In this document: piece after piece, positions 1 to 31,121 of the stretch
How the letters are laid out: every line of letters begins with the position of its first letter
Numbering within the stretch: the stretch's first letter is position 1
IMG/VR virus record: IMGVR_UViG_3300030376_001126
Span: 1-31,121 of that record
Reading direction: 5' to 3' (one strand)
Length of the DNA: 31,121 nt
From: a virus
Lineage: Duplodnaviria > Caudoviricetes
Program-made: the position numbers and the translations under genes
The notes under the pieces: model-generated
Seen by the model: the letters and a program-made list of their open reading frames with translations, nothing else
Database searches by the model: none
What the model was told of the DNA's origin: nothing

Positions 1-1
1 T

Positions 2-190
2 AGCACTAAGTACAGTTTTTTTACAACACACTCTACATACATACAAAATGATGGTAACTATAGAACAAGTTTTGGAAGTTTTGTTTATGATGTAGCAACA
101 ACAGTAGATGGTATAAGTATCATAATGTCTAATGGTAGCAACATAGCAGATGGGGAATACTCTTTATATGGCATAAAGGAATACTCATAA
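2..190 (+). CDS. 5'-truncated tail-associated protein, paralogue of the next two genes
   Basis: Open frame from position 2 (STKYSFFTTHS...NIADGEYSLYGIKEYS*). Stop TAA 188-190 overlaps ATG 190. C-terminus SLYGIK resembles TVYGVK and TLYALKK of the two downstream ORFs. Confidence 0.75.
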   Translation, partial: STKYSFFTTHSTYIQNDGNYRTSFGSFVYDVATTVDGISIIMSNGSNIADGEYSLYGIKEYS

Positions 191-729
191 TGGCTACTAA
201 TTTAGAATTTATAAAATCTGTTGTTCCAACTGAAACTGCATCACTTTCAATAGATGAAATATTTACAGATAAATATGATGTATATTGTATTGTTTTAAGA
301 GGATTGCAAGGCATTAACACAACAGCAGCTAGGTATAAGTTTAGATTTATAGATAATTCTGGATCAGTAATTAGTGCTAGTGAGTATGATTATGCTTCTT
401 TAGATATGAGGGCAGGTACTTCTTTTTCTGAAAGAAAAGGTACTAATTCAGCAGATATGGATGTTTATTGGGTTACAGATGGTGAAGCAGGAGCAGAAGG
501 TAATGCAATATTGTATGTGTATAATCCAAATGATTCTAGTAGTTACACTTTTATTCAAGGACAAAGTTCAAGCTATTCTAATGAAACAAATGGACAAGGT
601 ATAAAATTTATTGGTGTTCATAAATCAACAGAAACAATTAGAGGTTTTAATATGGTTGAATTTTCAAATAATGCAAGTTTTGCTTTAAAAGCAGGTGTTG
701 GAGCAGTAACAGTATATGGAGTTAAATAA
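190..729 (+). CDS. Putative tail-fibre/tail-tip-associated beta-rich protein (paralogue 2)
   Basis: 179 aa. Shares YDVY.+VLR, YDYA...RA.TSFS, N.N.SS.Y+F with 729..1256. Sits in the tail module. Confidence 0.65.
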   Translation: MATNLEFIKSVVPTETASLSIDEIFTDKYDVYCIVLRGLQGINTTAARYKFRFIDNSGSVISASEYDYASLDMRAGTSFSERKGTNSADMDVYWVTDGEAGAEGNAILYVYNPNDSSSYTFIQGQSSSYSNETNGQGIKFIGVHKSTETIRGFNMVEFSNNASFALKAGVGAVTVYGVK

Positions 730-1256
730 TGGCAGGTAGCTTAATAAAAATAGATGAGGAAATAGTTTCAGGTGCAGTAAGTTCTGTATCCTTAGTTGGA
801 ATTGATAGCACTTATGATGTGTATAAAGTTGTGTTAAGAGATATTCAAGGAGACACAGATATACAAAGTTTAAAGGTTAGGGTAACTGCTAGTGGAACTG
901 CACAATCTACTTCTAATTATGATTATGCAAAAAAAACATTAAGAGCTAATACAAGTTTTTCAAATAATAGTGCTACTAATCAAACTGAAGTTTTTGTAAA
1001 TACACAGTTAGCTATGGGAACAGGAACAGAGGAAACATTACAGGGTGTTCAATACTTGTTTAACTTTAATAATTCAAGTGAATATAGTTTTGCTACTGAT
1101 GAGCTTGTTTTTAGAAGTTATGATAGTGGTAGCTTAATGGGTGGACAAGGTGGTTGGGTTTATACAGTTGCAGAAGCACACAATGGAGTAAATTATTTTA
1201 TGTCAAGTGGAAACATAGCTAGTGGAACATTTACATTATATGCTTTAAAGAAGTAA
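729..1256 (+). CDS. Putative tail-fibre/tail-tip-associated beta-rich protein (paralogue 3)
   Basis: 175 aa, TAATG-coupled, clear paralogue of 190..729. Confidence 0.65.
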   Translation: MAGSLIKIDEEIVSGAVSSVSLVGIDSTYDVYKVVLRDIQGDTDIQSLKVRVTASGTAQSTSNYDYAKKTLRANTSFSNNSATNQTEVFVNTQLAMGTGTEETLQGVQYLFNFNNSSEYSFATDELVFRSYDSGSLMGGQGGWVYTVAEAHNGVNYFMSSGNIASGTFTLYALKK

Positions 1257-1288
1257 GTATAAGAAATATATAGTAAGATAGGAGAACT

Positions 1289-1609
1289 ATGGCAATAAAA
1301 ACAATAGAACAATTTAGAACTGAAGCTACTTCAGAGATCGAATCTGCAAAACCTTTGTATGCTCAAGTTAATAATGAAAGACGAGAGTTTACAGACGCAG
1401 AATACGACCAAGCAATTGAAGATTTGGCACAATCTAAATTAAATGAACAAGATAATGGCTACGCAAGGGCTAGACAAGAAAACTACCCTGCTTTAGGTGA
1501 GCAACTTGATCTTCTATACCATGACATGACTGCAGGTAAAGGCGACAAGACTGGTGAATGGTATAAGGCCGTCAAAGCAGTTAAAGACGCAAACCCAAAA
1601 CCTAGTTAA
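1289..1609 (+). CDS. Tail-fibre-associated/chaperone-like protein
   Basis: AGGAG RBS. Motif YARARQENYPALGEQLDLLYHD...W..AVKAVK..NPKP is typical of small proteins following tail fibres in marine phages. Confidence 0.6.
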   Translation: MAIKTIEQFRTEATSEIESAKPLYAQVNNERREFTDAEYDQAIEDLAQSKLNEQDNGYARARQENYPALGEQLDLLYHDMTAGKGDKTGEWYKAVKAVKDANPKPS

Positions 1610-2196
1610 TGAAAATTAACTTAATAAGAACTCAATTTGGTAATGACGCCACCAATGGTCTTTTATTTATAGATGAGGTATTCGAATGTTTTACCTTAGA
1701 AGACCAATACCAAGATAAAAAAGTTTATGGTGAAACTTGTATTCCAGAGGGTACATACCCAGTAGAATTTCGCAAAGAAGGTGGTTTCCATAATCGATAT
1801 AGTGCAAAATATAATTTTCACAAAGGCATGCTTGAGATCAAAGACATACCAAACTTTAAATGGGTGCTTTTTCATCTAGGTAATACCGATGAAAACACCG
1901 CAGGTTGCGTTTTGGTTGGCGACACACAACAAGACTTAGATGTATCAAAGGACGGATTTATTGGCTCATCTGGTAATGCATATAAGAAGTTTTATCCAAA
2001 AGTAGCAACTGCATTAGAAAATGGCGAATCAGTATCTTTAATTGTGTCCAAAATAAATCTAAGTAACTTGACTAAGATTTCTAATAAAACTGGTAGTGAA
2101 TATGTTAACGCAAAGATGATCGACGATAAAATATCAGAGATTAAAGGCGAGCTTAAGATACTTAGTGCTAAAATGGACGGTATAAACTTTCAGTAA
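1609..2196 (+). CDS. DUF5675-like (L,D-transpeptidase-like fold) protein, candidate endolysin
   Basis: Motifs T.G.L, FTLED, TCIPEGTY, LFHLGNTDENTAGCVLVG (His...Cys dyad). Lies just upstream of the holin. Confidence 0.8.
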   Translation: MKINLIRTQFGNDATNGLLFIDEVFECFTLEDQYQDKKVYGETCIPEGTYPVEFRKEGGFHNRYSAKYNFHKGMLEIKDIPNFKWVLFHLGNTDENTAGCVLVGDTQQDLDVSKDGFIGSSGNAYKKFYPKVATALENGESVSLIVSKINLSNLTKISNKTGSEYVNAKMIDDKISEIKGELKILSAKMDGINFQ

Positions 2197-2211
2197 GATT
2201 TGGAGGTAGGC

Positions 2212-2334
2212 ATGGTAATAGATTGCCCTACTTGTAAAAAACCACTGATAGCAAATGAAATGATTTGGAAATGTCTAAATCATAAATGCACCCAATACAA
2301 AAAACGCCAATTTGGAAAACAAGAAGAGGAATAA
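2212..2334 (+). CDS. 40-aa Zn-ribbon microprotein (not in ORF track)
   Basis: GGAGG RBS at 2202-2206. MVIDCPTCKKPLIANEMIWKCLNHKCTQYKKRQFGKQEEE*. Stop overlaps the holin ATG (TAATG). Confidence 0.75.
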   Translation: MVIDCPTCKKPLIANEMIWKCLNHKCTQYKKRQFGKQEEE

Positions 2335-2537
2335 TGTTTAATAAAGATTGGCTTATGAAAGTCGGTATAAGAACTCTTAGAACATTTATACAAGCATTTT
2401 TAGGTGTACTAGTTGCTAGTGGAACTGGAATGGTTGAGGTTGATGTTTTACAGAACGCATTTGTAGCAGGACTAGTGGCAGGTGTAACCGCGATTCAAAA
2501 CGGCTTAGAAGAATGGACACCAACTAACAAAGGTTAG
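2334..2537 (+). CDS. Holin, r1t-like family
   Basis: True start 2334 (TAATG coupling, GAGGA upstream). W....IRTLRTFIQAFLG motif and two hydrophobic segments. Confidence 0.75.
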   Translation: MFNKDWLMKVGIRTLRTFIQAFLGVLVASGTGMVEVDVLQNAFVAGLVAGVTAIQNGLEEWTPTNKG

Positions 2538-4645
2538 TGGACAACTTAAAAAAGTTGTTGCATATCATAATTGTTTGCATATTGGCGGTGCCTTATGTTG
2601 CATTTGCTAATGAAAACAATACAACCACAACAACTACAACCACTACAACAACAACTACTATTTTAGAGGGTGAAGTAGAACAAGTAGAAACTTTTGACGG
2701 TACAACAACCACAACTATTGTAGAAGAAGAAACAACTACATCTAGTAGTACAACAACCACAACTACCACATCTAGTACTACTACAACCACGATCCCAGAA
2801 ACATGGGAACAAAGTACAGATATTGTTATTCCTGAAGATCAATTAGATTTAAACGGTAATGAAACTGAAAACAATATAGATATAAACAATGACTGGACAG
2901 GTCAATATGGTTGTACTGATTACTGTATAAATTTAGAATTTATGCAACATGGTGGTGATTCAAATACTTATGAATTTGATTTACCAAATACAACAATTAT
3001 TGATGAAGAAGAATTAGAAATTGAAATATATGAGGTTGGCTTTATTATTGGTGCATTAAATAATGAATCTTCTGTTACCTATACACATACTGATGAAACA
3101 ACACAAACAAACACTATTGAGGCACAACAATTTGTGACTGCTGAGACAATGTATGAAACCATTGTTTACAACATTAGAGAAACATTGGACACCTTTATTG
3201 ATAAATTTACCTTAACCTTAAATGATTGGACATTAGTTGATGATATAAGTTTTAAATATATTGAGCCAACAACAACCACCACAACTACAACTACTACATT
3301 ACCACCACCACCACCTCCGCCCCCGCCACCACCACCAGAGCCAGAAAAATTTGTTGTTGTTTTGGATAATGGTGAAGAGGCAGAATACCAAGAACATGAA
3401 TTAGAAGACGGAACAATAGAAAGAGATAATGAAAGAAAAAAGAATCTTGAATTGTATGGGGTAGAATTAACTGATGAACAAGTAGCAAGAGGTGATTTAG
3501 AGCTATATGGAATTGAAGAAGAAGAATACGATACCGAAGAAGAGTTTTTTGATGATGATGATTTGGTACTTGAATTGGACAATGAAGATGAAACTGAAGA
3601 ATTCATTGAGCTTACTGAAGAAGAGATACTTGAACTTGAAAAACAAATGGAATTGGACGCAAAAGCACTTGAAATGGAAGAACAACTTGAAATATTGGAG
3701 TTTGATTCTAAAGAAGAGGCTGAAGAATACATTGAGGTTGTTTTAGAAGTTGAAGAATTTTTAGAAGATTTAGAAGAAATTGAAATAGAAATTATTGAAA
3801 TAGAGCAAATTACAGATATAAAAATAATAATTATTGAAGATGAGGAGATTTTAGATGAAGAAATTATTACAGATGATACAACTAATGATAGATCAATGGA
3901 AGTGGAAGATGTTTTTGAAGATCGAAAAGATGAACTGGGAAGAGACACGACAGGAACTATTGAACTTTCTGAAGAAGAATTAGTAAAAGAGATAGAAGAA
4001 CTAGAAGAGGTAATTGTAATTGAAGAAATATTTACTGAAGAGATACCAGTAGAAGAACTAGAACAATTATCAGAAGAAGAAATATTAGAATATGAAGAGG
4101 CAAAAGAAGAGGCAATTGAGCAATATGTTGAAGAACTTGAAACCGAAGAGGTTATCGAAGTATTGGAAGAAGTTAATGACATTGGACTTAATAATATTGC
4201 AGAAGTTAGCGAAGATGTTATTGAAGTGGTAGCACAGGTAATTGAAGAAGTAATTACCATAGCACAAGAAGAAGAATTAACTGAAGAACAGGTAGAGGTT
4301 GTTGCAGAAGTTTTAGGGTTTGAAGAAACTGAAGATGTTGAGGTTATTGCAGAGGCAGTTAAGACTGATGAAAATGTTGCACAAGCTGTTGATGAATTTG
4401 TAGAAAGAGCAGTAGAAAATAAAGATGTTGAAAATTACACATTGGCAGACGCAACAACAGAAATAGCATTTGAAACTTTTGTAGCAGACCCTATCGGTGT
4501 TATTATTGATGTAGATTTAGAGAATATTACTCTAAACAACATAACAAGCGATATGACACAAGACCAAAAAGAAAAAGCGCAAGAAGTCATAGTACCTACA
4601 TTATTGGTAAAAATTGCGTCATTGGCTTTTAGGAGGTTTAATTGA
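2537..4645 (+). CDS. Large secreted/surface acidic protein with Thr-rich and Pro-rich linkers
   Basis: GTG start overlapping the holin stop. N-terminal signal peptide (KKLLHIIIVCILAVPYVAFA), poly-Thr tracts, poly-Pro, Glu/Ile-rich helical region, hydrophobic C-terminus ending RRFN. Confidence 0.8.
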   Translation: MDNLKKLLHIIIVCILAVPYVAFANENNTTTTTTTTTTTTTILEGEVEQVETFDGTTTTTIVEEETTTSSSTTTTTTTSSTTTTTIPETWEQSTDIVIPEDQLDLNGNETENNIDINNDWTGQYGCTDYCINLEFMQHGGDSNTYEFDLPNTTIIDEEELEIEIYEVGFIIGALNNESSVTYTHTDETTQTNTIEAQQFVTAETMYETIVYNIRETLDTFIDKFTLTLNDWTLVDDISFKYIEPTTTTTTTTTTLPPPPPPPPPPPPEPEKFVVVLDNGEEAEYQEHELEDGTIERDNERKKNLELYGVELTDEQVARGDLELYGIEEEEYDTEEEFFDDDDLVLELDNEDETEEFIELTEEEILELEKQMELDAKALEMEEQLEILEFDSKEEAEEYIEVVLEVEEFLEDLEEIEIEIIEIEQITDIKIIIIEDEEILDEEIITDDTTNDRSMEVEDVFEDRKDELGRDTTGTIELSEEELVKEIEELEEVIVIEEIFTEEIPVEELEQLSEEEILEYEEAKEEAIEQYVEELETEEVIEVLEEVNDIGLNNIAEVSEDVIEVVAQVIEEVITIAQEEELTEEQVEVVAEVLGFEETEDVEVIAEAVKTDENVAQAVDEFVERAVENKDVENYTLADATTEIAFETFVADPIGVIIDVDLENITLNNITSDMTQDQKEKAQEVIVPTLLVKIASLAFRRFN
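2621..2791 (+). repeat. ACN low-complexity (poly-Thr) tracts with an internal ~30-bp near-duplication (acatctagta...acaaccac)
   Basis: Directly visible codon repeats inside the 702-aa ORF. Confidence 0.85.
3269..3337 (+). repeat. Poly-Thr followed by poly-Pro codon tract
   Basis: ACA/ACC/ACT run then CCA/CCG run. Confidence 0.85.
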
Positions 4646-4824
4646 TAGATAAATTGTGGAAATGGCTTGTAGAGGCAGTCAAAGAAACATTAAATTTAAG
4701 TTGGACATTGGTCGGGTTGATCATTGCAACACTTACATTAACTGGACAGGCACAACAGGTAACTGCTATTGCTACTGTAATTACATTGGCGATTTGGCTT
4801 TTAACAATAGGATTTAGAAAATAA
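4642..4824 (+). CDS. Small two-TM membrane protein
   Basis: AGGAGG RBS, TTG start, two hydrophobic helices (WTLVGLIIATLTLTG; AIATVITLAIWLLTI). Confidence 0.75.
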   Translation: MIDKLWKWLVEAVKETLNLSWTLVGLIIATLTLTGQAQQVTAIATVITLAIWLLTIGFRK

Positions 4825-4907
4825 TGTGTATGGTTACAGAGAAAGAGGACGGCTCTTTTACTCAAATATGTAACTGTAAACATGGAAGTGAGCATTGCAA
4901 TGGCTGA
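4824..4907 (+). CDS. 27-aa Cys/His-rich microprotein (not in ORF track)
   Basis: TAATG-coupled. MCMVTEKEDGSFTQICNCKHGSEHCNG* fills the gap exactly and overlaps the next start at 4900. Confidence 0.55.
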   Translation: MCMVTEKEDGSFTQICNCKHGSEHCNG

Positions 4908-5082
4908 TAATGGTTATACGCAGAAAGAGATGATTAATAAGGTAATGTTAGATATAGATAAACTTTTTGAAAAACTCGATCAGATACAAAAAGATTTAGC
5001 AACAAGACCAACAAGACAAGAAATTTATGGTTGGATTATTGCAGGTATATCTATTGCTACTTTAATTACTGTTTTAATGTAA
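4900..5082 (+). CDS. Coiled-coil protein with C-terminal TM helix (lysis-cassette membrane protein)
   Basis: MADNGYTQKEM...IDKLFEKLDQIQKDL...WIIAGISIATLITVLM. Start 4900 preferred over 4882. Confidence 0.7.
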   Translation: MADNGYTQKEMINKVMLDIDKLFEKLDQIQKDLATRPTRQEIYGWIIAGISIATLITVLM

Positions 5083-5118
5083 AAAGCTAGATGTATTTAG
5101 AGATATACACCTAGCTTT
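5083..5118. terminator. Intrinsic terminator-like hairpin ending the late/lysis operon
   Basis: aaagctagatgtat ... atacacctagcttt, 14-bp stem with one mismatch, flanked by A and T runs. Confidence 0.65.
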
Positions 5119-5241
5119 AAACTTTATGGATATTTATAATTTATATTCTCTTATTTATATATTAAATAGACCCTAAGACAAAATTAATTCTAAATTGGCA
5201 ATATTGTCTTATTTTCTACTAATATAAACTTAGATTAAATT

Positions 5242-5481
5242 ATGCAAGAAGCATTTGAAGAATTTTTAAAAAATAATCCAGATTTATTGGAATCGTCACG
5301 CAAACCCTATTTTAAGAAAGACCCCGAAAGAGAAAAGCAGTTTAATGTTGCCTTAAAAAAATATAATGAGGGCTACCCTAGAAAAGTAATTATTAAATGG
5401 CTTAAGGTTTCATGTGGTTGGTCTTTGGCTGAAAAAACAATATCGGACTATTTAGGTGAATATGGCGAAAAAACAGAGTGA
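5242..5481 (+). CDS. Hypothetical protein, possibly small HTH-like
   Basis: 79-aa ORF overlapping the phosphoesterase start. Confidence 0.6.
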   Translation: MQEAFEEFLKNNPDLLESSRKPYFKKDPEREKQFNVALKKYNEGYPRKVIIKWLKVSCGWSLAEKTISDYLGEYGEKTE

Positions 5482-6544
5482 TTCTTTTGATGAATTTGCG
5501 GTAGAAGACTACCAAAAAATAATAGATGAAAACGACGATTTAAAGGCCACAAATAGACGAATTTTAAAGTCATTGGAAAAGGCTAAGCAAAAGAAAATAG
5601 ACCTCGTAAACGCCGTTTATACGGCTGTTAAGGACAATTTAGGCCTATTAGAGATACCTAAGGTAAAACCACCACCAAAAGATACAAGAAAAGCAAAAGA
5701 AGAAGTTGCTATTGCATTATTTAGTGATATTCAATTAGCCAAGGTTACACCAGATTACAATTCAGAGATTGCAGAACAAAGAGTCTTATATTATGCAGAC
5801 AAGATTATAGAGATTGCAAGAATACAAAGAAAAAGCCACCCAGTAAAAAAGGTATGTGTATTTGCCTTAGGTGATATTGTAGAGGGTGAATTAATATTTC
5901 CAGGGCAAGAACATCTGATCGATTCTTCCTTATATAGACAGGTTACAATCGATGGACCAAGAATCATGATTGGTTTTTTGAATAAATTATTAGCTGAATT
6001 TGAAGAAGTTGATTGTCATTTTGTTATTGGTAATCATGGTGCGTTAGGTGGTAAAAGTAGGCGGTCTTATGATCCCGAAACCAACGCAGATAGAATGCTT
6101 TACAAGATTGTAGAAATGGCCTATGAAGATAATAAAAGAATTAATTTTAATGTACCAGAGGGCGAAGGTGAAAGAAATTGGTATACAGTTGCAGATTTAG
6201 GTGAAAGATGTAAATTTTTCTTATTTCATGGCGACCAAGTAAGAGGTTTTGGTGGTTTTCCATGGTATGGCTTTGGTAAAAAGATATTAGGTTGGAAAGC
6301 TCTTGCAAGTGCAGGACTCATGGAAGATTTTAATTATGCATGTGCAGGTCATTATCACACGCCGAATACACAATATATTAATGATGTAAGGCTTTGGATA
6401 AACGGATCAACTGAATCTTATAATACATTTGCACAAGAACAGTTAGCCTCTATGGGTAGGCCATGTCAGTATCTTTTATTTGCCAAAAAAGGCCTTGGTG
6501 TTACAAGTGAATATTTGATTAATTTAGAGTTGGAAAAGTCTTAA
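5462..6544 (+). CDS. Calcineurin-like metallophosphoesterase with N-terminal coiled coil
   Basis: Motifs SDIQ, LGDIVEG, GNHG, FHGD, GHYH. Confidence 0.85.
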   Translation: MAKKQSDSFDEFAVEDYQKIIDENDDLKATNRRILKSLEKAKQKKIDLVNAVYTAVKDNLGLLEIPKVKPPPKDTRKAKEEVAIALFSDIQLAKVTPDYNSEIAEQRVLYYADKIIEIARIQRKSHPVKKVCVFALGDIVEGELIFPGQEHLIDSSLYRQVTIDGPRIMIGFLNKLLAEFEEVDCHFVIGNHGALGGKSRRSYDPETNADRMLYKIVEMAYEDNKRINFNVPEGEGERNWYTVADLGERCKFFLFHGDQVRGFGGFPWYGFGKKILGWKALASAGLMEDFNYACAGHYHTPNTQYINDVRLWINGSTESYNTFAQEQLASMGRPCQYLLFAKKGLGVTSEYLINLELEKS

Positions 6545-6573
6545 TATTAGATTAAAATGTAAATAGGTAATAT

Positions 6574-6714
6574 ATGGCTAAAAAATTAGTTGGTATTGAA
6601 AATGACGGCATTAAGGCTAAGGCTATCTACAATGACGACGGTAAATATTCATCAGTCGATTTAAAGGTAGGCATTACAACCCTTGATGAATTAGTCAAAG
6701 AAAAAGTTAGTTAG
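6574..6714 (+). CDS. 46-aa hypothetical protein (not in ORF track)
   Basis: AGGT RBS. MAKKLVGIENDGIKAKAIYNDDGKYSSVDLKVGITTLDELVKEKVS*. Confidence 0.65.
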   Translation: MAKKLVGIENDGIKAKAIYNDDGKYSSVDLKVGITTLDELVKEKVS

Positions 6715-6722
6715 TAGGTTAT

Positions 6723-7139
6723 TTGTTAGCTGAAGTTTTATTAGCTTGTAGTTTGTTGACCCCTACAACACAAGAGATTACACCTCAACAATTAATGTCT
6801 TATGTAAATTGTAAAAATAGAAACGAGATCATTATTGCTATGGAAGAATATATACCTTTATTTAGCCAATATTTTAAAGAAGAAGATTTAGAAACTGCAT
6901 TACGCATATCTTGGTGTGAATCAAGAGGCAAACCAAATGCAGTTGGTGTAAATAAAGACGGGTCAAAAGATGTAGGTTTGTGGCAATTCAATGACAATAC
7001 ATGGGCATGGTTAAAACCAAAACTTAAAATTACTAGTGATCGAACTGATACAAAAGTCTCAACTGCAGTCGCCTCATGGCTTTTCTATAATGACGGTTCA
7101 CATCATTGGAAACCAAGTAAATTTTGTTGGAAATACTAA
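6723..7139 (+). CDS. Lytic transglycosylase (SLT/lysozyme-like) with short N-terminal hydrophobic segment
   Basis: CESRG (catalytic Glu), GLWQF and terminal HW motifs. N-terminus LAEVLLACS. Confidence 0.85.
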   Translation: MLAEVLLACSLLTPTTQEITPQQLMSYVNCKNRNEIIIAMEEYIPLFSQYFKEEDLETALRISWCESRGKPNAVGVNKDGSKDVGLWQFNDNTWAWLKPKLKITSDRTDTKVSTAVASWLFYNDGSHHWKPSKFCWKY

Positions 7140-7143
7140 ACCT

Positions 7144-7186
7144 ATTTTAATCTTAGATTTGACAAGCATATAGCACCTGTTATTCT
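7144..7186 (+). promoter_or_regulatory. Promoter with palindromic box AATCTTAGATT abutting -35; probably leaderless
   Basis: Palindrome 7149-7159, TTGACA 7159-7164, extended -10 TGtTATTCT 7178-7186. GTG start lies 6 nt after the -10 with no RBS. Confidence 0.75.
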
Positions 7187-7192
7187 ACTTAT

Positions 7193-7594
7193 GTGAACAA
7201 CAAAAAACATACACTAAAACTTAAAGGGTCTGCCATAGACCTAACAGGATCGGGCGAAGAATACGCTATATCTTTAATTGCAGAACGAGAAAATAAATAT
7301 TATGACGATATACAAAAAGAATTTAACTCAATAAATCAAACATATAAAAAGGCTGGTAAAGGTTATACAATTACTTATCAGATTCAAACTCTAAGAGATT
7401 GTGAATTATTAGATGAATTCTTAAGTGGTAACTTAGGTTGGCAAGAAACACAAAACATGTTTGGTGAAGATTTAGCTAACAGACCAATGGAAAAATACCT
7501 TGATGATAAATTGGCAGAATTAAGAATCATAGAGAAAGAAATAAAAGATCAAGAAGACAACAACTGGTTTATAGATACAGAAAAGGTGTCATAA
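7193..7594 (+). CDS. Hypothetical early protein
   Basis: 133-aa ORF directly after the promoter. Confidence 0.7.
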   Translation: MNNKKHTLKLKGSAIDLTGSGEEYAISLIAERENKYYDDIQKEFNSINQTYKKAGKGYTITYQIQTLRDCELLDEFLSGNLGWQETQNMFGEDLANRPMEKYLDDKLAELRIIEKEIKDQEDNNWFIDTEKVS

Positions 7595-7619
7595 TAAAAG
7601 AATAGAGAAAGGACAAATT

Positions 7620-7823
7620 ATGGAAGAAACAATTAATGATTTACTTGAAAAATCAGAGAAGATATTTCAAGAAATAAATAAATTAAAAAAGACTATTGAT
7701 ATATCTGAACTATACGAAGATGACCCAGTATATCAAAAGTATGTAACACTAGATATAGCCAGTGACCACATTTGGGACGGTTACACTTATCTTGAACTAT
7801 TTAAAAAACAAATTAAGGGGTAA
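7620..7823 (+). CDS. Hypothetical early protein
   Basis: 67 aa with TAGAGAAAGGACA RBS. Confidence 0.7.
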   Translation: MEETINDLLEKSEKIFQEINKLKKTIDISELYEDDPVYQKYVTLDIASDHIWDGYTYLELFKKQIKG

Positions 7824-7825
7824 TT

Positions 7826-8071
7826 ATGATTTTAAAAGTTACAAGGGCTCAGCCATTTGTAAATCCATTTAGAGATTTTAAAGGCGAGGTTTATAAAAGA
7901 CTAATAGATAATAAACTGGTTTGTAGCAAAGAATCTGAACAGATTAGAAAATATGTGTATGAGTTTATTCAAAAAGGCTTTCCGATAGACCGAATGTCTT
8001 GTGATTGTGGTAAATATCAAAGAAAACATTACGCATATTATTATGAGTGGGCATTAGAATATCGCCCATAA
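7826..8071 (+). CDS. Hypothetical protein
   Basis: 81 aa, AAGGGG RBS, followed by a terminator. Confidence 0.6.
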   Translation: MILKVTRAQPFVNPFRDFKGEVYKRLIDNKLVCSKESEQIRKYVYEFIQKGFPIDRMSCDCGKYQRKHYAYYYEWALEYRP

Positions 8072-8097
8072 AAATGGTCTATTGCTAGACCATTTTT
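8070..8097. terminator. Intrinsic terminator (potentially bidirectional)
   Basis: Perfect inverted repeat aaaaatggtcta-ttgc-tagaccattttt. Confidence 0.85.
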
Positions 8098-8173
8098 GAT
8101 AACAGGGCGAAAACGAACGTTTCATTAAACATTTTAGCACAATATAGGGTACAATATTTGTAAAAAGGCATAT

Positions 8174-8818
8174 ATGAATATTGAAACCATTGAGGTAGGT
8201 AAGTTAAAACCACACCCACGAAATTACAAAGAACACCCAGAGCAACAGCTAGAACACATAATTAAATCAATAGAAGAACACGGCTTTTACAGAAACATTG
8301 TAATTGCAAAAGATAATACAATTTTGGCGGGTCATGGCGTAGTACAAGCTAGTAAATTAATGGGTAAACAAAAAGTACCTGTAATAAGATTAGATATAAA
8401 TTCAGATTCGACACAAGCATTAAAAGTTTTAACTTCAGATAACGAGATTGGCAATTTAGCCATGGTAGATGATAGACAATTAAGTGAGGTTTTAAAAGAT
8501 ATATTAGATGAAGAACTTGATTTAACTGGTACTGGTTTCAATGAAGATCAATTAAGTGCATTAATTTATACAACAAGAAATGCAGATGAAATACAAACAA
8601 TAGATGAGGCAAATGAGTGGGTTGGTATTGCTGATTATGAAAACAAACCCGATTCGATCAAAGTTATGGTGCATTTCGATACAGAAGAAGATAGAGAAAA
8701 CTTTATGCAACTGCTTGATAATCCGCATGTTAATTACAAAATGGGCAAGACATGGAAGATTTGGTACCCGGAAAGAGGTAACGAAGATCCTAGTTCAATA
8801 AGATTTGAACATGGATAA
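8174..8818 (+). CDS. ParB/Sulfiredoxin N-terminal domain protein with a C-terminal domain resembling partners of phage glycosyltransferases
   Basis: LKPHPRNY, SIEEHGF, ILAGHG, DN motifs. C-terminal EW.G...Y...I.V.VHF.TEEDR..F..L...TWKIWYP. Confidence 0.8.
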   Translation: MNIETIEVGKLKPHPRNYKEHPEQQLEHIIKSIEEHGFYRNIVIAKDNTILAGHGVVQASKLMGKQKVPVIRLDINSDSTQALKVLTSDNEIGNLAMVDDRQLSEVLKDILDEELDLTGTGFNEDQLSALIYTTRNADEIQTIDEANEWVGIADYENKPDSIKVMVHFDTEEDRENFMQLLDNPHVNYKMGKTWKIWYPERGNEDPSSIRFEHG

Positions 8819-9692
8819 GCCAAAGTACCCAGTCTATATTATTTCTAAAGGCAGAGCTGATGTAGGTTACACAGCAAATTTTATGTTGAAAGACAAAGTA
8901 GATTTTAAATTAGTAATCGAACCACAAGAATTTAAAGAATACGCAAGATTCTATGATGAAAAATTATTAATGGTTACCCCATTTAGCAATCTAGGTAAAG
9001 GCTCAATACCAGTAAGAAACTTTATATGGGAAGATTCAATTAAAAATGGTCATGAAAGGCATTGGTGCTTTGATGACAATATACATAGCATTCGGTATCA
9101 ATGGAACGGCAGAAGAATTAAATGCAATGGCAATCTAGGAATACATGCAGTTGAAAAATTTACTGATAGATATGAGAACATTGCAATTAGTGGCATGAAT
9201 TACACTTTTTTTGTACCACCCGGAACACGCAAACCTTATTATCAGAATTGTAGAGTTTATAGCAATCTTCTTATAAAAAACGATGTAGATTTTAGGTGGC
9301 GAGGTAGATACAACGAAGATACAGATTTATGTTTACAAGCCCTTAGTAAAGATTGGTGTACTGTTCTTGTCAATGCTTTTATGATCGAAAAAAATGCAAC
9401 AATGAGTATGAAAGGCGGGAATGCAACAGAGTTGTATGTTGGCGACGGTAGGTTAAGAATGGCTAGAGAATTAAAAGAGGCATGGCCTTATGTTGTAGAA
9501 GTAAAAAGAGTTTATGGAAGACCACAACATAGAATAAAATTTAATTGGCGACATTTCGATACACAGTTAAAGAGGCGAGATGATATTAATTGGGATAATA
9601 TAGAAGAAGAAAAAATAAAAATGAAGATCAATAAAGTAAACGACATAAAGAGTGAAAAGCTTAAGAAAGATGTAAAAAATTATAATGGCTGA
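8811..9692 (+). CDS. TET-associated/GREB1-like glycosyltransferase (putative DNA-modifying)
   Basis: YPVYIISKGR, RNFIW, HWCFDDNI, WRGRYNEDTDLCLQAL, MKGGN motifs match the phage TAGT family as I recall it. Confidence 0.8.
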   Translation: MDKPKYPVYIISKGRADVGYTANFMLKDKVDFKLVIEPQEFKEYARFYDEKLLMVTPFSNLGKGSIPVRNFIWEDSIKNGHERHWCFDDNIHSIRYQWNGRRIKCNGNLGIHAVEKFTDRYENIAISGMNYTFFVPPGTRKPYYQNCRVYSNLLIKNDVDFRWRGRYNEDTDLCLQALSKDWCTVLVNAFMIEKNATMSMKGGNATELYVGDGRLRMARELKEAWPYVVEVKRVYGRPQHRIKFNWRHFDTQLKRRDDINWDNIEEEKIKMKINKVNDIKSEKLKKDVKNYNG

Positions 9693-9774
9693 TGTCTTTG
9701 TTCGTGATTGTGATGAATGTTTAAAGCCTTATTGGAACGAAAACAATACCAGAGTTTGTCCAGATTGTGAATAA
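9685..9774 (+). CDS. 29-aa Zn-ribbon microprotein (not in ORF track)
   Basis: MADVFVRDCDECLKPYWNENNTRVCPDCE* with two CxxC pairs, overlapping the GT stop. Confidence 0.65.
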   Translation: MADVFVRDCDECLKPYWNENNTRVCPDCE

Positions 9775-9784
9775 ATTTCTGTTA

Positions 9785-9813
9785 TTGTCATAATCTTAGA
9801 TTAATATTAATTA
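9785..9813 (+). promoter_or_regulatory. Putative promoter/operator of the HTH-Sak-Rep operon
   Basis: TTGTCA 9785-9790 followed directly by TAATCTTAGATTA (palindrome core 9792-9802) and an AT-rich -10 region. Confidence 0.55.
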
Positions 9814-9817
9814 AATA

Positions 9818-9873
9818 GCTTGGTGGGGGTATGTCCTTTCTCTAAAAGAATGCACCTACTACCCCCATTGAGC
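9818..9873 (+). ncRNA. Structured RNA element / candidate sRNA with anti-SD loop
   Basis: 14-bp stem gcttggtgggggta/tacccccattgagc with three G-U pairs, favouring + strand RNA. 28-nt loop contains tgtcctttctcta. Confidence 0.5.
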
Positions 9874-9887
9874 AAGAGAGGAAAGAA

Positions 9888-10082
9888 ATGTTTGACCCGA
9901 TAAGTGTTGCAGAGATTGCAGAAATGCTTGGTGTTACAAGACAAAAAGTGGCAAGTCTTAAACATCATGGTAAATTACCAGAGCCAAAAAAGATTCTTAA
10001 ATGTGGACCTTTATGGGACGCAAAAGAGATAGCCGACTTTATAAATAAGGTTGGCATTACAGATAACAGGAGGAAAAAATGA
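9888..10082 (+). CDS. Small HTH DNA-binding protein (AlpA/excisionase-like)
   Basis: SVAEIAEMLGVTRQKV...GKLPEP...GPLW...EI..F. Confidence 0.85.
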   Translation: MFDPISVAEIAEMLGVTRQKVASLKHHGKLPEPKKILKCGPLWDAKEIADFINKVGITDNRRKK

Positions 10083-10561
10083 GTCGATCAACTCAAATAC
10101 AAATAAGCAAACCATGGAATAAAACCTTTGTAAAAAGTGTAAATAAAGGTTTTGGAAATATTGATTATGTTGAACACACACAGGTTACACAGAAATTAAT
10201 AGCCCTTATTCCAGATTTAGATATTACAACTGGCGATATTGTTTATGACAAGATCGAAGATGTAAACGGCGTTGCAAGAAAGTTTGTTACAGGCATGCGT
10301 GTAATACTAACTGGCACAGTAGACGGCCATAGAATAACAAGAGAAGATTACGGCATGTGCGATAAGCCTTTCTTTCATGAAAACCCTAATAAAGTGCAAA
10401 ACAATGGGCAGAGAATAAAAGAATGTATGTCGGACGGTATTAAAAGAGCGGCAATGCGTATGGGTGTTGGAATTGAACTATATGATACAGACGCATGGTT
10501 AAGTACTTACCTAGAAAAAACCAAAGACATTGAGGAGCAAATAGTCACAGAAGAAGAATAA
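10079..10561 (+). CDS. sak: Rad52-like (Sak) single-strand annealing protein
   Basis: DYVEH..V...L and K...SDGIKRAAMRMGVGIELY, the Rad52/22 signature. Confidence 0.85.
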   Translation: MSRSTQIQISKPWNKTFVKSVNKGFGNIDYVEHTQVTQKLIALIPDLDITTGDIVYDKIEDVNGVARKFVTGMRVILTGTVDGHRITREDYGMCDKPFFHENPNKVQNNGQRIKECMSDGIKRAAMRMGVGIELYDTDAWLSTYLEKTKDIEEQIVTEEE

Positions 10562-10570
10562 AATACTGAA

Positions 10571-11311
10571 ATGCAAATTGTCTCAGAATTTTACTTTTCT
10601 ATTGTACCAGAGTGGCTTATTGAATCTAATGTGTCCGATAATGCGTTAAGGGTATATTCCGCATTATACCGATTCGCAGATAAAGATGACGGCACATGCT
10701 GGCCTTCAATAGCCACCATTGGTGCAAAGTGTAATAAATCTAGCTCATCAGTTAAAAGAGCAATAAAAGAATTAAAAGAACTAGGTGCAATAGAGGTTAA
10801 AGAAAGATATATAGAAGATCAAGGGCAAACATCTAATCTTTATTTGTTAAAAATGAACCCTGCTTTTAAATCTGAACCCCCACCCCATACCAAAAATGAC
10901 ATGGGGGGTAGGTCAAATATGACACACAAACCAAAGTCATTTAACCAAAGTCATAATTACAAGACAGATTCAGATAAAGGTAAAATATATTTAGCTCTTT
11001 CTGAACACATGTACCAACCTAAAACCAAAAATGAAATATCAATATTTAATAAGGTCGCCAAAGATTTAGCAGAGATCGACGCAACGGCAGATGAAATAAA
11101 AGAAAAAATATATATTTACAAAAAGAAATGGCCAAATATTACCTTAACGCCATTTGCATTGTCTAAGAACTGGACATTGCTTGGTGAAATGTACGAGAAA
11201 GACAAACCACCTAAACAAAGAGATTGTGAGAAAGAGGGGCATGGCTGGGTTGATCTTGATGTAATATTTCATTGTAGATACTGCAAAGCAGAAAAAGTCA
11301 AAGAAGAATAG
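10571..11311 (+). CDS. Replication initiator protein (N-terminal wHTH, HTH_36-like) with C-terminal Zn-binding motif
   Basis: ALRVYSALYRFAD..GTCWPSIATIG...S.SSVKRAIKELKELGAI...SNLY. C-terminal C....H.W......CRYC. Confidence 0.85.
   Translation: MQIVSEFYFSIVPEWLIESNVSDNALRVYSALYRFADKDDGTCWPSIATIGAKCNKSSSSVKRAIKELKELGAIEVKERYIEDQGQTSNLYLLKMNPAFKSEPPPHTKNDMGGRSNMTHKPKSFNQSHNYKTDSDKGKIYLALSEHMYQPKTKNEISIFNKVAKDLAEIDATADEIKEKIYIYKKKWPNITLTPFALSKNWTLLGEMYEKDKPPKQRDCEKEGHGWVDLDVIFHCRYCKAEKVKEE
10847..10926 (+). repeat. Four iteron-like repeats, putative replication origin
   Basis: ttaaaaatgaaccc, ttaaatctgaaccc, ccaaaaatgaca, tcaaatatgaca spaced 19-24 bp in the linker after the wHTH. Confidence 0.5.
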
Positions 11312-11323
11312 TAAACTACCTAT

Positions 11324-11614
11324 ATGGCAGAAATAATTAACTGGGGGGCATTATCTGTTGGATTTTACCTCAGTAAATACCCCGAATTGAATAAATTAGA
11401 TTTAGAAGAAGTATTGCCAATGGTTGATACACAAGGCGGACTTGCGTTTAAATATGAAAATGATTTATATTTTATTGTATTAAATCTAAATAATGAATTT
11501 GAGGTGTCTGTGATAACTCATTTAAGAGACCTCTGCTACATAGAGCTACCAGACGCAGAAGACCTACTACATTTCTTAACTTCCTTAGATAATGGGTTTA
11601 AAATATATCAATAA
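11324..11614 (+). CDS. Hypothetical protein
   Basis: 96-aa ORF. Confidence 0.65.
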   Translation: MAEIINWGALSVGFYLSKYPELNKLDLEEVLPMVDTQGGLAFKYENDLYFIVLNLNNEFEVSVITHLRDLCYIELPDAEDLLHFLTSLDNGFKIYQ

Positions 11615-11615
11615 T

Positions 11616-11659
11616 ATTTTAATCTAAGATTGACATATACTCTAAAATCGGCCTAATAT
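11616..11659 (+). promoter_or_regulatory. Promoter with AATCTAAGATT box overlapping -35
   Basis: attttAATCTAAGATTGACA-18 nt-TAATAT (TTGACA 11630-11635, TAATAT 11654-11659). Near-identical to 13758-13801. Confidence 0.8.
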
Positions 11660-11689
11660 TCTTATATGAATATAGAGAAAGGCACAAAA

Positions 11690-11950
11690 ATGATAGATAT
11701 TAAAGAAGAAAAATATACATGTCATAGTTGTAACAAAACAGTTACTAAAGAAAACATTAAAAATAAACCTAGTATATTTTTTGCTAATTATTGTAAAGAT
11801 TGCGGTGTGCGTTGTAATTATTGCCAAATATCTTTAAAGATTTTAGGCTTTACAAAAGATACAGTCTTAGATCATACAAAAATTTGTAAAGAAAAAGAAA
11901 AATTTGATAATAACCAAAACGATTATTATTGGGATGACCCACATGTCTAA
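11690..11950 (+). CDS. Cys-rich zinc-finger protein
   Basis: CHSC, CKDC, CNYC, H...C. TAGAGAAAGG RBS before ATG 11690. An alternative leaderless start at 11666 is possible. Confidence 0.7.
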   Translation: MIDIKEEKYTCHSCNKTVTKENIKNKPSIFFANYCKDCGVRCNYCQISLKILGFTKDTVLDHTKICKEKEKFDNNQNDYYWDDPHV

Positions 11951-12128
11951 TAAACCAAATTTAGAGGGTAATTGTCAAGTAGAGAACTGCAATCGCCCAT
12001 TACATAGAAAAACTGGACATATTTTGTATAACGCAAACACAGATCGATATGACGCAATCTGCAAATTTTGTTTTTTACAAAACCCTAGTTATGGTAGAAA
12101 AACAAAAAAAGTCATACAAACAAATTAA
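11943..12128 (+). CDS. Small zinc-binding protein
   Basis: MSNKPNLEGNCQVENC...CKFC. ATG 11943 overlaps the end of the previous gene. Confidence 0.6.
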   Translation: MSNKPNLEGNCQVENCNRPLHRKTGHILYNANTDRYDAICKFCFLQNPSYGRKTKKVIQTN

Positions 12129-12147
12129 AATTAGAGAAAGGTAAAAA

Positions 12148-12456
12148 ATGACTGATATAAAAACAAATACAAGAAGAATAAAATACAAAAAGCCAGTAGA
12201 TAGAAAGATAAATCACTACCCCGATTCACTTGAGGCAGTTGATCTTATTATCGAAAATCTACAAAAAGAAATAGACAAGAACACAGATAATAAAAAAATT
12301 GGCAGACAAGACTGGTCTGATTTTCAATTTGCTAGGTGGGACGCAAAAAGACATTTGTTAAAAGAACAAATGAAATGGTTAAAAGAATTACGCCATGATA
12401 TTGAATTGGCTGATATTGAACATGATATGGCCATAGAGGGTACAGGTGGTTTTTAA
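12148..12456 (+). CDS. Hypothetical coiled-coil protein
   Basis: 102 aa with TAGAGAAAGG RBS. Confidence 0.7.
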   Translation: MTDIKTNTRRIKYKKPVDRKINHYPDSLEAVDLIIENLQKEIDKNTDNKKIGRQDWSDFQFARWDAKRHLLKEQMKWLKELRHDIELADIEHDMAIEGTGGF

Positions 12457-12524
12457 TGGTAGATATTGCATATTACAAAGAAAAATATAGAAAAAGCAAA
12501 AAAGGAATGTGGAAACATGCCTGA
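12456..12524 (+). CDS. 22-aa basic micro-ORF
   Basis: TAATG-coupled MVDIAYYKEKYRKSKKGMWKHA*, overlapping the start at 12517. Confidence 0.4.
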   Translation: MVDIAYYKEKYRKSKKGMWKHA

Positions 12525-12657
12525 TATTGTATTTATGGACATGGACGGTAACGAAATCCGCAAAGATTTAACTGATATCAATTCTTTAGATGATGTAAAA
12601 AAATCTTTTAAAGAACTAGACAAAAAGAGAAAGGACAAAAAAAATGGACAAGTATAG
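12517..12657 (+). CDS. Hypothetical small protein
   Basis: MPDIVFMDMDGNEIRK...; AAAGGA upstream. Start shortened from the track's TTG at 12466. Confidence 0.55.
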   Translation: MPDIVFMDMDGNEIRKDLTDINSLDDVKKSFKELDKKRKDKKNGQV

Positions 12658-12856
12658 TAACCCCGATGTATTTATTGTTTTGTTTGCCTTTGTAGCAATC
12701 ATGACAATGGGTGCATTACTTGGGGAAGTAGCGGTATGGGTAGCCAAAATGCTTGGTTATGAGTTTGAAGATCAAGAGTATATTAATACTGATTTTTACC
12801 AAAGATTGCAAGACGGTGAAGAACTTACTGCACAAAACATGTTTGGTAATGAGTAA
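12644..12856 (+). CDS. Single-TM membrane protein
   Basis: VFIVLFAFVAIMTMGALLGEVAVWVA; AGAGAAAGGACA RBS. Confidence 0.7.
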   Translation: MDKYSNPDVFIVLFAFVAIMTMGALLGEVAVWVAKMLGYEFEDQEYINTDFYQRLQDGEELTAQNMFGNE

Positions 12857-13112
12857 AGAATTTGTAACATACGAGGCCAATGAAAATAAACTTATTTGGC
12901 GACAGGTATTAGTCCAACAGGGTAAAGAATCTAAAGAAGAAACATGTATAGGTCAATTTGGTTTTTTGCCAACTGATGACGGTAAAAGTGCCGATATGGT
13001 GTTTATTGTACATAAAGACAATCAACCCGAACATGCAATTGCAATACCTAAAGAAGTGTTACAAACTGCATTAACAGAGGGTTGGTTTTTAAAAAGAGGC
13101 AACGGCAGATGA
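12849..13112 (+). CDS. Hypothetical protein
   Basis: Start MSKEFVTY at 12849 overlaps the previous gene end. Confidence 0.65.
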   Translation: MSKEFVTYEANENKLIWRQVLVQQGKESKEETCIGQFGFLPTDDGKSADMVFIVHKDNQPEHAIAIPKEVLQTALTEGWFLKRGNGR

Positions 13113-13471
13113 GTTACGCAGATACAATACAACAGATATTATCGGACGGCAGGTGGCATTGTGTACTTGATCTAATCGCAGAAACTGGTTTATCAGCACG
13201 AAATAGAATTAGTGAATTAAACAAAGACCATGAAGAAAAATACGCTAAGAAACGCTATATCGGTGAAAAATGTAAATTAGAATCTTGCAAACATAGATCA
13301 GAATTGTACATGTATAAATTAAACACTGGTGTTGTATCAGAAGAATTGGTATTTGGCGACCCTATTATTGAAGATATGGCTATGAATCGTGAAAATGAAG
13401 AATGGAATAATAAAACACCCGAAGAAAGACACGAATATATAAAGAATCTAAAGAAAAATTTTGGATTATGA
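13109..13471 (+). CDS. Winged-HTH-like DNA-binding protein
   Basis: ILSDGRWH...DL....GLSARNRISEL pattern; ATGA overlap. Confidence 0.6.
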   Translation: MSYADTIQQILSDGRWHCVLDLIAETGLSARNRISELNKDHEEKYAKKRYIGEKCKLESCKHRSELYMYKLNTGVVSEELVFGDPIIEDMAMNRENEEWNNKTPEERHEYIKNLKKNFGL

Positions 13472-13704
13472 CTTGGGTTGATGACATAGATAAAAGAATA
13501 AAGGTTTACAACAAAGACTTTAGAGATCGATTAGTTGTAGTAAAAGTAAAAAACAAAGAGATTGTAGGTAAAGAAGAACAATTGCAATTCTTTTTACCTT
13601 ACAATGAGTCGCAAAACAAGAGATTTATACAGAATTATATTAAAGATGAGTATAATAATAAGTACAAGTATATCAGTCACTATACTTGTAAGTATCACAC
13701 TTAA
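13468..13704 (+). CDS. Hypothetical protein
   Basis: 78 aa, ATGA overlap. Confidence 0.6.
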   Translation: MTWVDDIDKRIKVYNKDFRDRLVVVKVKNKEIVGKEEQLQFFLPYNESQNKRFIQNYIKDEYNNKYKYISHYTCKYHT

Positions 13705-13755
13705 TTTACCCCTTAGTGTATACGCCCCCTAAATTGCAGCTCGTAGGGGGTAAAT
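13704..13755 (+). other. Hairpin with two alternative C-rich partners for one G-run (terminator/attenuator-like)
   Basis: tagggggtaaat (13744-13755) pairs with atttacccctta (13704-13715) or with cccccta (13725-13731). Confidence 0.45.
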
Positions 13756-13757
13756 AT

Positions 13758-13801
13758 ATTTTAATCTAAGATTGACAAGCAAATAGATATTGGCCTAATA
13801 T
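13758..13801 (+). promoter_or_regulatory. Promoter with AATCTAAGATT box overlapping -35
   Basis: TTGACA 13772-13777, 18-nt spacer ending ggcc, TAATAT 13796-13801. Confidence 0.8.
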
Positions 13802-13830
13802 GGTTACATAAGATAGAGAAAGGCAAAACA

Positions 13831-14283
13831 ATGAGTACAAGATCAACAATAGAGGTAAGATATAGCGCAACTGCTACAAAAGATAGTGGTTTCGGCGAAT
13901 CTTTTTATAAACATCATGACGGTTACATTAAAGGTGGTTTAGGCGAACTTTTAATTCATTTTGTTACATATACAAATATGCCAAAAATGACATTTCTAAA
14001 TAGATTTCAAGAATTTGCAAAAGAACATAGAATTAATGCTGTTGCAGATGATGTAAATAGATTAGAAAAATTAGACAATGTTGAATCATATAGAGAACAT
14101 GGCGATACTGAATACCATTATACAATTATGCCAAGTAATAAGGGTTGGTTACTTACTGTGCAAGAAAGAGATTACACCGATTCTGCACAAAACGGCACAG
14201 ATCAAACAAAAACTGGACATTGGACAGATTTTGCACCAAGAAAAACAATTGGTAGAGCTGGTATTTTAATGCCTATTAACTAA
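13831..14283 (+). CDS. Conserved phage protein (MSTRS...Y.HHDGY..G.G..L family), monocistronic
   Basis: Has its own promoter, RBS and terminator. N-terminal motif recurs in phage hypothetical proteins. Confidence 0.7.
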   Translation: MSTRSTIEVRYSATATKDSGFGESFYKHHDGYIKGGLGELLIHFVTYTNMPKMTFLNRFQEFAKEHRINAVADDVNRLEKLDNVESYREHGDTEYHYTIMPSNKGWLLTVQERDYTDSAQNGTDQTKTGHWTDFAPRKTIGRAGILMPIN

Positions 14284-14298
14284 AAAGAAACGCAAAAA

Positions 14299-14330
14299 CC
14301 GAAAGCCCTGCATAATGTAGGGCTTTTTGG
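14299..14330 (+). terminator. Intrinsic terminator
   Basis: aaagccctgca-taa-tgtagggctttt(t). Confidence 0.85.
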
Positions 14331-14348
14331 TATTATACTGATAAACGC

Positions 14349-14792
14349 ATGGCAAATAATAAACCTTATAAATTACTCGATGAAGACTTAACTGATAGAT
14401 TATTAGAAGCTATTAGATTAGGTATGTATACAGAACACGCATGTGCTTATGCGGGGATCAATTCTTCAACATTTAGATTATGGCGAAAGAAAGCTGAAGA
14501 GGGTGTTGAACCTTATAAATCTTTTTGGTTACAGGTAAATCAAGCAGAGGGTACTGCAATTATCAGAAGAATGGCTCGAATCGAACAAGCAGGTAAAGAC
14601 GGCAATTGGCAAGCAGACGCATGGGTATTAGAAAGAAAATACCCCGATAAATTTGGTAGGAAAGAAAAATTACAATTACAAGGCGACCCTAATGCACCAG
14701 TAGAAATAGAATTAAACTGGGCAGACGGTAAAAAACTAGATCGAGAAAATGAAATTGTTGTAGATTTAGATAATTTACAAGAAGAAGAATAA
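14349..14792 (+). CDS. terS: Terminase small subunit
   Basis: HTH (ACAYAGINSSTFRLW) plus WQADAWVLERKYPDKFGR. Upstream of TerL. TATACT -10 at 14334. Confidence 0.8.
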   Translation: MANNKPYKLLDEDLTDRLLEAIRLGMYTEHACAYAGINSSTFRLWRKKAEEGVEPYKSFWLQVNQAEGTAIIRRMARIEQAGKDGNWQADAWVLERKYPDKFGRKEKLQLQGDPNAPVEIELNWADGKKLDRENEIVVDLDNLQEEE

Positions 14793-14872
14793 TGGACAAA
14801 GAAACATGGATAATTGTTGACGGTCATAGAGTTCATATATCATGGTTACCAGAGAAAGAGGAAGAAGAATAA
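14792..14872 (+). CDS. 26-aa micro-ORF
   Basis: MDKETWIIVDGHRVHISWLPEKEEEE*, TAATG-coupled at both ends. Confidence 0.6.
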   Translation: MDKETWIIVDGHRVHISWLPEKEEEE

Positions 14873-15813
14873 TGCCAATTTTTGATGAAATTGTACTTGA
14901 TGACCTAGAAGATGAGCTAAATATACACGAAAATAGCGACTATAAAAAAGAATTAAGAATGGCTAATGACCCTATTGATGAAGAAGTATTAAAAAAGCCA
15001 GTTGATCTAAGAATATTAAGTCTAGGCGCAGGTGTTCAATCGTCTACATTATTGATGAAGATATACAATGGTGTAATAAAACCAGTAGATTATGCAATAT
15101 TTGCAGATACAGGTAATGAGCCACAAGAGGTTTACGATTGGTTTGAGTTTATTACAGATAAAGTAAAAGATAAGATAAAAATTTTAATAGTAAATAATGA
15201 TCGAAATACTGGCGATATAACAAAAGATTTATTAAGTTCAGAGGGTTTCCATGCGTCTATACCTGTTCATGTAAAAAATGCTAGTGGTAAAAAAGGTATG
15301 ACTCTAAGAACATGTACAGATAGATACAAGATTCAACCAATAAATAAAAAGATAAGAGAGATACTAGATGTAAAAACATTAAGAGGTCAATTGGTTGAAA
15401 TAGTTATGGGTATATCTTTAGATGAAATACAGAGGGTTAAAAGACCACCAAACAAATGGGCAATAAACACATACCCATTAATTGAGCAAAGAATAACAAG
15501 AGAAATGTGCCTAGATTACTTTAAAGAATTAGGTTTACCACAACCACCAAAGTCTGCCTGTATAATATGCCCTTATCATGACAATACAGAATGGTTAAGA
15601 ATAAAAGAAAATAACCCAAAAGAATTTGAATCAGCAATAGAATTTGATAAACAACTCAGAGAAAAAAAAGATAGTACATTTGTATCTAAGTTAGACGGTG
15701 AATTGTATTTACACCCTAAATTAATTCCTTTAGATCAAGTAAATTTAAAAGAACGCAAAGATTACCAATTTAGTCTTTTTGATGATGAGTGCGACGGTTA
15801 CTGCGGTGTGTAA
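14872..15813 (+). CDS. PAPS-reductase/DndC-like PP-loop (adenine nucleotide alpha hydrolase) protein with Cys clusters
   Basis: LSLGAGVQS (PP-loop variant), FADTGNE, CT..YKI.PI, SACIICPY, C-terminal ECDGYCGV. Confidence 0.8.
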   Translation: MPIFDEIVLDDLEDELNIHENSDYKKELRMANDPIDEEVLKKPVDLRILSLGAGVQSSTLLMKIYNGVIKPVDYAIFADTGNEPQEVYDWFEFITDKVKDKIKILIVNNDRNTGDITKDLLSSEGFHASIPVHVKNASGKKGMTLRTCTDRYKIQPINKKIREILDVKTLRGQLVEIVMGISLDEIQRVKRPPNKWAINTYPLIEQRITREMCLDYFKELGLPQPPKSACIICPYHDNTEWLRIKENNPKEFESAIEFDKQLREKKDSTFVSKLDGELYLHPKLIPLDQVNLKERKDYQFSLFDDECDGYCGV

Positions 15814-17081
15814 TGGAAACTGAATTAAAAGACATAGGGTATAACAAGAAATTTGTTGTAACCTTACCAGAACTACATGACGGTCAAAAGCAAGTTGCTC
15901 AATCTAATTCAAGGTTTAAGGTCTTATCAGCAGGTCGTAGGTGGGGTAAAACAAGACTTGGTGTTTGGTTATGTTTAGAAAAAGCATGGACTGGTGGTAG
16001 AGCTTGGTGGATTGCACCAACATACGCAATGGCATTAGAGGGTTGGAAAGATTTAAGAAATATTGGCATTGAATATGGAACGATTGTTAAAGAATCAGAA
16101 AAAACAATAATTACGCCAACAGGTGGCATGGTATCGATTCGATCTTCGGACAATCCAGATAGATTAAGAGGTGCAGGGCTTGACTTCGTTGTATTAGATG
16201 AGTGTGCATTTATGAAACCAAATGTATGGGCAGAGGTTATAAGACCAACATTAACTGAAAGACAGGGTGGTGCATTATTTATTTCAACCCCTAAAGGTTT
16301 TAATTGGTTTGAAGATATATACAATAAAGCAGATAGACTACCCGACTGGGAAAGGTGGCAGTTGCCAACACATACAAACCCATTTGTACCAGTTTCAGAG
16401 TTAGATATTGCAAAAGAAGAAATAGGTAGTTATTTATATTCACAAGAATACGAGGCAAAGTTTGTAGAGTTTTCTGGTGGGATATTTAAAGAAGATTGGA
16501 TTAAAACTGCTAAAAGAGATGTGGTAACAATCATGAATAACAATGGTTACTACGAAGAAAAAATCGAATGGACAATAGGCGAAGAAAAAGTATTAGATAG
16601 TGATTTATTAAAATATGCAACAGTCGATCTTGCAACATCTACAAAAGAAACTGCTGATTACACAGTTATTGCTTGTTTAGGTAAAACACCTAGTAATAAA
16701 TTAATTCTTTTAGATATGGTAAGGCAAAGACTTGAGGGGCCGGACATAATACCAAAGATAAAACAAAAGATACAAGAACACGATTTACAATATGTTGGTA
16801 TAGAAAGAGCAGGGTATCAGTTATCTATGATTCAGATTGCAAGAAGAGAGGGGCTGATTGTAAAAGAATTGAAACCAGATAAAGATAAAGTAAACAGAGC
16901 TTTACCTCTATCAGCTTTCATGGAAGGTGGATCAATGTTTTTCAATCAAGCAATTACCGACTATGATGATTTAAAAAGAGAATTATTGCAATTTCCAGAT
17001 GGTGAACATGATGATATGGTAGACGCACTTGCTTATGGTGTATTGGAAATTAAAAATAAAAATAGATATATAGCTTATTAG
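15813..17081 (+). CDS. terL: Terminase large subunit
   Basis: Walker A GRRWGKT, Walker B VVLDE, ISTPKG, nuclease DLA...DY and HDDMVDAL. TAATG start. Confidence 0.95.
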   Translation: METELKDIGYNKKFVVTLPELHDGQKQVAQSNSRFKVLSAGRRWGKTRLGVWLCLEKAWTGGRAWWIAPTYAMALEGWKDLRNIGIEYGTIVKESEKTIITPTGGMVSIRSSDNPDRLRGAGLDFVVLDECAFMKPNVWAEVIRPTLTERQGGALFISTPKGFNWFEDIYNKADRLPDWERWQLPTHTNPFVPVSELDIAKEEIGSYLYSQEYEAKFVEFSGGIFKEDWIKTAKRDVVTIMNNNGYYEEKIEWTIGEEKVLDSDLLKYATVDLATSTKETADYTVIACLGKTPSNKLILLDMVRQRLEGPDIIPKIKQKIQEHDLQYVGIERAGYQLSMIQIARREGLIVKELKPDKDKVNRALPLSAFMEGGSMFFNQAITDYDDLKRELLQFPDGEHDDMVDALAYGVLEIKNKNRYIAY

Positions 17082-17118
17082 CTTGTAAATATTTATGTAT
17101 TATGGTAGTGAGTAGATT

Positions 17119-17169
17119 TGGCTCAACGCAAGATAGTTTTTAGGTGCGTTTCTATCTTGCCGAGGGCCA
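17119..17169 (+). promoter_or_regulatory. Structured 5' leader of the head operon
   Basis: Stem gcaagatag (17128-17136)/ctatcttgc (17152-17160), outer stem tggctc/gggcca, competing pairing aacgca/tgcgtt. GAAAGG RBS at 17174. Confidence 0.5.
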
Positions 17170-17186
17170 TTATGAAAGGTTAAATT

Positions 17187-18884
17187 TTGGCAGAACGAAG
17201 ATCAATTAGAGAAGTTTTATTTGGCAATACAACTTATACAAATGAGAATCAAAAAAGATATGGAATAAACTTCTTCAGAGAAGACCCAGTTACGCCTAGC
17301 AGTTATGTTCTTGGTTACAATACATTTGCAGGCAACACAGATTTAAGAGATTTAGGAAATGGACAATCAAACAGTGCGGTAACTGCTTGTCTTCAAGTAT
17401 TAGGTACATCTTTTTCAGAAGCAAACTTAATTGTAAAATCGTATCAAGAAGACGGCGAAGAGGCCATTATTCATAACCACCCATTGTCAATTTTAATGGA
17501 TAGACCAAACCCTTATATGAGCGGTGAGGTATTACAGGCATATATAATTAATGCTTTACATGTATTCGGCGACGCATATTTATTAAAAGAAAAAAACAAT
17601 GTTGGTCAAGTTGTTGCATTATATCCGCTTATTCCAGATCGAGTAACACCAAAAGGAACTGATACGCAGTTAATTACACAATATATTTATGAAATGGAAA
17701 ATACCAATGAAGTATTAAATCCAGATGAGGTAATACACTTTAGATTAGGTTTAGACCCTACAAACCACAAGAAAGGTTATTCGCCATTAAAAACTGTTCT
17801 TCGTGAAATATTTGGCGATGAGTCAGCAGGTCAATTATCAAGTGCTTTGTTAAGTAACTCTGGTGTGCCAAGTGTAATTATTAGCCCTAGAGAAGATTTT
17901 GGAATTTCTGCTGAAGAGTCGGATCAGATAAGTAGAACATATCAACAAAAGGTTGGTGGTGCAAAAAGAGGACAACCTCTAGTTCTAAGTGGCTCAATGC
18001 AAGTAGAAAAAATGTCATTTAGCCCTAGTGAATTAGATATAGGAACATTAAGAAGAATACCAGAAGAAAGGGTATCAGCAGTTCTTGGTGTACCTGCAAT
18101 CTTGGCTGGTCTTGGTGCAGGGTTAGAAAGAGCAACATATTCTAATGCACAACAATTAAGAGAATTTTTTACAGAGAATAAATTAATACCATTGTGGCGT
18201 ATGGTAAGTACAGAATTGACATATCAGTTACTACAAAAAGATTATGAGAGTAATGCAATTCTAAAAGCTGAATATGATTTTTCAAATGTTCGATCATTAC
18301 AAGCCGATGAAGAAAACTTATATAAAAGATTAAATGTCGGTGTTAAAGGTGGTTGGATTTCTGTTGCAGAAGCAAGACAACAGGTAGGTTTACCAACAAC
18401 AGATGAACAAGATATTTATTATGTACCTGCAAATGTTGTACCAACAGAGGCAAATGTTTTAAATGAAGTAGAGCCAAAAATAGAAGAAGAACAACTTGAG
18501 ACACAGGAAGATGTAGATGATGAGTTTGAAGAATCAGCATACATTATTGATGAAACCAAAATAATAAAACAAGAAGACGGTGAGTTTTGTGTCTATAACG
18601 AACAGGGTACAAGAAGTTTTGGTTGTTACCCTACAAGAAAATTAGCAGAGGCACGATTGGCTCAAATACACATGTTCGGTGAATCACAATACGAAGAGAT
18701 AGATGTAAAAGAAGAAGTTGGCATGGATAAATTTACAACAATAGAAGAGGCACAAGAAAGAGCCGAAGAACTAGGTTGTAATGGAACACATACCCATGAT
18801 GAAGACGGTAACCTTATTTATATGCCATGTTCTACACATGCAGAATACGAAAGAAGATTAGCAGAACAAAATGGCGACTCTTAG
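17187..18884 (+). CDS. HK97-family portal protein with C-terminal Cys/His-containing extension domains
   Basis: TTG start. HPL..L..RPNP.MS, GDAYL, L.PDRV, GYSPL, GVP, YSN, EAR...GL portal motifs, then about 130 aa of extra sequence. Confidence 0.93.
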   Translation: MAERRSIREVLFGNTTYTNENQKRYGINFFREDPVTPSSYVLGYNTFAGNTDLRDLGNGQSNSAVTACLQVLGTSFSEANLIVKSYQEDGEEAIIHNHPLSILMDRPNPYMSGEVLQAYIINALHVFGDAYLLKEKNNVGQVVALYPLIPDRVTPKGTDTQLITQYIYEMENTNEVLNPDEVIHFRLGLDPTNHKKGYSPLKTVLREIFGDESAGQLSSALLSNSGVPSVIISPREDFGISAEESDQISRTYQQKVGGAKRGQPLVLSGSMQVEKMSFSPSELDIGTLRRIPEERVSAVLGVPAILAGLGAGLERATYSNAQQLREFFTENKLIPLWRMVSTELTYQLLQKDYESNAILKAEYDFSNVRSLQADEENLYKRLNVGVKGGWISVAEARQQVGLPTTDEQDIYYVPANVVPTEANVLNEVEPKIEEEQLETQEDVDDEFEESAYIIDETKIIKQEDGEFCVYNEQGTRSFGCYPTRKLAEARLAQIHMFGESQYEEIDVKEEVGMDKFTTIEEAQERAEELGCNGTHTHDEDGNLIYMPCSTHAEYERRLAEQNGDS

Positions 18885-20727
18885 TCAAATATCAGTAGGC
18901 GATACTGTAAGTTGGTCTATTGATAAAACACCCGACCCACCAAGTACTGTTCATGGTGTTATTACCTCAATTAATTCAGAAAAAGAAACTGCAAATATGC
19001 GTGTGTGGGCAATCATGGAAGACGGAACGCATGAAATAACTGATAGGACAGTTACACAACCAGTTTCTAAATTAAGAATAATAAAAGATTTTAGAGAAGA
19101 AAAGCAAACTGTATCTGCAAGAGTTGAACAAGTCTTGCGTGATAAGGTTGAGGCTCATAATGAAAAAGACCCTACATATAGGGCAACACTTAGAATGCTT
19201 GAGGCAGTATTTAGAAGAGGTATTGGTGCATATAGAACTAATCCTAGTTCAGTTAGAGGCAATGTAAGAAGTGCAGACCAATGGGCATACGCAAGAGTTA
19301 ATGCATTTTTAACTGGTTTAAGAACTGGTAAATTTCCAAGAAAGCCATTTGATCAAGATTTACTACCTAGAAACCACCCATTAAGTAGCAAGAAAGAATA
19401 TAAAGGGCCTTATGATGATTTAGATTTTACAATTCCACAGGGTGCAAAAGATGAGGCAAGAAAAGCATTAGAGTGGGTTTCTGAATTTAACAGAGGTGGT
19501 ACATCTGTTGGTAGAGGTACTGCAAGATATTTAATTAATAATTCAAAGGCAAGTCCAGATAAGGTAAGACAAATTGCAAGATATTTTCCAAGACATGAGG
19601 TAGATAAAAGAGCTGAGGGTTATAGACCCGGTGAAGACGGTTACCCAAGTAATGGTCGTATTGCATGGGCTTTATGGGGTGGTAATGCAGGTCAATCATG
19701 GTCTAATAAATTGGTTAGAGGTATGAATGCAAGAGATGATAAGGCAAATTCTGCTTATGAGTTAATAATTAGAAAATCAAGATTAAAGCAAATAGATAAA
19801 GAAGAAAGATTAAAAAGATTTGAAGATAAAGAAATAAAAGATATTATCTGGAAGAATTATGATCGATTGCTTAATAATTGGGATATTACCTTAGGTGTAG
19901 AATATTTTAAATTGTTAAAAGACCAAGATAGGTACATAAATGAATTTATAAAGACTAACAGTTTATTGGTTACCGGTAATTTGGCAATTTTAAATAATCT
20001 TATAGACAACCAAACAAAAAGGTGGGCGGCAGACCTATATGATTTATATATTTCCATGACAACAGATTTTGGTTTCAACCAAATAGAAATATTGTTACCA
20101 GAAGAATTTAAGTTTACAGAGGCAGAACTAGAACAAATCGAAAGACAAAGAAGAAGAAAACCAAGAGCAGAGGTAGTTGCAGAAGGCTTTTATCCATTGA
20201 GAGGTAGAAGAGGTGTGCAAATACCTCTACAAGAATTTAGAAGAAACAGACAAGCAATTGATTTTGTTGATAATAGATTAAACCAAGTATTGCCAGGTCT
20301 TGCAGAGACAACAAAGACAAGATTAAATAGAGACCTTAGAAGATCATTAACTGAGGCAACTAATTTAGGTCTTAGAGGTAAAGATTTAGAAGATTATATT
20401 GCAAATGGTATATCTGATTCATTAGGTAAAAAAAGATTAGGAAGAGCTAGTACAATAGCAAGAACAGAGGGTCTTGCATTATCACAATTTGGTCAAGATT
20501 TAGCAGTAAGTCAAACTGGTCTTACCTTAGAAAAAGAGTGGGTTGCACAAAGAGATGGTGTTGTAAGAGATTCACATAGGTTGGCAGACGGACAAAGAGT
20601 TCAAAAAAATGGATTTTTTAATGTAGGTGGCTATAATATGAAGTATCCGGCAGATAGTTCTGGTGGTGCGCCCGGCAAAGAAATAATTAATTGTCGGTGC
20701 AGTTTAATCTATCATGAGGTGTTATGA
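18871..20727 (+). CDS. Multi-domain head morphogenesis protein (C-terminal Mu gpF/SPP1 gp7 domain)
   Basis: RASTIARTE, KEW....D..VRDSH, YPAD, IINCRC. N-terminal VGDTVSW, WAYARVN and IAWALWGG modules. Confidence 0.85.
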   Translation: MATLSQISVGDTVSWSIDKTPDPPSTVHGVITSINSEKETANMRVWAIMEDGTHEITDRTVTQPVSKLRIIKDFREEKQTVSARVEQVLRDKVEAHNEKDPTYRATLRMLEAVFRRGIGAYRTNPSSVRGNVRSADQWAYARVNAFLTGLRTGKFPRKPFDQDLLPRNHPLSSKKEYKGPYDDLDFTIPQGAKDEARKALEWVSEFNRGGTSVGRGTARYLINNSKASPDKVRQIARYFPRHEVDKRAEGYRPGEDGYPSNGRIAWALWGGNAGQSWSNKLVRGMNARDDKANSAYELIIRKSRLKQIDKEERLKRFEDKEIKDIIWKNYDRLLNNWDITLGVEYFKLLKDQDRYINEFIKTNSLLVTGNLAILNNLIDNQTKRWAADLYDLYISMTTDFGFNQIEILLPEEFKFTEAELEQIERQRRRKPRAEVVAEGFYPLRGRRGVQIPLQEFRRNRQAIDFVDNRLNQVLPGLAETTKTRLNRDLRRSLTEATNLGLRGKDLEDYIANGISDSLGKKRLGRASTIARTEGLALSQFGQDLAVSQTGLTLEKEWVAQRDGVVRDSHRLADGQRVQKNGFFNVGGYNMKYPADSSGGAPGKEIINCRCSLIYHEVL

Positions 20728-21524
20728 GTAAAAGTAAAGAATTTAAAAATATTAACCCGATACTTGACTTTGATGTAGAGGGAAAAGTAGAAGCAGTTTT
20801 TTCTGTATTTAATACAGTTGATTCCGACGGCGATGTTGTCTTACCAGATTCAATCAAGAGTGGATTTGGCGATAAAGGTGTTGCAATGGTTTGGGGTCAT
20901 GACTGGAAAGATGTTATTGGTAGAGGTGAAATAGTGACCGATAACGATAAAGCAGTATTTAAAGGTGAATTTATCATGGACACCGAAAGAGGCCGAGAGG
21001 CATACAATACTGTAAAAGCAATGGGTGATTTACAACAATGGTCTTTTGGCTATGAAGTAGTAGATTCAGAAAAAGGTGCATTTCAAAAAGACGGATTTGA
21101 AACACAAGATGTTAGATATTTAAAAGAATTAAGAGTATGGGAAGTTTCACCAGTTCTTGTAGGTGCTAATCAAGATACATACACATTAGCAGTAAAAGAA
21201 GATCAAGAGACTGAAAAAGAAACCAAAGATACTGGAAAAAGATTTACTGAAGAAGTAGAAGAGGCCCTAAGTGCCTTAGTTTCAGTAACACAAAGGGCAA
21301 AGGAGCTAACTGCCTTACGCCTACAAAAAGAAAAAAAGCTATCAGAACAAGCCTATAAGGCACTTTCTTCATTAGCAGATGAAATACAGGACATCTATAA
21401 CGATATAGATACAATGTTAGAAACTGCGAACCCTCAACAAAATATGGAAGAGGACAATGAAGTAGAGGTTACTGATACTATCGCAGAGACAATACGATTA
21501 TTGACTGAAACAGTCGATATATAA
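20724..21524 (+). CDS. HK97-type prohead protease
   Basis: SVFNTVDSDGD, WGHD, WSFGY, WEVSPV..GAN. Confidence 0.92.
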   Translation: MSKSKEFKNINPILDFDVEGKVEAVFSVFNTVDSDGDVVLPDSIKSGFGDKGVAMVWGHDWKDVIGRGEIVTDNDKAVFKGEFIMDTERGREAYNTVKAMGDLQQWSFGYEVVDSEKGAFQKDGFETQDVRYLKELRVWEVSPVLVGANQDTYTLAVKEDQETEKETKDTGKRFTEEVEEALSALVSVTQRAKELTALRLQKEKKLSEQAYKALSSLADEIQDIYNDIDTMLETANPQQNMEEDNEVEVTDTIAETIRLLTETVDI

Positions 21525-21537
21525 GAAAGAAGTAGAT

Positions 21538-22785
21538 ATGTCAGAAATTAAAAACATGGAACAAGAACTTCTTGAACTTAGAGAAAATACATTAAAAGAG
21601 TTTACTGATGTTGATCCAAAGAATATGGACGCACAAAAGCTCGAAGAATGGACCAATCGTAATGAAAGAATGTCTGAACTAGTTGAAGACATCAAAGTTG
21701 CCAAAAAATTCCAAAGTGAAAAAGAGGCAATGGAAAAAGGCGTTGAAGAAAGCCAAAAGGTAGAATCAAAAGGCATTCATACAGAAGCCCCAGAAGCTCC
21801 TAAAGGTTTAGGCGATTCTTTACTAGAATCAAAAGCTTACAACGCGTTCATGGACGAGGGACAAAAAGGTATTTCCTCAGAGTTGAAGTTTGATCCAAGA
21901 TATGAGTTTAAAACAACTCTTACAGAAACTGGATATCCACCTGCAGTAACACGATCAGATTTGATTGTGCCTTCTGCACAAAGAGATCCACAAAATGTTC
22001 TTGACTTAATTGATACAATCACAACTGATTCTTACCAATACAAGTACTTAGAAGAAACCACATTTACAAATAATGCAGCAGCAACTGCTGAAGGTTCTGC
22101 TCTTGGTGAGAGTGCATTAGCATTCACAGAGAGAACAGAAGACATTAAGAAAATTGGTGGATTCTTACCTGTAACAGAAGAATTGCTTGCAGATGTAGCA
22201 ACAGTACAAGGGTATATAGATTCAAGACTAAGAACAATGGTTAATCTTGCATTAACAGACCAGATTATGGCTGGCTCTGGATCAGGTGCAAACCTAACTG
22301 GTATTCTTAATAAATCTGGAATCAACACATTTGACTTCTCTAGTTTCTCTGGAAACTTAAAGAGAATCGGACAAATTTATGAAGCTATCACAGAAATACA
22401 AAAAGATAGTTTCTTACAACCGGACGCAATCATTATGCACCCAAGTGATTGGTACCAAGTTGTAACAGAAGTTAATGCAGTAACAACAAGTGGTTCATTG
22501 AATCCATTATTTGTTGGTGCAGGTCAATTCGGTAATGGCGTAGTTCAATCATTATGGGGACTACCAGTTATTGCTGACACAACAAGACCAGCAGGTACTG
22601 CTGTTGTTGGTGTATTCGGCGGAGGACAAGCTATACACTTAGTCGCAAGACAAGGTATGGAAGTTGCAATGTCAGATTCACACGACGCAAACTTTACAAA
22701 AGATATTATGGTTATGAAAGCCAAAGTAAGAGTAGGTCTTCCGATCTATCGTGCAACAGCTTTCTGTTCCATTACAAATATCTAA
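21538..22785 (+). CDS. Major capsid protein (HK97 fold, N-terminal delta domain)
   Basis: N-terminal coiled coil, AEG...ES.L.F, TEELLAD, G.G....L.GIL, MHP.DW, LWGLPV, F.KD. Confidence 0.95.
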   Translation: MSEIKNMEQELLELRENTLKEFTDVDPKNMDAQKLEEWTNRNERMSELVEDIKVAKKFQSEKEAMEKGVEESQKVESKGIHTEAPEAPKGLGDSLLESKAYNAFMDEGQKGISSELKFDPRYEFKTTLTETGYPPAVTRSDLIVPSAQRDPQNVLDLIDTITTDSYQYKYLEETTFTNNAAATAEGSALGESALAFTERTEDIKKIGGFLPVTEELLADVATVQGYIDSRLRTMVNLALTDQIMAGSGSGANLTGILNKSGINTFDFSSFSGNLKRIGQIYEAITEIQKDSFLQPDAIIMHPSDWYQVVTEVNAVTTSGSLNPLFVGAGQFGNGVVQSLWGLPVIADTTRPAGTAVVGVFGGGQAIHLVARQGMEVAMSDSHDANFTKDIMVMKAKVRVGLPIYRATAFCSITNI

Positions 22786-22797
22786 TAAATATGGTTT

Positions 22798-22829
22798 TAT
22801 CGCACTCGTCTTTCGAGTCGGGTGCGGTA
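22798..22829 (+). other. GC-rich RNA hairpin capped by UUCG after the capsid gene
   Basis: tatcgcactcg-t-ct-TTCG-ag-t-cgggtgcggta, with G-U pairs and no U tail. Confidence 0.6.
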
Positions 22830-22847
22830 GATCAAAGAAAGGCAAAA

Positions 22848-23036
22848 ATGAAATTAGCAAAAGATGTTTACATAAATGATGAAGGCATTGTAAAAGAATC
22901 TGCCAAAGGTCTTCCTACTGGTTGGGCAAAAGGTAAATTACTTGGTCGTAAAGGACAAGAAATATCCGATGCACAAGCTAAAGAGTGGGGAATTGGTAAA
23001 AAGGCTAAAGCACCTGCTGAGAATAAATCTAAGTAG
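22848..23036 (+). CDS. Small basic head-associated hypothetical protein
   Basis: AGAAAGG RBS before MKLAKDVY. The track's 22791 start runs through the hairpin. Confidence 0.7.
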   Translation: MKLAKDVYINDEGIVKESAKGLPTGWAKGKLLGRKGQEISDAQAKEWGIGKKAKAPAENKSK

Positions 23037-23043
23037 GTAATAA

Positions 23044-23688
23044 ATGGCTCACGACCAATATGTAGATAAAGACGATTTAAAAACCTACATCGGCATTAGT
23101 GGTAGTGGGCAAGACACAAATATCGATAATGCCATAAACGCAGCTTGTAGGCAGATAGATAAAGTTTGTGGCAGATATTTTTTTCAAGACGCAACTGCAA
23201 ATGCAAAAACCTTTACCCCTATATCTAATATATATTTAGAAGTTCCAGATATTTCAACAACAACTGGATTGATTGTAAAGGTTGATGAAAATGATGACGG
23301 CACACATGAAAGAACACTTACATTAAATACAGATTTTATACTAAAACCAACCAACCCTAAATTAATAGCAGACGCAGGTGGTACTAGTTATTATGAGCCA
23401 TACGGCGAGATAAGAATATTAAATACAAGAAGTTCTGAAAGATTTGATCCAAGTATTATTAACAATGTTCAAATTACTGCAAAATTTGGTTTTTCAAGAG
23501 TTCCAGACGCAATAAAACAAGCTGCATTAATTCAATCATTAAGATTATTCAAAAGAAAGGATACGCCATTTAATGTATTTGGTAATGATGAAACAGGTAC
23601 TATTGAATTATTTAATAAAATGGACCCGGACGCAAAAGAATTATTAAAAGGTTATCGTAGGCAAAATTTGGTCGGAAATATTCTTTAA
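23044..23688 (+). CDS. Head-tail adaptor (gp6/SPP1 gp15-like)
   Basis: YV..DDLK.YIGI, AACRQID..CGR.F, VPDAIKQAA. Confidence 0.85.
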   Translation: MAHDQYVDKDDLKTYIGISGSGQDTNIDNAINAACRQIDKVCGRYFFQDATANAKTFTPISNIYLEVPDISTTTGLIVKVDENDDGTHERTLTLNTDFILKPTNPKLIADAGGTSYYEPYGEIRILNTRSSERFDPSIINNVQITAKFGFSRVPDAIKQAALIQSLRLFKRKDTPFNVFGNDETGTIELFNKMDPDAKELLKGYRRQNLVGNIL

Positions 23689-24218
23689 TGGCCGATACCA
23701 AGTTTGAAATAAAAGGGGTAGAAAAATTAAAAGATCGACTTGATTTAGCCAATATGTCTGCAAAACCTATAAGAAACCTAATGAGACAACAAGGGCAGAT
23801 AATTAGAAAACAAGCACAAAAAGAAACACCAAAATTTAGTGGTAGTTTGTCTAGGTCTATTCATGTACAAAGAATCCAAACAAGAGGTAGATTACCTCAA
23901 TCAGTAAAAATTTATTCTTCAAGAAGTTATGCAAAGTATGTTCATGGTGATGAGAAGATAAGTGGTAAATTAAAACTTACAAAACCATATACAAGATCAA
24001 AGCCTCACTACCCACCTATTAAAAAATTAAAACCATGGGCGCAAGCAAAAGGTTTAAACCCATACGCAGTACAGAGATCGATAGGCAAAAAAGGAACACC
24101 TCTTGTGCCGTTCTTTCTTATTGCAGAAAAAAAGACTAGGATTAAAAGAAATGCAGTTACAAGAAATACTGCAAAAGAAATAGAAAGAGAATTTAAAAAA
24201 GGTAGGATAAGTGGCTAG
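23688..24218 (+). CDS. HK97 gp10-like neck/tail completion protein
   Basis: IKG.EKL, P..SG.L.RSI, YAKYV.G, PFF. Confidence 0.75.
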   Translation: MADTKFEIKGVEKLKDRLDLANMSAKPIRNLMRQQGQIIRKQAQKETPKFSGSLSRSIHVQRIQTRGRLPQSVKIYSSRSYAKYVHGDEKISGKLKLTKPYTRSKPHYPPIKKLKPWAQAKGLNPYAVQRSIGKKGTPLVPFFLIAEKKTRIKRNAVTRNTAKEIEREFKKGRISG

Positions 24219-24618
24219 TTTAACTTCAATAAGAAATGGTATAGGAACTAACTTAGGTAATATATCTTCATTAATGGTATCTAATTTTGTACCAGATTTT
24301 GTAGAGCCACCAATAGCAGTTGTTGGTGTTGTTGAAACAATTGAATATGATACTACAATACAAAGAGGTGCAGATAAATATGAAATACCAGTATTTGTTT
24401 ATGTATCAAGAGTAGACGCACAAGATAGTCAAGAAACATTAGACGGATATTTAGCAAGTACAGGGTCAAGTTCTGTAAAGGCACAAATAGAATCTGATGT
24501 AACTTTAGGTGGTGCGGCCAATTCTTGTAGAGTAATTGAAGCAAAAGAGGTTGGCGTGTATACTGTCAATAGCATAGATTATTTAGGTGCTGAATTTTTA
24601 GTAGAGGTAATTGCATAA
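24211..24618 (+). CDS. Tail terminator protein
   Basis: GTG start. Position and D.TLGG motif. Confidence 0.7.
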   Translation: MASLTSIRNGIGTNLGNISSLMVSNFVPDFVEPPIAVVGVVETIEYDTTIQRGADKYEIPVFVYVSRVDAQDSQETLDGYLASTGSSSVKAQIESDVTLGGAANSCRVIEAKEVGVYTVNSIDYLGAEFLVEVIA

Positions 24619-24857
24619 TGTTTGAAGTAAAAATAGGATTCGATCATAAAGATAAGAGGTACGAAATAGGCGACCTCATACAAAAGGACGGCTTTTCTAA
24701 TAAGACTTGGAAAGAATTAAAAGACATGGGTGTTATTGCAAAAGCAGACCTTAATGAAAATTTAAAAAGAGCTAGAAATGACAAAGGACATTATATAGCA
24801 GATGATCCAAACACACCAGAAAACGAAGCTTGGTTTGAAGAAAAGGAAGAAGAATAA
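24618..24857 (+). CDS. Small hypothetical virion-cluster protein
   Basis: RARNDKGHYIADDPNTPENEAW motif, common in marine phages. Confidence 0.7.
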   Translation: MFEVKIGFDHKDKRYEIGDLIQKDGFSNKTWKELKDMGVIAKADLNENLKRARNDKGHYIADDPNTPENEAWFEEKEEE

Positions 24858-24934
24858 TGGGTTATGGAAGAAGTTACGGCTCTGGTAGTGGTACTAGAAG
24901 ACGCAGAAGAAGAAGAGGCGGAGGTAAAAAGTAA
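24857..24934 (+). CDS. 25-aa poly-Arg/Gly (protamine-like) peptide (not in ORF track)
   Basis: MGYGRSYGSGSGTRRRRRRRGGGKK*, TAATG-coupled at both ends, AAGGA upstream. Confidence 0.65.
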   Translation: MGYGRSYGSGSGTRRRRRRRGGGKK

Positions 24935-24972
24935 TGGATTGTTGTGGTCAAGGTTGTTGCGGAGGTAAATAA
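24934..24972 (+). CDS. 12-aa Cys-rich peptide (not in ORF track)
   Basis: MDCCGQGCCGGK*, GGAGGT RBS, TAATG-coupled at both ends. Confidence 0.55.
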   Translation: MDCCGQGCCGGK

Positions 24973-25688
24973 TGGCATTTGTACATGGTAAAGATTCGGT
25001 TATTTTATTAAATCAACACAATTTAAGTCAATATTTTAATAATGTAGATTTTAACAGAACTGCTGATATTGCAGAAACAACTGCATTTGGTAATGACGAT
25101 AAGAATTATATTGCAGGCGATAAAGACGGTACTGTTAGTTTAACTGGTATGTTTGACACAACTGCTGACGCTATATTACAACCACTTTTAGGGTCTTCAA
25201 CAGATACAAGTGTTTGTATTGGTGCAGACGGTATCACAGACGGAAAAAGTATATTTTTTGGAATTGGACCAATAACTGGGTATGGACAATCAAGCCCTGT
25301 TGGTGATGTAGTTGCAACAAGTTTCGATCTACAAGCAAATGCAGGTTTATTTAATGGATTAGTATTAGACAATGCAACAATAACTGCAACAGGTAATTCA
25401 ACTGCTACTGATAATTCTTCAAGTACAGCAAATGGTGGTGCAGGTATAGCAGTTGTTACATCTGTATCTGGTACATCAACACCAACTGCAACAATAAAAA
25501 TACAACATAGTTCTGATGATTCAACCTATGTTGATTTAGTAACTTTTACAAATTTCACTGCCGTAGGATCACAAGTAAGTGAGGTTGCGAGTGGAACAAC
25601 TATAAATAGGTATCTAAGAGTCAATTATACAATTACCGGAACTAACCCTAGTTTCGCATGTGTTGTTGGCTTTGGAAGAGTAGGATAG
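24972..25688 (+). CDS. Tail tube protein paralogue with C-terminal beta-domain extension
   Basis: N-terminal ~125 aa paralogous to 25699..26109 (MAFVHGKDSV, TAD.AETT..G.D.K.YIAG.KD, SSPVGDVVA.S.DLQ). Confidence 0.75.
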   Translation: MAFVHGKDSVILLNQHNLSQYFNNVDFNRTADIAETTAFGNDDKNYIAGDKDGTVSLTGMFDTTADAILQPLLGSSTDTSVCIGADGITDGKSIFFGIGPITGYGQSSPVGDVVATSFDLQANAGLFNGLVLDNATITATGNSTATDNSSSTANGGAGIAVVTSVSGTSTPTATIKIQHSSDDSTYVDLVTFTNFTAVGSQVSEVASGTTINRYLRVNYTITGTNPSFACVVGFGRVG

Positions 25689-25698
25689 GAGACAAAAT

Positions 25699-26109
25699 AT
25701 GGCATTTGTACATGGTAAAGATAGTGTATTCAAACTTGATAATTCAGGTGGATCACTTACTGATATAAGCACTTATGTAAATACTGTGGACTTTCCAGAA
25801 ACAGCAGATGTAGCTGAAACAACAACTCTAGGTGCAGATAATAAAACCTATATTGCAGGTTTGAAAGACGCAACCATTTCTCTTGGTGGAGTATGGGACG
25901 CAACTGCAGACGCAATATTTGGTGCAGTAGTCGGTCAAGCCGCTACCTTATCATTTGAATATTCACCAGAAGGCACTGCCTCTGGAAAAATCAAATATAC
26001 AGGCGAGTGCATAATGACAAACTATGCTATATCTTCACCTGTAGGAGATGTTGTTGCATTTAGCTCTGATTTGCAAGTATCTGGTGCAGTTACACGCGGA
26101 ACACACTAG
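25699..26109 (+). CDS. Major tail (tube) protein
   Basis: 136 aa, AGGAG RBS, immediately before the chaperones and tape measure. Confidence 0.85.
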   Translation: MAFVHGKDSVFKLDNSGGSLTDISTYVNTVDFPETADVAETTTLGADNKTYIAGLKDATISLGGVWDATADAIFGAVVGQAATLSFEYSPEGTASGKIKYTGECIMTNYAISSPVGDVVAFSSDLQVSGAVTRGTH

Positions 26110-26118
26110 TATTAAATT

Positions 26119-26457
26119 ATGAGTAGTAAAAAACGACTTACGCTAGAAGATTTAGCTAGTTTACCAACAGTACCCACTGAAGAAATATTTATTGATGAGT
26201 GGGATAAAACAATATTGGTACAAGGTATTTCAAAAGCAACACAAATAAAACTAGGTCGGCTTGTCAACGCAGAAGACACAGACGCATTCGATTACCAAAG
26301 AGAATTGCTTAAGGTTAGTGTTGTCGAGCCAAAATTAGATGATGACGCAATAAATATGCTCTATGAAAAAGATTCAACAATAGTAGATAAGATATTTCTT
26401 GCATTAAATAATCTAAATGGTATTGGAGGTACAGGCGACTTAGCCGACCAGTTTTGA
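26119..26457 (+). CDS. Tail assembly chaperone (gpG-like)
   Basis: Position between tube and TMP. Ends CAG TTT TGA. Confidence 0.85.
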   Translation: MSSKKRLTLEDLASLPTVPTEEIFIDEWDKTILVQGISKATQIKLGRLVNAEDTDAFDYQRELLKVSVVEPKLDDDAINMLYEKDSTIVDKIFLALNNLNGIGGTGDLADQF

Positions 26458-26650
26458 AAACGATTCTGAATTAGCCTTTGATTTTAAGCTAGCTCGTGAT
26501 CTAGGTTTAACTGTTGGTGAACTAAGGCAGAAGATGTCTGTGCTAGAATATCAGCAGTGGATAGGTTTTTACCTATACGAGAAAAAACGCAGAGATTACC
26601 AAATAGCAATGCAAGAGGCAGAGATGAATAAACAAAGGTCTAAAAGATAA
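26453..26650 (+). CDS. gpT-like chaperone extension, reached by frameshift
   Basis: +1 frame FENDSELAFDFKLARDLGLTVGELRQKMSVLEYQQWIGFY...* carries the gpT-like LA..LG.TV.EL..MS..E..W..Y motif. Stop overlaps the TMP ATG. Confidence 0.8.
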   Translation, partial: FENDSELAFDFKLARDLGLTVGELRQKMSVLEYQQWIGFYLYEKKRRDYQIAMQEAEMNKQRSKR

Positions 26651-29013
26651 TGGCAGTAGCAGATATATTTATTCGTATTGTTACTAAAGGTGCCGAATTA
26701 GCCAATAAGCAGATGTCTAATCTTGGTGGTACTACCAAGAAATTAGCGGGTATTGTAAAAGGTGCAGGAATTGCTTTTGCAGGTGGTCTTGCAGTCGGTA
26801 TTACAAAAGCCACTAGAGAATTTATAGAATTTGAAGACGCATTAAACCAATCTCTTGCAATCATGAACACAACGGTTGCACAACAAGAGAAGATGACACA
26901 AGCCGCTAGAGATGTTGCAACCTCTACAAGAATATCAGCAACAGAATCAGCAGAATCTTTCTTTTTCTTAGCGTCAGCAGGTTTAGACGCAGAACAATCT
27001 ATTGCAGCTTTACCACAGGTTGCTAAGTTTGCACAAGCAGGTATGTTTGATATGTCGTTAGCTACTGATTTAGCCACAGACGCACAATCTGCATTAGGTT
27101 TAACTGTAAATGACGCCAAACAAAACCTAGAGAATTTAACAAGAGTTACAGATGTTCTTGTTAAGGCAAATACACTAGCAAACGCAAGTGTTCAACAGTT
27201 CTCAGAAGCATTAACTACCAAGGCAGGTGCGGCATTAAAGGTTGTTAATAAAGATATAGAAGAGGGTGTTGCAGTATTGGCTGCATTTGCAGATCGAGGT
27301 GTAAAAGGTGCTGAGGCAGGCGATAAATTAAATCAAGTTCTTAGAGATATACCAAGAGCAACTGCAAAGAATAGTGAAGAATTTGCAGCTTTAGGTTTAT
27401 CTATGTTTGATACAGAAGGCAATATGAAAAATGTTGCAGATATTATCGAAGAATTAGATAGAGTACTTGGCCCTATGTCTGATGAGATGAAAGCGGCTAC
27501 TTTAGATCAATTAGGTTTAAATCGTGGTGTTGCAGACGCAGTAAAGATTTTAAGTGGTGCGGGGGATCAAATAAGAGAATATGAGGCTGCGTTAAGAAGT
27601 TCTGGTGGTGCAACGCAAGAAGTTGCAGATAAACAAATAGATTCATTACAAGGTCAAGCAGATATATTAAGAGATAGGTTTGCAGTATTAGGTGCAACCA
27701 TTGTAGAAGAATTTGAACCTGCTATTAGAGGTGCAATAGAGGGTACATCAGATTTTGTGGAATCCATGACAAATAGTTTACCAGAGGTCAAAGCATATTT
27801 TAAAGTGCTTAAAGAAAACACAGATACCTATGGTTTGTTTGGTGGTGTTGTAAGATTTGCAGTTAAAGGTAACCAAGAAATAGCATTTGAATTATCTAAA
27901 GTGGCTGAAAGACATAAGACAGCAGCAGATTTTGTTGAAAGAAACAGAAGAAGAAATCAAGAATATGCAGAAGAATTAAAGATTGCCAACATTCAACAAA
28001 TAGACGCAAGTAGAAATACAGAACGATACGCAATGGAACAAGACATGTTAGCAAGTTCATTAGGTCAAACAACAAACCAGATAGAAGACCAAGCTGATTC
28101 TGTAAATGAATTATCAAAAGAAATGGTAGATAATCAATTTAATGCGATTATGGCCATGATAGACGCAGAAGAGGCCTACAACGACATTATAAAAGATAAT
28201 GAAAAATTACTCAATAGGCGTAAAGAAAGAGAACAAGACAAAGCAGAGGCACAAAAAAGACTTACTGATGCAACCGATAAGGTTAAATTTTTAGAGGAAG
28301 AACTTATAAAAGCTAGAGAAGAGGCAACAAAGGTTACAGATGAAGAAAAACTAGCAATATTAAGACAAGAAGAGGCAGTAAGAAGATTAAATGATGTAGA
28401 AGATAAATCAGAGTTACAGAAACAAGAATTAATTGTTGCACAAAAAAGATTAAATGAACTTAAAAAAGAATCAGTAGGTGATGACCAAAATGTAATTAAG
28501 GTCATGAGAGAATTAGAATCAGCACGATCAGAAGAACAAAGAGCCTTAGATGATTTACAAGAATCTCAAGACAGATTAAATGACGCAACAAAAGAATATA
28601 ATGACGCAACTGCAAAGACACCTGCAAACCTTATGAGAATTGCAGAGGCAAAAAGAAAATTAGATGACGCAATTTCTGATGTAAAGGCATTTGATAATTT
28701 AAGAGGTGCTTTAAATTCTATTGCAGAAAGCACAGGTGAAACATTAAGTAAAATTTATTCTGATATAAGACGAGTAATGGATATGAAACCACCTGTAGAA
28801 ACTGTTAGCTCTAAACCACCACCAGTATTTGATACACCAAGTACTACCGCAACAGAAACATTGGCTAAAGATACAACCTCAATTGGTGGTAGAGGTGTAA
28901 CAACCTTAATTAGTCTTAAAAATGAATTTAATATAAGTGGCGAAATCAACTCTGATGAGGTCGCATTAAAGGCAATAGAGGCTCAAAAAAGAGGCCTAAA
29001 TGTTATCTTATGA
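26650..29013 (+). CDS. Tape measure protein (TP901-family core)
   Basis: 787 aa, Ala-rich. LASAG, D.L.KA...AN, G.KG.EAG..L, LGL..FD..GNMK motifs. C-terminal coiled coil. Confidence 0.95.
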   Translation: MAVADIFIRIVTKGAELANKQMSNLGGTTKKLAGIVKGAGIAFAGGLAVGITKATREFIEFEDALNQSLAIMNTTVAQQEKMTQAARDVATSTRISATESAESFFFLASAGLDAEQSIAALPQVAKFAQAGMFDMSLATDLATDAQSALGLTVNDAKQNLENLTRVTDVLVKANTLANASVQQFSEALTTKAGAALKVVNKDIEEGVAVLAAFADRGVKGAEAGDKLNQVLRDIPRATAKNSEEFAALGLSMFDTEGNMKNVADIIEELDRVLGPMSDEMKAATLDQLGLNRGVADAVKILSGAGDQIREYEAALRSSGGATQEVADKQIDSLQGQADILRDRFAVLGATIVEEFEPAIRGAIEGTSDFVESMTNSLPEVKAYFKVLKENTDTYGLFGGVVRFAVKGNQEIAFELSKVAERHKTAADFVERNRRRNQEYAEELKIANIQQIDASRNTERYAMEQDMLASSLGQTTNQIEDQADSVNELSKEMVDNQFNAIMAMIDAEEAYNDIIKDNEKLLNRRKEREQDKAEAQKRLTDATDKVKFLEEELIKAREEATKVTDEEKLAILRQEEAVRRLNDVEDKSELQKQELIVAQKRLNELKKESVGDDQNVIKVMRELESARSEEQRALDDLQESQDRLNDATKEYNDATAKTPANLMRIAEAKRKLDDAISDVKAFDNLRGALNSIAESTGETLSKIYSDIRRVMDMKPPVETVSSKPPPVFDTPSTTATETLAKDTTSIGGRGVTTLISLKNEFNISGEINSDEVALKAIEAQKRGLNVIL

Positions 29014-30278
29014 GTGTTGCTTTTGATTCTAATGTTAATATTACGGTAGAAATTGCTTTTGATTCTAACCCATTTGATACAAGCCCTAGTTTTACCGATA
29101 TATCTAGTTATGTAAGGTCATTTAATACCAGTAGAGGTCGTATAAATGAATTAGGACAATTTGGTGCAGGTAGAGCAACCATGATCTTATCAAATACAGA
29201 CAATAGATTTAACCCTACAAACACAAGTTCACCTTATTATGATTCATCAGCAGGAAAAACAAAAATACAACCATTAAAAAGGGTAAAAGTGTCTGCTGTT
29301 TATGATTCAACAACATACAGAATATTCGAAGGCTTTTTAGATAAAATACCAGTTTCTTACCCTGCCAGTGGTAATGATTCAGTTGTAACAATAACTGCAA
29401 GCGACGCATTTAGAATATTTAGACAAGCTGATATTCAAGCAAAAGGTTTTAGATTAGGCCTGCCTGGATTTTCTGAAATTGGACAATCTACAAGGTTGTC
29501 TTTTTCACCTACAACAAATGAATTATCAAGCACAAGGGTTACAAATATACTTGACGCAATTGGTTGGCCTTCTGATCGACGAGATATAAATACTGGTACA
29601 TTACAGGTTGGCAATCAAGCAGGTACAGATAATATATTAACTGCATTACAAGAATGCGAAACGGCAGAAAATGCACAATTCTTTGTAGCAAAAGACGGCG
29701 ATGTAACATTTAGAAATAGAGATTATAGGCTATCAAATACAAAAGCAATTAATGTGCAAGCAACATTTAGTAATGACGGATCGAATTTACCTTATGCTGA
29801 TGTTGGCGTTTCTTTTGATGATGAAGAAATTATAAACATTTATGAATGGTCAAAAGAGGGTGGTACAACACAATATACTGCAGACGCAGATTCAGTTTTA
29901 AATTATGGTGCTTTTCTTAGCCAAAAAACAACAATAAATGTATCGGACGCTAATGTTGCTTCTTTAATTCAACAAAAGGTGGCAGAAACATCACAACCAC
30001 AAATAAGATTTGATAAATTGGTAGTAAATCCAAGACAAAATACGCTATTATGGAATCAAGCACTTGGTAGAGAGTTTGGCGACAGAATTAAGGTAAAGGT
30101 TGTCAATCCAGATAGTTCAAGTTTTGAAGATGAGGTATTAATTGAAAGTATACAACACAATGTCTCGGCACTTGCACAATCATGGACATGGACACTAACA
30201 TTAAGCCCAGCAGGTTCTTCAGCATGGATTCTAGGACAAGCTAAACTAGGTGAGGGAACAAGATTTGCTTACGCATAG
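29010..30278 (+). CDS. Minor tail (distal tail/hub) protein
   Basis: Follows the TMP. DIS.YVR...RGR..EL..F.AG, L.N.D.RFNP.N..SPY motifs, as in actinophage minor tails. Confidence 0.8.
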   Translation: MSVAFDSNVNITVEIAFDSNPFDTSPSFTDISSYVRSFNTSRGRINELGQFGAGRATMILSNTDNRFNPTNTSSPYYDSSAGKTKIQPLKRVKVSAVYDSTTYRIFEGFLDKIPVSYPASGNDSVVTITASDAFRIFRQADIQAKGFRLGLPGFSEIGQSTRLSFSPTTNELSSTRVTNILDAIGWPSDRRDINTGTLQVGNQAGTDNILTALQECETAENAQFFVAKDGDVTFRNRDYRLSNTKAINVQATFSNDGSNLPYADVGVSFDDEEIINIYEWSKEGGTTQYTADADSVLNYGAFLSQKTTINVSDANVASLIQQKVAETSQPQIRFDKLVVNPRQNTLLWNQALGREFGDRIKVKVVNPDSSSFEDEVLIESIQHNVSALAQSWTWTLTLSPAGSSAWILGQAKLGEGTRFAYA

Positions 30279-30290
30279 AAAGGTATAAAA

Positions 30291-30764
30291 TTGGCAGGAG
30301 CAGGATTTAAAGTATACGCAACTGGTGATCTAATCACCGCAACAGAATTTAACACATACTTACAAGAACAAGTGATAATGGTATTCGCTGATTCAAGCGC
30401 ACGCGATTCGGCCATATCAAGTCCAAGTGAGGGTATGTTTGCTTATTTAAAAGATACAAACGCCCTTATGTTTTACAATGGCTCAAGTTGGGCTAGTTTT
30501 ATTGGCGAGGGCGACATAACAGGTGTAACAATTACAACCTCTGGTACATCTGGTTTATCTGGTGGTGCAACTGCTACCTCTGGTGCTTTTTCTTCAACAT
30601 TGGTTATTTCACCAAATAGCGCAACATCAGCAACAGTAGCTTCGGCAGATATAGTTTTGATCGGCGACGCAGATGATAGTAATAATTTAAAAAAGACAAC
30701 AGCAGGGGATATTGCCAATTTAGCAGGTGGTGTTTCTTTAGGATTAGTATTGGCTTTATCATAA
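30291..30764 (+). CDS. Minor tail/tail fibre N-terminal protein
   Basis: TTG start with AGAAAGG. G.K.+.TG..+TA...NTYL..Q..MVFA...ARD.AI..P.EGM..YL.DT motif. Confidence 0.75.
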   Translation: MAGAGFKVYATGDLITATEFNTYLQEQVIMVFADSSARDSAISSPSEGMFAYLKDTNALMFYNGSSWASFIGEGDITGVTITTSGTSGLSGGATATSGAFSSTLVISPNSATSATVASADIVLIGDADDSNNLKKTTAGDIANLAGGVSLGLVLALS

Positions 30765-30778
30765 GAAAGGAATAATTT

Positions 30779-31105
30779 ATGGCAGATACATTACATTCAG
30801 TTCAAGGTGTTTTAGGTACATCAGCAGGCGATATTGTTGACGCAGTACCTAGTTCAACAACTGAAACTGTTATAGGTATTTTGGTTTCTAATGTTAGTGG
30901 AAGTAGCGCAGATGTAACTATCGATCTAAGTGTTACAAAATCTGGTGGATCATTGAGACACATTTTAAATGATGTTTCATTACCATTTGGAACTACAATA
31001 GAAATTACAACCAAGATCACTTTAGAAACTGGCGATAAACTACAAGGCTTGTGTTCAGCTGCCTCTAGTGCAGAATACAATGTATCATTTTTGCGACAAA
31101 CCTAA
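30779..31105 (+). CDS. Tail-associated small beta protein
   Basis: 108 aa. VPS.TT..VIG..VSN, KI.LE.GD.L motifs common in marine phage tail modules. The next gene starts at 31117 (AAGGAG RBS) and is truncated. Confidence 0.7.
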   Translation: MADTLHSVQGVLGTSAGDIVDAVPSSTTETVIGILVSNVSGSSADVTIDLSVTKSGGSLRHILNDVSLPFGTTIEITTKITLETGDKLQGLCSAASSAEYNVSFLRQT

Positions 31106-31121
31106 AGGAGTAACTTATGGC

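Follow-up and report, generated by a model that had tools for sequence, protein, structure and literature searches.

The phage antisense RNAs described in the available excerpts of PMC5320573 and PMC12197685 have either a single phage target or targets among the genes of the host. Among them, C4 of phages P1 and P7 lies within a longer transcript or leader, is processed from that leader by RNase P, and has a role in prophage immunity. As these excerpts describe it, C4 folds into three stem-loops and carries two lineage-specific single-stranded seeds, one of which pairs over an RBS, and its loops bind neighboring sites of one target. The mycobacterial RNAs B11/6C, which are chromosomal, display C-rich seeds in loops and repress many mRNAs by pairing with generic G-rich RBSs (PMC10470900, in excerpt). 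A third system is SAS/ESAS of the cluster K phages (PMC3203893, PMC11373665, PMC12699233), which the available portions of these papers describe as an extended RBS repeat that precedes nonstructural genes, is tied to SigA-like promoters with an inverted repeat, and has one inverted copy per genome. In these same portions, the role of SAS is left open and no antisense RNA from the inverted copy is proposed; in four K1 phages, Pope 2011 (PMC3203893, in excerpt) reports one inverted SAS that has no gene with it, and what binds the sequence is left open there.

Here we describe a leader hairpin (9818–9873, + strand) in a small marine phage. The window (the whole 31,121-nt stretch that was analyzed, a virus record estimated to be 95% complete with 34% G+C) contains head, tail, and lysis genes and a nonstructural block from ∼5200 to 14300. 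On the evidence of sequence comparison, the hairpin is real and conserved as an RNA element, and its two complementarities co-evolve; we regard the stem, the complementarities, their co-variation, and their co-loss as established at that level. Seed 1 (9832–9844, + strand) is antisense to an early RBS tag, and seed 2 (GAATGCACCTA, 9848–9858, + strand) is antisense to a loop in the leader of the portal gene. The hairpin would work like C4, with two single-stranded seeds, one of them facing an RBS, inside a longer leader, yet it is not a member of that family: there is no Rfam C4 match, a single stem with a large loop stands in place of three stem-loops, and, whereas C4 loops bind neighboring sites, the seeds here point to different gene classes, the seed-2 partner at 17141 lying far from the five tags. 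It shares loop-displayed seeds with B11/6C but faces a private phage tag that co-evolves with the seed, and it has a loop–loop partner in addition. The closest anatomy is that of SAS/ESAS. The window likewise has a nonpalindromic extended-RBS repeat at nonstructural starts linked to a promoter and an inverted repeat, here in the form of palindrome–TTGACA cassettes, and our computations place the inverted SAS copy in a hairpin loop in K1 and K5 phages. The two differ in that they have no sequence similarity (the tag and the 11-bp palindrome are unlike the 13-bp cluster K consensus and the 17-bp repeats given in the excerpts) and in the position of the K hairpin, which belongs to a late leader and precedes no HTH gene. 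The described system was not found in print in the open-license literature searched. The part of the Fremin 2023 supplements that was searched gave no match (PMC10690425); either hairpin may be among its 10,006 candidates.

The hairpin precedes an excisionase-like HTH gene (9888–10082, + strand; PHROG 597/2620, E ∼1e-6; Pfam HTH_17 below cutoff), for which a PDB profile search returned nothing useful. This gene is the first of a predicted operon that continues with a Rad52/Sak-like annealase and then an O-like replication initiator (10079–11311, + strand). The predicted operon promoter (9765–9794, + strand) has a −35-like element at 9765–9770 and a TG-extended −10 ending at 9794; it scores 9/12 with the TG in a consensus scan, and its −10 region is retained in the relatives L001–L006. 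The relatives of the window phage are found on viral and metagenome contigs. An 11-bp palindrome (AATCTTAGATT, 9792–9802), a candidate operator, covers the transcription start that we predict for the operon. It is the fourth copy in the window, and the same palindrome occurs in relatives; the other three copies abut the −35 of the predicted TTGACA promoters that head the target transcripts (palindrome plus promoter at 7149–7186, 11621–11659, and 13763–13801, all + strand). At the first of these promoters a GTG start (7193) coincides with the predicted transcription start, so the first gene is likely leaderless, and the tag is on the second gene. Elsewhere in the window we noted, between the glycosyltransferase gene and the operon promoter, an unlisted ORF of 29 codons that encodes two CxxC motifs (9685–9774; also in L001), as well as possible DNA-modification genes, namely, a ParB-like gene beside a glucosyltransferase-like gene (8174–9692) and a PAPS-reductase-like gene between the terminase subunits (14842–15813).

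Folding bears out the 14-bp, G-U-containing stem that the original prediction, made from the window's sequence, had placed upstream of the HTH gene: 9818–9831 pairs with 9860–9873, including three G-U pairs, at −24.5 kcal/mol (z = −3.1; 1 of 200 shuffles was as good). The stem had been said to enclose 13 nt (9832–9844); the actual loop is 28 nt long, and the seed is partly paired inside it. In an alignment of 16 hairpins picked from the type A leaders seen by then, two-sided changes are present at 9 of 11 pairs and 93% of cells are paired, compared with 44–57% in slid controls, and none of 500 shuffles reaches this level of covariation. The structure is conserved with an accessible seed, as in trans-acting anti-RBS sRNAs. 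It does not look like an intrinsic terminator, which would have a short loop and a U-tract after the stem: the loop is 28 nt long, the 3′ flank is purine-rich, and the terminator scan did not list it. Rfam gave no match at E ≤ 5 for the window or at E ≤ 1 for sets of 13 and 11 loci, and none near the gathering score. Coding explanations were rejected as well: the ORF that begins within seed 2 is 5 to 19 codons long, and its ATG is missing from L170 and L175, and a minus-strand ORF (9807–9968) is interrupted in relatives. The one RNA run yielded a single 36-nt piece that maps elsewhere than the hairpin.

We surveyed 45 distinct HTH upstream regions, of which 22 have this leader, here called type A (16 core, 2 without seed 2, and 4 with other loops), 4 are type B, 6 are type C, and 13 have no such leader. 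Type A spans the whole of an HTH+Sak tree of 33 rows, in which types B and C are derived and group, with weak support, as sister to the clade of the window. When viral contigs were scanned with a pattern for the loop alone, 96 loci were returned, and the HTH gene or the stem was present only in loci of the known clade. In type B (L011, L165, L121), an unrelated long hairpin occupies the same slot before the HTH gene. Type C leaders (L120 ∼6060–6150; L123, L124, L126, L149, L154) consist of a pair of hairpins; the inner loop of the second, CAGGCAACTG, is invariant, and we found no Rfam match for the leader and no target for that loop. What looked like an anti-RBS hairpin before terS in type C loci turned out to be the 3′ end of a coding sequence and was set aside as a probable chance match. 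In L291 (∼2550–2680) and L326 (∼1200–1330), a distant HTH gene is preceded by yet another structured leader, the fourth, which differs from the others and has long stems.

Within the window, the reverse complement of seed 1 recurs, as predicted, as a 13-nt match at 7603–7615 (before ORF 7620; 13 bp, −20.7 kcal/mol) and a 12-nt match at 12626–12637 (before ORF 12644). Three further matches had been given as 10 nt, which holds for 11673–11682 (before ORF 11690) and 13814–13823 (before ORF 13831); the one assigned to 12132 is really 11 nt long (12131–12141, before ORF 12148). All five tags are on the + strand upstream of small nonstructural ORFs with ATG starts, in agreement with the original prediction, which had placed three of them in transcripts of the palindrome–TTGACA promoters; in fact all five lie downstream of those promoters. 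The tag is present at 5 of 22 nonstructural starts and at 0 of 27 structural or lysis starts (Fisher p = 0.014), and the four late GAAAGG starts lack the extension; the early enrichment whose absence would have spoken against the original prediction is present. Three of the 49 start coordinates are approximate, none near a tag. The motif AGAGAAAGG has 5 copies on the + strand against 0.38 expected under a third-order Markov model, and when all 49 starts are ranked by duplex energy the five tagged ones lead, with a gap of 3.2 kcal/mol to the sixth; because closed loops limit helix length, these energies are upper bounds. Among 31,093 + strand 28-mers, only those overlapping the hairpin loop match at least 3 starts at 10 bp or more, and none of 20,000 shuffled loops reaches 5 starts. 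Opening seed 1 from inside the loop costs ∼3.9 kcal/mol. Separately, simultaneous pairing with the two seeds (−20.8 kcal/mol) may be open, in the window, to a start that follows the major capsid gene (22820–22848).

The loop might instead act in cis as an anti-SD that sequesters the HTH gene's own RBS, a fold-back that the original prediction also allowed. That RBS lies 1–3 nt past the stem, and in L001 and L003 it forms a perfect 8-nt complement. When forced, however, the pairing reaches only −9.6 against −24.5 kcal/mol in the window and −13.4 against −28.0 kcal/mol in L001, a cost of ∼15 kcal/mol in each. The HTH gene's RBS (−10.6 kcal/mol) ranks tenth of 49 starts, and the type B loop matches distant tags, not its own RBS. 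We consider such a switch very unlikely.

Loop and tag shift together among relatives. A loop-by-genome matrix of 12 genomes resolves into four blocks, in which each lineage has its own tag and a loop matching it. The window, L001, L003, and L004 form the AGAGAAAGG block (window-group loop UGUCCUUUCUCUA, tag TAGAGAAAGGACA); L170 and L173 pair loop GUUUCCUUUC with tag GAAAGGAAAC at 3 and 5 starts, L166 pairs loop UGCCUUUCUU with tag AAGAAAGGCA at 2 starts, and type B (L011, L165, L121) pairs loop CUCCAUUUCU with tag AGAAATGGAG at 1–3 called starts per locus. The automatic gene caller missed some tagged starts, for example in L003. The loops pair over 10–13 bp, including the lineage-differing bases on the start-codon side, and a one-base insertion in type B is mirrored in loop and tag. 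The B tag is absent from both strands of 18 type A loci, and the A tag is absent from 5 type B loci. A cognate start of at least 10 bp exists for 10 of the 12 loops, and two or more exist for 8; the loops of L177 and L182, both partial loci, have no cognate 10-bp upstream match. A generic anti-SD, which may differ from that of the host, gives at most 8 bp and no 10-bp start. Off-block 10-bp matches connect the L166 loop with two window starts and one in L003, and the L170 loop with one start in each of five other genomes. We also observed that the L177 loop (L177:528–555) matches the start-codon region ATGAAAGAAAA of two early genes (L177:2358, 2596) rather than an RBS, that the L180 loop matches an AAACGGG RBS used in L177 and L179, and that in L170 (9385–9790) the gene ending just ahead of the hairpin is promoter-proximal and bears the tag too, an arrangement that would give direct negative feedback.

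The loop of the original prediction is thus conserved in the form of matched loop–tag pairs, and its proposed trans pairing with a shared early RBS draws support from this lineage co-variation and from the early/late enrichment. Two loops without a cognate match aside, seed and target co-vary as those of a trans-acting anti-RBS sRNA do. Most tags follow a palindrome cassette, which raises the possibility that they are by-products of duplicated promoter–RBS cassettes and that the loop is a 16S-tail mimic or a protein site, with no RNA–RNA pairing at all. Shared G-run RBS motifs do occur without an antisense copy (7 in L182, 2 in L159), so a repeated RBS alone needs no sRNA. Such an origin does not account for 10–13 bp of pairing that extends to lineage-specific start-side bases or for the mirrored type B insertion, and it leaves seed 2 unexplained; we think it exceedingly improbable.

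The lineage specificity of the seed/tag pairs would also suit superinfection exclusion, in which the RNA of a resident phage blocks the early and portal genes of related phages that enter later and the seeds diverge between lineages as immunity types. C4 of P1/P7 offers a precedent, with its specificity in a variable loop (PMC5320573, in excerpt), and the position in the leader of an excisionase-like HTH operon fits as well. Against this, a scan of the 47 window ORFs found no integrase and no repressor in a record estimated to be nearly complete, and GTDB genomes yielded no relative by HTH or Sak patterns or alignments; we see no sign of lysogeny in the sequence of the window phage. Superinfection exclusion, which is compatible with our best explanation rather than exclusive of it, seems improbable to us.

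Beyond the original prediction, we found a second conserved loop element and its putative partner at the portal gene. The loop block that holds seed 2 is more conserved than a spacer should be. Its partner belongs to a hairpin between terL and portal (17119–17168, + strand), with a 9-bp inner stem (17128–17136/17152–17160) and a 15-nt loop (17137–17151). Within the window group this loop does not vary, and the changes in the stem are matched on its two sides. The paired stretch of the loop (17141–17151, + strand) is followed by the portal RBS (17174) and start (17187). The loop motif occurs in 26 of 56 distinct portal leaders; another 7 have a variant hairpin, and the other 23 have neither. 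Seed 2 is complementary to the portal loop over 11 bp in the window, 14–15 bp in L133, L001, and L004, and 11 bp in L170. An 11-bp complementarity also exists between L177 and its overlapping relative L206 (different contigs, with a 92% overlap over 754 nt), both sides differing from the window; L182/L205, a 79% relative, are likewise different contigs. In type C, a 10-bp version lies in a single-stranded linker. Nonperfect complementarity takes the form of G-U pairs in the window, L170, L177/L206, and L120, and pairing is imperfect in L149 and in the type B locus L165. Ranked among all sites of a locus, the portal site comes first in 6 of 15 cases, second in 3, and third to sixth in 5, and it is within the first four in 13; in the window, where the seed-2 core 7-mer has 6 copies on the + strand, it ranks second. 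In L166 the portal site is absent, seed 2 and the portal hairpin both being lost. Sixteen loci hold both positions, and the two elements are both present in 11 and both absent in 5 (L166, L114, L129, L158, L159). L306 has the portal hairpin without the leader directly before its HTH gene. Of 5 leaders in which the portal loop was blocked, only the 2 from types B and C show a change in the predicted opening of the RBS; the window leader does not. RNA cofolding, a method that cannot model loop–loop pairing, returned no binding. In the portal leaders of L120, L165, L303, and L305, we noted that the portal loop has an anti-SD-like 5′ half, which varies along with the RBS of the portal gene itself, and that translation of portal may be coupled to terL through an alternative fold that involves the end of terL.

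The same pairings admit another logic at the portal gene: the late leader could serve as a trigger or sponge, or portal translation could be activated by seed 2. As a trigger, late RNA would bind seed 2 and unmask seed 1, and early genes would be shut only once late transcription starts. The 5′ part of seed 2 masks seed 1 within the loop through an inner helix that is kept with changed bases in relatives, and occupying seed 2 lowers the cost of opening seed 1 from 3.9 to 0.2, 6.5 to 2.8, and 3.2 to 0.5 kcal/mol. Given this drop of ∼3 (2.7–3.7) kcal/mol, seen in 3 of the 4 leaders, a role of the late leader may instead be to help unmask seed 1. The cluster K1 anti-tag loop, moreover, is located where late transcription begins, the inverted-SAS hairpin lying in the interval in which Adephagia late transcription starts. 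L004, however, shows no gain (5.4 to 5.1 kcal/mol), the mask is small relative to duplexes of −15 to −21 kcal/mol, seed 1 of type B sits in an open loop, and L166 retains seed 1 without seed 2. We judge this alternative logic unlikely, if worth keeping in view.

Because both matches change in step across related phages, the hairpin probably serves as an RNA switch for the timing of early and late protein production. Our best reading is a leader-derived antisense RNA that would repress first-wave genes and dock on a late leader; it is likely, in our estimate, that it acts in trans as a timing RNA, with seed 1 blocking five first-wave genes and seed 2 docking on the portal leader. Upon entry, host polymerase would read the three strong promoters and the HTH promoter, and the hairpin would be transcribed from the promoter ending near 9794. 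It may act while part of the operon leader or as a 5′ fragment of ∼75 nt, which, in the absence of a U-tract after the stem, would have to be released by processing. As leader RNA accumulates, it would cover the tagged RBSs and block translation of the five early genes, and the tags at 11673 and 13814 lie near predicted 5′ ends, which would ease pairing with a closed loop. The HTH protein would bind the palindromes, silencing the same promoters and its own and thereby capping synthesis of the RNA. Seed 2 would dock on the portal-leader loop just upstream of the portal RBS, and head-gene translation would be held down until late transcripts outnumber the RNA, a release by titration. Repression as the effect on portal is the least certain part, and we offer it tentatively, at odds somewhat below even. 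It is also conceivable, though short of an even chance, that the whole is an RNA-only early-to-late switch in which no protein couples the stages, and that its early half is a widespread phage strategy that explains cluster K SAS.

In cluster K, the 40.8 kb of Anaya that were analyzed contain SAS 16 times in forward and once in inverted orientation. The inverted SAS forms an exposed loop in Anaya, in Adephagia, and in a local fold of LilPharaoh, and the K hairpin has matches in 140 phage records. In the K5 phages OkiRoe and Rando14, it lies immediately upstream of terS and its stem is perfect; DarthP and PhelpsODU have a degenerate form, and Keshu and Chris have none at that site. Pixie (K3) has 17 SAS cores and no anti-copy in the whole genome. 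The exact loop is present in 5 of the 10 K phages examined. Anti-SAS hairpins were located in the late leaders of Anaya (L183:39850–39905), Adephagia (L185:1312–1370), OkiRoe (L336 ∼1000–1040), and Rando14 (L339 ∼1130–1175), the K1 hairpin being part of a structured, Rfam-negative intergenic RNA of ∼300 nt.

The function of the hairpin as a phage antisense RNA is inferred. The naturally orthogonal seed/tag pairs are usable parts for translational control. Since K1 and K5 phages share an exposed loop antisense to SAS, a cultured test system is at hand in M. smegmatis, and the same anatomy there may give a direct answer to the role of SAS, which is left open in the available portions of papers of 2011, 2024, and 2025. 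If our reading is true, one RNA would address a whole early gene set, by way of a self-made tag, together with the first head gene, and would provide a compact means of timing lytic growth.

Follow-up and report, generated by a model that had tools for sequence, protein, structure and literature searches.

The junction between the terminase large subunit gene and the portal gene of a tailed phage carries a long hairpin whose loop is complementary to the loop of a second hairpin far upstream in the same genome. The question raised by this locus is whether the hairpin is a conserved RNA element and, if so, which sites its loop pairs with and which side of each pair is the regulator. The window analyzed here is the whole stretch of 31,121 nucleotides, taken from a linear, 95% complete, 31-kb tailed-phage record with approximately 34% GC. 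Its annotated genes lie on the plus strand throughout, and those needed for the analysis are as follows.

From 9888, plus strand: operon of HTH, SSAP (single-strand-annealing) and replication-initiator genes (PHROG matches)
9888..10082, plus strand: small HTH DNA-binding protein, the first gene behind the early hairpin (profile search)
14349..14792, plus strand: terminase small subunit, terS (phrog_4102, E 2e-30)
15789..17081, plus strand: terminase large subunit, terL (PHROG match)
17174..17189, plus strand: SD-like GAAAGG and TTG start of the portal gene (sequence)
17187..18884, plus strand: portal protein, followed by head and tail genes (PHROG match)
26119..26457, plus strand: gene between the major tail and tape-measure genes, a putative tail chaperone judged solely from its position (no match in PHROG or Pfam)

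Structure of the portal-leader hairpin

17119..17169, plus strand: portal-leader hairpin with an outer stem, an internal loop, a 9-bp inner stem and a 15-nt loop (folding, covariation, distribution)
17119-17124 with 17164-17169, plus strand: outer stem closing the hairpin (folding)
17128-17136 with 17152-17160, plus strand: inner stem GCAAGATAG / CTATCTTGC (folding)
17141..17151, plus strand: loop seed UAGGUGCGUUU, invariant in clade A, with an opening cost of 0.1 kcal/mol

A preliminary description of this DNA had reported the 9-bp stem, a second pairing within the leader, and a match of 9 Watson-Crick and 2 G-U pairs to the upstream loop, and all of its coordinates proved correct. The plus strand of the hairpin folds at -20.8 kcal/mol (z -2.3), with 5 of 200 shuffles as good, and the minus strand folds too (-18.0 kcal/mol, z -3.4). 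The region 17119-17169 does not resemble an intrinsic terminator, as its loop is 15 nt long and no U-run follows 17169, and it is not among the window's 8 terminator-like sites.

A sense-strand transcription start near 17105-17115, suggested in the same description, received no support from promoter matches, and the better match points leftward. In 11 clade-A leaders, the leftward matches reached 8-10 of 12 positions and the sense matches 8-9 of 12; promoter-like sites in the window as a whole occur at chance level (42 vs 42.1). The leftward promoter-like site, on the minus strand at 17126-17099, reads TTGA(G/C)C-16/17-CATA(A/T)T and is present at 8-10 of 12 in 11/11 clade-A leaders, with TTGTCC-15-TATGAT as the variant in L174. 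Such a site would yield an RNA antisense to the 3′ end of terL. One RNA run contributed 3 short pieces that were less than 90% alike, none of them on the early or the portal-leader hairpin.

Conservation of the hairpin among relatives

Relatives of the portal protein (n = 80) were drawn from viral and marine metagenome contigs, and 76 of them had a readable leader. A long hairpin that ends just before the RBS was found in 49 of these 76 leaders, and the other 27 have none. The 49 hairpins fall into four loop types, namely A, the type of the window (9), B (28), C (7) and D (5), and the A, B and C loops have GGUG(C/U)GU(U/C) in common. In the clade-A leaders (n = 10), 130 of 130 stem cells were paired and two pairs had changed on both sides. 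Stem covariation in this clade was 0.231 vs 0.093 (0 of 500 shuffles), a pair-count measure was not significant (141 of 500 shuffles), and the loop showed no variation across the 10 leaders. Among the clade-B leaders (n = 17), 7 of 18 stem pairs were compensatory.

A quick version of the portal tree placed A in one clade and B with C in another, with hairpin-less clades in between. With only these two hairpin clades on the tree, the rows are not independent; the row counts given here cover related genomes, which provide few independent contrasts for co-change of loop and site. A model built from clade B finds the A hairpins at full length and in register, although weakly (window, 10.3 bits, E 0.88; L174, E 0.048). 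With scores this weak, the homology of the A and B hairpins rests on position and layout, and is plausible but not proven. Pattern scans for the stem (33 loci, mostly unrelated), for the early loop (26 loci, 2 of them known relatives) and for the B2 leader (15 loci, 4 already known) brought in no new family member.

A separate hairpin follows the capsid gene at 22792-22835. It is stable (z -5.1) and ends just before an RBS, and relatives retain its structure whether or not they have the portal hairpin.

Predicted pairing with the leader of the HTH operon

9818..9873, plus strand: leader hairpin of the HTH / SSAP / replication-initiator operon, here called the early hairpin (folding, relatives)
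9832..9844, plus strand: anti-SD half of the early loop, complementary to the extended RBSs of the phage
9848..9858, plus strand: partner site 1, GAAUGCACCUA, in the early-hairpin loop (complementarity to 17141-17151)

Pairing of 17141-17151 with 9848-9858 gives an unbroken 11-bp helix of -14.3 kcal/mol. The preliminary description had been wary that a core of this kind could arise by chance, but the match goes beyond chance. One of 3000 shuffled versions of the early loop gave an unbroken helix of this energy, and among 2067 30-nt plus-strand segments of the window the early loop alone did so. When bulges were allowed, the 9848-9858 site came 4th in the window, yet it was the best intergenic one.

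Co-variation of the two loops in related phages had been named in advance as a check on the pairing, and it is seen both as retention in clade A and as mirrored, both-sided changes in clade B2. AAUGCACCUA is kept in 5/5 clade-A lineages that hold both elements, while neighboring loop and stem bases vary, and in three clade-A lineages the helix between the portal loop and the HTH leader extends to 13-15 bp. The HTH leader of three B2 lineages has AACAU(G/A)CCC, matching UGGGUGUGUU; relative to A, this pair has two positions changed on both sides. The HTH leader was the best-matching gene leader for its own loop in 7 of the 9 lineages with both elements, 3rd of 63 in G042, and without a match in G031. 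The match was absent in 3/3 hairpin-less lineages. The A loops pair poorly with B2 leaders and the B loops pair with both (A leaders at energies of -10 to -15); since the B loops pair as well with A leaders, the specificity is one-way.

RNAalifold, run on 6 early hairpins in an alignment that was out of register, gave 5 invariant pairs only and no covariation. The early hairpins each fold alone, and covariation of the early stem rests on inspection. Near the early hairpin, Rfam gave 3 sub-threshold matches, which were treated as chance.

The anti-SD half (9832-9844) has its best matches at the RBSs at 7597, 12619, 11665 and 13807. In each of the 8 loci scanned, its matches were for the most part RBS-like sites, but it might also form a pseudoknot with its own SD. 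The B2 HTH leaders of L235, L236, L244 and L257 form a hairpin with the invariant loop GAACAGGCAACUGCAA on changing stems. Anti-SD-like (C)UCCUUU or CCUCC also occurs in the loops of many other leader hairpins in this phage family, for example in L014, L029 and L077 (upstream of terS), L154/L155, L116 and L258. The palindrome AATCT(T/A)AGATT is found at four promoter-like sites (7149, 9792, 11621, 13763), at three of them directly before TTGACA and at one after TTGTCA. It is likely an operator, with the HTH protein as a candidate binder.

Predicted pairing at the start of terS

14298-14331, plus strand: terminator-like hairpin just before the extended -10-like element (folding)
14328..14336, plus strand: extended -10-like element TGGTATTAT, 12 nt before the terS ATG
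14343..14350, plus strand: partner site 2, AAACGC-AU, which borders on the terS start codon and overlaps it (loop complementarity)

The terS start holds a further partner of the portal-leader loop, one that is absent from the preliminary description. In clade A the ATG is preceded by AAACGC; in those B genomes whose TerS belongs to the same clade, the site reads GAAC(AC)(A). Where TerS is at least 58% identical to that of the window, the site abuts the ATG in 20 of 20 hairpin rows (16 distinct) and in 0 of 9 hairpin-less ones. When candidate starts were ranked (6-116 per genome), the terS start region came 1st to 6th in 14 of the 18 hairpin genomes with a terS hit, and in 1 of 6 hairpin-less genomes (L196, a weak match). 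The window's own terS site was 2nd of 50 among the starts listed. Duplexes with terS are short, at 7-10 bp and -7 to -12 kcal/mol, and folding predicts no structure in the 5′ region of terS.

In A and in two B1 rows, the ATG follows the extended -10-like TGnTAnnnT at a distance of 11-13 nt, and in B2 at 18-19 nt; the clade-A terS leaders have no SD. Given this position of the -10-like element and the lack of an SD in A, the partner site would be the 5′ end of the terS message, and we infer that the message starts at the partner site and is SD-less.

The 10 B1 rows with a different TerS clade comprise 5 that have RACAUACUC approximately 35 nt upstream, 1 with a match at the ATG, and four genomes with no terS-start site. 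In clade C, terS was not detected in 3/3 genomes, and no partner site was found for the clade D loops.

A third site ahead of a tail gene

In 10/10 B/C rows, the gene after the major tail gene has the loop complement between its SD and AUG, in the form GGACGCA for C-type loops. The site is missing from 5 A rows (the window included), 12 hairpin-less rows and 1 D row. Loop and site change together in the pairs AAACGCA/UGCGUUU, GAACACA/UGUGUUC and GGACGCA/UGCGUCU, and 8/8 hand-picked sites pair best with their own loop type. Differences that are compatible with G-U pairing are weak evidence, as the loop complement is A/C-rich and nearly any transition qualifies; an argument on direction drawn from G-U pairs proved too weak to keep. 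No consistent match to the loop was seen in the capsid, major tail and tape-measure leaders.

Two other candidate sites were rejected. GCACCT sites before the adaptor gene are equally frequent in hairpin-less genomes, and a match in terL codons near 17020 reflects conserved D-A codons.

The tracking of the loop by its sites bears on two explanations that would do without RNA pairing. One is that the hairpin is a mere processing, stabilizing or U-less terminator stem and that its complementarities are incidental. Long junction hairpins are indeed common in the phage family, for example after the capsid gene, and G/U-rich loops easily find 8-10-bp partners. However, both the presence and the sequence of the partner sites track the loop, and the early match was equaled so rarely (1/3000 shuffles) that incidental complementarity appears very improbable.

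The other explanation is that a single phage protein binds all of these sites as DNA, the hairpin containing an inverted copy. The location of the terS site at the predicted transcription start, the transitions by which the copies differ, which a protein could tolerate, and the folding of the minus strand would all fit. Protein binding does not account as easily for a single inverted copy when all others are forward, or for the placement of that copy in a stem whose G-U pairs and compensatory changes are RNA-like. Moreover, the tail-gene site is mid-operon, between SD and AUG, and in L192 and L142 the early match is extended through bulged registers. We consider a common DNA-binding protein to be an improbable explanation.

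Predicted pairing within the portal leader

17125..17130, plus strand: cis partner AACGCA, pairing with 17145-17150, with a minor alternative fold predicted over the portal start codon

A switch between two exclusive folds of the leader had been proposed earlier. The cis pairing is exact in the window, but it is only partly conserved in clade A, where the cis partner is broken (AAAGCA) in 5 of 10 leaders. The alternative fold is possible in 4 of the 9 A leaders folded, and the opening cost is higher there. In the window, the cis fold is predicted to lie 2.7-4.0 kcal/mol above the main fold (approximately 7%) and to raise the opening cost of the portal start region from 2.4 to 7.9 kcal/mol. Of 18 distinct clade-B leaders, 17 have the cis partner immediately behind the terL stop, and in 10 of 14 the main and alternative folds differ by no more than 0.3 kcal/mol. 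The B leaders showed no consistent change in portal access between the folds, and a crude ribosome-block model of them gave no consistent switch.

These observations bear on whether all pairings might act in cis on one terS-terL-portal transcript, in which portal translation would be coupled to terminase translation by a local switch where terL stops and by long-range contact with the 5′ end. The constant placement of the cis partner and the near-isoenergetic folds in clade B are in keeping with such coupling, as are the L075 loop, which retains only its cis-pairing part, and the lack of a good sense promoter before the A hairpin. The coupling is nevertheless doubtful. It would require a consistent ON/OFF change of portal access, which B does not have, and a cis partner, which 5 of 9 A leaders lack; furthermore, the HTH leader lies upstream of the terminator-like hairpin, and the tail-gene site is approximately 9 kb downstream.

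Probable direction of regulation

As judged by comparing sequences, the portal-leader hairpin is a real, conserved RNA element with partner sites that co-vary with its loop, and the loop very probably pairs with these sites. One invariant, open loop faces partners that are gained, lost and moved, a pattern that is typical of a regulator seed and that points to the late hairpin as the regulator. The comparison revealed what is looked for in a trans-acting antisense RNA, an accessible seed with conserved, co-varying complementarity to distant leaders and starts. In the 3 lineages computed, the net energy of the seed (10-bp core) was -9 to -12 kcal/mol. A helix of 11-15 bp between two closed loops requires stem melting.

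On balance we lean, by a narrow preference, toward the hairpin as a late antisense repressor of the HTH operon leader and terS. The loop seed would bind the terS start and the HTH-operon leader once head-gene RNA accumulates, and translation would go down. At terS and at the tail gene of clades B and C, the duplex would cover the bases just before the AUG, while at the HTH leader the pairing could instead neutralize the anti-SD half of the early hairpin. The upstream cis copy, present in most of clade B and half of clade A, would hide the seed in the alternative fold. We infer from these patterns that the hairpin RNA is made, pairs in the cell and represses. A broader role is a tentative suggestion that we would not expect to hold in full: the leader may be a multi-target antisense RNA closing the lytic program, damping terS and tail-chaperone synthesis, and kissing the anti-SD hairpin silencing promoter-proximal genes.

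Regulation from early to late had been put forward in the preliminary description. The loop-loop complementarity of that proposal stands, but its direction is less likely than the reverse. The early leader RNA would have to hold portal translation off by placing its 3′ half against the late loop and its anti-SD half against the portal SD. A two-piece duplex of this kind (loop plus portal SD) ranks first in L140 and L143 and second in L142 and L205, but it is not the top site in the window, L187 or L192. In three lineages, duplexes of 13-15 bp reach into the top of the late stem, and the cis fold of the window makes the portal start harder to open (2.4 to 7.9 kcal/mol, as above). When the paired bases were blocked in folding models of 3 lineages, however, the accessibility of the portal and HTH RBSs did not change, and the late stem was likewise unaffected. 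The terS and tail-gene sites are left unexplained by an early regulator. Since the late loop is invariant and accessible, has extra partners in terS and the tail gene, and leaves RBS access unchanged when paired, control of the portal by the early RNA is unlikely.

Comparison with known phage RNAs

Promoters, antitermination and RBS strength are usually held responsible for the dosage of late genes in tailed phages. In phage T4, hairpins in early transcripts hide the RBSs of late genes (e, soc, 49) purely in cis. The likeness to T4 lies in upstream sequence of longer transcripts that refolds a late RBS, as the cis copy described here might; in contrast, the T4 hairpins have no loop with distant, co-varying partners. 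The antisense RNAs OOP, aQ and sar are cis-encoded with long complementarity, whereas the pairing here is 7-15 bp and to unlinked sites. As outlined in a review (PMC12197685), OOP and aQ of lambda are directed against cII and Q, and sar of P22 against ant, so that the likeness to the present element lies in RNA-level control of phage developmental timing.

The same review describes AgvB and AsxR of Stx-related prophages as anti-sRNAs that act on host sRNAs with the involvement of Hfq. One RNA neutralizes another in these cases, and the late loop might act in this way on the anti-SD early hairpin, but both partners here are phage mRNA leaders. It also describes the c4 antisense RNA of phages P1 and P7, which targets the antirepressor message and controls immunity. 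As presented there, c4 is similarly a phage-encoded structured RNA whose loops base-pair close to the ribosome binding site of a distant phage message. The portal-leader element differs in being a single hairpin in a late-operon leader with no Rfam c4 match, and in having terS, the HTH operon leader and a tail gene as partners instead of the antirepressor message; no antirepressor family was among the listed hits of the 49 window ORFs scanned. The element would therefore work like P1 c4 but is not c4.

Rfam gave no match in the window at gathering score, and none at E≤5 for 17040-17240. A literature search, with most subscription papers outside its reach, retrieved no description of such a portal-leader element, and the words "terminase" and "portal" are absent from the accessible part of PMC12197685. 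Judging from these comparisons, the hairpin likely extends trans-antisense control in phages and is likely a previously undescribed element. A portal-leader loop that changes together with its sites at terS and other assembly genes would add a base-pairing layer that sets low-copy assembly proteins against structural ones; on the broader reading given above, two mRNA leaders of a widespread marine phage family would constitute an RNA-only early/late circuit. The loop/site pairs of A, B and C, matched by nature, could serve directly as swap controls.

Host scans and other features of the window

A first GTDB host scan was empty. The second round gave 13 distant loci (33-43% identity, with one short fragment at 58%), and 7 of the loci are titled Chloroflexota/Chloroflexi or Ardenticatenales. 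The cultured phages compared with the window were all below 60%. Actinomarina phages described in PMC7771536 are similar in size and GC to the window phage; no WhiB match was found among the window ORFs scanned.

Two tandem major-tail-protein-like genes with near-identical starts lie at 24972-25688 and 25699-26109. A ParB-like gene with a glucosyltransferase-like gene (8174-9692) and a PAPS-reductase-like gene in the terS-terL interval (14842-15813) suggest a DNA modification module. In addition, a strong nested hairpin with a 13-bp inner stem is located at 8046-8127, at the end of ORF 7826, and is present in L006 too.
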